Of a DNA stretch of 64,000 nt, positions 1 to 64,000 are shown one piece after another (positions within the stretch are counted from its first letter, which is position 1; each line of letters begins with the position of its first letter). The translations under genes and the position numbers were made by a program. The DNA is from an uncultured Gemmatimonadaceae bacterium. Lineage in GTDB: Bacteria > Gemmatimonadota > Gemmatimonadetes > Gemmatimonadales > Gemmatimonadaceae. The stretch lies in NCBI GenBank assembly GCA_963817955.1, contig CAWFQK010000005.1, positions 64,001-128,000 of the forward strand, read 5' to 3'. The notes below the pieces were generated by a model. It worked only from the letters and a program-made list of their open reading frames with translations, was not told where the DNA came from and ran no database searches.

Positions 1-335
1 TCCGGGCCATGACAGGGGGTGCAGTTGGCGGCAAATACCGCCTTGCCGGAATCCAGAGCTTTTGGATCCCTGGCCAGCGCGGCGAGCGCCGCGGCACTGA
101 CGGTTCCGCTGCCTTGCGGCCAGCGCTCTGCCGCGGCGGCAACCTGTCGCTCATACTCCTTGACGCGTCCAGGTCCGCGCAGCGTACGCGTGGGCTCGAA
201 GGCGTAGAGCACGGCGAAGGCGATCGTGCCGTAGAATATCCATACCCACCAGCGCGGCAGCGGGTTGTCGTATTCCTGTATGCCATCATAAGCATGCTCG
301 AGCAGACGATCCTGATCCGTTTCACCGTTCGACAT
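1..335 (-). CDS. ccoP: cbb3-type cytochrome c oxidase subunit III (runs off window start)
   Basis: Manual translation from ATG 335: MSNGETDQDRLLEHAYDGIQEYDNPLPRWW (FixP N-terminal motif), then CTPCH heme motif; directly downstream of ccoQ. Confidence 0.92.
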   Translation of the reverse strand, partial: MSNGETDQDRLLEHAYDGIQEYDNPLPRWWVWIFYGTIAFAVLYAFEPTRTLRGPGRVKEYERQVAAAAERWPQGSGTVSAAALAALARDPKALDSGKAVFAANCTPCHGP

Positions 336-549
336 GCTTCGCTCCTCGCACGTCGTGCGTGGATGGAGGATTAGCGGCATTGCCGGATCCGTCCTCGAAT
401 GGGAGCCGCGTCTGGTCAGCGAAGCTGCGTTTGCTCGACATCAGCAGACGTACGATCAGTGCGACGAACACGAGAAAGAAGATCACGAGCGCGATCTCGG
501 CGTACACGGCAAGGCCAGACCCGCTCACCACATCGGAGATGGACTTCAT
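322..549 (-). CDS. ccoQ: cbb3-type cytochrome c oxidase small subunit CcoQ
   Basis: 75 aa, one TM helix followed by RLPFED; TGATG overlap with the ccoNO stop. Confidence 0.8.
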   Translation of the reverse strand: MKSISDVVSGSGLAVYAEIALVIFFLVFVALIVRLLMSSKRSFADQTRLPFEDGSGNAANPPSTHDVRGAKHVER

Positions 550-2807
550 CACGGCGCCCCGGTTGTAGCGACCGACGTTGCCTTGATGTCCCGACCCAGC
601 CGCTGCAGATACGCCGTGAGCGCCACGATTTCCTTGCGCTGCAGTCCCGCCGGCCCACCGTTCTGGGCAATGCCGTCGGCAACCTGCTTCGCCTGCGTTT
701 CCGCCATCGCCTGCGCGGCGCCCGGCTTCACCGCGTCGCCGTACGGCACGCCCAGCATGGCCATCGCATCGACATGCCGCTGCATCACGTTGAAGTCGAG
801 AGTGTTCGTCAACAGCTGCGGGAACGCTGGCATGATCGACTTCGCAGTGATGGACCGCGGATCCTGCATATGGCGCACGTGCCAGAGGTCGGGATATTTG
901 CCACCCTCGCGCGCCAGATCGGGACCTATCCGACGCGAGCCCCACAGGAACGGATGGTCGTAGACGAATTCGCCCGGCTTGGAGTATTCACCGAAACGCT
1001 CCGTTTCGTGACGGAACGGGCGAATCATCTGCGAATGGCAGTTGAAGCACCCTTCGCGAACGTAGATGTCGCGTCCCGCCAGTTCGAGCGGCGTGTAGGG
1101 CTTCACCGACGCGATCGTCGGCACGTTCGAGCGAATGAGGAATGTGGGAATGATCTCAAACAGCGACGCGACGCCCACGGCGATGACGGTCGCACCGCTG
1201 AACAGTATCCACCGCCGCTCCCACGTGCGGTGCCAGCCGAGCGCAACGAAACGAGCCCACGCACCAACGGGCGGCGACTGACCAGCGGGCTCCCGGTATT
1301 CCTTCTCGAGCCGTGGCGCTTGAATGACCGGCACGTCGTACTGCGCGGGCCGCGTCCGCCATGTCATGAGGATATTCCAACCGAGGATCAACATGCCGAT
1401 GATGTACAGTCCGCCACCGGCCGCGCGCATCCAATACATGGGAACGAGCTTGACCACCGTCTCGATGAAGTCGGGGTAGGCGAGACGGCCCGTCGAATCA
1501 AAGGCGCGCCACATGAGGCCCTGTGTCACGCCAGCGCTGTAGATCGCCACCACATAGAGCAGAATGCCGAAGCTCGCCACCCAGAAGTGAAGCTCCGCGG
1601 CCTTCTTGCTGTACAGCTTTGTCTGGAAGATGCGCGGCAACAGCCAATAGATCATGCCGAACGTGAGAAAACCGTTCCACCCCAGCGTGCCGGTGTGTAC
1701 GTGTGCGATCACCCAGTCGGTGTAATGGGCCAGCGCGTTGACGCTCTTCACGGAGAGCATTGGTCCTTCGAAGGTCGCCATTCCGTACGCGGTGATGGCA
1801 ACCACGAAGAACTTGAGCACTGGTTCTTCCACCACCTTGTGCCAGGCGCCACGCAGGGTGAGCAGGCCGTTGATCATGCCGCCCCACGACGGCATCCAGA
1901 GCATCACACTGAACAGCATACCGAGTGTCGACGCCCACTCCGGCAACGCCGTGTAATGCAGATGGTGCGGCCCCGCCCAGATGTACATGAAGACGAGGGA
2001 CCAGAAATGCAGGATGGACAACTTGTACGAATAGACCGGTCGCTCGGCCGCCTTCGGCATGAAGTAGTACATCAGGCCGAGGAAGGGCGTGGTGAGGACG
2101 AACGCCACGGCGTTGTGCCCGTACCACCACTGCATGAATGCGTCTTGCACGCCCGCATACAGGGAGTAGCTCTTCAGGGGGCCAGCGGGAAGCGCGAGAT
2201 TGTTGAAGATGTGCAGCACGGCGACGGTGACGACGCTGGCGATGTAGAACCAGATCGCAACGTAGAGGTGCCGCTCGCGACGCTTGGCAATAGTGCCGAA
2301 CAGGTTGACGGCGAAAGCCACCCACACCACCGCGATCGCAATGTCGATGGGCCATTCCAGTTCTGCGTACTCCTTTGCCTGCGTGAATCCGAGCGGCAGG
2401 GTAATCGCCGCGGCAACGATGATTGCCTGCCAACCCCAGAAGTGAAACGCGCTGACTCTGTCGGAGAACATCCGCGCCTTGCACAAGCGCTGCAACGAGT
2501 AGTAACAGCCTGTGAAGAAGGCATTGCCCGCGAAGGCGAAGATGACCGCGTTCGTGTGCAGCGGCCGCAGACGCCCGAACGACAGCCACGGCGTGACGTT
2601 CAGTGACGGGAGAACAAGCTCCGTCGCGATGAACAGACCGACGAGCATGCCCACCAGACCCCAGACAAAGGTGGCGAGCATGAACTTTCGGACGATCGCG
2701 TCGTCGTACGAGAACGAATCGAGGAGGGGATTCTGCGAGGCGGTCGGCGCGTACCCGGTCCGCCCGGCGTGACCCACGGCTGGTGATGCACCCTCATGAG
2801 GTGTCAT
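549..2807 (-). CDS. ccoNO: Fused cbb3-type cytochrome c oxidase subunit I/II
   Basis: RLRPLHTN, WWYGHNAV, WAGPHHLHY and HVH CcoN motifs, followed by CcoO EGCFNCHSQMIRP and WGSRRIGPDL. Confidence 0.97.
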   Translation of the reverse strand: MTPHEGASPAVGHAGRTGYAPTASQNPLLDSFSYDDAIVRKFMLATFVWGLVGMLVGLFIATELVLPSLNVTPWLSFGRLRPLHTNAVIFAFAGNAFFTGCYYSLQRLCKARMFSDRVSAFHFWGWQAIIVAAAITLPLGFTQAKEYAELEWPIDIAIAVVWVAFAVNLFGTIAKRRERHLYVAIWFYIASVVTVAVLHIFNNLALPAGPLKSYSLYAGVQDAFMQWWYGHNAVAFVLTTPFLGLMYYFMPKAAERPVYSYKLSILHFWSLVFMYIWAGPHHLHYTALPEWASTLGMLFSVMLWMPSWGGMINGLLTLRGAWHKVVEEPVLKFFVVAITAYGMATFEGPMLSVKSVNALAHYTDWVIAHVHTGTLGWNGFLTFGMIYWLLPRIFQTKLYSKKAAELHFWVASFGILLYVVAIYSAGVTQGLMWRAFDSTGRLAYPDFIETVVKLVPMYWMRAAGGGLYIIGMLILGWNILMTWRTRPAQYDVPVIQAPRLEKEYREPAGQSPPVGAWARFVALGWHRTWERRWILFSGATVIAVGVASLFEIIPTFLIRSNVPTIASVKPYTPLELAGRDIYVREGCFNCHSQMIRPFRHETERFGEYSKPGEFVYDHPFLWGSRRIGPDLAREGGKYPDLWHVRHMQDPRSITAKSIMPAFPQLLTNTLDFNVMQRHVDAMAMLGVPYGDAVKPGAAQAMAETQAKQVADGIAQNGGPAGLQRKEIVALTAYLQRLGRDIKATSVATTGAP

Positions 2808-2910
2808 CCCACGAACATTGTTGGCGTGACCCCGGGGTAGTGTCCGGCGACGCTCGCATCACTGAAGGAGCTTTCCTGACAACCGGTAAGTCAGCGGCTT
2901 GGTCGATCTC

Positions 2911-5541
2911 CTACAATCGTCTCCCCCTCACGATTCCCTCTACGCGGCGGCTCGGATCGAAGAACTTTTCCGCGGCGCGCACCATGGACTCGGCGGTCAC
3001 GGCAAGCACGCGCGAATCGTACTCCGACAATTCGCGGAGCGTCCCGAACAGATACGCGTCCACCATGTCTCCGAGCACCGCGCCACCGCTTTGCTGGCGA
3101 ATCGCATGTACACCAACGGCATAGCGCTGTGCGCGCTCGAGCTCTTCGGGCGAGACCAACTCCTCCCGGAACCGGCGGAACTCCGCGAGCAGACCGTCTC
3201 GCGCAGCGTCCTCTTGCTCCGGCGACGTGGCGATGTATGCGCCGAAGGTGCCGGCAACCTGGCGATCGGCGATGAAGGCGTTCACCGTGTAGCAGAGCGA
3301 TCGCTTATCGCGAAGCTCATCAAAGAACCTGCCGCCGAGGCCGCTGGCGACACTCGCGATCATGGCGGCCGAGAACCGATCGTCATCGTTCCGCGCGGGC
3401 CCCTGAAACAGCAGCGCCAGAGCCGACTGCGCGCGATCCCGGGTCTCGACGCACGTCGTCAGGGTGTGCGGCCAGTCCGGTACCGGAATGGTCCGCGGCT
3501 CCACGTGCCGCAACTCGCTGAACGCGCGCGCGGCCAGATGCGCGAATTCATCGGGATCGCCGTCACCGACAATCGCGATCACCGACGCGGCGGTCATGGC
3601 ACGCTCGGCGTGCCAGGCGCGCACGTCACGGACGCTGATCCGGGCGAGCGTCTGCTCGGTGCCACTGGCGGGAGTGCCGTATGGATGTCCGGCAAACGCC
3701 GCCTGTGTCGCCAAGCGCAGGGGGTACCGGTACATGTCGTCGCGCACGGCGATGACGTCAGCCAGCGCGATCGCCCGCTCCGTGTCGAGCGCCGCCTCGT
3801 CGAACGTCGAACGCTGCACAACATCCGCGAGCAGTTCGATGGCTCCGGCTGCATAGCGTCCCGGTACCGAGATCGACCAGCCAAAACTCTCCGATCCTGC
3901 CGCTCCACCGACGCTGCCACCGAGCATCTCCCCTTCCTCGGCAATCTGCAACGCACTGCGCGTCGTGGTACCCTTGACCGCCGTTCGCATGAGCAGCGTC
4001 GTCAGACCGGCGCGCTCGGGCGACTCCTCGGCCGCGCCGCCCATCATGAACACGCCCGCATGCACCAGCGGAGCATTCGGCTTGATGCGCACGAGAATCG
4101 GGACGCCATGCGCAGTGCGGTACACACGGACACCAGCGTCTTCGCCTTCGAACGTGGGCGTTGGAGCGACCGGTAAGACGTGCGCCTCGTACGGCGCGGC
4201 CGCCGGGAGTGGCTCCGGACACGGCTCGTGATCGAGCAGAACGCGCATCGTGTCGGCATCGGCCGCAACCGGCGCGCTCTCGATCGGCCGATAGATGACG
4301 ACCCCCGTGTTGTCGGGATCGAGATAGCGTCTTGCGGCCGTGACGATGTCGTCGCGCGTCGTCGTCAGCAACCGCTCGAGATAGCGGTCGCCCATACGCC
4401 AATCTCCCAGTGCTTCCCATTCTGCCAGATAGTTCGCCTGCCCTTCCATGTCTTCGAGCCGTCGCACGAACTGCGATTCGTAGACTCGCTTCGCACGCTC
4501 CACTTCGAGCTCGCCGATATCTCCGTTCCGCACGGCTCGAAGCTGATCCCAGATCGCGCGCGACGCGTCGGCCGTGGATGTCGCCGTCGTCTCGGCATGG
4601 ACGACGAACACGCCGATTTCGGTGGGCGTGTAGTTGTACGCCGATACCGACGATGCAAGTCGCCGCTCGCGTACCGCGCGATACAGGCGCGACGCGCGGC
4701 CGCTGCCAAGCACGGCGCCAAGCAGGTCGAGCGCCGGCGTGTCTGGATGGGTCGTGCCGGGCGTACGCCACCCAAAGGCGAGCTGCGCCTGTCCGATGTC
4801 ACCAGTCCACTCGCGGTAGCGGAAGCCAGACACTCCCTCCTCTGTAAGGCCGGGATGCCGGGAGGGTTCGCCGGCTGGCAACACGCCGTACTTCTGCTGC
4901 ACTTCGGCGAGCACGGCGTCCGTATCGAAGTCCCCGACGATGGACAGCACCGTGTTGCCGGGGTGATAGAAGTTCCGGTAGAAGGCCATGAGCGCATCGC
5001 GCGTCAGCGCGCGCAATCCAGACTCACGTCCGATACGCCACCGACGAATGCGGTGCCGGTCATGCAGCAGCTCGTACAATGTTTCCGTGGCAACCGCCGT
5101 CGGGTTATCCGCCTTCCGCTTGGCTTCCTGAATGATGACTTCGAGCTCGCGCGCCAGTTCGTCCGTGTCGATGAGCGAGCGGGCGTATGCGTCGGCTTGT
5201 ACGTCGAGTCCTTGAACCAGCCCGGACGACGGGAGAACCGTGTAGTAGCTCGTGTGATCGTAGATCGTGGCGGCATTGAGATAGCCGCCGACCGCCTTCG
5301 TCTGCTTCGCGATCTCGCCGACGCCGCGCGAGGGCGTACCCTTGAAATACATATGTTCCAGCACATGCGCGATGCCGATCACCTCGTCGGTCTCGTCGAA
5401 GTACCCGGCGTTCACGTACGTGACGATCGCGACGACGGGCGCTGACGCATCGCGGCGGATCAGGACGGTGAGTCCGTTCGCCAAACGGGTACGAATCACC
5501 GACGACGGATCGATGATGGAGAGCGGAGACGTTGCGGTCAC
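2911..5541 (-). CDS. M16 family (pitrilysin/insulinase-like) zinc peptidase
   Basis: Inverted zinc motif HVLEH followed by FKGT; duplicated M16 architecture with a degenerate second half; LRDKRSLCY. Confidence 0.93.
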   Translation of the reverse strand: MTATSPLSIIDPSSVIRTRLANGLTVLIRRDASAPVVAIVTYVNAGYFDETDEVIGIAHVLEHMYFKGTPSRGVGEIAKQTKAVGGYLNAATIYDHTSYYTVLPSSGLVQGLDVQADAYARSLIDTDELARELEVIIQEAKRKADNPTAVATETLYELLHDRHRIRRWRIGRESGLRALTRDALMAFYRNFYHPGNTVLSIVGDFDTDAVLAEVQQKYGVLPAGEPSRHPGLTEEGVSGFRYREWTGDIGQAQLAFGWRTPGTTHPDTPALDLLGAVLGSGRASRLYRAVRERRLASSVSAYNYTPTEIGVFVVHAETTATSTADASRAIWDQLRAVRNGDIGELEVERAKRVYESQFVRRLEDMEGQANYLAEWEALGDWRMGDRYLERLLTTTRDDIVTAARRYLDPDNTGVVIYRPIESAPVAADADTMRVLLDHEPCPEPLPAAAPYEAHVLPVAPTPTFEGEDAGVRVYRTAHGVPILVRIKPNAPLVHAGVFMMGGAAEESPERAGLTTLLMRTAVKGTTTRSALQIAEEGEMLGGSVGGAAGSESFGWSISVPGRYAAGAIELLADVVQRSTFDEAALDTERAIALADVIAVRDDMYRYPLRLATQAAFAGHPYGTPASGTEQTLARISVRDVRAWHAERAMTAASVIAIVGDGDPDEFAHLAARAFSELRHVEPRTIPVPDWPHTLTTCVETRDRAQSALALLFQGPARNDDDRFSAAMIASVASGLGGRFFDELRDKRSLCYTVNAFIADRQVAGTFGAYIATSPEQEDAARDGLLAEFRRFREELVSPEELERAQRYAVGVHAIRQQSGGAVLGDMVDAYLFGTLRELSEYDSRVLAVTAESMVRAAEKFFDPSRRVEGIVRGRRL

Positions 5542-5647
5542 GTTTGTAAAGTCGAAAGAAAAGACGAAAATGCGACGAACGGCGGATCACCGGCGCGAAC
5601 ATGCGCGAGATCCGCCGCCAGGCGCGGGCGTATAACAGTATATCGGG

Positions 5648-6676
5648 TCAGGGCGGCGGCAGGGCTCTCGTGCCCAATGCGGCCGGGTTCGGGTTCGCAG
5701 GTACGGCCGGCGTGCAATTGCTCCACGGCCCCTGCCCCGCGCGACTCAAGAAGTTCGTCGCCTCCTGTACGCGATTCAGCCGCATCAGCGTACAGCCGAG
5801 GTAGCCCTGCGCCGTCTTGTCGGTTGGATCTGCCTGCACCGCGCGCACGTAGAAGCGGCGAGCGAGCTCGTAGTTCCGCTGCGCGAGGAGATTGGCGCCC
5901 ATCTCGCGCAATGCCGTGGCGCTGTTCGGATCCGCCTGCAGAGCGAGCTGCAATTCCTGAGACGCAAGCGAGAAATTGCCCACTTCGCGCGCCATGCGCG
6001 CGAGGTAGATGTGCGGCAGGGACGCATGCGGGTCGTCGCGCACCGCTTTGTTGAACGCGCTTACTGCCGCCTCTCGCTGGCCACGGCGATAGGCGTCGAT
6101 GCCTTGCTGCAGCGCCGCGTTTTCATCTCCGCCAGAAAATGCGTAGTACGCGCCGACGGCGACCGCCGCGATGACGACGACACCGAGCACGAGCGCCCAC
6201 AACGGGAACCGCCGTGGACGCGGCGGCGGTGCGACTTCTGCGGGTTCGGCCGCGGCAGCAGCGGCGAGAGGTGCCGAGGCGGCACGATCCTGCATCGGCA
6301 CACGGGGCAGCTCGATGCCAAGATCGCCCATGCTCGCCGTGTCGAGCTTGAGATATGCGGCACGCGCGGCGTTGATGTCGGCATCAGTCGGACGATAGGC
6401 CGTGTCCTGGACGCGGTCGTGCACCGCCTGAAACTCCGCCAGCGCGTTCGCCTGATCGAAATTGATCAGCTGGCGTTGGCGTGCTTCACGGATCAGAGCC
6501 TGGCCGGTGAGCACGGAACTGCCGACGAGCGCGCGAAGCGCGGCTTCTATCGCGCTCCATGTTTCGATCAGGTCGGCGGCAAGATCTTCGCTGCCGCGTC
6601 CGATATCGAGGCGCGCGATGGCCGGGCGCGCTGCATCGAGTGCAGCGCGCGCGCCCCTCTGTGCTGGCGTACTCAA
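5648..6676 (-). CDS. Membrane-anchored TPR protein
   Basis: Helical N-terminal domain, Ala/Pro linker, TM helix (LWALVLGVVVIAAVAVGAYY), C-terminal TPR repeats; 4-nt overlap with upstream gene. Confidence 0.8.
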   Translation of the reverse strand: MSTPAQRGARAALDAARPAIARLDIGRGSEDLAADLIETWSAIEAALRALVGSSVLTGQALIREARQRQLINFDQANALAEFQAVHDRVQDTAYRPTDADINAARAAYLKLDTASMGDLGIELPRVPMQDRAASAPLAAAAAAEPAEVAPPPRPRRFPLWALVLGVVVIAAVAVGAYYAFSGGDENAALQQGIDAYRRGQREAAVSAFNKAVRDDPHASLPHIYLARMAREVGNFSLASQELQLALQADPNSATALREMGANLLAQRNYELARRFYVRAVQADPTDKTAQGYLGCTLMRLNRVQEATNFLSRAGQGPWSNCTPAVPANPNPAALGTRALPPP

Positions 6677-7809
6677 CGAACGATCCGGAGCAGCCCCGCT
6701 ACAGCGCTACCGCGGATGAAGCTTTCCGCGTCGTTGATTGGGATGCGAACTCCCGTTTGCCGGAAACCATCACGCGACATTCCGGTCATGAACTCGTACA
6801 TGGTATGGCCGGGATTTCCCTTCTGATCACGGATATGGCGCACGATCTCCTCCCAGGACCCGTCAAACGGCGTCCCGTCGTTCACGATGATCTGATGCTC
6901 CGGAAGCTCCTTGGTCTCGACGAGCGAGTTGAGGAGCGTGCCAAAGAGCTCGAGCTGGCCCCGAGCCGTCTCAGCCGCCGGTGCAGTATCCGCGCCTGAC
7001 TGCGGATCCAGTTCCATGAGCATCGTATCGATATCGTCGACATCGCTGGCAAGCTCGGCAAGACGATCGTCCCAGGGCTTCAACTCCGGGTCATTCTCCT
7101 CGAGGTGGTAGAGCGACCGCTTGAGCTCGATCAGCCGCCAGATGCCGAGCTCATCCCAGTGATCATCCGGATTGGTACGCTCGAAATGGTACAATGCGGC
7201 TTCGTACTCAGTCTGATCGTACAGAATGTTTGCGAGATAGATGCGCCCTTCTGCATGGTCATTGTCGAGCTGCAGCGACCGGCGCAGCGAACCGATCGCC
7301 GCGTCGTCCTCGCCGAGCCGATGCTGCGTGTACCCGACACACGCAATGGCCTCAGCCGAGTCCGGCACCTGGCGCACGGCGGTCTCGAAGAACTCCTTTG
7401 CCGCCTCGAAGTATTCGGGCTTGTCGCGAAGCGAGGCTTCACGGAAGAGCGAACGCCCGACCTGCAACATGAGGTCGACATCGTCCGCGTAGCCAAGTTC
7501 CAGCGTGCGACGAAAGCAGCGCATGGCCGCGTCGTCCTGACCGAGCTTGAGAAGTGTCTCACCGAGACCGGCGAGACCGTCTTCATGCTCTGGTTCGAGA
7601 ACGAGCGCCTGCTCAAAGCTAGTGCGCGCCCAGCCATATTCTTCGCACGCCAGCTGGGCGTACCCTACCCCGACATACAACTCTACCGAGCTCGGATAGA
7701 GCGCGAGTCCTTCCCGGAGAACCGAGAGCGCATCGTCATACTGCCCTTCGTTGTAGAGCTGATGAGCGCGTTCATCGTACTCCTCAGAACTCAGGAACGG
7801 GTTGGCCAT
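6673..7809 (-). CDS. Tetratricopeptide repeat protein
   Basis: Multiple TPR-like repeats (e.g. ARTSFEQALVLEPEH); probable start MANPF at 7809 with GGAGG upstream. Confidence 0.85.
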   Translation of the reverse strand: MANPFLSSEEYDERAHQLYNEGQYDDALSVLREGLALYPSSVELYVGVGYAQLACEEYGWARTSFEQALVLEPEHEDGLAGLGETLLKLGQDDAAMRCFRRTLELGYADDVDLMLQVGRSLFREASLRDKPEYFEAAKEFFETAVRQVPDSAEAIACVGYTQHRLGEDDAAIGSLRRSLQLDNDHAEGRIYLANILYDQTEYEAALYHFERTNPDDHWDELGIWRLIELKRSLYHLEENDPELKPWDDRLAELASDVDDIDTMLMELDPQSGADTAPAAETARGQLELFGTLLNSLVETKELPEHQIIVNDGTPFDGSWEEIVRHIRDQKGNPGHTMYEFMTGMSRDGFRQTGVRIPINDAESFIRGSAVAGLLRIVR

Positions 7810-7876
7810 CTTCAGCAAGCCTCCAGCTCATGAGGGTACTGCTATAGTACCATCACTGCACAAGGAAGTTCAATGG

Positions 7877-8057
7877 CGCGTATGTTTGGCGCGCCCTCTT
7901 TTTTGAGTGGCGAACGGGTGGTCGGTGGAGCGTCGGACAGAGACTCGATTACGACGGGAGTCGGAATGTTATGCCTATTGCCGACGCACATCAGTCAGTC
8001 GTCCACCGCTCCACCGGCCCACCCGTTCACTCATAGTATCGCGCCACTTACAACGCG
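7877..8057. ncRNA. Candidate structured ncRNA (long imperfect hairpin, 6S-like architecture)
   Basis: Manual folding: 7904-7945 pairs with 7997-8033; outer stems 7887-7893/8040-8046 and 7877-7881/8053-8057; apical hairpin 7960-7985; lies mostly in the intergenic gap. Confidence 0.4.
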
Positions 8058-8962
8058 GACTCGCTTGCGCAACAGATCGTTGCAATTTCTCCCGCGAGCA
8101 ACGCATTCTGCTCGAGTAACGCGAGATTGGCATCGAGCGAACTTCCACCGGTTAAACGAGTTACGGCCGCAAGCAGAAACGGTGTGATGGCCGCGCCGCT
8201 AATGCCACTCTCCCTCGCTTCCGCTTGCGCCTGCTGGACCGCCAGGTCCACGTCGGCGCGAGGAAGCGCGTGGGCCGCAGGAGGAGGCTGCACGACGAGC
8301 AAGGACTGAGGGCGCCCGAGCGCGCGGTGCGCGCGAAACATGGTCACGATCTCAGCGACGTCGTCGGCCCGTGCGTCGAGCACAATGCCGGTTTCGGCGC
8401 AGAAGAAGCCAGGCAGTTCGCTCGTACGATAGCCGATGACGGGCACGCCGAGGCTCTCCAGACGTTCCCACGTTGCCGGCAGATCGAGAATCGATTTTGC
8501 GCCGGCGCAAACGACGATCATCGCGCTACGCGCGAGCTCAGCCAGATCGGCTGACTCATCGTACGGCACGTCACGGTGCACACCGCCAATGCCTCCGGTG
8601 GCGAAGACTTCGATACCGACGGCACTCGCAAGCGCCAATGTCGCAGCGACGGTCGTGGCGCCGTCGCCCCGCTTGGCTACGACCGACGGGATGTCGCGTG
8701 CCGAGACCTTCCGCACCCCGTCGCGCCGGAGAAATCGCTCGAGTTCATCAGGCTCGAGCCCCACGGCTGGGGTCCCCTGCACAATCGCAGTGATCGCCGC
8801 GATGGCCCCAGCGCGTTGCACCGCCCCAGTCATTCGTTCAACGGCTTCGCGATTCTGCGGTATCGGCAAGCCCTGGGCGAGAACTGAGCTCTCGAGTGCG
8901 ACGACTGGCCTGCCAGCACTGAGCGCAGCTTCGATTTCGGTCAGGACGCGAATCAAGGTCAT
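8048..8962 (-). CDS. psuG: Pseudouridine-5'-phosphate glycosidase
   Basis: PVVALES, GATTVA, FATGGIGGVHR, ESADL, GAKSILD and TPFLL motifs. Confidence 0.95.
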   Translation of the reverse strand: MTLIRVLTEIEAALSAGRPVVALESSVLAQGLPIPQNREAVERMTGAVQRAGAIAAITAIVQGTPAVGLEPDELERFLRRDGVRKVSARDIPSVVAKRGDGATTVAATLALASAVGIEVFATGGIGGVHRDVPYDESADLAELARSAMIVVCAGAKSILDLPATWERLESLGVPVIGYRTSELPGFFCAETGIVLDARADDVAEIVTMFRAHRALGRPQSLLVVQPPPAAHALPRADVDLAVQQAQAEARESGISGAAITPFLLAAVTRLTGGSSLDANLALLEQNALLAGEIATICCASESAL

Positions 8963-9037
8963 GTATGGGGCTAGGGACGCGTGAAGGAAAGCGCGAGACC
9001 GGGGAGGTAAAAACTAACAACCCTCGGACCTCGATCC

Positions 9038-9643
9038 TCAGCGCACCCCCGCCGTCGTTCCCGACTGAATCGGTGTCGCAGTGACGATCAACCGCTCCGG
9101 CGCAGGTCCAAGGTATCGGATCGGCCAGCACGTGGTGAGCGTCAAGGTTGCGTTCGACGTCCGGAACAATGCCGGATCGTCTTTGCCCAGGATGCGCTTG
9201 CCGACGACCACCCAGTCCTTGCGGTAGACGCCCGACTCGGTCGCGATCGTATCGCCCAATTCCAGCGCGTCCAGATGGTTGAAGTGCCGATCGCGATGTG
9301 CTGAGATGACCGAGTTGCCCGGCTCTCCCGGAAATGCGCTGCCGGGAAGATGCCCCGGACCGGCGTTGAGATCGTCGCCGTCAACACCTTCCAATACGAT
9401 CGCGTCGAGATCCAAGCGCGGAATTACCAGCCGCGCGACGGGTGCCCCTTCAACGAGTGGTTCGCGGTGACCATGGTGGAGTGATACCGACCGCGCGATG
9501 ACTACGGCCTCCCTCGCATCGGCCGCATCCCACGCTGCCCGGGCCCGGTCCGCCCGAACCATGCCGATGGCGTACCGGCCGATAGCAAATGACAGCAGCA
9601 GTCCGCCAAGGACGTACAGCGTGAATCCGACGGCTTTACGCAC
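9038..9643 (-). CDS. Class D-like sortase
   Basis: N-terminal TM, ISAHRD (His), TLTLTTCWP (Cys), ERLIV (Arg); GTG start overlaps the stop of the upstream gene. Confidence 0.9.
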   Translation of the reverse strand: MRKAVGFTLYVLGGLLLSFAIGRYAIGMVRADRARAAWDAADAREAVVIARSVSLHHGHREPLVEGAPVARLVIPRLDLDAIVLEGVDGDDLNAGPGHLPGSAFPGEPGNSVISAHRDRHFNHLDALELGDTIATESGVYRKDWVVVGKRILGKDDPALFRTSNATLTLTTCWPIRYLGPAPERLIVTATPIQSGTTAGVR

Positions 9644-10046
9644 GGTTGCGCGGCGGACCGGCGGAGCGACCACCCGCCAGCAGAAACGTACCGAGCAATA
9701 GTGACACCGCTCCGACCAATGCGAGCAGGGGCAGCCAGCTCGCCGTTGCCGGCGCACGGGTGCCGCTCACAAACGCCGTGGTCGACTCAGGCGCCGTCGG
9801 CGCATTCGCCAGCGTATCGATGGCTGGCGGCGGCGCGGGGACTCCTGCAGCGGAGTCAACCCAGGTCTTCATGTTGGTGAGCTGCGTGTTCACGATACTA
9901 TCCGTCTTCGCCTTCTGTTGCGCGACGGCGGCTGTTACCGAGTCCGCAATCTTCTTTTGCGGCGGAATGAACGTCGTGAACTGCGCAGCGGCGATGTTCG
10001 TCGCGCCAACGATCAGTGCGAGCGACAAGCAATGACGGAACGCCAC
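9636..10046 (-). CDS. Secreted protein, putative sortase substrate (APATA motif + TM + basic tail)
   Basis: Signal peptide ending AAAQ; C-terminal APATAS-WLPLLALVGAVSLLLGTFLLAGG-RSAGPPRNRA; GGAGAGGAGG RBS. Confidence 0.75.
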   Translation of the reverse strand: MAFRHCLSLALIVGATNIAAAQFTTFIPPQKKIADSVTAAVAQQKAKTDSIVNTQLTNMKTWVDSAAGVPAPPPAIDTLANAPTAPESTTAFVSGTRAPATASWLPLLALVGAVSLLLGTFLLAGGRSAGPPRNRA

Positions 10047-10161
10047 GGTGTGAATCCTCCTCTCCCCACCGACCAGCGCATACGCCAGGCCACCACCATG
10101 AACGACCCGAGCGAACCCTACTTCTCAGGCCAACGCCCTCATGAGTTCGTCGGAATGGCAC

Positions 10162-11352
10162 TCACGTGACAGTCCCTCGCGTGGTTTCGAATGGCTTCCA
10201 GCTCTCATCGCGCAGAATTGCGTCGATCATGTCCACGGCGCGCTCCAACTCATCGTCCTTCGTATAGAAGTGCGGGCCAATGCGAATGCCGGCGTTCGGG
10301 CGATAATCCACGATGATGTCGTTCTTCAACAACGCCTGCGCAACGCCATAGGCGTGGGGCACGTCGAAGGCGACCGTGCCGCCACGACGGTCGGCATCAC
10401 GCGGCGCGCTGACGGCAAAGCCATGCGCGTCGGCGAGTTGGATGAGCCGCGTCGTCTGCCGAATGCTCTTCTCGCGAATCGCGGCGACCCCCGCCCGGCG
10501 GACAATGCGCGGTCCCTCGATCGCGGCGAAGAGCGCGGGAATGGGTGGCGTGCCATTCAGCCAACGCCAGGCATTGCCCGCATACTCCATGTTGGATTCA
10601 AAGGCGAATGGCCGCTCGTGCGCCTGCCAACCGGTGAACGACGGCGTCAGCGCGGCACCCGCCTCCGGCGATACGTACAGAAAGGCGCCGCCCGGACCGC
10701 CGCACAGCCACTTCAATACGCCGCCGCTGACGAAATCCACGCCAAGGGCGGTGACGTCCAGGGGCATGACGCCCACCGAATGGAACGCGTCGAGCGACAC
10801 GCGCGCGCCGACCTCTCTCGCGCGCGCACAGATCGCCGCCACGTCCATGATGAACGCCGACCGAAAGAGCACGTGCGAGATCGCCACGAGTTGCGTCCGG
10901 TCGTCGATGGCATCGATCACGCGCTGTGTGTCGATGCCGATGCCGTCATCACTCGGCACCACCACGATGCGTGCGCCGAGCCGGGTGGCGAGCTGATCGT
11001 ATACGTAACGGACGGAGGGGAAATCCAGCTCCGTCATCACAATGGTATCGCGTGCAGACGGGTACTCGAGCGCCGACAGGACCGCAGTCTGCGCGATCGT
11101 CACGTTCGGCAGCATCGCGATCTCGCCGCGGCCAGCCCCGATCAATGGCGCGATCTCGTCGCCAACCGCGACCGGCATCTCCCACCAACCCCGGGCCCAC
11201 GCACGCACACCGAGCGTTCCCCATTGATCGGTGTACTCCGTGAGCCGATCGGGAACAGCGCGCGGCATGGCGCCGAGCGAATTCGACACGAGATAGTTCG
11301 TGCGCTCGAGGATCGGGAACTCGGCGCGATAGGTGAGCAGCGGGTCGGTCAC
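10162..11352 (-). CDS. Kynureninase-like class V PLP aminotransferase
   Basis: YLVSNSLGAMP, DAFHS, GGVLKWLCGGPG, GW..H..PF and GTPP; GTG start overlaps the permease stop (GTGA). Confidence 0.85.
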   Translation of the reverse strand: MTDPLLTYRAEFPILERTNYLVSNSLGAMPRAVPDRLTEYTDQWGTLGVRAWARGWWEMPVAVGDEIAPLIGAGRGEIAMLPNVTIAQTAVLSALEYPSARDTIVMTELDFPSVRYVYDQLATRLGARIVVVPSDDGIGIDTQRVIDAIDDRTQLVAISHVLFRSAFIMDVAAICARAREVGARVSLDAFHSVGVMPLDVTALGVDFVSGGVLKWLCGGPGGAFLYVSPEAGAALTPSFTGWQAHERPFAFESNMEYAGNAWRWLNGTPPIPALFAAIEGPRIVRRAGVAAIREKSIRQTTRLIQLADAHGFAVSAPRDADRRGGTVAFDVPHAYGVAQALLKNDIIVDYRPNAGIRIGPHFYTKDDELERAVDMIDAILRDESWKPFETTRGTVT

Positions 11353-12668
11353 GCGGTGGTATCGATGTTGAGAGTTCGACGGTAGGATAGGCTGCCAACG
11401 TATACCACGATTGCCACGCCAAGCACCACGAGCAACGCTTTCCATTCGCTCGCCGCCAGGCTCGTGAGCAGCCAGACGATCACCGCCAGCGCAAGCACCG
11501 GAACGAGCCCGGAAAAGGGCACGCGAAAGGGCGTGCCGCTCTCCTGTATGCCGCGACGGCGGAGCTGTACAACGGCCATGCAACACGCCGCATACACGAG
11601 CAGGATGGAACCGTTGGCAATGATCGCCAACCGCTCGAAACTTCCACTCACGGCGAGGGCGATGACGATGATTGTCTGCACGATGATCGCGACATACGGC
11701 GTGCGGAACGTCGAGTGCACCGCCGCGAGCTGCGGCGGAAGGAACCCATCGCGGCCGAACGCGAACAGCATGCGGGGCACCGCGAGCGTCATACCACTGA
11801 CGTAACCGAACATTGATACGGCCGATCCCACCAGGATGAGCGTCCGCCCGGGCGAGCCCATCACGACGGCCGCCGCCTCGGCAAGCGGAGTCTTCTGTCC
11901 GGCCAGCGCCGAGCCAAGGATGCCCTGCGTCACGACTTGGACGAGGAGATAGAGCACCGTCACGCCGAGCATCGCAATGAAGATCGCGCGTGGAACCGTA
12001 CGCGCCGGATCGTCCACTTCGCCGCTCGGCACGAGCGCCGATTCGACACCGAGAAAGGCGAAAATGAGCACCGTTGACGCGCGAGCAATGTCGCCGGCAC
12101 CGGGAGTGGACGTCCACACCAGGTTCTGGCTTCGAGCGGCAAAGATGCCGACTCCCACGAGCAACAACAGCGGCAGCAGCTTGGCCACCGTCATCACGAC
12201 ATTGAACCGGTTGGCACCGCGCACGCCCGCGATGTTGAGCGCACCCAAGGCAACGAGGATCACCGTGAGCGCGATCGAGCGACTGCCGCCGACGCCTAGC
12301 GCGGGAATGAGGGCGCCAAGCGCGTCGGCGAAGAACGACGAAACCGCGGCCGTCGCCGCCGTGATGCCCGCCCAGAGCATGACGCCGGTGAGGAAGCCGA
12401 CCAATGGGCCAAATGCCACCTCGACATAGGCATACAGCCCGCCGGTAAGCGAAACCCGGCTGCCCGCCTCTGCGAAGCAAAGGACGATCAGGGCCATGGC
12501 AATCGCGCACACGACATAGGCGATAGGGGCGGACGCGCCGAGCGCGCTCGCCGCCGCCGCCGGCAGCCGGAAGATGCCGCCGCCAACCGTGATGTTGACG
12601 ATATTGGCGGCGAGCCCCCACACTCCGAGGGCGCGGATCAGGGAACCTTCGTTCCGCGTACGTGTCAT
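11349..12668 (-). CDS. APC family amino acid permease
   Basis: About 12 TM helices; VGGGIF, GGLYAY, FAFLGVE, GEV..P.R..PRA. Confidence 0.93.
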   Translation of the reverse strand: MTRTRNEGSLIRALGVWGLAANIVNITVGGGIFRLPAAAASALGASAPIAYVVCAIAMALIVLCFAEAGSRVSLTGGLYAYVEVAFGPLVGFLTGVMLWAGITAATAAVSSFFADALGALIPALGVGGSRSIALTVILVALGALNIAGVRGANRFNVVMTVAKLLPLLLLVGVGIFAARSQNLVWTSTPGAGDIARASTVLIFAFLGVESALVPSGEVDDPARTVPRAIFIAMLGVTVLYLLVQVVTQGILGSALAGQKTPLAEAAAVVMGSPGRTLILVGSAVSMFGYVSGMTLAVPRMLFAFGRDGFLPPQLAAVHSTFRTPYVAIIVQTIIVIALAVSGSFERLAIIANGSILLVYAACCMAVVQLRRRGIQESGTPFRVPFSGLVPVLALAVIVWLLTSLAASEWKALLVVLGVAIVVYVGSLSYRRTLNIDTTA

Positions 12669-12787
12669 TCCCCAAGAGTAGAGGCCGCTGTTTGTGGCCG
12701 CCACCACTGAAATGCGGGAGGTCGGCCCAGAATTTGTGGCGCGGATCTTTCCCTGCGACCCTGCGTCCCCCCTTTGAGGAGATCACA

Positions 12788-13201
12788 ATGCGTCACTCCG
12801 CACGTCTCGCGGTGCTCGTCCTGTTTGCAGCAGTTACGCCTATGCGCGCCCAGAGCCCCTTCTCGGGCCTCCCCGCCGATACCTCGTCCCACGTCGTCGC
12901 CGACAGCGGCTTGGCGGCGCCTAGCGCATCCACGGCGCCCACATTGGCCGTTGAGCGCTCAAATGTGGCTGGCGCCCCCGTCACAGGGCTGCGGGCCGGC
13001 GCATACACCCGCGAGAGTGCGCGCCCTATGCAACCCAATATGGCGGTCACGCATGCCAACCTCGGTCAATCCCGCGCCATGATGGTCGTGGGAGTGGCAG
13101 CGCTCATTGCCGGCGCAATCATTGGCGGCACGCCCGGCACCTTGATCATGGTGGGCGGCACGGTGGTCGGGCTGGTGGGGTTATACGACTATTTGCAGTA
13201 G
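12788..13201 (+). CDS. Hypothetical exported/membrane protein
   Basis: GAGGA RBS, signal peptide, C-terminal Gly-rich hydrophobic hairpin. Confidence 0.7.
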   Translation: MRHSARLAVLVLFAAVTPMRAQSPFSGLPADTSSHVVADSGLAAPSASTAPTLAVERSNVAGAPVTGLRAGAYTRESARPMQPNMAVTHANLGQSRAMMVVGVAALIAGAIIGGTPGTLIMVGGTVVGLVGLYDYLQ

Positions 13202-13389
13202 GATTGACCGTCGAGGATGGAGGGCGGAATATCGCATTAAGGTGTAGTAATTTCGTGGAGCGTTACGCCTGATATGCCGATACGTCGTAGTAGGTAGCGG
13301 CGTATACAAATCTCGATCTCCTCGAGGGAGCGGTGCCGGGAGTGGCCGACGCTCGCAGACCAAGGCTCAACCTTCAACGTGCACCTGTG

Positions 13390-14481
13390 ATGTCTCGACC
13401 GCCCGATCGCCGCATCGCCCTCGTCCTTGGCGGAGGAGGGATGAAGGGGTTCGCCCACATCGGCGTGATGCAGGCGCTCGAGGAGCGCGGTATCGAGCCG
13501 TCGCTGTACGCGGGCACGAGCATCGGGGCCATGCTGGCCTCGGCGCGAGCGGGGGGGATGACCCCGGACGCGTTGGCGAAACGAGCCACGGCCCTGCGCC
13601 GGCGCGACCTGTTCCGCATCAATCATTTTGGCATGCTCATGGAGCGCATGCGGTCACCCTCGATCTACCTCGAGGATCCGCTACGCGATCTCTGTCGCTC
13701 GGTGGTGCCGGCCGGCAACTTTTCCGACTTGCCACTGCCGCTGCTCGTCAACACCGTGGATCTCGAGCACGGCTCGCCCGTGATCTGGGGGTTGCCGGGA
13801 TTGCGGGACGTTTCCGTACAGGACGCCGTATACGCGTCGTGCGCGCTGCCCGGCTACTTCCCGCCGGGAAGAGTTGCGGACCGGTTATGTGTCGATGGCG
13901 GCGTGATCGATAATTTGCCGGTCGCCATCGCCGGGCTCAATGCGGACCTCATCATCGCGGTGGACGTCGGCAGCACCGATCTCCGCCCGATCAGCGACGC
14001 GATGTCGCTCGGCTTCGCCAATATCTACATGCGCGCGGCGACGACAATGATGCATGCGCTCCAACAGTTCCCGCTCACGCGCTGGGACGGCCCGCCCATG
14101 GTGCTGATTCGTCCGCGGTGTGGCGAAGACTGGCTGAGCTTCGGCAACATCGAGGACACGATTTCTGAAGGACATCGCGCCGCCCTCAAGGCGCTCGAGG
14201 ACATCGACGCGTTTTACGACCAGCCAGGCGGCGTATACCCGCGCCGCCGCTTCGAGGTGGAGGTGGATCGCGACCGCTGCATCGGCTGCGGTTTGTGCGT
14301 GTCGCTCGCGCCCAACCTCATGGGTCTCGATGGCCAGGGGAAGGCGTACGCGCGGACGCGCACCACGGACTGGTCACCGGCCGACGGCGACTTCGTGCAC
14401 TACTGTCCGGCCAATGCGATCACGGCGCGCAAGACCGAGCGGATCGTGCCGCTCAAAGCCGGCGAGCGCGGCGCGGCGTAG
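13390..14481 (+). CDS. Patatin-like phospholipase fused to a C-terminal ferredoxin
   Basis: GGGGMKG oxyanion loop, GTSIG nucleophile, DGG; C-terminal CIGCGLC...YCPANAI. Confidence 0.9.
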   Translation: MSRPPDRRIALVLGGGGMKGFAHIGVMQALEERGIEPSLYAGTSIGAMLASARAGGMTPDALAKRATALRRRDLFRINHFGMLMERMRSPSIYLEDPLRDLCRSVVPAGNFSDLPLPLLVNTVDLEHGSPVIWGLPGLRDVSVQDAVYASCALPGYFPPGRVADRLCVDGGVIDNLPVAIAGLNADLIIAVDVGSTDLRPISDAMSLGFANIYMRAATTMMHALQQFPLTRWDGPPMVLIRPRCGEDWLSFGNIEDTISEGHRAALKALEDIDAFYDQPGGVYPRRRFEVEVDRDRCIGCGLCVSLAPNLMGLDGQGKAYARTRTTDWSPADGDFVHYCPANAITARKTERIVPLKAGERGAA

Positions 14482-14500
14482 TCCGAGGCCGACTGTTCGC

Positions 14501-15529
14501 CTACCGCTTGTCCCCAATCACCCCGAGCACGATACGCTCGTAGCCATCGACCGCGGCCCGTAGTTCATCGATCGAGATGAACTCGTCGTCGCGATGCGCG
14601 ACATGGATGGAGCCCGGGCCGTAGAGGTAAGGCGTGCCCCAGTTGTCGAGCGCGGGAATATCGGTGGCGAAAGCAGCGACGGACGTTGGAAATCCCTCGA
14701 GCGTGCCGAGCTTCACCGGCGGCACAACCGGTCCCCATTCGAGCTCGGCGCGACCGTCGGCCCAGCGCTCGATCATGCCCTTGACGTCCTCGGGCGCGGT
14801 GACGAGTCGGATCATCAACCGCGCCTCCGCCCACGGTGCGACGACGTTATCCGCCACGCCCCCCGCCAACCCGCCAATATTCACCGTGGTGTCCCCGAGC
14901 AGCGCGTCGCACGGAAAGTCGAGAGTGTCGAGCTCCGCGAGCAGGCGTACCAGGTCGCGAGTCGCCGAATGTCCCAGGTGCGGATAGGCTGAATGCGCCG
15001 CGGTGCCCGTCGTGCGCACGATGACGCGAATTGCGCCCTTCGTGCCGACGGCGAGCGTGCTCTCCGTCGGCTCGCCATCGATCATTACGCGGCAGGTTGG
15101 CGGCACGTGCCTGGCCGCGATGGCGTCATTCGCGGCGTGTGCGCCATCGTGCGTCACCTCCTCGCCGACCACGAAGAGCATGGCCACCGGCTGGTTCGCG
15201 CCCCGGAGTCGCTCGGCGGCACAGATCATTGCCGCGGCAATTCCCTTTGCGTCACACGCGCCGCGGCCGAAGATCTTCCCGTCTGCGACACGCGGCGCGA
15301 TGAACGGAGGCACCGTGTCCAGATGAGTCGACAGCGTGACTAGCGGTGCCTCTGTCGCGGTCGCGAACAGGTCGTCGCGGCCTTCGCTCACCGGGATGCG
15401 CTGCGTGCGCCACCCGCGCGAACCGAGATATTGCTCCAGCCAGGTGATAACCTGGCCTTCGCGTCCGCTCGTCGAATCGATCGACATGAGCGAGACGGTC
15501 AACTCTATGGGATCGCTGGGCGTATTCAT
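14501..15529 (-). CDS. M20 family metallohydrolase (ArgE/DapE-like)
   Basis: STHLDTVPP, GRGACDAKG, GEE, DGEPT, GPGSIHVAH. Confidence 0.92.
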   Translation of the reverse strand: MNTPSDPIELTVSLMSIDSTSGREGQVITWLEQYLGSRGWRTQRIPVSEGRDDLFATATEAPLVTLSTHLDTVPPFIAPRVADGKIFGRGACDAKGIAAAMICAAERLRGANQPVAMLFVVGEEVTHDGAHAANDAIAARHVPPTCRVMIDGEPTESTLAVGTKGAIRVIVRTTGTAAHSAYPHLGHSATRDLVRLLAELDTLDFPCDALLGDTTVNIGGLAGGVADNVVAPWAEARLMIRLVTAPEDVKGMIERWADGRAELEWGPVVPPVKLGTLEGFPTSVAAFATDIPALDNWGTPYLYGPGSIHVAHRDDEFISIDELRAAVDGYERIVLGVIGDKR

Positions 15530-15593
15530 CACGGCAAGATCGATGGCCCCGCCAAGGGGCGCAATGTCCTTACTCTCCCCCCCGGAGATTTCC

Positions 15594-18500
15594 ATGTGTC
15601 GTCCAGCCGCCGCCCTTCGTACGTCGTTCGTCTTCCTGCTCGCCGTTACCGGCGTATTGCCGGCACAAGGTGCTCGTAGCGCATCGAGCATCCCGACGCC
15701 GCAACAGGCCACCGCGCCTACCAGTCATGCCGCGCGTACGATGACCGTTGCTGACTACGCACGCTGGCGCACGATCCGTGATGTCGCAATAAGCGATGAC
15801 GGGGCATGGGCGAGCTACGGCTACCAGCAGCGCAGTGTTGACGACACGCTGTTCGTGAAGAATCTCGCCACCTCCGCCGAGCAGAAGATTGCCCGAGCCT
15901 CGCGGGCGCAGTTCTCCGACGACAGCCATTGGATTGCGTACTTCGTCGCGGGGCCGATCAAACCGAACGCGCAACCTGGGGCAGCCGATCAGGCGGCGAC
16001 TGGGCCGGCAAAACTGGAGCTACGAAATCTCGCCACCGGCGTCCTCGTGTCGTGGGACAACGTCGCGTCGTTCGCGTTCTCCAGAGGCTCCCGTGCCCTG
16101 GTGGTTCGCAAGGCGCGGCCGGGCGCACAGCCGGCAGCGACGGGCGGTCGTGGTGGGGCAGCGACGGGCGCGCCACCGAGTGGCGGACGCGGTGCGGCCG
16201 CGGCAACACCCGTTGCCGGCACCGACATGATCCTGCATCACCTTGCCGATGGAGTGGAGGAACTGGTCGGCAGCGTGAACGCCGCGGAGTTCAATCGCCC
16301 CGGCACCGCGCTGGCGTACACCGTGGCCTCGTCGGACCGCGATGGGAACGGGTTGTATCTCGTGTCCACGAGCGATTGGTCGCGCCGGGCGGTCGACAAC
16401 GCGCGCGCCGACTACTCGCGTCTCACGTGGGACGATTCGGGTACCGCCGTCGCTGCGCTACGCGGAATGGATCGCCGCGGCTTCATGGAAAAGGAGAACG
16501 CGCTGGTGGCCGCGACCGGTATCAGCGGTAACGCGATCGCGCCGATCGTGCTCGGACGACAGCAATTGACCGGGCTACCAGATAGCCTGGTGATCAGCGA
16601 GAAGGGCACGCTGGCGTGGAGCTCGGACCGCTCGCGCGTGTTCATTGGTCTCAAGGAGCAAGCGGCACGACCGTCGCCGCGTCGTGATTCCACGGTCGCC
16701 GTGGAACCGGTCGGTAACGTGGACGTCTGGCATTGGAAGGATCCATACATCCAATCGGCGCAGATGGTTCGGGCGCAGCAGGATCGGAATCGCACCTACA
16801 CGGCGAGCGTCCTGCTTGCCGACAAGAAGGTGGTGTCGCTCGGCGACGCACGCATGGATCGCGTGCAAGTGGCGAAAGACGGCCACTACGCCATCGGTCA
16901 GGACGACAAGGACTACGTCGACGACTGGAAGCCGCAGCTCACGGACATATATCGAGTCAACACCACTACCGGCGAGCGGACACTGATCCTGAAAGGACAG
17001 GAGCGTTCCCTTGGCCTGTCGCCGGACGGCAAGTATTTCCTGTACTGGAAGGGCGGTCATGTGTGGTCGTACGACATTGCGGCGAACAAGCACACCAACA
17101 TCACCAAGGCAGCTCCGGTGAGCTTCGTGAACGCCGAGGAGGATCACGTCGGCGAACGACCGTCGTACGGCATCAGCGGATTCACGAAGGACGGCAAGTC
17201 GGTGGTACTCGACCACCGCTACGATATCTGGGTGGTGTCGCTCGACGGCAGCGCCGCGCCGCGAAACTTGACGAATGGCGCGGGCGCGAAGGGCGAGATC
17301 CGGTTCCGGTACCAGCGCCTGGACGCCGACGATAACGCCGCTGGGCCAGCACCGGGAGGAGCCGGCGGCGGACGCGGTGGCGCCGCACCATCGGTCATCG
17401 ATCTGTCGAAGCCGGTGCTCCTCACCGCATACGGCGAGTGGACGAAGAAGGCGGGGTATTACCAGCTCGACGGCGAAGCGCTCACGCCGCTCGTCTATGA
17501 GGATCGCTCGTTCGGCCGGCCCATCAAGGCGAAGAACGCCGACCGCGTGCTCTTCACGCGCGAGACGTTCGCCGAATTCCCCGACTACTGGGTGAGCGAC
17601 ACGCGATTCTCTGCACCGCGTCGTGTGACCGAGGCGAACCCGCAGCAGGCGGAGTTCAAGTGGGGACATCGCATCCTCATCGACTACAAGGACAAGGACG
17701 GTCACAAACTGCAGGGCACGCTCGCCGTGCCGAACGACTATCAGCCCGGCGAGAAGCGGCCGATGCTCGTGTACTTCTACGAACGATTGTCAGAGAACCA
17801 GAATCACTACGAGGTGCCGCGCTATGCATCGGCGCCACAGTACGCCGACTACGTGAGCAACGGGTACCTGGTGTTGCTCCCGGACATCTACTACCACACG
17901 GGACGGTCGCACACGGACATGCTCAACTCCGTCGAAGCGGCGGTGCGCCGCGTGGAGGCGCTTGGGTATGCGGATCCCAAGCGGGTCGGTCTGCACGGCG
18001 GCAGCTACAGCGGACAAGGTGGCGCATACATCGCGACGCAGTCAAAGATGTTCGCGGCGGTCGCGGTCCGCGCTGCGGCGGTAGACCTCGTGGCAGACTT
18101 CAACCAACTCTGGAAGACGTCGGGCACCAACCAGCATCGCTACGACACATATGGACAGGGACGCTTCGGCACGAATCCGTATGAGAATCTGCCCTTATTC
18201 ATGGACCAGTCGGCGGTGTTCCATGCCAAGGACATGAACACGCCATTGCTCATCCTTCAGGGCACGAACGACGGGTCGACGGAGTGGCTGCAGGGCGTGG
18301 AGTTCTACAACGCGCTGCGCTTTCTGAAAAAGCCCGTGATCTTCCTCTCGTACGAAGGTGAGGGCCACGGGTTCACGCGCTACGACAACCAGTACGACGT
18401 CGAGGTCCGCATGCACCAGTTCTACGATCACTATCTGAAGGGCGTGCCGGCGGCGGACTGGATCGCGAATGGAATTCCGTTCCTCAACAAGAAGACGCCC

Positions 18501-18623
18501 ACTGGGGCAGCCGCGCAGCCGGTGCAGCTCATGGGCGGCGGCGCGGGAATCGGGACACCGATGTCCGGCGGCGGCAGCGGTGGCGGCGGCGCCACTCCGC
18601 CGAGTGGGCCGCCGAATCCGTAA
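15594..18623 (+). CDS. Secreted S9 prolyl oligopeptidase family peptidase
   Basis: Signal peptide, beta-propeller region, GGSYSG nucleophile elbow, GTNDG (Asp), EGHG (His). Confidence 0.9.
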   Translation: MCRPAAALRTSFVFLLAVTGVLPAQGARSASSIPTPQQATAPTSHAARTMTVADYARWRTIRDVAISDDGAWASYGYQQRSVDDTLFVKNLATSAEQKIARASRAQFSDDSHWIAYFVAGPIKPNAQPGAADQAATGPAKLELRNLATGVLVSWDNVASFAFSRGSRALVVRKARPGAQPAATGGRGGAATGAPPSGGRGAAAATPVAGTDMILHHLADGVEELVGSVNAAEFNRPGTALAYTVASSDRDGNGLYLVSTSDWSRRAVDNARADYSRLTWDDSGTAVAALRGMDRRGFMEKENALVAATGISGNAIAPIVLGRQQLTGLPDSLVISEKGTLAWSSDRSRVFIGLKEQAARPSPRRDSTVAVEPVGNVDVWHWKDPYIQSAQMVRAQQDRNRTYTASVLLADKKVVSLGDARMDRVQVAKDGHYAIGQDDKDYVDDWKPQLTDIYRVNTTTGERTLILKGQERSLGLSPDGKYFLYWKGGHVWSYDIAANKHTNITKAAPVSFVNAEEDHVGERPSYGISGFTKDGKSVVLDHRYDIWVVSLDGSAAPRNLTNGAGAKGEIRFRYQRLDADDNAAGPAPGGAGGGRGGAAPSVIDLSKPVLLTAYGEWTKKAGYYQLDGEALTPLVYEDRSFGRPIKAKNADRVLFTRETFAEFPDYWVSDTRFSAPRRVTEANPQQAEFKWGHRILIDYKDKDGHKLQGTLAVPNDYQPGEKRPMLVYFYERLSENQNHYEVPRYASAPQYADYVSNGYLVLLPDIYYHTGRSHTDMLNSVEAAVRRVEALGYADPKRVGLHGGSYSGQGGAYIATQSKMFAAVAVRAAAVDLVADFNQLWKTSGTNQHRYDTYGQGRFGTNPYENLPLFMDQSAVFHAKDMNTPLLILQGTNDGSTEWLQGVEFYNALRFLKKPVIFLSYEGEGHGFTRYDNQYDVEVRMHQFYDHYLKGVPAADWIANGIPFLNKKTPTGAAAQPVQLMGGGAGIGTPMSGGGSGGGGATPPSGPPNP

Positions 18624-18659
18624 CGCGGGTGCTCGGGGGCAGTGTAGATTAGACGCAGC

Positions 18660-18688
18660 CTGACGGCCGGAACTATTCGGGCCGTCAG
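18660..18688 (+). other. Stem-loop between the S9 peptidase and acnA
   Basis: CTGACGGCC...GGCCGTCAG inverted repeat; no U-tract. Confidence 0.5.
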
Positions 18689-18749
18689 TGGCTCCGTCTG
18701 TCACCCTCGCATCGGCCCAATGCGTTGGCCGAACCGAGAGACGAATTCC

Positions 18750-21473
<2,724 letters not shown>

Positions 21474-21501
21474 GCCGCGGCCCGAATCGTCTGCAGCAGG
21501 A

Positions 21502-21559
21502 CACCAAACCGAAACTGCGTGACGGCGATTGCTCGCCGTCACGCAGTTTCGGTTTGGTG
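21502..21559. terminator. Perfect 27-bp inverted repeat between convergent genes (likely terminator)
   Basis: CACCAAACCGAAACTGCGTGACGGCGA-TTGC-exact reverse complement. Confidence 0.75.
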
Positions 21560-21622
21560 CTACCGACTTGGTGCTACCGACTTGGTGCTACCGACTTGGT
21601 GCTACCGACTTGGTGCTACCGA
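21554..21622. repeat. 14-bp tandem repeat (TTGGTGCTACCGAC), about 5 copies
   Basis: Four exact copies plus a 13-nt partial copy, read directly. Confidence 0.95.
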
Positions 21623-21646
21623 GTCACCCGAGTGCGGGTTCCGCGC

Positions 21647-22135
21647 CTACCAGGGCACCTTCTTCACGTCCACGTTGTTACCGATCACGGCGCCGAGAAT
21701 ACCGCCAGCCGCCGCACCGATGAGTCCGCCCTTGATCTTGTCGCGGCTCGAGACGGCACCAATCACTGCGCCAGCGCCGGCACCTATAGCTGCGTCACGA
21801 CCGGTGTTCTTCTCCGTGTGCGCCGCAACGGGAGCCGGATAGTACCCGCCGTTCGAAGACGAGCTGTTCGACGACCGGCTTGCCGTAGACGTCCGGCGGG
21901 ACGGTGCACGGTAGACGGGTTGCCGCGCGGTCGTCGCCCGAGGCGCATGTTGTGGCTGGGCGGCGTAGCCGGCCTCGGTGGGCGAGATGACCTGTTGTGC
22001 GTTGTACGGCTGAGCCTGCGACGCAAGAGCGAGGTCATTCTTCAGAGCGTCGTCGACCGCAGGCGAGCTATTCCGTCCGCACGCCGCCGCCAGCATTGCT
22101 GCGGGCACAAGGAGCATCAAATTCATTCGTCGCAT
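21647..22135 (-). CDS. Glycine-zipper lipoprotein
   Basis: Lipobox LAAAC; C-terminal GAGAGAVIGA...GAAAGGILGA. Confidence 0.85.
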   Translation of the reverse strand: MRRMNLMLLVPAAMLAAACGRNSSPAVDDALKNDLALASQAQPYNAQQVISPTEAGYAAQPQHAPRATTARQPVYRAPSRRTSTASRSSNSSSSNGGYYPAPVAAHTEKNTGRDAAIGAGAGAVIGAVSSRDKIKGGLIGAAAGGILGAVIGNNVDVKKVPW

Positions 22136-22175
22136 TAGTTCTCCCGCAAAGGCCCAACCCACGCTCCATACGTAT

Positions 22176-22191
22176 GGCAGGGACCGTTCCG
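22176..22191 (-). promoter_or_regulatory. Possible sigma54 -24/-12 promoter
   Basis: Minus strand CGGAACGGTCCCTGC (GG-N10-GC), about 40 nt upstream of the lipoprotein start. Confidence 0.3.
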
Positions 22192-22464
22192 CGTGCTAAG
22201 TCAGGATTGGCGCGGTTCCCGCCATTGACTGTCCCATAGAGTGACAGATGCTGTCCTCATTGGTGGATTGGAAGAGTGTGACCAGGCACACATTGCGCTC
22301 ACGGCGCACTGCCGCCATGTTGGCGCCAAGGTCATTGGGAGGGAGTTTCCATGGGTCAAACTGACAAAAAGCTGTCGTGCTCGGCGTGAGCACCCACGCC
22401 GACGCGACGCTCAACGGAGGCGCCAATTAACACGGCAACACGACCGGGATCGACGAGCCGGCAG

Positions 22465-23754
22465 TTGCTGGTGGACATGTACGACGCCGCCTGCACCGCG
22501 TCGTCGTCCACCCAGGCGACGACGCGCGCCGTGGACGCGTTGACCATCGATCGCTCGTCTCGCGTCTTCCTGTTCTCATTCGGCAAGGCGGCAATGCCGA
22601 TGGCCTCAGCCGCGGTCACATCGTTGCTGCGCTCGCTGCACACGATCGTCGGCGGCGTGGTTGTCTCGCCCGACGGCGGCCCGACGCCCTACCCGACCCT
22701 GGTCAGCATGAAGGGCAACCACCCGATCCCCGGGCGCGACTCGTTCGCCGCGGCGGCCAAGATTGGCGAGTTCACGCCTGGACGGAGAGGAAACGATGTG
22801 GCGGTCGTGCTGCTCTCCGGCGGCGCGTCGAGTCTGATCGGCGCGCCGCTACGCGGTATGAGTGAATCGGATCTGTCATTGCTCTACGAACTGCTGCTCG
22901 GCTCCGGACTCGATATCGTGTCGATGAACGCGGTGCGAAAGCGTTTCTCGCGGTGGTCCGCTGGACGCCTCGCGCTCGCACTGGCTCCCGCTGCGACGCA
23001 CTGTCTGGCAATCTCCGACGTCCCGAACGATGACCTTGGCGTGATCGGTTCCGGGCCGTGTGTCGCAGACGCCACGACCGTGAAGGAAGTGTCGGCGATC
23101 CTCGAGCACGCCGGCCTCATGACACGCATTTCGCAAACACATCGGGACTACCTTTCCGCGGTCACGCGCGGCGTGATTCCGGAGACACCGACGCGCGCAC
23201 ATCCCGCGTTCGCGCATGTGACAGCGCGCGTCGTCGGCAACAATCGCATGGCGGTGGACGGCATCGCCGCGCACGCCGAGTCGCTCGGACTCAGCATCGT
23301 GAAAAGCACGGAACGCTTGCGCGGCGCCGCGGCACGCGCCGGTGAAACGATTGCCGGCGAGCTGGTCGCCGCGCGCGCGAATGGCGTCAGCGGGCGCTGT
23401 TTCATCTGGGGCGGCGAGACAACGGTCGCGCTCTCCAGCGGCCATCGTCCCAACGGCGGCGGACGTTGTCAGGAACTCGCGCTTGCGGCAGCGCGCGTGC
23501 TGCACGACGCTGGGGTATCGTGCGCTGACATCACGCTGCTCGCCGCGGGCACCGACGGCCGCGATGGGATCACAGACGCCGCTGGCGCGGTCGTGGACGG
23601 CACGACGTGGAGCACCATTGCCGCGTCGGGACGCGATCCATCGCAGGCGCTGGCGGTGCACGAATCGTACGCCGCGCTGCGCGCAGCCGACGCATTGATC
23701 GCGCAGCGCGACACCGGAACCAATGTCAACGACGTGGTGGTAGCGATCGTGTAG
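22465..23754 (+). CDS. Glycerate kinase type 2 (MOFRL family); true start may be ATT at 22426
   Basis: GKAA, HPIP, LLSGGASSL, ISDV, IGSGP, GGETTV, GGRCQE, GTDGRDG, TGTNVND. Confidence 0.92.
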   Translation: MLVDMYDAACTASSSTQATTRAVDALTIDRSSRVFLFSFGKAAMPMASAAVTSLLRSLHTIVGGVVVSPDGGPTPYPTLVSMKGNHPIPGRDSFAAAAKIGEFTPGRRGNDVAVVLLSGGASSLIGAPLRGMSESDLSLLYELLLGSGLDIVSMNAVRKRFSRWSAGRLALALAPAATHCLAISDVPNDDLGVIGSGPCVADATTVKEVSAILEHAGLMTRISQTHRDYLSAVTRGVIPETPTRAHPAFAHVTARVVGNNRMAVDGIAAHAESLGLSIVKSTERLRGAAARAGETIAGELVAARANGVSGRCFIWGGETTVALSSGHRPNGGGRCQELALAAARVLHDAGVSCADITLLAAGTDGRDGITDAAGAVVDGTTWSTIAASGRDPSQALAVHESYAALRAADALIAQRDTGTNVNDVVVAIV

Positions 23755-23771
23755 GCATTAGTTTTCCCCGC

Positions 23772-24707
23772 ATGACCACCGCCCCATTTACCGTCGGCAT
23801 CATTCAGGATGGCGCCAGCGACGACGCGGCGGCGACGATCGACGCCACGGTGGCGCGCGTGCGCGAGGCGGCGGCGCGAGGCGCGCAAATCGTCTGCCTC
23901 AAGGAGCTGTTCAACGCGCCGTACTTCTGCAAGTCGCAGCGGTGCGAGCGGTTCGATCTCGCCGAGTCGATTCCAGGCCCGACGACCGATCGCATGCAGA
24001 CGCTCGCGAAGGAGCTCGGCATCGTGCTCATCGTGCCGATCTTCGAGAAGCAGGCGCGAGGCGTCTATCGCAATTCGGCAGCGATCATCGACGCGGACGG
24101 GGCGATGCTCGGCGTGTATCGCAAGATGCACATTCCCGACGATCCACTGTTCAACGAGAAATACTACTTCACGCCGGGCGACGCAGCGGTGGACGATCGC
24201 ATTGACCGCATTGGCGGAGTGGCCAAGCAGGCGAGCGGCTTCCGCGTCTGGAAAACAAGGTTCGCCAATATCGGCGTGTTGATCTGTTGGGACCAGTGGT
24301 ACCCCGAGGCGGCGCGCATCACGGCGTTGCTCGGGGCCGACATCCTGTTCTACCCGACGGCAATCGGTTGGCATCCGGCCGAGAAGGCGGAGTTCGGGTT
24401 GGCACAGGTGGAGGCGTGGCGCACCATGCAGCGTGCGCATGCCATCGCCAACGGCGTCTTCGTCGCATCGCCGAACCGCGTGGGACACGAGGACGAGCCG
24501 GGTACGAACGGCATCGAGTTCTTCGGCCACTCGTTCATCGCCGACCCCTTCGGCCGTATCCTGACTGAAGCGGGCACACAGCCCGAGATCCTGATCGCGA
24601 CCTGCGACCCGCAGGTGATCGAGGATACGCGACGCAACTGGCCATTCCTACGCGACCGCCGCATCGACGCGTACGCGCCGATTCTCAGTCGGTATCTCGG
24701 CGCCTAG
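23772..24707 (+). CDS. aguB: N-carbamoylputrescine amidase (carbon-nitrogen hydrolase)
   Basis: ELF, YRKMHIPDDP, EKYYFTPGD, ICWDQWYPEAAR, YPTAIGW; adjacent to agmatine deiminase. Confidence 0.88.
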   Translation: MTTAPFTVGIIQDGASDDAAATIDATVARVREAAARGAQIVCLKELFNAPYFCKSQRCERFDLAESIPGPTTDRMQTLAKELGIVLIVPIFEKQARGVYRNSAAIIDADGAMLGVYRKMHIPDDPLFNEKYYFTPGDAAVDDRIDRIGGVAKQASGFRVWKTRFANIGVLICWDQWYPEAARITALLGADILFYPTAIGWHPAEKAEFGLAQVEAWRTMQRAHAIANGVFVASPNRVGHEDEPGTNGIEFFGHSFIADPFGRILTEAGTQPEILIATCDPQVIEDTRRNWPFLRDRRIDAYAPILSRYLGA

Positions 24708-24715
24708 TCACCGAC

Positions 24716-25759
24716 ATGACCTACCGTTTCCCCGCGGAGTGGGAACCGCACGACGCTACCTGGATCGCCTGGCCGCATCACGAGCCTGACTGGCCCGGGA
24801 AGCTCGAGCCGATTCCGTGGGTGTATGCCGAGATCGTGCGCGTGCTGCAGCAGCACGAGCGCGTCGACATCCTGTGTCACAACGAGGATGTGCGCGACGC
24901 CGCACGCCGCACGCTCGACGCGCACGACGTGCGCGGGAACCATCGGCTGCACATCGTGCCGACCGATCGGGTGTGGGTGCGCGACTCTGGTCCAACGGGA
25001 GTCCTCGCCGATGATGGCTCGGTCACGCTCGTCAACTGGCGATTCAATGCGTGGGCGAAGTATGCCAACTTCGAGCGTGACGCGGAGGTCGGGTCGGCGG
25101 TGGCACGTATCACCGGGTTGCGGCGCGTCGAGCCAGATCGCCCCGACAGCGGGGGGCGCGTCGTGCTCGAAGGCGGAGCGATCGAGACGGACGGTGCCGG
25201 CATGATGCTGGCCACCGAGGAATGTCTCCTCTCGCCAATTCAGGCTCGGAATCCGGGACTCACCCGCGCCGGGTACGAGCAGGTATTTCGCGACATCCTC
25301 GGCATCCGCGAGACGATCTGGCTCGGCCAAGGCTGTGTCGGTGACGATACGCACGGGCACGTCGACGACATCGCGCGTTTCGCCGCGCCGGGCACGATCG
25401 TACTGGCGTTCGAGGAGGATCCGGCGGATGACGAGAATCACCGCCGCTCGGTGGACAACTACCGGCGTCTGCTGCTCGCCGGCGGCGAGCGCGGGACCCT
25501 GCGCATCGTGAAGCTACCATTTCCGCGGCCGGTGATCATGAATGGTGAACGGCTGCCGGCGAGCTATGCGAACTTCTACATCGCCAACGGCGTTGTTATT
25601 GTTCCCACATTCAACGATCGCAATGATCGGGTGGCGCTGAACTCGCTCGCCGCGCTCTTCCCGGACCGGCAAGTCGTCGGCATTCACGCCGTCGACCTCG
25701 TGTGGGGCCTTGGCACGTTGCATTGTTTGACGCAGCAACAACCGCGGGCAGGGTCGTAG
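24716..25759 (+). CDS. aguA: Agmatine deiminase
   Basis: PAEWEPH, WVRDSGP, LEGG, DDTHGHVD, ASYANF, GTLHCLTQQQP. Confidence 0.93.
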   Translation: MTYRFPAEWEPHDATWIAWPHHEPDWPGKLEPIPWVYAEIVRVLQQHERVDILCHNEDVRDAARRTLDAHDVRGNHRLHIVPTDRVWVRDSGPTGVLADDGSVTLVNWRFNAWAKYANFERDAEVGSAVARITGLRRVEPDRPDSGGRVVLEGGAIETDGAGMMLATEECLLSPIQARNPGLTRAGYEQVFRDILGIRETIWLGQGCVGDDTHGHVDDIARFAAPGTIVLAFEEDPADDENHRRSVDNYRRLLLAGGERGTLRIVKLPFPRPVIMNGERLPASYANFYIANGVVIVPTFNDRNDRVALNSLAALFPDRQVVGIHAVDLVWGLGTLHCLTQQQPRAGS

Positions 25760-25786
25760 CGCGTTGTTCGTCTCCCGGTCTCCCGC

Positions 25787-26806
25787 CTATCGTCCCGCCA
25801 CCCCGTAGGCCTTCAGCTTTCGCGCCAACGTTGGACGGGAGATGCAGAGAATGCGGGCTGCGGCACTCTGATTGTAGTCCGTGAGCTGGAGCGTCAGTTC
25901 CAGGGCTTCGCGCTCGATGTCGCGCAAGCGCTTGCCGTCGGCGGGAATGCGTATTTCGCCGAAGGTCACGGCGCCCCGCACGGCGCCATTGCCGTTCCGC
26001 CGCTGGTTGATGATGAGATGTTCGGCGCTGATGAGCGGGGTGTCGCACACCACCATCGCGCGTTCGACGACGTGCTTGAGCTCTCGCACGTTGCCCGGCC
26101 AACGATGCGCGCGGAGCACGGCGATCGCGTCCAGCCCGAGCTGGCGTCGCGGCAGACCCTGCAACCGCGCCGACTCGTGCAGTAGATGGTCGGCAATGAG
26201 ACGCACGTCGTCGTCGCGCTCGCGGAGCGGCGGCAATTCGATGCGCAGCACGCTGAGACGGGCGAGCAGATCCTCGCGGAATGAGCCCGCCGCCACACGA
26301 TCTTCCAGACGCGTCTTGCTCGCGGCGATCACGCGGCAGTGCACCACATTGCCTGTCGCCCCATTGCCCAGCCGAGGAATGCTGTATTCCTCCAGTGTGC
26401 GGAACAGCCGACTCTGCAACACCAGCGGCAGCTCTCCCACCTCGTCGAGATACACCGTGCCGCGGCCCGTCAACTCGAGCACCCCGACCTTCCGCGTGCC
26501 ATCGGTGCGCGATGGCGCGGTGCCGAACAGCTCGACCTCGAGCAATGGCGCCGGAATGGCCGCGCAGTTGATCGCCACGAACTGCGCGTTGGGGTTCAGC
26601 CCGGCGTTGTGAATGCAACGCGCGACCAACTCTTTACCCGTGCCAGCTTCGCCGGTCAGCAGCAGAGCGCGCAACGGGGTCGTCGCGACGCGACACGCCA
26701 CGTGCAACGCGTGGCGCATGCCGGCACTCGCCGCGATGACCGCCGCGAATTCTCGCTCGCTTCCACGGTCGGCAGGAAGCTGCCGCTGGACAGATGGCGC
26801 GGTCAT
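25787..26806 (-). CDS. Enhancer-binding-protein-type AAA+ regulator with Fis HTH; no sensory domain, degenerate GAFTGA
   Basis: GEAGTGKE, INCAAIP, LDEVG, FREDL, WPGNVREL, AARILCISRPTL; the GAFTGA position reads PSRTDG. Confidence 0.88.
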   Translation of the reverse strand: MTAPSVQRQLPADRGSEREFAAVIAASAGMRHALHVACRVATTPLRALLLTGEAGTGKELVARCIHNAGLNPNAQFVAINCAAIPAPLLEVELFGTAPSRTDGTRKVGVLELTGRGTVYLDEVGELPLVLQSRLFRTLEEYSIPRLGNGATGNVVHCRVIAASKTRLEDRVAAGSFREDLLARLSVLRIELPPLRERDDDVRLIADHLLHESARLQGLPRRQLGLDAIAVLRAHRWPGNVRELKHVVERAMVVCDTPLISAEHLIINQRRNGNGAVRGAVTFGEIRIPADGKRLRDIEREALELTLQLTDYNQSAAARILCISRPTLARKLKAYGVAGR

Positions 26807-26913
26807 GCGCTGGCTCCACGAAGAAGATGTGCACCCGGCATCATGCTTTCGGTCTCAGCTGACTGCACGGGTATATATTCTAGTATCGGCATATGAGTGG
26901 TCGCATCGCAGGG

Positions 26914-29900
26914 TCAGGCCGCACTTGCGCCAACGAGCGTGACATGTAATGCCGACAGACGCGCGGCCACGCCGACGAATCCCAAGGCTTCGACCTCCGG
27001 ACTGATCTGATCGATGAGTTCGAGCAGTGCATCGGTGGCACAGTGCAGCGACGGTGCGCACTCGGCCACCAGGTACGCCGCGACATAGGGGTCGTGCCGG
27101 CTGGCGATCGCGACCGCCTCGTGCAACAGGCGCATCGCGTGTGCATAGTCCCCCCGCTCGGCGGCAAGACGAATGCGCAACGCATCCACCAGATCGCGCC
27201 CCTGGAACCACCAGTCCGGACGCGGTTCGACGTTGGCGCGGATCCACCGCATGGCGTCTTCGGCCACGGAACGCGCGCCAACCGCCAGCGCGGCGAGTGC
27301 CTGTCCGGCGCGCGCGCCCAGCTCCACGTCCGGCTGTCCGATCCGCCCTGCGACAGCCAGAACCTGATCGTACAGCGCCGATGCCGTGGCCCAATCCTCC
27401 GCCTCGCGAGCCAGATGCGCCATGTTGTATAGCGTCGCGAGGCGATGCGACTCGTTGGACGATTCCGTGAACCGTGCCAACGCTTGGTCGTACCGTTCGC
27501 TCGCCAGATCCAATTGTCCGCGCCGCAGGTACAGCACGCCGAGATTCAACGCGGCCAGACCGGCGAGATCGACGGCGTGGGCGCTGTTCGCCGCTTCGAG
27601 TGCATGATCGTATGCCCCCTCGGCCGCAGTGACTTCGCCTGCACGCTGATGGATGATGCCGATGTTGATGTGGCACCGCGCTTCGCCGCAGCGGTCGCCG
27701 GCGGTGCGGAACAGCGACAGCGCGCGCTGATAGAAATCGCCCGCTTCACGCGACCGTCGGTCGATCATCGACGTCCCGAGCCGCGTCAGCGCCTCGGCGA
27801 GCAATCGCCCGTCGTCCGCTTGTTCGGCCGCCGCGACGGCATCGCGTGCCATCTGTTCCGCCTCGCGCCATTCTCCCAGCCGGCCCTGATACTGCGAGAT
27901 CATGTTGAGGAGCGCGGCTTCTTCGGAGCGGTCGAGCAGTTGCCGCGCCAGGGTCAGCAACTCGCGGCACGCCGCGATCGTCTCACCTGCCGGCTGTCCC
28001 TGGAGCGCGCGCGTGCGTTCGCGCATGCGGCGCAATCCAAGAATCGCATGATTCTCGGAACGCCCGGCGAGTCCGGCCAATGCGCGGTCGCACAGCTCCT
28101 CTGTCAAGGCATAGCGACCCTCGGTTTCCGCGACTTCGGCGAGATAATGCAACGCGCCCCCCCGCTGCTCGGGATCGCTGGCCGTTTGCTCGGCGATCTC
28201 GAAGAATTGCCGCGCCTCGGAGTGGGCGTACATCGACAGTGCGGCAGTGCCAGCCGTCATCGCATGCCCATAAGCCTTCTGCGGAAGACCGGCCTGATGG
28301 TAGTGCGTAGCGATTTCGGCTGCATTGCCGGGGGTGCGTTGCTCCAACGCCGCGGCTATGCGCTCGTGAATGCGCGCCAATCGTCGCGGATTGATCGCGC
28401 GCCGCACGGCGTCGACCAGCAGCCCGTGCGTGAAAGAGAACGCGCTGCCCGTCTTCTCCTGCCACGGCTCGACAACGGCATGGGCAATCCCCTCATCGAG
28501 TGCGTCGAGCACGTCGTCTTCGTTGCCGGCGCCGGCTGCCATCGTCAGATCGATGTCGAACACGCGTCCGATGACTGCGGCCGTATTGAGAATGCGGCGC
28601 GTCCCGTCCGATAGGCGCTCGAGGCGCCTGTCCATGAGACCGGTGACCGCCGCCGGCAGATCTCCCTCGCGCTCCGGACGCAATGCCCAACGACCGTGCT
28701 CGTACCGCACAGCACCGTCGTCGGTCAGCATGCGGACGAGCTGCGTAGCAAGGAGCGGGTTGCCCTCGGAGTAGCGCTGCAGGTAAGCGAGCACTTCCGG
28801 GCTGGCATCTCCACCGAACACGTTGAGCAGCCACACACGAAGCTCAGCTTCCGTGAGTCGCGGCAGCGCAATCTCATGGAAACGCTCATCGCGCAGCAAA
28901 CGATTCCGCCGCTCCGATGCCTCGCCGTGTGTCTCCTCGGCACGCATCGTGAGACAGATCAGGATGCGTTCCGTCTCGAGCTGCGCCACGACGTGCTCGA
29001 GCACGTCCCACGTGGCCGAATCCGACCATTGCATGTCGTCGAGCAGCACGATGATGGGGCGCGCCGACGCCGCCAGGCGCAGGAACGCGACAATCTCATC
29101 GAACAGGATGTATTTGTTCCCGGTTGGCTCGTGTACAGACGTCTCGAGCGCCGGCACGAGGCGCGACAGCTCGCGCCATTCCTGGTCCGCGACAACCCCG
29201 AGTTGGTGAATCGCGGTAATCGCTTCGGCCCATGGCGCGTACGGCGCTTTGGCATCGGCTTCGCTACAGCGTCCCGATACCAGCGATCCGGTGCGCAACC
29301 GTACCTCGTTGGTCAGCCGGCGCACGAGTGTCGACTTGCCGACGCCGGCTTCGCCGATGACGCACACCAGCTGAGGTCCGCCTTCCAGCGTCGAGTCGAG
29401 CCACCGGATCAACCGATCGAGTTCCTCTTCGCGTCCGACGAACTGCTGCAGGTTGATCGCCGGCTCGCGCGACTCCTCCTCACTTTCCGACGCCGAGACG
29501 ACGGTATCTCGCCCGCGGCGCTTCGCTTCGTAGAGCGCTCGATCCGCGGCCTCGAACAGCGCGTCGAAGTCATTGTGCTCAGCCCGCGCCGCCGCCACGC
29601 CGATCGACATCGTGACGGAGATCGAGCCCGAGCGTTCACGCAGCGGCACCGAGGCGCGGCGCACCGTGCCGCGGATACGCTCGGCGAGTTCCGCCGCCTC
29701 GGTGATCTGCATGTGTGGGAGGAGAATGATGAACTCGTCCCCCGCATACCGGCCAATGATGCCTGCCGCCGACGCGATCTCGCGGAGCGTGCCGGCAACG
29801 ACACGGAGCACCGCGTCGCCCTGCAAATGGCCGTGCGTGTCATTGACGTGCTTGAATTCGTCGACGTCAATCACGATCAGCGACACGGTCGCGAATGGAC

Positions 29901-31704
29901 CGCGCTCGGCGAGGATCTTGTTCGCCACATCGACGAACGGACGCCGCGTCAGGAGTCCCGTGAGGTCGTCGCTCGGGCCGGAGACACTGAGATCGCGCGC
30001 GGCCGTCCTGTCGGCCGCCGGCGCGTCGTGCGCCGGCGTGTTGTGAATCACCCGTTGCCGCAGCGACGGCGCACGCGTGCGCATCAGGTCTTCAAAGAAT
30101 CCGAACAGCTCCGGATCGAACTGCTTGCCCACGTCGGCACGCATGATCTCCAGGGCAGCCTCGTGGGCAAGCGCGCCCTTGTAGCTGCGCTTGGAAGTGA
30201 GCGCATCGTAGACATCGGCGATGCACAGCATGCGCGCGGCACGCGGAATATCCTCACCGGCGAGTTGATCGGGGTAGCCCTGTCCATCCCAGCGCTCGTG
30301 GTGCGAGCGCACCATCGGCACGACATCGCCCGGGAAGTCCATGTCGGCGAGCATTTCGACGCCGGCGAGTGGGTGGCGCTTGATCAATTCCCACTCATCG
30401 GGCGACAGCTTGCCGGGTTTGTTCAGGATCTCCGGCGGAATGATGAGCTTGCCTACGTCGTGCACGATGGCGCCAATACGGAACCAGAACAACTCGCGCG
30501 GCGACAACCCGGCACGCAGCGCCAGCGCGCACGACAGATCCGCCACGCGCTCGCAGTGCCCCTGGGTGTACCGGTCCTTCGATTCGATCGATCCGCTCCA
30601 GTGGCGAACCGCATCAATGAAGTGGCGCTCGAGACGGGCGTTGCGCCGATCGATATCGGCGAGGTCGCGCTTGGCGCTGAGCTGCGTGAAGATGCGGTGA
30701 CCGCGATTGAGGTGCATGAGCGCATCGCGGTGGCGTCCCTGTTTTCGGCACAGCTCCGCGTGCTCGCGCGCCGTTTCGGCGGAAAGCAGCAGATCGCGTC
30801 GATCCACGGCAACGGACTGCGCGCGGTGCAGGTGCTCCTCGGCCACCGCAAATTCACCCATCTCGCGCGCCACCGTGCCGAGGTGCTTCTCGATCTCCCC
30901 TAGGGCGAACGCGTCCTGCGTCTGCGCGGACAACGATGACGCGAGTTCGCACGACTTGCGCGCTGCCGCATAGTCGCCGCGGGCAATCTCCAGCTCGGCC
31001 CGGTTCACCTCCAACAACACGCGGGCAGGAATGTCGCCGAGCGCATCGGCAATCTGCACCCCCTCCTCAAAGGCGCGCGATGCATCTTCCCAACGCTCGA
31101 GGTCTGTGCAGAGCATGCCCATGTTATTGAGTGCCATGAGCACTTCCTTGGGCGCTCCGAGCGTACGAAATTCGGACAGACTGGTGCGATAGTATCGCAG
31201 CGTCTTGTCGTGATCGCCGCGCGTTTGGGCGATGACGCCAAGGTTCAAGGCGGTCATCGCGGCCAGCCGCGTCTCGCCAGCGTCTATCGCGTGCGAGCGA
31301 GCCTCGAGGTAGAGCGCCTCGGCCGTATCGAGTTCACCGCGCTGCTGATAAACGATTGCCTTGACGTTGATCGCGTGGCCAATGCCGCTGGGATCGCCAG
31401 CCAGCTCGGCGATGGCGATCGCTGCCTCGAGGCAATCGAGTGCCGCGTCGGCGTCGGCGTCGGCGCCGACCTGATACGTACGAGCCACCCAGCGAAGCAG
31501 CGATGACGCAACCTTGCCGTCCTGTACCCGCCTCAGCGAGTAGAGCGCCCGTTCATAGAGCGAGCGCGCATCGTCACGCCGCCCTTCTCGCTCGGCGAGT
31601 TGGGCTTGCTGAATGAGGACGTCGACCGGGAGATGCATCGTCGCAAACCACGCTGTGGGTGAACAGCCGGGAAGAACGCGGACAGTGGAGGCACGTGTAG
31701 TCAC
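26914..31704 (-). CDS. Multidomain TPR / HD-GYP / GGDEF / STAND-type ATPase / TPR signalling protein (alternative start 31638)
   Basis: N-terminal TPRs; HDVGK...HHERWDGQGYP; FKHVNDTHGHLQGD...RYAGDEF; GEAGVGKS and LLDDMQW; GNPL; C-terminal TPRs. Confidence 0.92.
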   Translation of the reverse strand: MTTRASTVRVLPGCSPTAWFATMHLPVDVLIQQAQLAEREGRRDDARSLYERALYSLRRVQDGKVASSLLRWVARTYQVGADADADAALDCLEAAIAIAELAGDPSGIGHAINVKAIVYQQRGELDTAEALYLEARSHAIDAGETRLAAMTALNLGVIAQTRGDHDKTLRYYRTSLSEFRTLGAPKEVLMALNNMGMLCTDLERWEDASRAFEEGVQIADALGDIPARVLLEVNRAELEIARGDYAAARKSCELASSLSAQTQDAFALGEIEKHLGTVAREMGEFAVAEEHLHRAQSVAVDRRDLLLSAETAREHAELCRKQGRHRDALMHLNRGHRIFTQLSAKRDLADIDRRNARLERHFIDAVRHWSGSIESKDRYTQGHCERVADLSCALALRAGLSPRELFWFRIGAIVHDVGKLIIPPEILNKPGKLSPDEWELIKRHPLAGVEMLADMDFPGDVVPMVRSHHERWDGQGYPDQLAGEDIPRAARMLCIADVYDALTSKRSYKGALAHEAALEIMRADVGKQFDPELFGFFEDLMRTRAPSLRQRVIHNTPAHDAPAADRTAARDLSVSGPSDDLTGLLTRRPFVDVANKILAERGPFATVSLIVIDVDEFKHVNDTHGHLQGDAVLRVVAGTLREIASAAGIIGRYAGDEFIILLPHMQITEAAELAERIRGTVRRASVPLRERSGSISVTMSIGVAAARAEHNDFDALFEAADRALYEAKRRGRDTVVSASESEEESREPAINLQQFVGREEELDRLIRWLDSTLEGGPQLVCVIGEAGVGKSTLVRRLTNEVRLRTGSLVSGRCSEADAKAPYAPWAEAITAIHQLGVVADQEWRELSRLVPALETSVHEPTGNKYILFDEIVAFLRLAASARPIIVLLDDMQWSDSATWDVLEHVVAQLETERILICLTMRAEETHGEASERRNRLLRDERFHEIALPRLTEAELRVWLLNVFGGDASPEVLAYLQRYSEGNPLLATQLVRMLTDDGAVRYEHGRWALRPEREGDLPAAVTGLMDRRLERLSDGTRRILNTAAVIGRVFDIDLTMAAGAGNEDDVLDALDEGIAHAVVEPWQEKTGSAFSFTHGLLVDAVRRAINPRRLARIHERIAAALEQRTPGNAAEIATHYHQAGLPQKAYGHAMTAGTAALSMYAHSEARQFFEIAEQTASDPEQRGGALHYLAEVAETEGRYALTEELCDRALAGLAGRSENHAILGLRRMRERTRALQGQPAGETIAACRELLTLARQLLDRSEEAALLNMISQYQGRLGEWREAEQMARDAVAAAEQADDGRLLAEALTRLGTSMIDRRSREAGDFYQRALSLFRTAGDRCGEARCHINIGIIHQRAGEVTAAEGAYDHALEAANSAHAVDLAGLAALNLGVLYLRRGQLDLASERYDQALARFTESSNESHRLATLYNMAHLAREAEDWATASALYDQVLAVAGRIGQPDVELGARAGQALAALAVGARSVAEDAMRWIRANVEPRPDWWFQGRDLVDALRIRLAAERGDYAHAMRLLHEAVAIASRHDPYVAAYLVAECAPSLHCATDALLELIDQISPEVEALGFVGVAARLSALHVTLVGASAA

Positions 31705-31732
31705 ATGCCTCCACCATCAGTATCGGCAGCTT

Positions 31733-31918
31733 TCAGCCGGACGCGAGCATATACCCGGAGAAATGCCAGATATCGAAAGTCACTTGATTGCTCCACGGGG
31801 AAAGGTCGGCGTTGGGCAGGTCGTTGATCATGGCATTACCGTGGATCAGGTCGATCGCGGAGAACCGGGTGGGTTCCGGTCTGCGACGGTAGTTTGAGGC
31901 CCTTGACATTGATGACAT
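31733..31918 (-). CDS. Small ORF ending in WHFSGYMLASG (61 aa, or 32 aa from ATG 31831); may instead be a frameshifted tail of the upstream lipoprotein
   Basis: Repeats the HFSGY motif of the upstream gene with different synonymous codons. Confidence 0.5.
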   Translation of the reverse strand: MSSMSRASNYRRRPEPTRFSAIDLIHGNAMINDLPNADLSPWSNQVTFDIWHFSGYMLASG

Positions 31919-32579
31919 TCGTCATGGAACTCGTGTCGATGCAATCCGGATCATCTGGCGTCGGATCGCAGGCTGTGCCGGCGGCCACATTGTAGCCGCT
32001 GAAGTGTTTGACTCGACGTGAAACGCGCCCGGTAGCCGGATCACGATGCGTTGCGAGAGTCGGATCGAGAATCGCCTCATTGTAGCAACCCGATGTCGGC
32101 GTCTTGCAGTACAGGATGTTGTACGCCCCGTTCTGCGATGCGGCATGGTCGGTGAACGTCAACATCACCCATCCGGCCGGATCGGACGTCGGCACGAACC
32201 GCAGCGGCGTTGTGAAGTCGACGTGCGCGTGACCGGTATTGTCGAGCCACGCCTTGACCCAGACGCTGGTGATGCTTGTCGCCATCTGGCAGGGCTTGTC
32301 CCATTCCGTGGCCCCATACGTTGAAGTCACGGGATTGCACAGCGAGTGAGCCGGGATGTTGACGGTGTTTCCAGCGCCTAACCAGAACTGGTTATTCCGG
32401 TTCGGGTCGACCGGGATAACGAAACGAAGTGTGTCCCACCCAGTGAGCGATTCTGTCGCGCCGCCGCCAGTCACCTCCGGTACTTGTGAGGCTTCGCTCT
32501 TGGGTGCCACTGGTCCATCACTGCACGCGCCCAACAGTACGGCGACTGCGATCAGTCCAGCCCACCCTGTCTTAGTCAT
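31836..32579 (-). CDS. Lipoprotein with HFSGY (ZU5-like HFS) motif
   Basis: GGAGG RBS, lipobox LLGAC, three Cys pairs, RRVKHFSGYNVAAG near the C-terminus. Confidence 0.8.
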   Translation of the reverse strand: MTKTGWAGLIAVAVLLGACSDGPVAPKSEASQVPEVTGGGATESLTGWDTLRFVIPVDPNRNNQFWLGAGNTVNIPAHSLCNPVTSTYGATEWDKPCQMATSITSVWVKAWLDNTGHAHVDFTTPLRFVPTSDPAGWVMLTFTDHAASQNGAYNILYCKTPTSGCYNEAILDPTLATHRDPATGRVSRRVKHFSGYNVAAGTACDPTPDDPDCIDTSSMTNVINVKGLKLPSQTGTHPVLRDRPDPR

Positions 32580-32758
32580 CAAAGCCTCCGTCGGCAGTTG
32601 ATTGTGGTACAACGCAGCACTCGTTACGCGTCGGTGCCGCGTACACTGTGCGACTCGGATTATCGGCTGACGGCAGCGGCGTTTAATTTTTTCGCGAACT
32701 CTGCCACGAAACGTTCCAGACTGGAACGAACTGCATCAGGCCCAAGCCCCTGTACCGC

Positions 32759-33148
32759 ATGGACGCATCGAACGTCCCTGGACGTCCTTACACGTGCGTG
32801 TACGACGGCACGTGCGCCGTCTGCACGCGCTTCTCGCGCGTGCTGCGTAGGTGGGACCGGCACGGACAGATCGAGGTGGTTCCGTCGCAGGCGCCGGGGG
32901 TCGCGGCGCGCTTTCCCTGGATTTCCGCACGCGACTACGCCGAGGCGCTGCAGCTCATCGGCCCGGGCGGCCGTACTTGGCAGGGTGCGGAAGCAATCGA
33001 GAAGCTTCTCGAAGTGTTGCCGAACGGGAAGCTGGGGGGGTGGCTGTTCCGGATCCCGTTCGCGCGGACGTTCGCCGGTCGCTTCTATAAATGGTTTGCG
33101 CGCAACCGCTACAAGCTTGGTTGTGGCAAACACTGTCGGTCACGGTGA
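32759..33148 (+). CDS. DCC1-like (DUF393) thiol-disulfide oxidoreductase
   Basis: YDGTCAVC (DxxCxxC) and YKWFARNRY. Confidence 0.88.
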   Translation: MDASNVPGRPYTCVYDGTCAVCTRFSRVLRRWDRHGQIEVVPSQAPGVAARFPWISARDYAEALQLIGPGGRTWQGAEAIEKLLEVLPNGKLGGWLFRIPFARTFAGRFYKWFARNRYKLGCGKHCRSR

Positions 33149-33238
33149 GACACGTGTCCTGTTACATGGCCGACTCGTGTGTCGTCTTTTGCGTGCCTGG
33201 CGACGTTGCCTGCGCGTGCTTTCCGCGATCCCCGGTCG

Positions 33239-34321
33239 ATGTCAGTCTCAAAGAAACTCCTCTTCATTGTTGCGGTCGCGGCATGTACGCGCGCTCCGTC
33301 CGGCACCGTTACGTTCGGCGCGGCCGGCCCGTTCAGCCAGGCGTACGGCTTGGCCAATAAGCAGGGCATTCAGCTCGCCCTCGACGAGATCAACGCGTCG
33401 TGGGGCGCACAACGCCACCTCGAGATCATATTCGCCGACGATTCCGGGAATGGCGCGCGCGCCAGTACGATCGCGCAGGGCTTCGTGGACGACATGCGCA
33501 TCATGGCCGTTGTGGGGCATGTGAACTCCGGCGCCATGGTATCGGCCGCCCGCGTGTACGACACCCACCTCGCCGCCGTCGCGACCACCGCAACATCGCC
33601 GAGCCTCACCGGCATCTCACCCTGGGCGTTCCGGGTGATTCCGAGCGATTCCGCGAACGGCATGACGATCGCTCGCTTCGTCAACAAGCTTGGCCGCAAG
33701 CGGGCCGCGGTGCTCTACGAGAACAACGCATATGGACGGGGCCTCGCCGACAATTTCCGAGATAGTTTCGCCGGCCAGATCATCACGATTGATCCAATCG
33801 GCGAGAGCGCCGATCAGAACTTCGAGCCATATGTGAGCTGGTACAAACGCGAACACCCAGACGTGGTGTTCGTCGCCGGCACCGACGCAACGGGCCTCTC
33901 GTTTCTCAAGGAAGCGCGACGCCAGCAGCTCACCGCCGATCTCGTTGGGGGCGACGGCTGGCAGACGGTTGCGCCGAGTCCCCTCGCCGAGGGCGCATAC
34001 GTTGGCGCGCCGTTCAGCGCACAGGACCAGCGCCCCGAGGTACAGACATTCGTGGCTGCCTACAAGAAGCGATACAATACCACACCCGACGGCAACGCCG
34101 CGCTCGCGTATGATGCCACCAAGTTGTTGGCGAACGCGGTGGAGAAGGTTGGCGCGAACCGGAAGAAGATCCGCGATTATCTCGCGGGACTCACCGAGGC
34201 CGACGCATATCACGGCGTGACCGGGGTCATTCGCTTCCGCCCCGACGGAGATCCCGTCGGCAAAGGCATCGTGATAACGCGCGTGCATCAGGGCATGCTA
34301 CAGGTGGAGGCGAGCCAGTGA
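33239..34321 (+). CDS. LivJ/LivK-type periplasmic substrate-binding lipoprotein
   Basis: Lipobox [43 protein letters not shown]. Confidence 0.88.
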
Positions 34322-36027
34322 GCACCCTCGAGCGCCTCAAGCTGAAGACGATTCGCGGCCGCCTGTGGCTGGGCTTCGGCGTTCTCGTCGCGTTGCTCCT
34401 GGTCGCCGGTATCGTGGCACGTCGATCGTTCGCCGGAATGTCGGCGACGATCACGCAGTCGCTCACCGAGGTCCAGGCCGAAGCGCAGCTTTCCAGTCAG
34501 TTGTCAGCCGACGCAGCAAAGACCATCGAGGCGGGCGCCCGATATCTCGAGACGCGTGACAGCACGGCACAGAACGCCTTTCGTAAATTCGGCTGGGCGG
34601 CGCACGACATACAGCACCAGATGAATGAACGGCCGAACCAATCGGCCGGTGAAGTCGCGATGGTTGCGACGATCGACAACAAGTTGTCGGCGATGGAAGT
34701 GAGCTACGCGCTCGCGCATCGCCTGACTGATCTCGGGCGCATGGATGATGCGCGCAAAGCAGCGGCCCAGGCGCGCGGCTCGATTGACGATCTTCTCGAC
34801 AACATCGAACGGCTCGGCGCCTTGAAGGCGCAGAAGGTGGCGGTGGCCAAGCGGGAGCTCGCAGCGGAGGCCGATCGGCGTTCGAGCTGGCTGCTCCTGC
34901 TCATCGGCGCGGCCCTCGTGTTTGGGATTCTCGTGGTGATGTACACCGTGCGAGGCATTGGAGAGCCGCTCGACGCACTCGTACAGCACGCTCGGCGGCT
35001 GAGCGAGGGCGACCTCACGAGCCGCGCGCAGACCGACATGCCGGGCGAGTTCGCCATTCTCGCTTCGGCCATGAATCAGACTGGGGAATCGCTGTCGCGG
35101 GTTGTCGGGGTCGCGGCCCGCACGGCGGAGGAAGTCTCGAGCTCGGCGCACGACCTGGCATCCGTCTCGGAGCAGATCTCGCTCTCGGCCGGCCAGATGG
35201 CAAGCGCCATGACCGACGTCTCCCATGGCGCCGAAATCCAGGTGCAGCAACTCCGCACGGTAGACGAAACGCTTCAGGTGATTCGTGAAGCCGCCGACGG
35301 CGTGAAGAAGCGTTCAGCAGAGGTCACCGATCTGGCGCGCAGCATCGAAGGCGTTGCCCAGGCGAAACGTCTGGAGATCGATCGGGCACTTGGGATTCTC
35401 GTGGACGTGAAGCACAGCGTCGAGGGTGCGGCAGGGGAGATCCGCGCGCTCAATATCACGGTGACCGACATCAACCGCTTCGTGGTTTCCGTCGGCCAGA
35501 TTGCCGACCAGACGAATCTTCTGGCGCTCAATGCAGCGATCGAGGCGGCGCGCGCCGGCGATGCGGGCCGCGGATTTGCCGTGGTCGCCGACGAAGTGCG
35601 GAAACTGGCCGAGCAATCGCAGAAGGCCGCCGATGACATCGTCCAGATGACGGGCGCCGTCACGTCGCGCGTAACATCGAGCGCGCGCGCCATGGAGACA
35701 AGTGCCGGTCGTGTCGGCGAGATTGAAACGGTCTCGCGCGACATTGACGGTGCGCTCCACACGATTACCGAAGCAGCCAGACGGACCCGCATTGCCGCCG
35801 TCGGCGTGACCAGCGCCGCCGAAGCCAATGCCCACACCGTGATCAGCGTTGCGAGCAGTCTCGAGTCTATCGCCAGGACTGCCGAAAGCCACGCCGCGGC
35901 TGCCCAAGAGGTGAACGCGTCGACGCAGGAACAGTCGGCTGCCTGCGAACAGATGACGTCTGCCAGCAACGTGCTGCTGCACGGGTCGACGCAGCTGAAG
36001 GCGCTTGTCGGCGGCCTGAGGACGTGA
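34318..36027 (+). CDS. Methyl-accepting chemotaxis protein
   Basis: Two TM helices, [24 protein letters not shown]...[20 protein letters not shown] overlap with the binding protein. Confidence 0.95.
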
Positions 36028-36062
36028 GAGCGGCTCGACGTTACTGACCTTGGCGAAGGTCA

Positions 36063-36097
36063 GGGGGATGGGGGATGGGGGATGGGGGACGGGGGAC
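36063..36097. repeat. Heptamer repeat GGGGGA(T/C), 5 copies
   Basis: Read directly. Confidence 0.9.
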
Positions 36098-36130
36098 ACG
36101 CGACAACGGACCCCTGTCATTCTGAGCGAC

Positions 36131-36160
36131 CCTGTTATCCTGAGCGAAGCGAAGGATCTC
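36131..36160 (+). repeat. REP-like element, copy 1
   Basis: CCTGTTATCCTGAGCGAAGCGAAGGATCTC; 29/30 match to the inverted copy at 38146-38175; preceded by a partial duplicate. Confidence 0.85.
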
Positions 36161-36293
36161 TGCGAACGGCGGGCCGACGGGATGGCTGGTCGTGGCCAGG
36201 CAGGCGCAACGCGCCGGACTCAGTCTCAACGGTTCGCGCTGTTCCCGCCGCCAGCGCTGAACATCGGACAAAGCAGTATTTGAGAGGGGAGGA

Positions 36294-36327
36294 ACGCGAA
36301 CGGCCGCCCGAGGGCGGCCGTTCGCGT
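36294..36327 (-). terminator. Hairpin downstream of the minus-strand gene ending at 36361
   Basis: ACGCGAACGGCCGCCC-GA-GGGCGGCCGTTCGCGT. Confidence 0.65.
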
Positions 36328-36360
36328 GTACTGCGGGGTGTGACCTACTGGTGCGGCGTG

Positions 36361-36898
36361 TTACACCGCCGGCAACTGCGAGGCCGGAGGTGGTGGTGCT
36401 GCCGGCGGTGTTGCTGGCGCCGCCGTAGTGCCCTGCGTAGTGCCTTGCGTGGTACTGCCCTGCGTCGTGCCCTGCGTACTGCCCGGCGGCGTGGCATCCG
36501 CTGGTGCCGCGCTCGCGCGAGCGCCGATCTTGATGCCCGGCTTGCGCGCAACGCGCTTCGCCGTGGTCCAGGCCGCCTGCAGGCCGGCATCGGCGCCGAT
36601 CAACGGCAGCAGCAAGCCGTTGAGTACCGTGATGATGGTGCGACCACGCCGCTCCTCGGCCGCCAGCGATGCCGTCGCCCCGCTTCGGACCACGGTTTGC
36701 CCCGATCGCCCATCTATGACGTCCTGCAGCGCCTGCGCGGAGGCCTGCAACCGCGCGAGGAAATCCGCCGGAAGCCCGTTAGCCGTGAACACCGCCACGT
36801 GGCGCGCCGCGGCCTCGCCCATTGCTGCCGCCGCGGCGAGCAGTCGCGTCGTCGATGCGGCGGAGCGCTTCGAGCATACTACCTTCGTGGTATTTCAT
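36361..36898 (-). pseudogene. Helical hypothetical protein gene, apparently disrupted
   Basis: GGAGG-CCAC-ATG at 36898 gives MKYHEGSMLEALRRI... and stops after 39 aa; a protein-like body (TTRLLAAAAAMGEAA...) continues in another frame to TAA 36361. Confidence 0.55.
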
Positions 36899-36984
36899 GT
36901 GGCCTCCCGGCCAACGGGGCGCCGAAAGAGAGCTGCCCCCGACGGGCGCCCGACGCGCCGGGGTCGAAAAACGGGAACATCCGC

Positions 36985-38000
36985 CTCGAGCGGTTGCGGT
37001 GTGGTCTTGGGGAGTTGCGCTGTGGTCTTGAGGAGTTGCGATATCGTCTCGGAGAATTGGGGTGTCGTCTCAGAGAGTTGGGGTGCCGCCTCAGCGAGGT
37101 GAGGTGTCGTCTCGGAGAGTTGGGGGGCCGCCTCAGCGAGGTGGCGTGGCAGCTCGAGGCGTTGGGATCCCGTCTCAAGGCGTTGGGGTGCCCGCTCGAC
37201 GAGTTACGATCCCAGCTCGACGAGTTGGAGTGCTCTCTCGCCGCACTCCGATTGCGTCTCGGCGAGTTCGGATTCCAGCTCGACGCGCCGGGGTGCCGTC
37301 TCGCCGCGTTCCGATTGTGTCTCGACGAGTTGGAGTGCCGTCTCGCCGCGCTCCGATTGTGTCTCGACGAGTTGGAGTGCCGTCTCGCCGCGCTCCGATT
37401 GTGTCTCGACGAGTTGGAGTGCCGTCTCGCCGCGCTCCGATTGTGTCTCGGCGAGTTGGAGTGCCGTCTCGCCGCGCTCCGATTGTGTCTCGGCGAGTTG
37501 GGGTGCCGTCTCTGCACGCAAGAGAGCCGTCTCGCGGCGATGCGATGCGATCTCGACGCGATCGCATCCCTCCTCGGCAAGTTGCAATGCCTGCTCGGCA
37601 CGCGAGGATCCTGGCTCACCGCGCTGGGATCCTTGCTCGCCGCGTTACGATTCCGTCTCGACGCGCAACGATCCCTGCTTGATCCGTTGCGATTCCGTCT
37701 CGACGCGCAACGATCCTTGCTTGATCTGTTGGGATTCCGTCTGGGCAGGCGACGATCCCAGCTTGGCGCGTTGCGATCCTATCTTGGCGCGCGACGATCC
37801 CTGCTTGACGCGTTGCGATGCCATCTCGCCGCGTTAGGATCCCATCTCGACACGATCGAATCCCATCTCGACACGATCGAATCCCATCTCGACACGATCG
37901 AATTCCATCTCACCACGATCGATCCCGTCTCGACCCATTCGCATTCGAAGCGTGTCAGGATCGATCCCGTCTCGACCCATTCGCATTCGATGTGTGGCAC
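36985..38000. repeat. Degenerate 21-nt-period tandem array with near-exact 42-nt and 21-nt sub-arrays
   Basis: 42-mer CTCGACGAGTTGGAGTGCCGTCTCGCCGCGCTCCGATTGTGT at 37321/37363/37405/37447; 21-mer TCCCATCTCGACACGATCGAA x3 at 37840-37902. Confidence 0.92.
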
Positions 38001-38145
38001 GAGCGATCCCGTCTCGCGCCCGCTCGTCCCACATTGATCATAGTCCTATATATTAGTTCCGAAATTGGGGGGTCAGCGCAAGGGCCAATGTGACCGATTG
38101 GCCAAAACCGACATGTTTTGAGCGTTTCGGCGTTAGTAGATAGTA

Positions 38146-38175
38146 GAGATCCTTCGCTTCGCTCAGGATGACAGG
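38146..38175 (-). repeat. REP-like element, copy 2 (inverted)
   Basis: GAGATCCTTCGCTTCGCTCAGGATGACAGG. Confidence 0.85.
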
Positions 38176-38242
38176 CTTGCCGTGTCCCGTGTCTCTCTCC
38201 TCACCAGACCTTCGCGACGCTCGACATTCGGCCCTGGTGCCA

Positions 38243-38283
38243 AGGAAAAGGCCGGAGCGACGCACTCGCTCCGGCCTTTTCCT
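38243..38283. terminator. Intrinsic terminator (potentially bidirectional) after the M28 peptidase
   Basis: AGGAAAAGGCCGGAGCGA-CGCAC-TCGCTCCGGCCTTTTCCT. Confidence 0.8.
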
Positions 38284-38316
38284 CATTCGTGAACGTCTAG
38301 CGTCTCACTACGCCAC

Positions 38317-40107
38317 TTACTGCTGGCACCGCGCCTTCGGATCGCCGGCGGGCTTGTCGACTGCCGGCCGATGATCGAGATCGGCGACATACGTCCCGAG
38401 CTTGAACATGAAGTTGCCGATCTTCGCCATGTGCGGGTAGTCGATGTACTCCGGCTCATCCGTCACCTGGTGATAATCGCCGTGCAGACCGGTCGTGACG
38501 AACACGATCGGAATGCCATAGCGCGCATAATTGAAGTGATCGCTGCGGCAGTAAATGTTGTCCGGATGGCCGTTGGCATCGAACTGATAGTCGAGCTTGA
38601 ACGGCGCCTTTTCCTGGTTGTTGATCTTCTCGAAAATGTCACCGAGCTCCGTCGATACACGGCGTGAGCCGACAAGCTGCAAGTAGGTCGGCCCACCCTC
38701 GAACAGATCTGACGCCGCACCACGACCGACCATGTCCATGTTGAGCTGCGCGACAATCGACTCGCGCGGCACCGGCGGATGATCGGTCACGTACTGCGAG
38801 CCCCATAATCCCTTCTCTTCGGCAACGTGCCAGACGAAGAGTACCGACCGCTTCGTCTTCGGCTTGTCCTTCGCGAACCGCTCGGCGATCTCGAGGAGCG
38901 TCACCGTGCCCGAGCCGTCGTCGTCTGCACCGTTGCTGATCGAATCAATCCGAATACCGCCGTTCACCTTCCGCACGCTGTCGAGATTGATGTGGATCGC
39001 GGCGATCTGTGCGTTCAGCGAATCGAGGTGCGCCTGCTGGGCCGGCGCCGCCGGGCTGCAGTTCGCCTGCTGACGCCCGCCGCAAATCTTGTTCTGCAGA
39101 TTGAAGAGCGCGATGCGCTCGCGAATCGGATACGCCTGCTCGGCGTACAGGTGCAGCGAGTCGTGGTCGACACCGCCCGTTGCGCGGATGCCAATGTGGT
39201 CGTTGTGGGCGCCCATCGCCACCCATTCGTTCTTGAGCTTCGGGTCGCTGCCGATATACCCGGCGATGACGTTGCGCGCTGGCGCATCAGCGTCGATGAA
39301 CTTGATGTTGGCGCTCAGCGTTTTGCCGGCGGTACCGCGGGCCATTCCGGCGAGCGGTGCGCCAAGCAACTGCTCCGCGGCGTGCCGGGTAATCGTCACC
39401 GTCGGCGCCGTCGCGGGCTCTGCCGGGTCGGGCGTCAACTGGACGGCACCCTCCCGCGGATGCAACGCTGTGTTCACGAGCGCCGGCGTGAGTTGATCGA
39501 CAACCGTGATTGTCGCCGCTGGGCCATTCGCCCCAGCACCACGCCCCGGGCCCGCGCCCCCGCGCCCACCGCGCGCTCCACCTCGACCGCCACGCCCCGT
39601 GGCCGCCGGCTGCTCGTACAACACGATCTTGCCGTGCATCTGATCGGGTGTCAGCGCGTTCGTGGTGTCGCCGAGCACGCCACCGAACACGACCGGCGCC
39701 GATGCAAACGCCCCGACATTTCCACGGCCGGCGCTGGCCACGAAGTCCGTTCCCGCGTGCAACGTCACGCCATCAGCCGTGATCGTGGAATTCTGATCGA
39801 GCGACCGGCGAATCACCGGCACCTTCTGGAAATACGTGCCGTTGTCGCCCATTGGCTTGAGGCCAAGAGCCTTCAACTGCGCGGCGATATACGCAGTGGA
39901 CTTGACGTGTCCGCGCGTTCCAGTCTCACGGCCTTCCATGGAATCGGCCGCGTAGATGTACAGTCGGGTCTTCAAATCGGCCGCGGATATGGCTGCAGCC
40001 GTCGGTTGCGGAGTGTGCGTCCGCGGCTGTGACTTCGGATTTTGCGCGGCGGCAAGCGCCGGCAGTCCGAGCACCGCGGCGCCCAGGACATGAGAGAATC
40101 GCTTCAC
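38317..40107 (-). CDS. Secreted M28 family aminopeptidase
   Basis: Signal peptide [56 protein letters not shown]. Confidence 0.92.
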
Positions 40108-40278
40108 GATGTACCCGTCGTATGAGGAGGGAGGGTCGTCTGACAGGATCAATCTATTTTCTGTACGCGGCTCGCGGAGGGGGTGCTGCATCATTCAGCC
40201 ATTGCGACACCCGGGCGGACCGTCGAGCTTCGAGTGACACCACGACCCGACCAACGCTTTCCGCCCCCAAAACGCTCC

Positions 40279-41400
40279 ATGCGCCTGGAAACTCTCGCCG
40301 TGCACGCCGGCCACGAGGTCGACCCCTCGACCGCTGCCGTCACTCCGCCAATTCATCTCTCGACGACCTATGCCCGCGAGGCCGATGGCTCCTATCGCGC
40401 CGGATTTCTCTATTCCCGATACGCGAATCCGAATCGCGCGGCGCTCGAGCAGTGTCTCGCGCTGCTCGAGGGAGGCGAAGCGGCAGCCGCGTTTTCGTCC
40501 GGTTCCGCGGCGACGATGACGCTCCTCCAAGCGATTGGACCCGGTTCCCACATCGTCGCGCCCGACGACGCGTACTTCGGCACCACCAAGCTGGTCCGCG
40601 ACGTCTTCGGCCCCTGGGGGGTGGAGCTGTCTGCCGTGGACATGACGGACCTGGCGAATGTGCGCGGAGCCATGCGCTCGAACACGAAACTCGTCTGGGT
40701 GGAAACTCCATCCAATCCGCTACTACAGGTAGTAGACATCGCGGCCATCGCCCAGATCGCACACGACGGCGGGGCAATCTGCGCGGTAGACAACACCTGG
40801 GGCACGCCAGTGCTTCAGCGGCCACTGGACATCGGGGCCGATGTCTCGATGCACGCAACCACCAAGTACCTCGGCGGTCACAGCGACGTGCTTGGCGGTG
40901 CGCTCGTTCACAAACGGAGCGACGAGCTGTTCCAGCGCGTGAACTCCATTCAGATGACGGGCGGCGCTGTGCCGTCGCCCTTCGACTGCTGGCTCACCAT
41001 GCGCGGTATCCGCACCCTTCCCTTGCGCGTGCAGGCACAGAGTGCCAGTGCGCTCCTACTGGCCGAATTCCTGGCCGGGCACCCACGCGTAGAAGCGGTG
41101 CACTATCCCGGGTTGCCGTCGCACGCCGCACACGACATCGCCGTGCGGCAGATGAGCGCCTTTGGTGGCATGCTGTCGGTTCAGGTCGGGCTCGACCGCG
41201 TCGAGTCGATACGCATCGCCAGCGCGCTCCAACTGTTTACACAGGCCACCAGCCTCGGTGGAACGGAGAGCCTCGTCGAACATCGCGCTTCTGTGGAAGG
41301 GCCGGGCACGCGCGCGCCAGAGAATCTGTTGCGCGTCTCGGTCGGCCTGGAGCACATCGAGGATCTGAAAGCCGACTTCGCGCAGGCGCTCGGCCACTAA
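40279..41400 (+). CDS. Cystathionine gamma-synthase/lyase family PLP enzyme
   Basis: [41 protein letters not shown]. Confidence 0.92.
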
Positions 41401-42098
41401 TGCCCGCCGGCGTCTTGCTCCTGAGCGGAGGCCTCGATTCGACGACATTGCTCGCAATCGCTCGACAGGATGGCTTCGACGTGCACGCACTCACCTTTCG
41501 GTACGGTCAGCGCCACGTCACAGAGATCGAGGCATCGCGCCGCGTGGCGTCGGAGTTTGGCGTACGCGACCACGTCGTGGTGGACATCGACCTGCGCACA
41601 TTCGGCGGCTCCGCGCTGACGAGCGACGTCGCCGTGCCGAAAGATCGCGACATGAGCGCCACCGCAGAGACCGGCATACCGATCACGTACGTGCCGGCGC
41701 GCAACACGATCTTTTTATCCTTCGCGCTCGCCTTCGCCGAGGTGCTCGAGGCACGCGACATCTTCATTGGCGTGAACGCGCTGGACTACTCCGGCTATCC
41801 AGACTGCCGGCCCGAGTACATCGCCGCGTACGAACGAATGGCGAACCTCGCGACGCGCGGCGGCGTGGAGGGCACGAGCCCGATTCAGATTCACACGCCA
41901 CTGATCGACCTCACGAAGGCGCAGATCATTCGCCGCGGCCTTGATCTTGGCGTGGACTATTCGATCACCCAGAGCTGTTACGACCCGGACGCTACCGGGG
42001 CGGCCTGCGGTCATTGCGATGCGTGCCAGCTTCGGCTCAAAGGGTTTGCCGAGGCCGGAGTGCCTGATCCCGGACGGTATATTTCGGGCAAGCGGTAG
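41400..42098 (+). CDS. queC: 7-cyano-7-deazaguanine synthase
   Basis: SGGLDS, YVPARN, YPDCR, SCY...CGHCDAC; TAATG coupling. Confidence 0.97.
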
Positions 42099-42105
42099 AC
42101 GACAC

Positions 42106-42738
42106 ATGTATACGGTCAAGGAAATCTTTCTCACGCTCCAGGGCGAAGGCGCGAATGTCGGGCGCGCGGCGGTCTTTTGCCGCTTCTCCGGCTGCAACCT
42201 CTGGACTGGGCGGGAGGAAGACCGGGCGAGCGCGGTCTGCGACTTCTGCGACACGGATTTCGTGGGCGTAGGCCCGGATGGAGGCAAGTTCGCGACCGCC
42301 GAGGCACTCGCTGAGGCCGTCGCGTCGCGTTGGCCGAGCGGCGACCATGCGCAGCGTCTGGTCGTATGCACGGGCGGCGAACCGCTCCTCCAACTCGATG
42401 CGGAAGCTGTTGGCGCGTTACACTTCCATGGCTTTGAGGTTGCCGTGGAGACGAACGGGACTCAGGAAGCGCCGCTCCGGCTTGATTGGATTTGTGTCAG
42501 CCCCAAGGCGCGCGCGCCACAGATAGTGTTGCGGAAGGGCAACGAACTCAAGCTTGTCTATCCACAACCAGGCGTCGATCCGGCACAGTACGAAGCCCTC
42601 GATTTCACGAATTTGTTTCTGCAGCCAATGGATGGGCCTTCCCTCGCCGAAAACACTCGAGCTGCAATGGAGTATTGCCTGGCGCACCCGCGTTGGCGAC
42701 TGAGCGTCCAAGCGCATAAGGTGCTTGGGATTAGGTAA
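42106..42738 (+). CDS. queE: 7-carboxy-7-deazaguanine synthase (radical SAM)
   Basis: EIFLTLQGEG, CX14CX2C, DTDF, TGGEP, ETNG, SPK, QAHK. Confidence 0.95.
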   Translation: MYTVKEIFLTLQGEGANVGRAAVFCRFSGCNLWTGREEDRASAVCDFCDTDFVGVGPDGGKFATAEALAEAVASRWPSGDHAQRLVVCTGGEPLLQLDAEAVGALHFHGFEVAVETNGTQEAPLRLDWICVSPKARAPQIVLRKGNELKLVYPQPGVDPAQYEALDFTNLFLQPMDGPSLAENTRAAMEYCLAHPRWRLSVQAHKVLGIR

Positions 42739-42813
42739 AGCCGCGCCCGCGGATAAGCGTCACCGTCCCCCCATGATGTTCGCCACCGTTGCGTCCGATA
42801 CTCGCCTGTATTC

Positions 42814-42842
42814 TTGACGCTACCGCTGGGGCGGCTTAGACT
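42814..42842 (+). promoter_or_regulatory. sigma70-type promoter
   Basis: TTGACG-17 nt-TAGACT upstream of the NlpC/P60 gene. Confidence 0.6.
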
Positions 42843-42948
42843 AACACAACGGACGGGCTTGGTGGCAAGGTCATTGCCTACCGAGGCCATCGTTACGCGT
42901 CGCCGAGCTGGCTCGTCGGAGACACAGACTCTAATAGGATTTCGGGAT

Positions 42949-43521
42949 ATGGCTTCATCGGCGACACGTTGTCTGCGCTTCGCGATCGTGCTATGCACGG
43001 CCGCGGCGTTGCACGTGCCCGTCGCCGGAGCCCAGCAAGCGCCGAAACCGTTTGAGGCTTTCAGCAACTCGGCGCAGTCGCTGCGCGATTCACTCGTGCA
43101 GATGGCCCGGGCGCAGATCGGGACGCGCTACCGGCGCGGTGGGACATCGCCGGAGAAGGGGTTCGATTGCAGCGGTCTCGTCAAATACGTGATGGCGGCG
43201 CTTGATCTCAAGTTGCCCCGCACGGCCCGCCAGCAGGCCAAGCAAGGATTGGCGCTCACACGCGACACCAGCAGTCTCCTGCCCGGCGACCTGCTCACCT
43301 TCGGCAAGAGCAAGAAGGGCGTGAGCCACGTCGGCATCTACATCGGCGATGGCAAGTACATTCACGCCAGCAGCGTCGCCGGACGGGTCATCGAGAGTTC
43401 GATCTACCGTCCGTCATCTCCGCTGATCAAGATCTGGCGGGGCGCGCGGCGGGTACTGTCGCTCGACGATTCGGTGCCAACGCTGACAATGACAACGGTC
43501 AGCTCCAAGAATCCAAACTAA
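42949..43521 (+). CDS. NlpC/P60 (C40) cell-wall peptidase
   Basis: Signal peptide; GFDCSG, PGDLLTF, SHVGIY, IHAS. Confidence 0.93.
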   Translation: MASSATRCLRFAIVLCTAAALHVPVAGAQQAPKPFEAFSNSAQSLRDSLVQMARAQIGTRYRRGGTSPEKGFDCSGLVKYVMAALDLKLPRTARQQAKQGLALTRDTSSLLPGDLLTFGKSKKGVSHVGIYIGDGKYIHASSVAGRVIESSIYRPSSPLIKIWRGARRVLSLDDSVPTLTMTTVSSKNPN

Positions 43522-43528
43522 GGCGACC

Positions 43529-44662
43529 TCAGGGTCGCTTTCGTTTTCCCAGCGTGCCGGTCGAATCGACCGTCGCCCCCGTCACTGGAAAATCGAGCGC
43601 ACTCAGCGAATCGACGAGCCTCCAAGCTCGGCGTGTCGAATCTGGCTCCAACACACCCGGCCAACGTTGTACGGTGGGCCGAAGTTCGGCCTGCACTACG
43701 TGTAACGGTGCGCCGATGGTGGCGCAGGCCACAGCCCCGCGGTTTGTCGGCTCGCGAAGCTTGAAGGGACCATAAGTCAACAGGTTCCCGAGAGAGTAAA
43801 AGATCAGGCGGTCCCCACGCCACTCGGCTGCGCGAAGCACGTGCGGGCCGTGTCCGACGACGAGCGTCGCCCCCCCGGCGATTGCGGCGTTGGCGAATGC
43901 CACGGGATTGCCGCGATTCATCTTCAGAAAGCGCTCGGTGCGGTTCTGCGTGCGTTGTGCCGATGGCCCTTCCGCGCCCAGGTGCATCGTGACGACGACC
44001 GTGCCATACCGCTCGGCGGCTCGGCGCACGTTGCGCATAACTGCGCCGAGGTCGCGCGCGTCTGGCGTGGTAGTGTCGGTATAGAAACCAAGCACCCCGA
44101 TCGTATCCCCGGATGGCAACGGCACTGGCGTGGCGATGGTGTCGGCCCCGGTTACTAGAACGCCGGCACGTTTCAGGTGCTCAATCGTCAACTCGCGCCC
44201 CCTATTGCCGGCGTCGCGCGAATGATTGTTGGCCACGTTTCCGACAAGGACCACGCTGCTGTCCACGAGGCGGCGCAGCGCAGCCGCAGCGCGCGGCGGC
44301 TGCCGAAACGCAAAGCAACTCGTGGAACGCGGGCCGCATTTTGGCACTGCGGGTCCTGCGCCGATGGCTCCTTCGACATTGAGGATCACCACGTCGGCGC
44401 CGGACAGGAATGGCCGTAGCGCTGGCGCCAAGCTGTCAGGGTCGGGGAGCAGCCCGAACTGTCGCCAGAGCGTGTCGGCGCCCGCCCGCGCCCAGGTCTG
44501 GTCGAGATTCGTCCCAAGAGTGACGTCGCCGCCGGCGCAAAGCCGAAACGGCATGGCGAGCCCTGGACGGGCGGTGCTCTCCGTGGGACGTTGGGTACGT
44601 TGTGCCCGCGCCACCGCGGGTGTGGCGAACAGGGCGACACAGATGAGCAGTGAGTCGCGCAT
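43529..44662 (-). CDS. CapA family metallophosphoesterase
   Basis: GD, NVEG, ANNHSRD, HLGAE, GHGPHV, YSLGN; GGAGGT RBS. Confidence 0.9.
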   Translation of the reverse strand: MRDSLLICVALFATPAVARAQRTQRPTESTARPGLAMPFRLCAGGDVTLGTNLDQTWARAGADTLWRQFGLLPDPDSLAPALRPFLSGADVVILNVEGAIGAGPAVPKCGPRSTSCFAFRQPPRAAAALRRLVDSSVVLVGNVANNHSRDAGNRGRELTIEHLKRAGVLVTGADTIATPVPLPSGDTIGVLGFYTDTTTPDARDLGAVMRNVRRAAERYGTVVVTMHLGAEGPSAQRTQNRTERFLKMNRGNPVAFANAAIAGGATLVVGHGPHVLRAAEWRGDRLIFYSLGNLLTYGPFKLREPTNRGAVACATIGAPLHVVQAELRPTVQRWPGVLEPDSTRRAWRLVDSLSALDFPVTGATVDSTGTLGKRKRP

Positions 44663-44999
44663 CAGACCTCCATCCAATTGGACCAGCATCCCGCGGCCGG
44701 CCTGGGCGCTCGCCTGAGTCCATTTCCCCGCGCCAATGCCACCCATTCAACCTATTCCCCGCTCGGGTTGTCTCATAGACGCTGAAACCCGGAGCCCCTT
44801 AGATACGTCAGACTGTTCGAATGTGGGACGCCGAATCCCACAGCCGAGCAAGGCTCCGAGAACGAGACTACGCATTCGCAGATCTAACTCGTTGTAGAGC
44901 GATGCGTTAGGCGCCGACAAAGCCAGGCATGGACTTTCCTTTAGCGTTGTATCGTTCTTGGTCCTCGTTCTACCCGCCATCACCGCACGAGACGGCCCC

Positions 45000-46256
45000 T
45001 TGGATATAAAGCGCGAACCTCCGAAACAGACGAAGAAGATCATCACCATCGTTGTTTGCGCGATCGGCGTCATCGCGGTCACGATCGGCGCCATGCGGAT
45101 GAAGCCGGCCGCGCCCCCAGTGGAGCGCGGCACGCTCTGGTTCGACGTGGTGAAGCGCGGCGAAATGAAGCGGGAGGTGAACGCCCCCGGTACGCTGGAG
45201 CCAGAGTACGTCCGGAACATCACGGCGCTTACCAGCGGGCGCGTCGAGCTACTTCCCGTCAAGCCCGGCGTGCCAGTCACGCAGAACACCGTGCTCGTGG
45301 TGATGAGCAATCCAGACGAGGAGATCAAGCAACTCCAGAACGAGCAGGCACTCAACCAGGCCGTCGGCGCGCTCGCCAGCCTCAAGACAACGCTGCATCA
45401 GGCGATTCTCATGCAGCAGGGCGCCGTCGCCAGCACACACACACAGTACAACAGCGCCGTGCGCATGGCGGCAGTGCAGGACTCACTCGCCAAGCGCAAT
45501 CTTTCCTCGGCCAATGACGTGGCTGCGGCACACGACCAGATCCTGGAATTCAAGCAACGTGTCGACATCGAGCAGAAGCGGCTCGACGACGTGCAAAGCT
45601 CGGAGCAGCAGCAGATCCAACTGCAGCAGCAGCAGATCGAGAGTCTCAGACGGATTCTGGCCCAACAGAAGGAACGCGTGGCCTCCATGCGCGTGACATC
45701 GCCGGAAGCGGGGCAACTTCAGAGCCTCGGTAACCCGCCGCTCGAGCTGGGGCAGTACGTGAACGCCGGCAGTCTGCTCGCGCGAGTCGTGCAGCCGGGC
45801 AAGCTGAAGGCCGTGCTCCGCGTGCCTGAGAATCAGGCCAAGGATGTGGTGCCGGGACAATCAGCGACCATCGATCTGCACAACAACAATGTCGTGAAGG
45901 GCCGTGTGATGCGCACCGACCCATCGTCGGTCGCCGGAACCGTGACGGTGGAAGTGTCGATCGACGATACGCTCCCCGCGGGCACGCGCTCCGATCTCGC
46001 CGTGGACGGAACGATCGAGATCGAACGGTTGTCAAACGTCATGAACATGGCCCGTCCCGGATTCGGTCAGGCCGAGAGTCCCGTCGGCATCTTCAAGGTC
46101 AGTCCAAACAAAGGTGAAGCACAGCGCGTCACCGTGCAGCTTGGCCGCGCGTCGGTCAACACGATCGAAATTCGCGGTGGCCTAAAGGTCGGCGATAGCG
46201 TCATCATTTCGGATATGTCGCAGTTCGACGCCACAAATCGCGTGAGAATCAAATAG
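45000..46256 (+). CDS. HlyD/MacA-like periplasmic adaptor
   Basis: N-terminal TM, lipoyl halves flanking a long coiled coil, GLKVGDSVIISD; probable TTG start. Confidence 0.88.
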   Translation: MDIKREPPKQTKKIITIVVCAIGVIAVTIGAMRMKPAAPPVERGTLWFDVVKRGEMKREVNAPGTLEPEYVRNITALTSGRVELLPVKPGVPVTQNTVLVVMSNPDEEIKQLQNEQALNQAVGALASLKTTLHQAILMQQGAVASTHTQYNSAVRMAAVQDSLAKRNLSSANDVAAAHDQILEFKQRVDIEQKRLDDVQSSEQQQIQLQQQQIESLRRILAQQKERVASMRVTSPEAGQLQSLGNPPLELGQYVNAGSLLARVVQPGKLKAVLRVPENQAKDVVPGQSATIDLHNNNVVKGRVMRTDPSSVAGTVTVEVSIDDTLPAGTRSDLAVDGTIEIERLSNVMNMARPGFGQAESPVGIFKVSPNKGEAQRVTVQLGRASVNTIEIRGGLKVGDSVIISDMSQFDATNRVRIK

Positions 46257-46296
46257 AGCGTTCCCTGTCCCACCTTACCTTCCAGCCCCCCACCCC

Positions 46297-47052
46297 ATGA
46301 CTTCCGGGTCCGCATCCACGTCTTTGCCGGCCGGCTTTGCCGCCGCGAACGGAAATGGCAATCAGCCCTTGATCCGCCTGTCCGGCATCAAGAAAGTTTT
46401 CTACACCGACGAGGTAGAGACCCACGCCCTACAGGACATCCATGTCGAGGTGCAGCCAGGCGAGTACGTCGCCATGGAGGGACCGTCCGGCTGCGGCAAG
46501 ACGACGCTGCTCTCGATTCTCGGCCTGCTCGATACGCCGAGTGACGGCGAGTACACGCTGGCCGGCGAGCCGGTGGCGCAACTCACGCCATCGCAGCGCG
46601 CACGCATCCGCAATCGGCAGATCGGCTTCATCTTTCAGGCGTTCAACCTGATCGGCGATCTCACCGTCTACGAAAACGTCGAACTGCCGCTCACGTATCG
46701 CGGCATGTCGGCCGCCGAGCGCAAGCAGCGTGTGACGGACGCGCTCGAACGTGTCGGTATGAGCCATCGCATGAAGCACTATCCGGCCCAGCTGTCCGGC
46801 GGTCAACAGCAACGCGTCGCCGTCGCCCGTGCCGTGGCCGGCGACCCACTCATTCTTCTCGCCGACGAGCCGACGGGCAACCTCGACTCGACGAATGGCG
46901 AAGCCGTGATGGAGCTCCTCCGCGAGCTGCATCGTGGCGGTGCGACCATTTGCATGGTGACGCACGACCCGAGATACGCGGCGCATGCCGACCGCTCCAT
47001 TCATCTGTTCGACGGACGGGTGGTCGAAGAGCGGACCGCGCAGCCGAGCTGA
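46297..47052 (+). CDS. ABC transporter ATP-binding protein (MacB/LolD-like)
   Basis: [29 protein letters not shown]. Confidence 0.95.
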
Positions 47053-47080
47053 ATGGGATGAGGGCGTGTAACTTGGAGCC

Positions 47081-47809
47081 ATGATGACCTGGTACTCAAA
47101 GTCTCGAACCGCGCCCATCGAGCGGCCGGCTACCGTCAGCGGACCACTGATCTCGATGCGGAATCTCGAGAAAGTGTTCGACACACCCGCCGGTCGATCG
47201 TACGTGCTACGCCGCATTACCGGCGACATCCAGTCGGGCGAGTTCGTCTCCGTCATGGGGCCGTCCGGCGCCGGAAAGTCGACGTTGCTCGCCATCCTCG
47301 GCATGCTCGACAGCGCCTGGTCCGGCGAGTTCCATTTTCTGGGGCAGCCGGTGCACGCGTTGAACCACAAGGACCGTGTCGCACTGAACAAGCAGCACAT
47401 TGGGTTCGTGTTCCAGCAGTATCACCTGATCGACGATCTGACTGTCGCCGAGAACCTCGACATCCCGTTGTCGTATCGCAACGTGAAGAAGTCGGAGCGT
47501 GACGCCATCGTGGCCGATACCCTCGATCGGTTCTCGATGGTCGCCAAGAAGGACCTGTTTCCCCGGCAGCTCTCGGGCGGGCAGCAGCAGCTCGTCGGGG
47601 TGGCCCGCGCCGTGATCGCCAAGCCCAATCTCATTCTGGCCGACGAGCCGACGGGCAATCTGCACTCGACCCAGGGCCGCGAAATCATGGAGTTGTTCAA
47701 GAAGTTGAACGATGCTGGCACGACGATCATCCAGGTGACACACTCAGAGGAGAACGCCAAGTTCGGCAACCGCATCATCGAGTTGCGAGACGGCTGGATC
47801 ACCGAGTAG
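47081..47809 (+). CDS. Second ABC transporter ATP-binding protein (MacB/LolD-like)
   Basis: [28 protein letters not shown]. Confidence 0.95.
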   Translation: MMTWYSKSRTAPIERPATVSGPLISMRNLEKVFDTPAGRSYVLRRITGDIQSGEFVSVMGPSGAGKSTLLAILGMLDSAWSGEFHFLGQPVHALNHKDRVALNKQHIGFVFQQYHLIDDLTVAENLDIPLSYRNVKKSERDAIVADTLDRFSMVAKKDLFPRQLSGGQQQLVGVARAVIAKPNLILADEPTGNLHSTQGREIMELFKKLNDAGTTIIQVTHSEENAKFGNRIIELRDGWITE

Positions 47810-47843
47810 TACGGCGCCGGCCATCCTTCGCCAACGCGCATTC

Positions 47844-49211
47844 ATGAACGACGCCATGCGGCGGCCCCATCTGCTGATCGCCGACGATCAGATCGACGTC
47901 CTCGAGGCCATGCGCCTGCTGCTCAAGGGTCATGGCTTCGATGTCGACGCGGTGACGTCGCCGGCCGCCGCCCTCGCTGCCCTCGAGCGCCGCGATTACG
48001 ACGCATTGTTGCTCGACATGAACTACACGCGCGACACCACGTCGGGGCAGGAGGGCCTGGACCTCCTGCAGCAACTGCAGACGCTCGAGCCGGATATGCC
48101 GGTCATCGTGATGACCGCCTGGGGAAGCATCGACAACGCGGTGGAGGCCATGCGCCGCGGTGCACGCGATTACATCGAGAAGCCGTGGGACAATGCCCGA
48201 CTGATGTCCATTCTCACGACACAGATCGAGCTCGGCCGGGCCCTCCAGCGCGCCCAGCGCCTGGAAACCGAGAACCGTCTGCTCCGCCGTGATCACCTGC
48301 CGCACATGATCGTCGAGTCGGCACGGATGCAGCCGATCCTCCGATTGATGGAGCACGTCGGGCCATCTGACGCCAACGTCCTGATCACCGGCGAGCATGG
48401 CACAGGCAAAGAGCTCGTCGCCCAGTGGTTGCATGCGTCGTCGCCACGGGCGCAGCGATCCTTCATCGCCGTGAACATGGGCGGGCTCTCGGAAGGGCTG
48501 TTCGAGAGCGAGTTGTTCGGCCACGTCAAAGGCTCGTTCACGGACGCAAAGACCGATCGCGTCGGACGCTTCGAGCTCGCGGACGCCGGCACACTCTTCC
48601 TCGACGAGATCGGCACGGTGCCGCTCGCGCTGCAGTCGAAGCTCTTGCGCGTCTTGCAGACGGGCGACGTGGAGCGCGTCGGCTCGTCGAAGGCGCGGCA
48701 CGTGGACGTGCGCGTCGTGTCGGCGACGAACGCCACCCTGCAGAGCGAAGTGTCGGAGGGCCGTTTTCGCGAGGATCTGCTCTTCCGCCTCAACACCATC
48801 GAGATCCCGCTGCCGCCGTTGCGCGAGCGACGAGAGGACATCGCGCCGCTCGCCGCGCACTTTCTGCGGCGCCACGCGATGCGATATCGCAAGTCGCTCG
48901 GCGGCTTCGACAGCGGGGCCATGCAACTCCTGCTTGCGCACGCGTGGCCAGGTAACATTCGAGAGCTGGATCACGCCGTCGAACGCGCGGTACTGCTCGC
49001 ACACGGTGAACAGATCCGCGCCGCCGATCTCGGACTGCGCCAGGCCTCGAGCGGTGCGCAGCGGCTCGACGAGCTGCCCCTCGAGGACGTTGAGAAATTG
49101 CTGATTCAGAAGGCCTTGTCACGGTACGACGGCAATGTGAGCCGGGCGGCGCAGGCGCTCGGACTGTCGCGCAGCGCGCTGTACCGGCGCATCGCGTCCC
49201 ATGGACTCTGA
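47844..49211 (+). CDS. sigma54-dependent response regulator (NtrC family)
   Basis: REC (ADD, LLD, KP), GEHGTGKE, GSFTDA, WPGNIREL, Fis HTH. Confidence 0.95.
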   Translation: MNDAMRRPHLLIADDQIDVLEAMRLLLKGHGFDVDAVTSPAAALAALERRDYDALLLDMNYTRDTTSGQEGLDLLQQLQTLEPDMPVIVMTAWGSIDNAVEAMRRGARDYIEKPWDNARLMSILTTQIELGRALQRAQRLETENRLLRRDHLPHMIVESARMQPILRLMEHVGPSDANVLITGEHGTGKELVAQWLHASSPRAQRSFIAVNMGGLSEGLFESELFGHVKGSFTDAKTDRVGRFELADAGTLFLDEIGTVPLALQSKLLRVLQTGDVERVGSSKARHVDVRVVSATNATLQSEVSEGRFREDLLFRLNTIEIPLPPLRERREDIAPLAAHFLRRHAMRYRKSLGGFDSGAMQLLLAHAWPGNIRELDHAVERAVLLAHGEQIRAADLGLRQASSGAQRLDELPLEDVEKLLIQKALSRYDGNVSRAAQALGLSRSALYRRIASHGL

Positions 49212-50595
49212 GACCGGCGAGCGCCGCAGCCCCACGCCGTTCGCCGCACGCGCCCGATCGTTCGCCCCCCGCGGCTCGGCGCACGAACGACTGATTCTCC
49301 GCCTCACACTCCTCTCGGGACTGCCCGCGGTCGTCGTCGCCATGACGCTCCTGTGGCGCGACGGCTACACCGCCAAGGTGCAGTGGACGCTTGGGCTACT
49401 GATCGTCGGATGCTGGGTCATTACGGCCATCGTCCTGCGCGAACGGGTCGTCCGTCCGCTCCAGACGATCTCGAACATGCTCGCCGCGTTGCGCGAGGGG
49501 GATTACTCCATCCGGGCCCGCGGCTCAGACCGCGATGACGCGCTGGGTTTAGCGTTTCTTGAATCGAACCTGCTCGGGGAAACACTGCGCACGCAGCGTC
49601 TGGGCGCCATGGAGGCGACAGCGCTGTTGCGAACCGTCATGGCCGAGATCGACGTCGCGGTGTTTGCCTTCGACGAGGAGAATCGCGTGCGGCTCGCGAA
49701 CCGAGCCGGCGTGCGCCTGCTCAGTCAACCGGTCGAACGCCTGCTCGGCCGCACGGCAGACCAGGTCGGGCTCGCGGATGGCCTGAAGGGTCCGTCGCCG
49801 CGAACCATGGATGTCGCCTTCCCTGGCGGCGCCGGGCGGTGGGAAGTCCGTCGCGGCTCGTTTCGCCAGGATGGTCGGCCGCACACGCTCCTCGTACTCG
49901 CCGACGTGAGCAAGACGCTGCGAGAGGAGGAGCTCCAGGCATGGCAACGGCTCGTGCGGGTGCTCAGCCACGAGATCAACAATTCGCTCGCGCCGATCAA
50001 GTCCATCACCGCGAGCTTGCTCGGCCTCCTCGAGCGACAGCCGCGACCCGTGGACGCCGACGACGACATGCGTCGCGGTCTGTCGGTAATCGGCGGGCGG
50101 TCGGAGGCGCTCGTACGCTTCATGTCCTCGTACGCCAGGCTGGCACGGCTGCCCGCACCGAACAAGACGCGGCTGGACGTCGCGACGTGGGTGCGACGCG
50201 CCGCAGCACTCGAAACGCGGTTGCGGGTCACCGTCATCGACGGGCCGGCCACCGTGCTCAATGCTGACGGGGATCAGCTCGACCAATTGCTGATCAATCT
50301 GGTGCGCAACGCGGTGGACGCATCGCTCGCGACCGGCGGCGGGGTGCGCGTCCGGTGGATGCGTCAGACCGACTCTGTGGCCGTCCTGGTCGAGGATGAA
50401 GGGTCTGGCGTCGCGAGCAGCGCAAACCTGTTCGTCCCCTTTTTCACGACCAAGTCACAAGGTTCCGGCATCGGGCTCGTACTGTGCCGCCAGATCGCTG
50501 AAGCCCACGGCGGATCGCTGTCGTTGGAGAACCGCAATACCGGCCCTGGAGCTGTTGCGACGCTGCGACTCCCCACTCCATTGCAGGCAACCTGA
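49201..50595 (+). CDS. Membrane sensor histidine kinase (HAMP/PAS)
   Basis: Two TM helices, HEINNSL H-box, NLVRNA, DEGSG, FFTTK, GSGIGL. Confidence 0.93.
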   Translation: MDSETGERRSPTPFAARARSFAPRGSAHERLILRLTLLSGLPAVVVAMTLLWRDGYTAKVQWTLGLLIVGCWVITAIVLRERVVRPLQTISNMLAALREGDYSIRARGSDRDDALGLAFLESNLLGETLRTQRLGAMEATALLRTVMAEIDVAVFAFDEENRVRLANRAGVRLLSQPVERLLGRTADQVGLADGLKGPSPRTMDVAFPGGAGRWEVRRGSFRQDGRPHTLLVLADVSKTLREEELQAWQRLVRVLSHEINNSLAPIKSITASLLGLLERQPRPVDADDDMRRGLSVIGGRSEALVRFMSSYARLARLPAPNKTRLDVATWVRRAAALETRLRVTVIDGPATVLNADGDQLDQLLINLVRNAVDASLATGGGVRVRWMRQTDSVAVLVEDEGSGVASSANLFVPFFTTKSQGSGIGLVLCRQIAEAHGGSLSLENRNTGPGAVATLRLPTPLQAT

Positions 50596-50619
50596 TCGGC
50601 GGGTTGGGCCGCATTCGGC

Positions 50620-50860
50620 GCCTGAACACCTGTTCGTTCCCCTCGGAATTCTGTGACCGCACGGCGGACAGCATGGCGACGCGAAGCTGTGGAACGTCGG
50701 CGGCTACACGCACACGCTGTTCACCAATCTTCCGACGCGCGTCAACGCGCAAGATGGATCGAACACCGCGACGTTCGTGAACGGCACGACAGGCTGGGCG
50801 AACGAGAACGGCTGGCACGCTGGTGGTGGCGCATCACTGGGTTGGGGACGCACAGACTGA
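50620..50860 (+). pseudogene. Relic of an outer-membrane beta-barrel gene resembling 51330-52190
   Basis: One frame reads VPLGIL*...DAKLWNVGG...GWHAGGGASLGWGRTD*, resembling LGLRGD / LLWNG / GWNAGGGLAFHAGRKE of the neighbour. Confidence 0.45.
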
Positions 50861-50878
50861 AAGCCGTGGAGAGCGTAG

Positions 50879-50911
50879 CAGCCCGAGCGTTTCGCTCGGG
50901 CTGTTGTTTTT
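50879..50911 (+). terminator. Intrinsic terminator
   Basis: CAGCCCGAGCG-TTT-CGCTCGGGCTG followed by TTGTTTTT. Confidence 0.75.
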
Positions 50912-51017
50912 GGGAGACATCGGGCTGTTGTTTTTGGGAGACATGAGACGCGAGGCGCGAGACATGGGACACGAAACGCGAAACGCGAGACACGAGACAC
51001 GGGCCACGAGGCACGGC
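50897..51017. repeat. 24-bp direct duplication followed by degenerate heptamer repeats (GAGACAC-like, about 10)
   Basis: CGGGCTGTTGTTTTTGGGAGACAT x2, then GAGACGC GAGGCGC GAGACAT GGGACAC GAAACGC GAAACGC GAGACAC... Confidence 0.85.
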
Positions 51018-51179
51018 AATCGCGTTCTCCCTCACATGTGGCCGCACATTCAGGGCCGGGTGATCTGGATTCCCCTGATGGTTTCTGTTGAGGTTGTGAC
51101 ATGGCCGATGAACATGACGAACCGACGACCGACAACCACCCCGACACGATCGCCGATCATTCGTAATTCCCGCCTCCCA

Positions 51180-51195
51180 CGGCACAGACCGTGCT
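51180..51195 (+). promoter_or_regulatory. Possible sigma54 -24/-12 promoter
   Basis: CGGCACAGACCGTGCT upstream of the beta-barrel gene. Confidence 0.4.
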
Positions 51196-51329
51196 CTCCA
51201 ATGGCGCGGTGCCGCGACGAAGTACGTCGACCGGGGACCTCGGTGTGATGCGGTGCACTGAGAAATCCTCGCCCGGTAGTCGTCCGCGGGGGCTAGTCGA
51301 ATAGGGACGACACAGAGGGAGGAGACCCA

Positions 51330-52190
51330 ATGTTAAACCGTAATGCTTTGATGCTCGTTGCCGGCGCGGCGATCTTCGCTCTCGACGGTTCTGCTATGTC
51401 GGCACAGGCACGTCCGCGGTCGACCAAGCGCATTCCCATCACGAAGGAAGCGCCCGGCGAGGTGACAACGCCCCGCGTCGATACCGTGACGATCTACCGG
51501 ACGGATACGCTGACCACACCAGGCCACGTGGATACCGTCATGACAACTGTCACACGCGTCGACACCGTGATTCAGACCGTGAATTTGACGACGAAACACA
51601 TCGGCGGCATGTACATCGGTGTGGCTGGCGGTGAAGCGCTGCCCTTCGGCGCCATCCGCACGGTGAATCAACCAGGCGTGCTCGGTCAGGTGCAGCTTGG
51701 TTGGCAGGGACTCAATACTGTGCTGGGCCTCCGCGGCGACGTCAGCCTCACGCAGTACGCCATGGCCGCTGACTACGTAATCCTGTCCGACCATCGCCCG
51801 TTGCTCTGGAACGGGAATCTCGACGCGAAGCTCAATCTGCCGGTCCTCACACATACACTCGGCAGCGCCGTGATTTTCACGCCGTATCTCATTGGCGGCG
51901 GCAGCTTCGTGAGCTTTAAGGATTTGCGCATGAAGCTCAACACAGACCAGGGCGTGGGCGGCGGCATCGGCCCACAGAACGCAGTCATCGCCACATCGGG
52001 TGGCTCGGGTTCAATTGTGGGAGATAATTCTTTTCACACCAACTGGGGATGGAACGCAGGCGGCGGTCTCGCCTTCCACGCAGGCCGTAAGGAAATGTTC
52101 ATCGAAGCACGCGGCGTGCGCTTCGTCCATGGCAGCAATTTCGAGAATTCGTGGCACGTTCCCGTGATCTTCGGCGTGAATCTGTACTAG
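51330..52190 (+). CDS. Putative outer-membrane beta-barrel protein with VDTV-repeat stalk
   Basis: GGAGGAG RBS, signal peptide, repeated DT(V/L) motifs, amphipathic beta strands, terminal aromatic residue. Confidence 0.75.
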   Translation: MLNRNALMLVAGAAIFALDGSAMSAQARPRSTKRIPITKEAPGEVTTPRVDTVTIYRTDTLTTPGHVDTVMTTVTRVDTVIQTVNLTTKHIGGMYIGVAGGEALPFGAIRTVNQPGVLGQVQLGWQGLNTVLGLRGDVSLTQYAMAADYVILSDHRPLLWNGNLDAKLNLPVLTHTLGSAVIFTPYLIGGGSFVSFKDLRMKLNTDQGVGGGIGPQNAVIATSGGSGSIVGDNSFHTNWGWNAGGGLAFHAGRKEMFIEARGVRFVHGSNFENSWHVPVIFGVNLY

Positions 52191-52240
52191 TAGGCACGGC
52201 AGGATCGCAGCACCGTCGTACGAAACACCGCAGTACGGAA

Positions 52241-52280
52241 TCGTGGCGAGCTGATCGATTCATCGATCAGCTCGCCACGA
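52241..52280. other. 19-bp perfect inverted repeat
   Basis: TCGTGGCGAGCTGATCGAT-TC-ATCGATCAGCTCGCCACGA. Confidence 0.75.
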
Positions 52281-52420
52281 GTGCTGTTCCGGTCATTTGA
52301 CTCTCTGCTGCCGTATCCGCTGCGTGCCTCGTCATATTTCAGATGGCACCTTGGAACGGAATTGGCGTAAGTAGAGTGTAGCGCGCACCACACCAGCCGC
52401 GCTTCCCTGGACAGCATCCC

Positions 52421-53266
52421 ATGAGCAGCACCCAACTTCACACCCTCTTCGCTTCCCTCGCCGCCGCGGCGGCCGCGACCTTTGGTAGCGCGCCATCAAT
52501 CGCCTCGGCACAACAGGGCGTCGCGAGTGCCGGGCAGTACGCCGCACGCACGAAGGCAGGCGCCAATGACGACGCGGACTCGACCGACGACGCCCATGCG
52601 CGGTACTCCTTCAAGTCACGTGCGGACAGCATCTCTTGGGCGCGCAACCGTGCAATCGCCGCGCGCGCATCAGGCTTTCGCTTGGTCGTATCGCTACAGG
52701 ATCGCCATTTGTGGGCGATCGTCGACGAGGATACCGTGCTGAGCGCCCCGGCCGCGGTGGCAAAAGGAACGACGCTCGATTTTGGAAAATCGGAATGGAA
52801 GTTCGAAACGCCGCGCGGCATTCGTAGAGTCCTCGGCAAGGAAGCAGACCCGATCTGGCAGCCACCCGAGTGGTTGTACGCCGAGACGGCGCTCGAACAC
52901 GATCTCAAACTCGGCCATCTGAGCGCCGGCCACCCGATCAAGTTGAGCGACGGACGCCTGCTCACCGTGCAGAACGACGAGGTCGGCGTGATCGAGAATG
53001 GCCAGTTCGCGCCGATGCCGACCGACGAGCACATCGTCTTCGACAACACGCTCTACGTGCCACCGTTGGGCACGAAGAACCGCAAGGTGGAAGGCGAGCT
53101 CGGAAAGTATCGTCTCATCCTTGGGGATGGGTACCTGCTGCACGGTACGCCCTACAAGGAATCGATCGGCATGGCCGCGACGCACGGATGCGTACGCTTG
53201 CGTGACGAGGACATTGAATGGTTGTACGAACACGTCCCCGTTGGAACGCGCGTGTACATATACTGA
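52421..53266 (+). CDS. L,D-transpeptidase (YkuD family)
   Basis: Signal peptide; TPRG; LHGT...IGMAATHGCVRL; VPVGTRVYIY. Confidence 0.93.
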   Translation: MSSTQLHTLFASLAAAAAATFGSAPSIASAQQGVASAGQYAARTKAGANDDADSTDDAHARYSFKSRADSISWARNRAIAARASGFRLVVSLQDRHLWAIVDEDTVLSAPAAVAKGTTLDFGKSEWKFETPRGIRRVLGKEADPIWQPPEWLYAETALEHDLKLGHLSAGHPIKLSDGRLLTVQNDEVGVIENGQFAPMPTDEHIVFDNTLYVPPLGTKNRKVEGELGKYRLILGDGYLLHGTPYKESIGMAATHGCVRLRDEDIEWLYEHVPVGTRVYIY

Positions 53267-53308
53267 CGGCGGCAAGGCAGTAGCCTTGCGCTCCGCGCTG
53301 TACGATGA

Positions 53309-53342
53309 CAAAGGCCCCCCGTATGAGCACGGGGGGCCTTTG
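53309..53342. terminator. Intrinsic terminator between convergent genes
   Basis: CAAAGGCCCCCCGT-ATGAGC-ACGGGGGGCCTTTG. Confidence 0.8.
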
Positions 53343-53355
53343 CTTGCCATAGGTC

Positions 53356-53387
53356 GGGATACTGCTCGCTTCGCTCGAGATGATACA
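53356..53387 (-). repeat. Degenerate REP-like element, copy 3
   Basis: Shares the TCGCTTCGCTC..GATGA core with 38146-38175. Confidence 0.5.
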
Positions 53388-53469
53388 GTGCAATCATGGC
53401 GTCAGGCAAGCGTCAACCATTTGGGATGGCGTGAGTTGGACTTCTGGAAGCGGTTCCCCGTACCGCCGT

Positions 53470-54402
53470 CTACCGATCTACTCGTGCCGGTGTCTCGTTC
53501 CCGCCGTCCACCACGAACTTCCAAGTGCCGTCCACCTGGCGCTCCCACACAGTGAGGTACTTCCCGAAGCGCTGTACCGCGGCCCCTGTCGGACCACGAC
53601 CAGTGACGACGTACTCGCCAACGCTGAAGCCGAGGTCATTCGATCCGGCCACTGACGCGTACACAGGATGCCAGGTGAGCGACGACCCGCCACCATGTGC
53701 CAGATAGTACTTGTTCACCGCAACCGGACCGATGACGAGTTGCGGGTTGCCGAACACCATGCCGTCCGGCGCAACGGTGTTCGAGAACGCGTACGCCACG
53801 CCCATGCGGTCGGCCAGATCAGCAAACGAACTGTCGGCGGCACGCATGTGCGCCGTGGCGTCGGCGAGGTCGCGCGACATGGTCCGTGTGGGCGGCGTCA
53901 GCTGGTCGGCAGTGAAGCTGGTCTCTGACGCGGTCTCTGGTCCAATTTCAGCGTAGGCAGCAATCCGCCAGGGTTGTCTTGGATCGCGATGCCAGAAAGC
54001 GATGTACCGATCCACCTGGACGCGGCGCGATTGGGGCCTCGCATAGACAGCGACCCCGAACGTATATGCCGATCGCAAATCGTATGACACACCGCCACCC
54101 AGTGGCTGCCAGGATTGCGCGATGGCATCGCCGCCGATGTCCGGCGCACTCAGCACTGTGCGCACCGCGTTTCGCCCATAGACCGCCGGCAGACCACCCC
54201 GCAGATACACGACGTCAGCAGCGAGCAGCGACAAGGACCCGTTCACCAGACCGCGCGCGGCCACTGAATCTCCGCGCGTCTGATCGAGTTGAAAGAGGCT
54301 ATCGCGTGCCGGTAGGCGCGCCGGCTCCGGAGCCGCCACGTGGTGCCGCAGACTACATCCGCACAGCATCAATAGCGCTGGAAGAAGCGACCGCGTCGTC
54401 AT
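53470..54402 (-). CDS. Lipoprotein with tandem NTF2/SnoaL-like (DUF4440-type) domains
   Basis: Lipobox-like LCGC; two domains ending YIAFW...WRI and GKYLTVWERQVDGTWKFVVDGG. Confidence 0.78.
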   Translation of the reverse strand: MTTRSLLPALLMLCGCSLRHHVAAPEPARLPARDSLFQLDQTRGDSVAARGLVNGSLSLLAADVVYLRGGLPAVYGRNAVRTVLSAPDIGGDAIAQSWQPLGGGVSYDLRSAYTFGVAVYARPQSRRVQVDRYIAFWHRDPRQPWRIAAYAEIGPETASETSFTADQLTPPTRTMSRDLADATAHMRAADSSFADLADRMGVAYAFSNTVAPDGMVFGNPQLVIGPVAVNKYYLAHGGGSSLTWHPVYASVAGSNDLGFSVGEYVVTGRGPTGAAVQRFGKYLTVWERQVDGTWKFVVDGGNETPARVDR

Positions 54403-54513
54403 GCTTCCACGCTATCGACCCCTCGAACGCCGCGCCAGGGTTGCGCCAGAGCATCTCGACGGTTTCTCTCGGCTATAAGTCTTTCAGTCAGCGCTACTTG
54501 GATGCCGGCTCGG

Positions 54514-54529
54514 CGGCACACGGATTGCG
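54514..54529 (+). promoter_or_regulatory. Probable sigma54 -24/-12 promoter
   Basis: CGGCACACGGATTGCG, close to the TGGCAC-N5-TTGC consensus. Confidence 0.5.
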
Positions 54530-54619
54530 CTTGGGCGGGACGCTCGTTCCCCCGCTACCCGGGTCAGCCATGAGTCAGCGAAGAAGCCCGCGCGCACGTC
54601 TGGTCAGCGAGCGTAACGC

Positions 54620-54862
54620 ATGAAAGTCGAGCAGCGCTGGCCGTCCACGCAGATGGCCCCGTCCACACGCGTGCGGATGATCGTCTCCGACGACGGTCGG
54701 CTATGGACGGTGCGCGAAGTACAAGCGCCGCCGTACGACCGGCGAGGAGCGCTCTCGCTCGTATTCGCCACGGACGACGCCATGCGTCGCGTACGGCATT
54801 ACCGCAGCGATTGGTTCGAGTGCTCGGATGTCGAACTGTACGCCATCAGCCTTCAGAAATAG
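54620..54862 (+). CDS. Small hypothetical protein
   Basis: 80 aa; W.V.E...L.F....RRV..Y..DW....D..L pattern shared with the N-terminus of 61689-62297. Confidence 0.65.
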   Translation: MKVEQRWPSTQMAPSTRVRMIVSDDGRLWTVREVQAPPYDRRGALSLVFATDDAMRRVRHYRSDWFECSDVELYAISLQK

Positions 54863-54866
54863 TCGG

Positions 54867-56156
54867 TCATATGGCAGAACGACGCTCGCGCACCTCGCGC
54901 CGTTGCCGGGGTAGCGTCAGCGTGAACGCTGAACCGTGGCCGAGTTGACTGGTCACCGTGATGTCGCCCCCCATGGCGCGCGCCAAGTCGCGGCTGATGG
55001 GCAGCCCCAGTCCCGTGCCGTCGCGTTTGGATGACGGATCTCCAACCTGTACGAACGGCTCGAATACCGCGCTGAGATATCCGTCCCGAATGCCGCACCC
55101 AGTATCAGCAACGTGTATGGACACTCGATCATCGCACGCCTCACACATGATCGTGATATGCCCGCCGGGCTCGGTGAACTTGATGGCGTTCGACAACAAG
55201 TTGACCAGGATCTGACGCGTCTTTTCGGGATCGGCATAGGTCGTCAGTTCGCAGTCAGCTGTGTCGCGCGCGGTGGCCACGACGTGCAGGCGCTTCGCCA
55301 GGGCCTGCGGCTCGACGAGCGTCTGCACATCGCTGATGATGTCGCGCACGACGATGTCGCGTGCATCGAGTTCCAGGCGGCCGGCCTCGATCTTGGCGTA
55401 GTCGAGTACCTCAGTGATCACGCCGATCAGATGCTGCTCGCTGCGCCGGATGCGTTCGAGCATCTCCTTTTGCTGCGCCGTGACCGGTCCATGGAGCCCC
55501 ATGGCGATCAGGTCGACGTAGCCGCCAATGGCGTTGAGCGGCGTGCGCAACTCGTGACTCATGGCGGCAAGGAAGCGCGCCTTGGCCGCGTTCGCCTCCT
55601 GTGCGATTTCTGACTCGTGCTCAGCCGCCGACGCGCGGCGGTCGCTTCGCATGGCGTTCGTGACGTCTTCCACGCGGTGAATGACGTAGGTCACCCGCGC
55701 GTCTTCGTCGAACACCGGGATGTTCGTCGGACTCCAGAACCGCTCCTCCCACCCGCCATCGGCCTGGCGCACGTTGTACTGATGCACCCGCATGGTTTCC
55801 AACGTGCCGCTCTCGACAACGCGTCCCAGCGACGCGAGCAGCGCGCGGACACTGGTCGGACTCCATTGCCCCGGTTGCTCGGCAAACACGTCGGACAGGG
55901 CGCGACCGAGAATGCTCCTGCCGGAGCCATCGGGGGCCGTCATCGTGGTGCGCAGATACGCATCGGTCACGGTGACGATGGTGAAGCGCGGCGGATCGGC
56001 GCGCACTACCAGGAGTGGAACGGGGACCGCGTCGAGCAGCCTCCGCAGGTCGCGCACCGGCATGCGCGTTCTTGCTGTGGAACGCCATGGTGCGCCGCCT
56101 GTTCTGCCGATCCAATCCGCTTCCATGATGACCACCTCCTGCCAGCCGATGGTCAT
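54867..56156 (-). CDS. Cytoplasmic PAS histidine kinase
   Basis: PAS, then SHELRTPLNAI, NLLSNAIKFT, DTGCGI, FEPFVQ, GTGLGL. Confidence 0.93.
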   Translation of the reverse strand: MTIGWQEVVIMEADWIGRTGGAPWRSTARTRMPVRDLRRLLDAVPVPLLVVRADPPRFTIVTVTDAYLRTTMTAPDGSGRSILGRALSDVFAEQPGQWSPTSVRALLASLGRVVESGTLETMRVHQYNVRQADGGWEERFWSPTNIPVFDEDARVTYVIHRVEDVTNAMRSDRRASAAEHESEIAQEANAAKARFLAAMSHELRTPLNAIGGYVDLIAMGLHGPVTAQQKEMLERIRRSEQHLIGVITEVLDYAKIEAGRLELDARDIVVRDIISDVQTLVEPQALAKRLHVVATARDTADCELTTYADPEKTRQILVNLLSNAIKFTEPGGHITIMCEACDDRVSIHVADTGCGIRDGYLSAVFEPFVQVGDPSSKRDGTGLGLPISRDLARAMGGDITVTSQLGHGSAFTLTLPRQRREVRERRSAI

Positions 56157-56252
56157 GCATCTCCTGCACCTGCAAGACCGAACGCTTCCGCAGGCGCCGG
56201 CCGAGCACGCGAACAGCTGTCGGCCGTACCGAGCCGTGAAGGGCAGTGCGGA

Positions 56253-56855
56253 TCAGCGCGTAGTCGTTCTCGTATCGAACAACCAGTACAGCACGCCAGA
56301 GCTCGTGGCGCCGAGTAACGGGACGACGCTCACCGTTGCCCGCACCTCGACTGGCGTGTCGCCCATCCGGTGCAGAACCAGTCGCCAGTCGGTGACCATG
56401 GAGTCCGCCGCGAGACGCGAAACCTGTTTGCGAAATGCGTCGCGCTGCCCAACCTCGACCAGTGCGGCCATCGGTTTCCGTTCGAGGTAGCGCCCTTCGC
56501 GCCGGAACAACTCCGAGGCGGCGAGGTTCGTCTCGAGAATGGTCGCGTAGAGATCCGTAATCAACACCGGCAACGGCGAGTGCAGGAACAGGTTTCGATA
56601 ATGAAACAGGCGCTCGTCCTCGGCCGCGCGCGCGGCCCCGAGCAGCGCGTTCTGCTCACGCAGTTCCTCTTCCGCAACCTTCAACTCTTCGAGCGATGTC
56701 ATCAGCAATCCGGTGACCGCCGGCAATGCATCGGCACGATGGGCCGGGGGACAATCGCTCGAGCCATCGAGCACTTCGCTGGCCCGTGTGAGAACGGTGT
56801 GGCGACAACGCGCCAGTGCCGATAGGGTGGGATTGGATTCTGTTTCGGCGAGCAT
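56253..56855 (-). CDS. Coiled-coil plus stand-alone PAS protein
   Basis: SLEELKVAEEELREQN, then PAS-like LITD..ATILETNLAASELF; no output domain. Confidence 0.8.
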   Translation of the reverse strand: MLAETESNPTLSALARCRHTVLTRASEVLDGSSDCPPAHRADALPAVTGLLMTSLEELKVAEEELREQNALLGAARAAEDERLFHYRNLFLHSPLPVLITDLYATILETNLAASELFRREGRYLERKPMAALVEVGQRDAFRKQVSRLAADSMVTDWRLVLHRMGDTPVEVRATVSVVPLLGATSSGVLYWLFDTRTTTR

Positions 56856-57099
56856 TGGTGCCTCTCTGTGACGTCGTTTTCCAGTACGACTGCACCGTAC
56901 CTACAAGGCAAATTTTGTGCTGGCGCCGTACCGCTGAGGGTTGCGGCGCCACCGGCCACCGTTATGACGGAACTCGCGCAGAATGATGTCAGGCAATTCC
57001 CGGAATTGCGTTGGTCTGGTTCGCGGCATACGATCCGATGAGGACCAGGCGTCCACCGCAGCGACGTTCCTGGCCCTCCGCATCTTCGTCCATTAAGAG

Positions 57100-58532
57100 A
57101 TGTCTGATTCCCCGGAACAAGGCGCGCGCGCCACACCGGCGCAGGGATGGAGTCTCCCGATCGCCTTCTGGCAGGACGAAGTCGCGCAAGCTCGCTCGCG
57201 CGTCGCGGCCATGCGCGCCGGCACGTCCGCGAACGATCATGCATCGGGCGGCGCGCCCGCGTTGCACGAGCTGTCGCTGAGTTTCGAGGAGCTCTCCGTC
57301 GCCGAAGAGGAGCTGCGCACACAGAACGAAGAACTCGTACGGACATACGCGGCGGTCGACGCCGACCGCCAGCGCTATCGCGAGTTGTTCGAACACGCGC
57401 CCGTCGCCTATCTCGTCACCGACGAGCACGGCATCATCCAGGAGGCGAACGAATCTGCGAGCCGTCTCTTTGGTTGCCGCCGCGAGTGGATACAGGCAAA
57501 CCCCTCGTCGTGTTTGCACCGCAGTCGTCGCGCCGAGCGTTGCGGACATGGCTCGGATCGCTCGCCACGATCGAGGGGAGCATCACACGCTCCTTTCAGA
57601 TCCGGGACCGTCATGGGCACATCAGGCGGATCGAAGCCAGCGTCGCCGTGGCTCGTCGCATTGCCGATGCCGGCGTGGAGCTGCGGTGGCTGCTGGTCGA
57701 CCGAACCAAGCGCGCACGCCGCGAGCGGGAGCAACGCGCACGGGCGGCCGAGCTCGAAACTCTGGTCGCGGCGCGCACGGCAGAACTGCTGCAAGCGCAG
57801 GCGACGAAGGACCGGCTCGTGGCTACCGTGAGCCACGAGTTTCGCACGGCGTTGTCGGCAATCGGCGGCTACGCGGAGCTGCTGGCGATGGGCCTTCGTG
57901 GTCCGCTCACCGAACCACAAGCCGAGGACGTGCGACGCATCCAGCGGGCGTACCATCATCTCAGCCACGTCGTCGACGACTTGCTGAGCTACAGCAAGAT
58001 CATTTCGGGGCATCTGTCTCTGCACGTGACCGACGTGGCGCTGCGCGATGCGTTACGCGCCATTGCAGAATTGGTGATGCCGCAGGCGGCAGCGCGCCAC
58101 ATCACCATCACGCTCGGCGATACCGATCAAAGCCTGGTGGTCCGCGCGGACACCGACCGGTTGCGCCAGATCGTCCTGAACCTGCTTGGCAACGCGATCA
58201 AATTCGTTCCGACGCAGGGTCGTATCGACGTGCGCTGCCGCGCGGATGCAACCGACGTGTACGTCGACGTTGCGGACAACGGACCAGGCATTCCTCCAGC
58301 AGAGCGGGAAGGCGTATTCGAGGCTTTCGTGAGCCATCCTTCCCCGGCTGGCGTTGTGGGCACCGGACTCGGAATGGCGATCAGCCGCGATCTCGCGCGT
58401 GCCATGGGAGGAGATCTCGCCATCAAGCCGCAGGAAGACGGTGGAAGTTGTTTCGTGCTTCGCCTGCCGCGGAGCACGCCTCTTGCGACCATCGACTGCC
58501 GTGTCGAGCCGAATACAGACCCTGGATCATAG
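57100..58532 (+). pseudogene. PAS histidine kinase split by a frameshift near 57494 (real or sequencing error)
   Basis: One frame gives coil + PAS up to RLFGCRREWI; another continues GKPLVVF...SHEFRT...NAIKF...GTGLG. Confidence 0.8.
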
Positions 58533-58549
58533 CCAGCCGGAGGGCGTGG

Positions 58550-59590
58550 ATGTTAAGACGGGACATCATCGTGATTGGAGGGTCGGCAGGCGGAGTCGAA
58601 GCCCTCGAGACCATCGCCCGGACGCTTCCAGCATCGTTTGACGGATCGATCTTCGCCACGCTGCACTTTCCGGAGCACGGTACGAGTCTGCTCCCGGCGA
58701 TCCTGTCGCGAGTGAGTGCCGTTCCCGCCTCGCACGCCACGGACGGGGAGGCGATCATGCCAGGGCGAATCTACGTCGCGTCCCCTGACTACCACTTGTT
58801 ACTGACGCAGGACCGGATACGACTGGTTCGAGGCCCGAGAGAAAACGGCAGCCGCCCTGCCGTCGACGTCTTGTTTCGCTCTGCGGCCCTCGCCTTCGGG
58901 AGACGCGTGATTGGCGTCGTGCTCACCGGCAACCTCGACGATGGAACCGCCGGTCTCGCGGCGATCAAGCGACGTGGCGGCATCGCCGTCGTTCAGGACC
59001 CTGACAGCGCACTGTTTCCATCTATGCCACGCAGCGCGCTCGACAACGTTGCCGTGGATCGCGTGGTGAGCATCCAGCAACTCACCCAGGTGCTGATCGA
59101 ACTCATGGTCGAGCTCCCGCCTGACAACGAGATTCCGCCGACCGAACGCGACATCATGGAAAACGAGCTTGCCGCCGGAAACGTGCGCGCAATGGATCAT
59201 GCCGAAGAGCAGCATCCCGGTGTGCCATCTGCGTTCTCCTGCCCCGATTGCGGCGGCGTGCTCTGGGAACTGCACGACGGTGAATTCACCCGGTTTCGTT
59301 GCCGCGTCGGTCACGCCTGGACCGCCAATGCACTGTACGGCGAGCAAGCAAGAAAACTTGACGAGGCGCTCTGGACCGCGCTCCGCGCGCTCGAGGAAAG
59401 CGCGGCGCTCTCGCGCCGGATGGCGGCGCGCCACCGAGCACGCGGCTCGGATGGGCTCGCCGCGCGATTCGAAGCGCAGGCAGACCAGGCGACGTCTCGC
59501 GCCGGCGTGATTCGTGATGCCATTGCCGCTGACCGAGAATTGGACGAACAATCCATTGCCCAGGACGGAATTCCCAAGCGAGCGTCCTGA
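58550..59590 (+). CDS. cheB: CheB-type methylesterase (no REC) with C-terminal Cys/His zinc-ribbon-like region
   Basis: GGSAGG, TLH, RPAVDVLFRSAA, LTGNLDDG, QDP..A..PSMP; CPDCGG...CRVGH. Confidence 0.88.
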   Translation: MLRRDIIVIGGSAGGVEALETIARTLPASFDGSIFATLHFPEHGTSLLPAILSRVSAVPASHATDGEAIMPGRIYVASPDYHLLLTQDRIRLVRGPRENGSRPAVDVLFRSAALAFGRRVIGVVLTGNLDDGTAGLAAIKRRGGIAVVQDPDSALFPSMPRSALDNVAVDRVVSIQQLTQVLIELMVELPPDNEIPPTERDIMENELAAGNVRAMDHAEEQHPGVPSAFSCPDCGGVLWELHDGEFTRFRCRVGHAWTANALYGEQARKLDEALWTALRALEESAALSRRMAARHRARGSDGLAARFEAQADQATSRAGVIRDAIAADRELDEQSIAQDGIPKRAS

Positions 59591-59601
59591 TGTCATCCGG
59601 C

Positions 59602-59617
59602 TGGCGCGCACCGTGCC
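59602..59617 (+). promoter_or_regulatory. Possible sigma54 promoter
   Basis: TGGCGCGCACCGTGCC upstream of cheR. Confidence 0.3.
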
Positions 59618-59689
59618 AGACATGATACTTACACGCGCCGCGCGCGGCGCATCCGACGCAGCGCGACTCCTCTTCCGCCACCGTCCATC

Positions 59690-61636
59690 GTGTCTGAACA
59701 AGCCAACGACCTCGAGGCTCTCCTCGACTATTTGAAGCGGACGCGTGGGTTCGATTTCACCGGGTACAAGCGCACCAGCCTCGAGCGTCGAATCCTCAAA
59801 CGCATGCAGAGCGTGAGGGTGGCGTCATTCGCCGACTACCTCGATTATCTCGAGGTACACCCCGAAGAGTTCCCCGGGTTGTTCAACACGGTGCTCATCA
59901 ATGTCACCAGCTTCTTTCGCGACCCATCCACCTGGGAGTTCATCGCGGAATCAGTGATCCCCGATCTGCTGGCCCAACGCGCCTCCGGACACCCCCTTCG
60001 GGTGTGGAGCGCGGGATGTGCCTCGGGTGAAGAAGCGTATACCTTGGCGATGTTGTTCGCCGAAGCGCTCGGCGTCGATGCGTTCCAGGAACGGGTGAAG
60101 ATCTACGCCACCGATGTCGACGAAGAAGCACTCGCCAAGGCGCGCCAGGCGGCTTACAGCGAGCAGGAAGTGGCCGACATACCGCCGGCCCTGCTGAAGA
60201 AGTACTTCGAAAAGAGCGGCGGGCTGTACGTGTTCCGGAAGGACCTCAGACGCCATGTGATCTTCGGCCGGCACGACCTCATCCAGGACGCACCGATCTC
60301 GCACGTCGACATGCTCGTGTGTCGGAACACGCTCATGTACTTCAACGCGGAAACGCAGGCGAAGATCATCGCGCGATTCCAGTATGCGCTGGCCGACCAC
60401 GGCGTGCTGGTCCTGGGACGCGCCGAGACGTTGATGACGCACACGAACGCGTTCACGCCGCTCGATCTCAAGCGCCGCGTTTCGAAGAAGCTGCCGGCAA
60501 GCGCATACCGCGGCGATCGTCTGAAGTTCGCTGCGCGGCAGGCACAAGGTGACCAGCCGGAGCCCACCGACCAGGGGCTGCTCCGTGATGCGGCGTTCGA
60601 CGCGAATCAGACCGCGCAACTGGTGGTTCAGGTGAATGGCAGTCTCGCGCTGGCGAACGAGCGCGCCCGCGCGATGTTCGGCATTTCGCCCAGCGACGTC
60701 GCGCGCCCGTTGCAGGACCTCAAGATCTCGTATCGTCCCATTGAGTTGCGATCCATCATCGAACGCGTGTACCTCGAGCGCCGTCCGACGGTGCTGCCCG
60801 ACGTCGAGTGGATGTCGCTCAGCGGCGACAATCGTTGGCTGGAGGTGACCGTGGTGCCGCTGATCGGTCCGCTACGCGGAGTGATCGCCGGTGCAAGTAT
60901 CACGTTTCACGACATCACGGCAGCCAAGCGACTCCAGCGCGATCTCGAGCACACCCATCAGGAGCTCGAGACAGCGTACGAGGAGTTGCAATCGACGAAC
61001 GAGGAACTGGAGACCACGAACGAGGAGCTTCAGTCGACCGTGGAAGAGCTCGAGACGACGAACGAGGAGCTACAGGCGACGAACGAAGAGTTCGGGACAA
61101 TGAATGAGGAGTTGCAGTCGACGAACGAAGAGCTGCAGACGATGAACGACGAGCTCCGTCGACGCGACGAAGAGATCAATCGGGCCAACGCGTTTCTCGA
61201 GAGCATACTCGGCAGCCTGAACGGCGCGGTGATTGTCGTCGATCGCAAACTCAACGTTCTCCTTTGGAATGAAGGGGCGGAGGAGTTGTGGGGACTGCAC
61301 GAGGAAGAGCTGCGCGGCAAGAGTTTCCTCGACCTCGACATCGGCTTGCCGACCGAGCAGCTCGAGCAGCCCCTCCGCGCCTGCTTGAGCGGAGAACAAG
61401 AGCGCGCTTCGCTCACGATCGACGCGATCAATCGACGGGGCCACGACCTTACCTGCCGCGTGTCAGTATCGCCGGCACGCCCCCGCACCGGCGATATCCT
61501 CGGCGCAATTCTCGTCACGGAAGTCGTACTCGCAATCAAGCGAAACGGGCCCGGGAATGGCGACCGCGACGGCGCGAACGGACGCACCCAAACCCCCGCC
61601 AACGCAAAAAAACCGACACTGAACCGCGAGCGCTGA
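59690..61636 (+). CDS. cheR: CheR methyltransferase with PAS / EELQSTN coiled coil / PAS
   Basis: INVTSFFRD, RVWSAGCASGEEAY, IYATD, CRNTLMYF; EELQSTNEELETTNEELQS repeats. Confidence 0.92.
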   Translation: MSEQANDLEALLDYLKRTRGFDFTGYKRTSLERRILKRMQSVRVASFADYLDYLEVHPEEFPGLFNTVLINVTSFFRDPSTWEFIAESVIPDLLAQRASGHPLRVWSAGCASGEEAYTLAMLFAEALGVDAFQERVKIYATDVDEEALAKARQAAYSEQEVADIPPALLKKYFEKSGGLYVFRKDLRRHVIFGRHDLIQDAPISHVDMLVCRNTLMYFNAETQAKIIARFQYALADHGVLVLGRAETLMTHTNAFTPLDLKRRVSKKLPASAYRGDRLKFAARQAQGDQPEPTDQGLLRDAAFDANQTAQLVVQVNGSLALANERARAMFGISPSDVARPLQDLKISYRPIELRSIIERVYLERRPTVLPDVEWMSLSGDNRWLEVTVVPLIGPLRGVIAGASITFHDITAAKRLQRDLEHTHQELETAYEELQSTNEELETTNEELQSTVEELETTNEELQATNEEFGTMNEELQSTNEELQTMNDELRRRDEEINRANAFLESILGSLNGAVIVVDRKLNVLLWNEGAEELWGLHEEELRGKSFLDLDIGLPTEQLEQPLRACLSGEQERASLTIDAINRRGHDLTCRVSVSPARPRTGDILGAILVTEVVLAIKRNGPGNGDRDGANGRTQTPANAKKPTLNRER

Positions 61637-61688
61637 TCGGCGAGCATGAACCGTGCACGTTTGCTTTCATTCTGGGAGGCCGGCCCTG

Positions 61689-62297
61689 ATGCGAGAGTTG
61701 ACCCGAAACGGAACGCCGTGGTGTGTGCACGAGCTCGACACGTCCCGCGTGCCCGGCGCACGAGCGGACCATTGCCTCATCTACGAGAGCGAGGACGTCG
61801 TCCGCCGCGTATGGGCATATCCGCCAGACTGGGATGCGCTCGCTGACGACCTGCTCTGGGCACTGATGGAGTCGCGTTCCGCGACGTACGCACCGAGCCC
61901 CCAGGAAACGGCAGAGTCGACGCTCACGCGCGAGCGAGCGGTAGAGATCCCGGTCACGCGCGAGCTCGCGACTATCGAGCGGGCGTTTGACGTTACGGCA
62001 CGTACGCGCTCGCTGCTGGCAGAGCTCCATGTGTCGCGGGAGTGCAGTCAGAGCCTGATCGACGAACAGCGCGAGCTACGAGAGCGTTGTCGAACGGTTC
62101 ATCAGGCAATGCAGGAGTCGGTGCGGGCCTACGCCATGTTGCTGCGGCGGGACGGCGTGCCGCCGGAACAGGCCTTGGTTCTGATCAAGCAGGCAATGCA
62201 GGGGGGCATCACCGGTCCCTGTTTGGACGAGATGGCGGCCGAGCAGGTGTTGCGCCACGGTGTTGAATGGTGCATCGACGCGTACTTCGCGGCGTGA
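61689..62297 (+). CDS. Hypothetical protein (two small domains)
   Basis: GGAGG RBS; N-domain resembles 54620-54862; C-terminal LRRDGVPPEQALVLIK...WCIDAYF. Confidence 0.75.
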   Translation: MRELTRNGTPWCVHELDTSRVPGARADHCLIYESEDVVRRVWAYPPDWDALADDLLWALMESRSATYAPSPQETAESTLTRERAVEIPVTRELATIERAFDVTARTRSLLAELHVSRECSQSLIDEQRELRERCRTVHQAMQESVRAYAMLLRRDGVPPEQALVLIKQAMQGGITGPCLDEMAAEQVLRHGVEWCIDAYFAA

Positions 62298-63678
62298 TGC
62301 GCGAAGGTCCGTCATCGCCTGGATCGTCGTACAGATCGGCTCTGGTTCGGGGCACGTGGACCGTACCGTTTGCGTCAGCCTTGGCGAGTAGCGATTGCAC
62401 CACGCCAATCCGTCCAACCCGAAAACCGTATGCGGCTGCCGACATATAGAGCCGCCACACGCGATAGGTGACGTCGCCGACGGCCGCACGCGCCTCCGCC
62501 TCGTGCGCCTCCAGTCGCCGCACCCAATGACGGAGCGTCGTCGTATAGTGTTCGCGCAAACTTTCGACATCGCGCAACTCGAACCCCTGCTCTTCGGCGC
62601 TCGCGATCACTTCCGATGATTGGACGAGATCGCCATCGGGAAACACGTAGCGGCGCATGAACTGATCGCGACGCCAGAGATTTCGCCAGATCGGATCGAG
62701 CGGCGAATGCGGACGTGCATCGACCAGGCTCACAATGCCATGGTTGAGAAAGAGTCCGCCCGGCGCGAGCACGCGATACGCGACCGCGAAATAGTCGGGC
62801 AGCTTTGCCCTGCCGACGTGTTCCACCATGCCGATGCTGGCGATCTTGTCGAATCGCTCGGCTTCTCCCATGTGGCGGTAGTCGCGTACTTCGATAGACA
62901 CGAGGTCCGCGAGGCCTTCGCGCGCGATTCGTGCGCGCGCGAAGCTGGCCTGTTCCTCGCTGAGCGTGAGTCCGGTCGCGTGCACCCCGTAGTGCCGCGC
63001 CGCATGAATGACGAGTCCGCCCCACCCACAGCCAATATCCAGCAGGCGCTCTCCGGGTTGGAGGCGCAGCTTGCGGCAGACGTAGTCGAGCTTGGCCACT
63101 TGCGCCGCATCGAGGCTCTCATCGCCCCGCTCGAAGTACCCGCACGAATACACCATGCGCTGATCGAGCCAGAGCGCGTAGAACTCATTACCGACGTCGT
63201 AATGAAAGCGCACGGCCTGAGCGTCGCGCGGCGCCGAGTGCATGCGTCCGAAGCGGAACAGCTTGCTGGCGACGTGTGCGCCGGAATCGTCGGCGAAAGC
63301 CAGCGGCTTGTCTGGTGCAGGCAGCGCGAGCGCATCGCGCATCAGCCGCACCACGCCCGGCACTGATCCAATCCGGCTCACGGCAACGTCACCGAGGTCG
63401 GCGGCCGCTTCGATGTCGCCTTCGATGTCGATGTCGCCGTAGAGATACGCCTCGGCAATCGCGAGCTCGGAGGGCGGAAGCAACATGCGACGCAGCGCGG
63501 CCGGGCGACGAATGTCGAGGGTGAATCGCGCATCGCGGAGCGGCCTTTCGGTGGCTCCATCCCAATAGCGAACCGTGAAGTGGCGGGCGGGAGGCGGGCC
63601 GAAAAGATCCGCTACCACGCGCTGCGCTGCACGCACCGGCCCGTCTGCTCGTTGCGATGCCTGTGTTGGCTCTGGCAT
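62209..63678 (-). CDS. cfa: Cyclopropane-fatty-acyl-phospholipid synthase family methyltransferase
   Basis: HYDVGNEFY, YSCGYF, LLDIGCGWG, TLSEEQ, SIGMVEHVG, YVFPDG, RVWRLYM. Confidence 0.92.
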   Translation of the reverse strand: MPEPTQASQRADGPVRAAQRVVADLFGPPPARHFTVRYWDGATERPLRDARFTLDIRRPAALRRMLLPPSELAIAEAYLYGDIDIEGDIEAAADLGDVAVSRIGSVPGVVRLMRDALALPAPDKPLAFADDSGAHVASKLFRFGRMHSAPRDAQAVRFHYDVGNEFYALWLDQRMVYSCGYFERGDESLDAAQVAKLDYVCRKLRLQPGERLLDIGCGWGGLVIHAARHYGVHATGLTLSEEQASFARARIAREGLADLVSIEVRDYRHMGEAERFDKIASIGMVEHVGRAKLPDYFAVAYRVLAPGGLFLNHGIVSLVDARPHSPLDPIWRNLWRRDQFMRRYVFPDGDLVQSSEVIASAEEQGFELRDVESLREHYTTTLRHWVRRLEAHEAEARAAVGDVTYRVWRLYMSAAAYGFRVGRIGVVQSLLAKADANGTVHVPRTRADLYDDPGDDGPSRITPRSTRRCTIQHRGATPARPPSRPNRDR

Positions 63679-63861
63679 GCGATGCCGCGGTGCAACTCTG
63701 GGACCGCCGTGATGACGACAGCTATCAGAAACTCTCAGTACGCTAAAGCCGTACTGGCGAAGCAGGCCCAGCGTGTGCTGGGACGAATCGCGAATCTGGG
63801 ACGAATCGCGAATCGCGAGACGGTTCATGCACCGCGCCCTTACTGCTAACGGAATAACCTC

Positions 63862-64000
63862 ATGACATTCATACGTGATGTTCGCTTCGCGGTTCGCGCC
63901 TTGAGCGGCACACCGCTCGTGACGGCGCTCGCCATCACGTGCATCGGTCTTGGTATCGGCGCCGTCACCACAGTGTACAGCACCGCGAGCGCGTTCACCT
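63862..64000 (+). CDS. MacB/ADOP-type ABC permease, N-terminus (runs off window end)
   Basis: DVRFAVRAL...P..TALAITCIGLGIGAVTTVYS, the typical start of this permease family. Confidence 0.8.
   Translation, partial: MTFIRDVRFAVRALSGTPLVTALAITCIGLGIGAVTTVYSTASAFT

Follow-up and report, generated by a model that had tools for sequence, protein, structure and literature searches.

Organization of the locus

Four co-oriented open reading frames (ORFs) on the minus strand of the window (the 64,000-nt stretch of DNA analysed here, from an uncultured member of Gemmatimonadaceae, a soil bacterium) raise the question of whether they encode a four-gene, peptide-triggered c-di-GMP system, as proposed in an earlier note, or a smaller set of genes with another relation to one another. 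The four ORFs, and two HFSGY motifs on the minus strand, lie where that note had placed them:

25787..26806, minus strand: 339-aa AAA+/HTH_8 regulator (Pfam Sigma54_activat, AAA_lid_14 and HTH_8)
26914..31704, minus strand: 1596-aa cytoplasmic signalling protein (Pfam TPR_12, HD_5, GGDEF, AAA_16 and TPR_MalT)
31733..31918, minus strand: 61-aa "mini-ORF", ending in WHFSGYMLASG
31836..32579, minus strand: lipoprotein gene as read in the window (247 aa from the ATG; full ORF, 31836-32612)

We regard the ZU5-lipoprotein/STAND c-di-GMP module as conserved and undescribed, and the locus as probably a lineage-specific (Gemmatimonadaceae) signalling module of three genes, not four. In the proposed mechanism, the lipid-anchored, exported lipoprotein would cut itself between F and S of KHFSGY, where PIDD, NLRP1/CARD8 and GAIN domains cut, and the lipidated ZU5 body would retain a short C-terminal piece beginning with SGY; the window copy is interrupted by a single frame change, and its tail is what is left of a second ZU5 domain. 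In the 1596-aa protein, a ligand bound by the C-terminal TPR sensor, together with nucleotide exchange, would lead to STAND oligomerisation, by analogy with MalT-type STAND proteins, and oligomerisation may shift c-di-GMP synthesis (AGDEF needs dimerisation) relative to hydrolysis by the intact HD-GYP domain. The AAA+/HTH protein, presumably unable to contact sigma-54, like VpsR or TyrR, would probably be controlled in trans by its conserved neighbour, via c-di-GMP or direct contact, and would regulate sigma-54-independent transcription.

Linkage of the lipoprotein and STAND genes

In the genomes of 41 relatives, 48 of 50 lipoprotein matches adjoined a gene of the family of the 1596-aa protein (the big family). 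In a second survey, whose loci were gathered with a pattern that includes KHFSGY, the same-strand neighbour was the long STAND protein or a shorter GGDEF-STAND-TPR paralogue at 52 of 75 lipoprotein loci; both counts overstate independence, because the surveyed genomes are kin and the two surveys partly share records (L014 is 100% identical to G012). The order was lipoprotein followed by the TPR-HD-GYP protein at 27 of the 52 loci, (GGDEF-)STAND followed by lipoprotein at 24, and lipoprotein followed by STAND at one. One to three lipoprotein genes accompany each sensor gene and were duplicated with it, with tandem lipo-lipo-big-lipo-big arrays in G006, G009, G021, L015, L016, L019, L048 and L049. 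The adjacency persists down to approximately 35% identity and across reversed gene order. The linkage to TPR signalling genes, on which the earlier note had made its proposal depend, is thus conserved. It is real but not obligatory: a family HMM detected no lipoprotein beside the big+AAA pair in the fetched flanks of G001, G005, G011, G015 and G020, despite otherwise intact synteny in G005, and 10 of the 75 loci, each flanked by 3 kb or more in both directions, lie in housekeeping surroundings that lack a STAND gene. That the genes stay adjacent in both paralogous architectures and in both gene orders indicates, at the level of gene neighbourhood, a functional coupling between lipoprotein and STAND protein.

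As to the direction of this coupling, we tentatively place the lipoprotein on the input side, at the envelope, with the C-terminal STAND-TPR sensor reporting either the cleaved SGY tail or the unexported precursor; no transporter or membrane relay between the extracytoplasmic lipoprotein and the cytoplasmic sensor was identified. Nearly as likely, though itself doubtful, the lipoprotein is an envelope output or cargo, co-regulated with the module or controlled through the AAA+/HTH protein, and sends no signal to the sensor. Circuits that use c-di-GMP often govern envelope and adhesion proteins, the long-module lipoprotein genes head a same-strand cluster that ends in a transcription factor, the big+AAA pair occurs without an adjacent lipoprotein in five genomes, and lipoproteins also stand alone, all of which suits an output. 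However, the short module pairs lipoprotein and STAND with no adjacent transcription factor, often with a degenerate GGDEF and Walker A, a pattern that favours a relation between the proteins over control of transcription, and the endurance of the adjacency through sequence divergence and inversion of gene order also counts against an output.

The large signalling protein and the AAA+ regulator

The following segments were recognized in the 1596-aa protein:

~31632-30655, minus strand: N-terminal TPRs
30588-30106, minus strand: HD-GYP domain, with HD and HHERWDGQGYP intact
29970-29506, minus strand: GGDEF domain, with the motif AGDEF and without the RxxD I-site
29445-28957, minus strand: STAND NTPase (AAA_16), with Walker A GEAGVGKS and Walker B IVLLDD
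~28179-26917, minus strand: MalT-like TPR sensor

Translation probably starts at Met23 (31638); alignments to orthologues set in at residues 4-25. A search of the protein for transmembrane segments found none. TIGR03903 (TOMM kinase/cyclase) gave a partial match with an E value of 4.6e-35, far under its cut-off. HD and HHExxDGxGYP are present in 25 of 26 big-family proteins, the odd one having HHERWNGTGYP, and the GGDEF site reads AGDEF in 20 of 27 and AGDEL in six. The Walker A lysine is absent from many STANDs of the short module, and together with the AGDEF/AGDEL sites this makes enzymatic output doubtful in part of the family.

The regulator carries ELFGTAPSRTDGT in place of the GAFTGA loop, while its Walker A and the DE of Walker B appear intact. 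GAFTGA, which the earlier note had correctly reported missing, is absent from all nine close orthologues as well; a 48% orthologue does carry it, and 13 other paralogues in the same genome retain a GAFTGA-type loop in variant spellings. Since it lacks both this loop and an N-terminal sensory domain, the protein is, judged from its sequence, an atypical enhancer-binding protein (EBP) of the sigma-54 activator family. Its orthologue lies immediately downstream of the big gene in relatives, which also hold a conserved paralogous AAA + TPR-HD-GYP pair at other loci. Atypical EBPs share the c-di-GMP context, and FleQ is a c-di-GMP-binding EBP. A sigma-54-activator AAA+ core with a Fis-type HTH and no functional GAFTGA is also described for VpsR, TyrR, HupR and NtrX in PMC6158489, where VpsR provides the precedent of an EBP without GAFTGA acting with sigma-70 and c-di-GMP; unlike these proteins, as presented there, the window regulator has no receiver or other N-terminal domain.

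Predicted fold and the H-F-S triad of the lipoprotein

The most likely lipoprotein start is the ATG at 32579, which is preceded by GGAGG, and the signal peptide is followed by the lipobox LLGA-C. The features considered below are:

~32462-31971, minus strand: ZU5-like beta-sandwich (approximately residues 40-203), ending in KHFSGYNVAAG
31998..32006, minus strand: His-Phe-Ser codons of the first ZU5 domain, with the predicted scissile bond between F and S

A Pfam search with the 247-aa protein returned no family match, and a fold model was built on P0002, a homologue 57% identical to it (pLDDT 76 overall, and 83-96 per 10-residue block in the core, mostly at least 90). In a structure search independent of Foldseek, the top three chains were ankyrin ZU5 domains (Z 9.8, rmsd 2.5, 118 residues; Z 8.7, rmsd 2.9, 124 residues; Z 8.4, rmsd 3.0, 115 residues), at Z scores of 8-10 that barely exceed the range the search tool terms common, followed by CD97 GAIN (Z 7.4), UNC5b (7.1), BAI3 GAIN (6.7), CARD8 (5.7) and NLRP1 FIIND (5.2). 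Foldseek gave ankyrin ZU5 a probability of 0.96-0.99, yet an E value of merely 6e-3. Pfam ZU5 matches the second domain of long lipoprotein forms, above the cut-off in two of eight. For the lipoprotein core these results predict a ZU5/GAIN/FIIND-type fold, and the modelling of P0002 agrees with the ZU5/GAIN-like fold suggested earlier.

The lipoprotein family comprises 609 clusters, and every labelled relative belongs to Gemmatimonadota. HFS is invariant in 84/84 aligned homologues, as are the lipobox Cys and four further Cys, and the G and Y after the triad are conserved equally. Among 146 representatives found by HMM, 123 have a lipobox-like N-terminus and 140 have H-[FL]-[ST] (130 HFSGY, 2 HFSGF, 3 HLS, 2 HFT, and 3 HFS[SL]Y); the earlier note's His-Phe-Ser triad is thus near-invariant, and its HLS and HFT variants are those of known autoproteolytic sites. 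In the structure alignment, F198 of the P0002 model is the last aligned residue and pairs with NLRP1 residue 1212, so that the predicted cut coincides with F1212-S1213; F1212A and S1213A are listed as autoproteolysis-deficient NLRP1 mutants in PMC7483925. Because of the fold prediction and this alignment of the triad, the lipoprotein likely cleaves itself, in which case the piece set free, beginning with SGY, would usually have about 20 residues (Ser to C-terminus across the 146 representatives: median 20, minimum 7).

Less probably, the lipoprotein is ZU5-like but does not cleave, comparable to the ZU5 domains of ankyrin and ZO-1; HFSGY would then be a purely structural motif of a strand, and HFS would be retained for structural reasons. 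The top structural matches are indeed non-cleaving, and conservation of G and Y as strong as that of the triad fits a structural strand; on the other hand, the triad substitutions are solely F to L and S to T, which known autoproteolytic sites also tolerate, and cleaved NLRP1 N-terminal fragments stop exactly at the F198-aligned residue.

Origin of the mini-ORF

The HFSGY codons lie at 32006-31992 in the lipoprotein and at 31765-31751 in the mini-ORF. A six-frame reading of the whole 4.53-Mb genome contains only one other HFSGY, in a degraded paralogous lipoprotein on contig 2, and the pair in the window is not due to chance. The mini-ORF shares 83 nt with the lipoprotein ORF, read in a different frame, and a Pfam search with it found no family. 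Its sequence aligns with the C-terminus of relatives that have two domains (50% over 40 aa in P0048; 57% over 35 aa in P0063). Near 31890 the third-position GC signal (GC3) leaves the lipoprotein frame and continues in that of the mini-ORF, and homology to relatives runs in frame 0 to ~31905 and in the +1 frame from ~31866:

31866..31905, minus strand: frame-change interval, with short runs GGG, AAA and CCC

The lipoprotein ORF of the window reaches its stop (31836-31838) through ~17 final codons that fall outside the ancestral frame. The lipoprotein is a single ORF in all class A loci and every intact relative, and class A lipoproteins in the window's genus read through to a ...SGY[IM]L[AV]SG-type end. 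Homology, GC3 and the intact relatives identify the supposed separate HFSGY gene as the frame-shifted tail of the lipoprotein gene. By these sequence comparisons, a one-base frame change near 31,890 split the gene, and only the stretch ~31890-31736 of the mini-ORF represents its displaced C-terminus, where the two final strands of an otherwise lost second ZU5 domain survive. The frame change may be either a genuine mutation or an assembly error; two or more further junctions that look like frameshifts occur in the 73 kb of this assembly that were compared.

The earlier note had two HFSGY genes self-cleave and release SGY peptides as quorum-type, RRNPP-like signals for the N-terminal TPR cap, which now seems quite unlikely. 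The predicted cut would leave a short peptide in most members, tails differ among paralogues (those of the short module often with a C-x(5-8)-C loop), and lipoprotein and sensor genes are co-duplicated. However, the mini-ORF is only a fragment of a gene, the locus revealed no route of import, and SGY[IM]LASG is near-invariant in the window's clade and missing outside it, where tails are short and variable, unlike a specificity-bearing pheromone. The strand that follows the cut remains bound in known proteins of the ZU5/GAIN/FIIND type, and the second HFS in the window is not expected to cut because most of its ZU5 domain is missing. As the short module keeps the lipoprotein and has no N-terminal TPR-HD-GYP cap, the candidate receptor, if any, would be the C-terminal STAND sensor. 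Of the peptide-receptor model, the ZU5 fold, the HFS triad, the linkage and the GAFTGA-less regulator are supported, and the peptide gene and the cap as receptor are not. That the split is a programmed ribosomal frameshift or deliberate two-gene arrangement is highly improbable: the coding-like GC3 retained in the tail frame (0.68-0.84) would suit it, but the split is absent from every relative examined, intact relatives stay in one frame, and the assembly has the further junctions noted above.

Relation to known systems

The lipoprotein shares with the autoproteolytic ZU5-type domains of PIDD1, NLRP1/CARD8 (FIIND) and UNC5CL, and with the C-terminal domain of Nup98, a predicted beta-sandwich with H-F-S before the last strand. 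PIDD has two HFS sites, as do the two-domain lipoprotein relatives. NLRP1 also involves a STAND NTPase, fused in NLRP1 and, for the lipoprotein, a separate cytoplasmic protein with c-di-GMP domains. Unlike PIDD1, NLRP1 and CARD8, it is an exported bacterial lipoprotein with no UPA, death-fold or CARD output, and the piece after the predicted cut is usually just 7-30 residues. The GAIN domains of adhesion GPCRs belong to the same fold superfamily, share the HL[ST] variants, and are cut before the last strand with a short peptide left bound; by likeness to their tethered agonist ("Stachel"), the bound lipoprotein peptide could, speculatively, be a latent ligand, though there is no 7TM receptor in cis and any receptor would have to be a different protein, located in another compartment. 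Bacterial ZU5 autopeptidase domains have been described in surface proteins and polymorphic toxins (Zhang et al. 2012, PMC3482391); according to that source they are secreted, with self-processing proposed at the cell surface, and sit at the N-terminus of very large RHS/SpvB toxins or of adhesins/enzymes with several domains, whereas here ZU5 makes up the entire small lipoprotein, without a toxin or enzyme domain and with a c-di-GMP/STAND partner gene.

The 1596-aa protein resembles MalT/AfsR-type cyclase STANDs in its cyclase-type effector, AAA_16 NTPase, helical arm and TPR sensor, and activation driven by oligomerisation would be expected by analogy. Mycobacterial adenylyl cyclase-ATPase-TPR proteins are such STANDs with an N-terminal nucleotide cyclase. 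In contrast to them, its GGDEF (AGDEF) domain follows a TPR-HD-GYP phosphodiesterase, giving a double-enzyme STAND, and its conserved partner is a ZU5 lipoprotein. RRNPP proteins are TPR receptors for C-terminal peptides of exported precursors and, in Firmicutes, depend on a separate small pro-peptide gene and Opp import, neither of which was found at the lipoprotein/STAND locus. In YfiBNR, an outer-membrane lipoprotein steers a diguanylate cyclase, but YfiN, unlike the 1596-aa enzyme, sits in the membrane and has a periplasmic domain. In RcbAB, as described in PMC12282931, RcbA, unlike the window lipoprotein, is cytoplasmic and has no ZU5 domain; a TPR domain represses the GGDEF domain, and the product of a neighbouring gene relieves this repression.

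Organization of the locus

The earlier note had placed four co-oriented ORFs on the minus strand and two HFSGY motifs within them, and all were found where it had put them:

25787-26806, minus strand: AAA+/HTH_8 regulator, 339 aa (Pfam Sigma54_activat, AAA_lid_14 and HTH_8)
26914-31704, minus strand: large signalling protein, 1596 aa (Pfam TPR_12, HD_5/HD, GGDEF, AAA_16 and TPR_MalT)
31733-31918, minus strand: mini-ORF, 61 aa, no Pfam match
31836-32612, minus strand: lipoprotein ORF, likeliest start ATG at 32579, no Pfam match
32006-31992 and 31765-31751, minus strand: HFSGY codons of the lipoprotein ORF and of the mini-ORF, read from the sequence

The ATG at 32579 is preceded by GGAGG, and the protein starting there opens MTKTGWAGLIAVAVLLGA|C, a lipoprotein-type signal peptide with a lipobox. 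Six-frame translation of the 4.53-Mb genome yields HFSGY just three times, twice in the window and once in a degraded lipoprotein paralogue on contig 2; therefore, the repeat of the motif reflects homology rather than chance.

The mini-ORF as the displaced end of the lipoprotein gene

The mini-ORF had been taken for a separate peptide gene. Judging from the sequence, it is instead the end of the lipoprotein gene, because the two ORFs share 83 nt in different frames, the last 40 residues of the mini-ORF match the ends of long-form lipoprotein homologues (P0048 50%, P0063 57%, P0007 45%), and both third-position GC and homology change frame at the same place. Third-position GC peaks in the lipoprotein frame to ~31,900 and then in the mini-ORF frame (0.68-0.84 vs 0.30-0.55 past the switch), while homology to relatives runs in the first frame down to ~31,905 and in the second from ~31,866, so one frame change within 31,866-31,905 splits a gene of ~280 codons. 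The long forms (375-400 aa) carry a complete second domain ending in HFSGYMLASG; compared with them, the window gene lacks ~100 residues of the second domain, so its second HFS sits in a two-strand relic.

The frame change may be a real mutation or an assembly error. In public sequencing runs (shares 0.12, 0.07 and 0.00), contigs cover 31600-31747 and 32229-32700 and nothing over 31748-32228. Two further frameshift-like junctions were seen in 73 kb of the assembly compared with relatives' genes, one of them in the paralogous module, and the other long ORFs of the window are uninterrupted. Whichever origin the frame change has, the conserved lipoprotein core is untouched, and most family members stop shortly past the first HFSGY strand. 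At G000:C4:294302-295616 in the source genome (G000), a gene unrelated to the module and otherwise 80% conserved contains a one-base frameshift-like junction, useful for judging the level of indel errors or pseudogenes in the assembly. The genome's own GGDEF-STAND-TPR/lipoprotein locus (G000:C2:1157613-1161424, locus L094) is decayed, its lipoprotein lying in two frames and its STAND gene containing one frame change and four in-frame stops.

A lipoprotein family with a predicted ZU5-type fold

Homology search with the lipoprotein returned 312 proteins at E ≤ 0.001 among 785 candidates; none of the best 120 of these has a name beyond 'hypothetical', and those with a taxonomic label are from Gemmatimonadaceae or Gemmatimonadetes. 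An HMM search without a word index found 609 clusters (50% identity) at E ≤ 0.001 and 481 at ≤ 1e-10, and the phylum-labelled relatives are all Gemmatimonadota, except one 1.6-kb contig. Apart from the long forms, the aligned homologues are single proteins of ~260-290 aa with KHFSGYNVAAG, ending ...R[RK]FSGY[IM]LASG. The lipobox Cys is invariant in 84/84 aligned homologues, and a lipobox-like start is present in 123 of the 146 new representatives found by HMM, some of which are fragments. Four further Cys are also invariant in all 84, a pattern that suits an oxidising, extracytoplasmic location.

AlphaFold models were made of two homologues. The short form P0002, which shares 57% identity with the window protein, has pLDDT 76 (83-96 in core blocks), and the long form P0010 has pLDDT 77. 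The models contain one or two predicted beta-sandwich domains, each closed by its HFSGY strand. In Foldseek, ankyrin ZU5 domains ranked first for the P0002 model with probability 0.96-0.99 and weak E values (≥ 6e-3). A Foldseek-independent search of 48,161 chains also had ankyrin ZU5 domains as its top three (Z 9.8, rmsd 2.5 Å over 118 residues; Z 8.7, 2.9 Å over 124; Z 8.4, 3.0 Å over 115), in line with the ZU5-like fold that the earlier note had anticipated. The next matches were CD97, BAI3 and other GAIN domains (6.2-7.4), UNC5b (7.1), CARD8 (5.7), the ZO-1 ZU5 domain (5.7) and the NLRP1 FIIND (5.2 and 5.1), in a range, Z below 8, that the tool itself warns is common. The top matches of the model are thus the whole autoproteolytic superfamily and little else, and the lipoprotein core is predicted to have a ZU5-type beta-sandwich fold.

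The Pfam ZU5 profile (PF00791) matched neither the window protein nor the short forms. It matched the start of the second domain in 8/8 long forms (E ≤ 0.03), only two of the eight above the 21-bit cut-off and all within profile positions 1-37 of 97. ZU5 is annotated on 38% of the members of an Atlas cluster of relatives. PADLOC gave generic AAA/TPR matches only and none for the lipoprotein, and NCBIfam gave nothing above cut-off for the three module proteins save a generic GGDEF domain model.

The HFS triad, predicted cleavage and C-terminal tails

F to L and S to T match precisely the substitutions found at known cleavage sites, such as HL|T of GAIN domains. In the lipoproteins, H, F, S, G and Y of HFSGY are invariant in 84/84 aligned homologues, and 140 of the 146 HMM-found representatives carry H-[FL]-[ST] (130 HFSGY, 2 HFSGF, 3 HLS[GA][YF], 2 HFTGY and 3 HFS[SL]Y). 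The six without the motif comprise five that end before the motif region, possibly fragments, and one of 481 aa ending ...LSGYILASG. As the triad is conserved, with only F to L and S to T changes as at known sites, self-cleavage of the lipoprotein at HF|S is likely. In the P0002 model the His-hydrophobic-Ser/Thr triad sits at the junction before the last strand, and the alignment to the N-terminal fragment of NLRP1, whose chain range ends at 1212, stops at F198, which is the Phe of HFS; F1212A and S1213A of human NLRP1 are described as autoproteolysis-deficient mutants (PMC7483925).

The segment after the Ser has a median of 20 and a minimum of 7 residues among the HMM-found representatives. 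SGY[IM]LASG ends are confined to the clade of the window. Tails of lipoproteins encoded beside the shorter GGDEF-STAND-TPR genes (loci L041-L083) often run SG[RKF]xC-x(5-8)-C past KHFSGY, and many stand-alone lipoproteins (L027-L039, L074, L087) end in an aromatic residue. These stand-alone tails are alternating hydrophobics ending in F or Y (e.g. ...LSLDVSLGF, ...GDASY), a sequence pattern reminiscent of outer-membrane beta-signals.

Linkage of the lipoprotein to STAND genes

The genomes of 41 relatives were searched with the three module proteins. A long module like that of the window was present in 10/25 genus genomes (G000, G002, G006, G009, G010, G012, G013, G014, G018 and G021), in which a full-length orthologue (73-83% identical) of the 1596-aa protein has one to three close paralogues of the lipoprotein immediately upstream and is followed by an AAA+ orthologue (74-82% identical); G006, G009 and G021 have two long modules in tandem. 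A short module was present in 20 genomes: a GGDEF-STAND-TPR gene, whose product of ~1,040 aa aligns to residues ~590-1590 of the 1596-aa protein at 35-38%, with a more distant paralogue of the lipoprotein (33-41% identical) immediately downstream. Five more genomes, the source genome included, have degraded or partial copies of the short module.

The earlier note had predicted that HFSGY proteins would be linked to TPR signalling genes across genomes, and this was borne out in two surveys, which overlap (locus L014 is genome G012) and cover genomes that are kin. Among the 50 lipoprotein matches listed for the 41 genomes, 48 adjoin a gene of the large-protein family or another lipoprotein gene that does; the exceptions are one at a contig end and one weak match in another family. 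A broader scan, over species-representative genomes and with a search pattern that contained KHFSGY, kept 75 loci, all labelled Gemmatimonadota except one 1.6-kb contig, and 52 of them have the two genes adjacent on the same strand: the lipoprotein precedes TPR-HD-GYP(-GGDEF-STAND) in 27, follows (GGDEF-)STAND in 24 and precedes STAND in one. The STAND gene lies on the opposite strand in one further locus, and 22 have no STAND gene. Twelve of these 22 lack 3 kb of sequence on one side; the other ten are in unrelated, partly conserved contexts (e.g. between a GidA-family gene and topA, or beside an Lhr helicase). This family of predicted ZU5 lipoproteins is persistently paired with STAND NTPases bearing c-di-GMP enzymes.

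The tie is not obligatory, since five genomes (G001, G005, G011, G015 and G020) carry the large and AAA+ genes with no lipoprotein detected by the family HMM in the fetched flanks; the G005 locus is otherwise syntenic with the window despite the missing lipoprotein.

A third pairing in relatives joins a sensor-less AAA+/HTH paralogue (50-55% identical) to one or two TPR-HD-GYP proteins of ~550 aa. It is conserved across the genus (e.g. G013:C14:20153-24669, G024:C24:68094-70687 and G008:C113:1345-3917) and was not found in the source genome with the module-protein queries. From these arrangements, the window module looks like a fusion of the AAA/TPR-HD-GYP pair with the GGDEF-STAND-TPR/lipoprotein pair. 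The existence of the separate pairs in relatives argues that the lipoprotein goes with the STAND half and the regulator with the HD-GYP half.

The large signalling protein

The HD-GYP motifs are intact (HDVGK at 415, HHERWDGQGYP at 468; Pfam HD_5, E 1.9e-36), and a phosphodiesterase is predicted. HD is kept in 26/26 relatives and HHExxDGxGYP in 25/26, the remaining one reading HHERWNGTGYP. The cyclase motif is AGDEF (Pfam GGDEF, E 1.1e-38), the spelling of 20 of 27 relatives, with AGDEL in six and GGDEF in one; active AGDEF cyclases have been reported. No RxxD site lies five residues before AGDEF in the window protein, and more distant relatives have R..D at this inhibitory-site position. Walker A (GEAGVGKS at 784) and Walker B (IVLLDD at 885) are both intact, and AAA_16 (E 6.8e-30) and TPR_MalT (E 1.2e-16) were matched, as in a STAND NTPase. 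The Walker A lysine is absent from many short-module STAND proteins. Membrane anchoring was considered and dropped: no membrane segment was found in the large protein, where the best 19-residue hydropathy, 1.69, falls on the Walker B strand.

The AAA+ regulator

The regulator begins at its ATPase core (PF00158, E 3e-43; AAA_lid_14) and ends in a Fis-type HTH (HTH_8). It reads ELFGTAPSRTDGT where the GAFTGA loop would be. The loop is absent in 9/9 close orthologues and retained in a 48% identical orthologue (locus L038), and 13 other paralogues in the same genome retain a GAFTGA-type loop in variant spellings. Sigma-54 is encoded in the genome, so the loss is specific to this regulator. No sigma-54-type promoter (TGGCAC-N5-TTGCW-like, ≤ 3 mismatches, GG/GC anchors) was found upstream of the lipoprotein gene, and no such site with ≤ 1 mismatch anywhere in the window. 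As an enhancer-binding protein without GAFTGA that recently left sigma-54 control, the regulator is a clear-cut case. VpsR, as described in PMC6158489, likewise lacks GAFTGA and acts with c-di-GMP, at a sigma-70 promoter; the same source names TyrR, HupR, HsfA, PhhR and NtrX as other atypical members of this class.

A perfect palindrome, TTCCAGACTGGAA, lies at 32714-32726 in the divergent promoter region and is unique in the window. It was dropped as a candidate regulator site because it is absent from the other 93 loci compared.

Possible couplings between lipoprotein and sensor

The analysis shows the domain make-up, the integrity of the motifs, the predicted fold and the adjacency conserved among relatives. 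In the scheme that we consider likeliest, the STAND sensor would bind a ligand at its C-terminal TPRs, oligomerise and tip the balance between AGDEF and HD-GYP activities; the sensor-less AAA+/HTH protein would be controlled in trans by its STAND neighbour, working without sigma-54; and the lipoprotein would cut itself, with the SGY strand staying docked. We lean, tentatively, towards the lipoprotein as an envelope-side input, because the tie survives in short modules with decayed enzyme motifs, because several lipoprotein genes accompany, and duplicate with, one sensor, and because the tails vary between paralogues. An input of this kind leaves the gap between periplasm and cytoplasm unbridged, and no transporter was seen for a lipoprotein-to-sensor route. 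That the lipoprotein is a co-regulated output is nearly as likely, though still doubtful. Complex prediction of the mature lipoprotein of relative G012 with the arm and TPRs of its STAND protein scored 0.01 and 0.00, which is neutral either way.

The model put forward in the earlier note, of an HFSGY peptide acting on the TPRs, is a minority possibility. Its premise of two peptide genes fell with the mini-ORF, and the window locus has no separate small pro-peptide gene beside the TPR receptor, as an RRNPP system would. A related and improbable version would make the ZU5 lipoproteins self-cleaving carriers of a 7-30-residue SGY-peptide, freed by a trigger, that serves as ligand of the STAND-TPR sensor and switches c-di-GMP. 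The peptide, pre-cut at HF|S and often disulfide-looped, would remain in place as the last strand until a trigger such as damage to the envelope, force or displacement of the strand released it, and the ligand would be either the freed peptide or the tail of an unexported precursor. If true, bacteria would have their own equivalent of the GAIN tethered agonist and of the ZU5-STAND partnership of NLRP1, and peptide signals in a diderm phylum would mature by a new route. A polymorphic-toxin or conflict role was rejected because neither toxin nor immunity domains were found and the tails run to few residues.

Should cleavage and coupling prove real, the module would be a simple bacterial model in which to study the retention and release of a pre-cut strand. 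It would also supply a candidate source of ligand for an orphan STAND sensor and give functional access, for the first time, to c-di-GMP signalling in a soil phylum that is abundant but little studied.

Relation to known systems

Self-cleavage in ZU5, FIIND and GAIN domains lies at the heart of animal inflammasomes, the PIDDosome and adhesion GPCRs; in bacteria, to our knowledge, its roots have been recognised only in the architectures of toxins and adhesins. Cyclase-STAND-TPR proteins and atypical enhancer-binding proteins are likewise known kinds. The bacterial ZU5 autopeptidase domains described by Zhang et al. 2012 belong to polymorphic toxins and large surface proteins, whereas the present family is little more than the predicted ZU5 domain itself. 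Kaur et al. 2021 derived ZU5 autopeptidases, along with further domains of apoptosis, from conflict systems of bacteria; the available portion of that work places ZU5/FIIND with TRADD-N proteins and draws no link to STAND NTPases. At abstract level, we found neither the small ZU5 lipoprotein family nor its association with c-di-GMP/STAND genes described in print, no STAND+GGDEF+TPR+AAA_16 architecture with a lipoprotein, and only unrelated uses of HFSGY. Relatives could be among the bacterial ZU5 proteins that Zhang et al. 2012 list in their supplements.

Genes beside the module

A 129-aa ORF (32759-33148, plus strand) with a CxxC start (TCVYDGTCAVC) lies between the lipoprotein gene and the next gene, which encodes a binding protein. 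It had no NCBIfam match, and we take it to resemble DCC/DUF393 thiol-disulfide oxidoreductases. It is found at the same place in many, not all, related loci; the ZU5 lipoproteins, for their part, have four invariant Cys. Beyond it, 33179-36027 (plus strand) encodes a periplasmic binding lipoprotein of the branched-chain-amino-acid type (380 aa) and then a methyl-accepting chemotaxis protein (569 aa), in genes that overlap by 4 nt and lie divergent beside the module. This pair could be a further candidate input to the module circuit; it is syntenic in every close relative checked (L013-L021, L088-L093), with or without the ZU5 lipoprotein.

Follow-up and report, generated by a model that had tools for sequence, protein, structure and literature searches.

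Array structure and the plus-strand reading frame

Does a ~1-kb tandem array that reads as leucine heptads on one strand encode a coiled-coil protein, or does it work as DNA or RNA? The array in question lies in the window, by which we mean the whole 64,000-nt stretch of DNA from an uncultured Gemmatimonadaceae bacterium that was analysed here. A preliminary description had proposed selection for a Cys-rich coiled coil on the plus strand or, alternatively, a DNA- or RNA-level array in the leader of a minus-strand gene. We find that the 1-kb array most likely only resembles a coiled-coil gene and is the non-coding front part of a cassette (Table 1).

The array comprises 45 in-register units of exactly 21 nt (36985-37929) with zero indels, followed by a looser 42-nt tail that ends at ~38016. 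The plus frame is open to a TGA at 38035-38037 and, upstream, to 36082. It places Leu at heptad position a in 45/45 units (CTC 37, CTT 7, CTG 1), carries L 28, I 5, Q 3, R 3, V 2, F 2, P 1 and M 1 at position d, and contains 23 Cys in 350 codons. As described earlier, the in-register minus frame is broken by TAA where the plus strand has TTA (three cases), and Tandem Repeats Finder recovered both the 42-nt sub-block (37279-37512, 96% matches) and 21-nt sub-blocks. Strand-biased C-to-T mutation was rejected as the source of the TTA/TAA pattern, the rates being similar (7.6 vs 6.2 per 1000). A stop-free plus frame arose in 6% of column shuffles among the 45 units; the open frame is only borderline unusual and is weak evidence alone. 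Two unit positions were nearly invariant, wobble position 9 (G in 43/45 units) and position 16 (T in 42/45 units, across eight different residues). CRISPR- and TIGR-like guide arrays have constant repeats with unrelated spacers; we rejected a guide array here, where the variable positions repeat those of neighbouring units in degenerate form and drift along the array.

Table 1. Features of the window copy of the cassette, with the coding control repeat
Feature	Position	Strand	Basis or remark
REP-like dispersed palindrome, abutting the cassette 5' end	38147..38172	minus	host repeat
Conserved 5' block of the cassette	38045..38140	minus	21 BLAST hits in the genome; alignment of 18 copies
TTGCGC hexamer, 20 nt upstream of the AT-rich box	38076-38081	minus	part of the conserved 5' block
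AT-rich promoter-like box	38045-38055	minus	part of the conserved 5' block
21-nt-phased degenerate repeat array	36985..38016	none assigned	45 units plus 42-nt tail; non-coding by the tests run
Predicted H-type pseudoknot, between array and ribosome-binding site	36917..36963	minus	covariation, descriptor, covariance model
Pseudoknot stem 1	about 36963-36954 with 36944-36936	minus	
Pseudoknot stem 2	36951-36945 with 36923-36917	minus	
Shine-Dalgarno-like GGGAGG, before ATG 36898	36903..36908	minus	sequence
Broken copy of the cassette gene	36361..36898	minus	272-nt deletion shifts the frame
Terminal GC-rich hairpin; copy-to-copy similarity usually stops just after it	36295..36325	minus	
Coding 21/42-nt heptad repeat, EELQSTN-type	60962-61171	plus	inside ORF 59804-61633; positive control

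Coding tests of the heptad frame

We compared substitutions among the array units with those in a coding heptad repeat of the same window (Table 1), which lies in an ORF that is presumably CheR-like. Codon position 2 was the most variable in the array (0.47; 29% of single changes synonymous), the opposite of a coding heptad, and the least variable in the control (0.18; 52% synonymous). Likewise, dN/dS in the plus heptad frame, measured along spanning-tree edges in two subfamilies of paralogous copies, was 1.34 (8 copies) and 1.27 (10 copies), and it was 1.44 on private changes in the alignment of 18 copies, while pairs of the cassette gene gave N4/S15 and N8/S24, indicating purifying selection on intact genes. 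The codon CGA made up 20/43 Arg codons in the array frame vs 3/43 and 3/36 in the flanking genes. No in-frame start with a Shine-Dalgarno sequence was common to the 8 closest copies; one of the eight has such a start, inside the antisense of its own broken gene. At least 6/8 of these copies, one of them with an intact gene, contain in-frame stops or 1-nt shifts, and both 20-nt units and in-frame stops are present in close copies. With dN/dS above 1, a most variable second codon position and no shared start, the proposed selection for a coiled coil was not supported, and it was the alternative, an array acting as DNA or RNA in the leader of the minus-strand gene, that gained support and that generalises across the order.

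Over a wider set, the best a/d heptad frame was antisense in 30 and sense in 26 of 56 arrays, arrays showed no codon periodicity (0.266 vs 0.274) whereas genes did (0.313 vs 0.270), and no open frame was favoured among 71 arrays. No database protein matched the heptad frame at E 1e-10 among 8000 candidates. An in-frame fusion of array to gene was also rejected, as only 8/71 arrays are open to the ATG and the gene frame is not stop-poor. Other observations lean towards coding. Stop-making differences in the plus heptad frame were scarce on spanning-tree edges (4 vs 14.4 expected; P 0.001; 18 copies), and private changes, an underpowered comparison, gave 1 vs 2.2 expected (P 0.36). In the related subfamily B, too, this antisense frame is mostly low in stops (0-2 vs 6-15 in the other antisense frames), and the plus translation exceeds the cut-off of the Pfam coiled-coil family DUF7310 (50.1 vs 40 bits).

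The cassette and its copies

On the minus strand, the cassette runs from an AT-rich promoter-like box through the array, a pseudoknot-type motif, a ribosome-binding site and a gene to a terminal hairpin. We infer that the AT-rich box is a promoter. Of 27 matches to its pattern, 19 have a 21-nt array downstream; a generic sigma-70 scan makes no call at the box. A terminator scan, which requires a T-run, makes no call at the terminal hairpin. The 13-nt core of the adjoining REP-like palindrome occurs 143 times in the genome.

The minus-strand gene had been described as running from 36898 to 36361. The ATG start at 36898 stands, but the ORF is not intact: 43 nt in, a deletion of 272 nt, lying between a pair of 5-nt direct repeats, puts it out of frame. 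Intact paralogs, one of them at G000:C4:244451-245083 on the minus strand, encode a 211-aa basic helical core with a low-complexity tail. The window cassette is probably dead, and any protein acting on it would have to come in trans from these paralogs. Two other copies in the genome have the same deletion junction, and since three copies have one deletion in common, copying continued after the gene broke.

The genome analysed (4.53 Mb, 9 contigs; present in four DNA runs of one soil study at a share of 0.06-0.28) contains matches to the cassette gene at 23 loci, 11 full length and 12 broken, and several copies persist as arrays without a gene. The top period upstream was 21 nt in 19/21 other own-genome loci tested. 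Among 21 copies, 5' ends are ragged and the flanks form a mosaic of shared segments, in which inspection by eye showed neither terminal inverted repeats nor a target-site duplication. Most indels between copies are whole units. Retro-copying of the cassette was considered and rejected, the only reverse-transcriptase match in the genome (G000:C4:731887-733161) sitting in an unrelated context, next to a transposase and a helicase, that looks like a defence island.

The window copy is flanked by a chemoreceptor gene and an M28 peptidase gene, which are neighbours in 10/11 relatives examined, separated by 30-291 nt in 7 and by about 700-800 nt in 3. The array was absent from this site in 11/11 relatives. 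Since the flanking genes are adjacent without the array in relatives, the window copy is a lineage-specific insertion. In two relatives (L108 and L109) the site holds a different ~700-nt insert with a small ORF, which we take to be a four-helix-bundle (IVP/Avd-type) gene, and the intergenic site may be an insertion hot spot.

Several further arrangements were seen in this genome. At G000:C2:888482-888805, part of an N-6 DNA methylase gene continues in frame into codons 1-108 of the cassette gene, and at G000:C1:440955-442472 two family genes stand in tandem, with array and pseudoknot on the first only. Elsewhere in the window, a perfect 14-nt tandem repeat (4.9 copies, 21554-21622) directly follows a strong hairpin, an exact 24-nt duplication is followed by a degenerate 7-nt array (50896-51015), and a second 7-nt array lies after the chemoreceptor gene (36063-36096). 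Heptamer tracts are common in the genome and lie beside 6/21 cassette copies vs 10% of random windows.

Conservation of the 21-nt period

We looked upstream of homologues of the cassette gene, as had been suggested. Counting this genome, the gene is present in 18/41 close genomes and 37/151 genomes across the phylum, and its presence within the genus is patchy (13/24 genomes). The protein family has 4,625 representatives at 50% identity that match at E 0.001; word-index protein searches returned 6 and 3 relatives only, and a metagenome scan gave 5 loci, 4 with an identical upstream region. No match was found among 72,556 plasmid and 50,697 phage records.

Periods of 15-33 were ranked upstream of the gene, with 150 random windows as control (z never >5.7). 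A period of 21 ranked first in 84/94 relative loci, namely in 37/45, 25/26 and 22/23 scorable loci of three sets, after three loci had been dropped from the 45-locus set and 19/42 from the 23-locus set for short flanks or partial matches. In the first of these, the genus- and order-level set, 29 loci exceed the maximum of the random windows and the other 16/45 are at or under it; in 8/45 another period ranks above 21. The AT-rich locus L079 (G116:C1), with a divergent family member beside an AAA/DUF4143 gene, has a weak 21-nt period (z 6.8).

The unit consensus sequences are unrelated between subfamilies, and units differ by 40% from their own consensus in a pooled set of 56 arrays (from which 14 near-duplicates and weak-signal arrays had been removed). 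The pooled match rate reached 0.47 at a lag of 21 nt and 0.41 at one of 126 nt, vs 0.26-0.28 at neighbouring lags. Over 1154 units of these arrays we counted 59 phase slips, a rarity that is partly built in by detecting arrays through phase coherence; 43 slips shift the phase by 1 nt and 4 by a multiple of 3, and gains and losses are balanced (24 to 19). Arrays range from 10 to 52 units of 21 nt among loci. They fold weakly and equally on both strands, show no 10/11-nt half-period (p 0.2), a slight excess of 7-nt multiples (p 0.04) and no dyad symmetry in their unit profiles, and have C > G on the sense strand in 44/56 cases. The conserved feature is spacing, or register, and neither sequence nor reading frame.

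Upstream of the array, a sigma-70 region 4 of ECF type was found in 11/39 divergent ORFs scanned (picked from 88 candidates); in this genome one cassette copy still has a neighbour of this kind, which the window copy lacks. No Rep initiator or partition ATPase/GTPase was found among the same 39 neighbours. At ten loci (L045, L046, L047, L051, L052, L060, L061, L063, L064 and L066) there are two AT-rich boxes in back-to-back orientation, 150-430 nt apart, one of which faces away from the array; doubled boxes also occur at loci without a remaining sigma gene.

A pseudoknot-type motif before the start codon

Between the array and the ribosome-binding site, loci picked by eye show a hairpin whose loop could pair with a stretch lying 12-15 nt beyond it, as in an H-type pseudoknot. 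In 22 hand-picked loci, 82% of cells were paired vs 69.5% after shuffling (0/500), 12/16 pairs change on both sides, and one pair is GC in 12, AU in 9 and has 1 exception. Slid controls gave 29-48%, a lenient comparison since the structure was derived from the same sequences. G-U pairs fall on the sense strand. The motif is clear only in the by-eye subsets (22 and 16 loci), and the entire region ahead of the start codon gives weak folding z-scores (mean -1.1, 77 loci).

A genome-wide scan with a descriptor shaped on such cassette copies gave 25 matches. A ribosome-binding site and start follow 14 of them, and 12 of these 14, including the window match at 36951, also have an array upstream. A covariance model, whose training set contained a near-identical paralog, matched the window at 36908-36970 (E 8e-4). 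Its strongest genus matches precede family genes already found, and inspection of 15 weaker matches (E >0.001) added a single new locus that has both array and gene; the others look like chance. A second family of the order has another double-pairing motif in this position, 94% paired and with weaker covariation. Eight loci of this second family (L150, L151, L154, L163, L165, L167, L170 and L174) carry a different dispersed palindrome between leader and ribosome-binding site. Rfam gave no match at gathering score for window 36000-38400 or for 14 loci. Two other roles were considered and rejected, a frameshift signal, as no consistent slippery site was seen upstream by eye, and termination at stem 1, as a U-tract is present in some loci and missing from others.

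The cassette protein

The model of an intact paralog is all-helical (pLDDT 97.5), with short helices and two long ones (33-88 and 137-191), and the protein is predicted to be rod-shaped. The core is basic in 128/129 sequences (median net charge +9, pI 10.4), with R35, R155, R177, K205, R206, Q52 and W201 conserved. None of these 129 family members has a Pfam match, and a PDB sequence search gave no match (best E 0.18). Foldseek with the model reached a best E of 0.07, structure comparison returned generic helical bundles only (best Z 9.5, rmsd 3.8, 142-178 aligned), and fold searches found no known DNA-binding motif in the predicted fold. An internal duplication was rejected as not significant (hhalign probability 4%).

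The nearest Atlas clusters are unnamed Gemmatimonadota, and a divergent member matches, in one row, an unnamed Bacteroidota cluster of 460 at 0.94. DUF6261 (PF19775) resembles the cassette protein in size and is suggested by a language-model match, at a score of 0.88, to a cluster with this family on 32% of its members. PF19775 was not over cut-off in any of the 129 family members or in this genome; the 61 class genomes gave no match either, and neither did the controls there. Kinship with DUF6261 is a weak lead.

What might read the register

As the register is kept between a promoter-like box and the gene for a basic helical protein, the simplest reader is that protein. Our tentative reading, held with somewhat less than even confidence, is that the array is a two-helical-turn docking track for the cassette's own basic protein. 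The cassette region would be transcribed from the AT-rich box; the protein, whose basic charge suggests nucleic-acid binding, would dock in a row along a single face of the array DNA and, once bound, limit expression of its own gene, and the pseudoknot may add translational control. We favour DNA over RNA as the target: 21 bp make two turns of B-DNA, 1-nt gains and losses balance, and the array has no strand-specific fold. By arithmetic, the long helices of 55-56 residues would span ~80 Å vs 71 Å for 21 bp. The lack of a half-period, of dyad symmetry and of a known DNA-binding motif counts against docking on DNA, as do the slight excess of 7-nt multiples, the persistence of gene-less arrays in this genome and the genus- and order-level loci in which 21 is not the top period or stays within the control range, and the place of the array downstream of the AT-rich box fits an RNA role equally well.

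The main rival, which we consider unlikely, is that the array works as RNA, a long leader coated by the basic protein in steps of 21 (or 3 x 7) nt from the pseudoknot onwards, for translational autoregulation or as a ribonucleoprotein filament. The array does lie between the AT-rich box and the start codon, next to a pseudoknot that covaries and that has a double-pairing counterpart at the same place in a second lineage, and the excess of C over G on the sense strand and the slight 7-nt sub-period fit as well. However, single-stranded RNA could absorb 1-nt slips, the array folds on neither strand in particular, and the match of 21 to two DNA turns would be a coincidence. The gene 32 messenger of phage T4 offers a precedent for nucleation at a pseudoknot with short repeats, although there (PMC535899) the repeats lie 3' of the knot, and here the array is 5'.

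Somewhat less probable still is that the cassette is selfish or hitch-hiking and the array a by-product or handle of its copying, with no reader protein, slippage and conversion in whole units keeping the phase. The many loci in one genome, 12/23 of them broken, the deletion carried by three copies and so copied after the gene broke, the mosaic flanks, ragged 5' ends, empty site in relatives, patchy presence and predominance of whole-unit indels all suit this explanation. Slippage, however, keeps any period and leaves a near-universal 21 in unrelated arrays unexplained, intact genes are under purifying selection, inverted ends and target duplications were not seen by eye, and the only reverse transcriptase lies in an unrelated island. 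It is improbable that a Leu/Cys heptad coiled coil is, or was until recently, encoded in the plus frame, antisense to the cassette. Leu at every a position with mostly hydrophobic d positions, the scarcity of stop-making differences, the stop-poor frame of subfamily B and the DUF7310 match argue for it, as do in-frame N-terminal extensions, sense-strand and heptad-like by eye, annotated on 5/8 long database relatives. Set against these are dN/dS values of 1.3-1.4, the stops and shifts in close copies, the absence of a shared start, codons (CGA) that are rare in the flanking genes, the near-invariant positions 9 and 16, a nearly even split of heptad frames between strands and no database protein matching the frame.

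The docking-track reading can be extended to a widespread self-assembling nucleoprotein system, a joint reading that we regard as rather doubtful. A basic helical rod protein would polymerise in 21-nt steps on its own array, as DNA or leader RNA; the pseudoknot would nucleate or gate polymerisation; a divergent ECF-type sigma factor would switch on many loci; the whole cassette would be copied to new intergenic sites; and register, not sequence, would be the conserved code. What we observe is that a large protein family without Pfam or PDB match keeps one repeat period while the repeat sequence turns over completely, an unusual constraint. If the protein reads spacing, this would be a novel means of assembling a nucleoprotein track and might serve as a programmable scaffold. 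For annotators, such arrays carry a warning, as they give convincing but probably false coiled-coil ORFs.

Comparison with known systems

Plasmid iterons have a period of about 21-22 bp, and the cassette resembles iterons and centromeres in having helically phased direct repeats beside the gene of the protein. It differs in that no motor ATPase, Rep protein or origin was seen in it, in being chromosomal and multi-copy with a unit sequence that is not common to subfamilies, and in containing an RNA pseudoknot motif and a predicted fold that is neither ribbon-helix-helix nor winged-helix. In centromere/operator arrays such as tubC/TubR (PMC6009700) and parC/ParR, phased direct repeats likewise lie by a promoter, upstream of a basic protein gene, and autoregulation of the cassette would, by analogy, follow the same logic.

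The T4 gene 32 operator (PMC535899) is similar in having, some tens of bases ahead of the start codon, a pseudoknot beside a repeat tract, and in that the encoded protein is the cooperative binder, a role that is only proposed for the cassette protein. Its repeats are 4-5-nt AU elements, whereas the cassette has 10-52 units of 21 nt, and the proteins are unrelated. The BrickBuilt minisatellite-MITE of Porphyromonas gingivalis (PMC4596501) is also intergenic, with ~20 copies per genome and 23-nt tandem units without spacers, and its leader and tail parts have promoter activity. BrickBuilt has inverted-repeat ends and no gene, while the cassette has a gene and a pseudoknot, no inverted ends that we could see, and a period conserved across unrelated sequences. 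Like a MITE or insertion sequence, the cassette has dispersed copies and empty sites, but their inverted repeats and target-site duplications were not seen by eye on its flanks. We found no published description of it in the main texts of the open-access literature, and this cassette of Gemmatimonadales bacteria is apparently undescribed. Its novelty rests not on mechanism but on a combination of parts that fails a defining test of each known class considered here.
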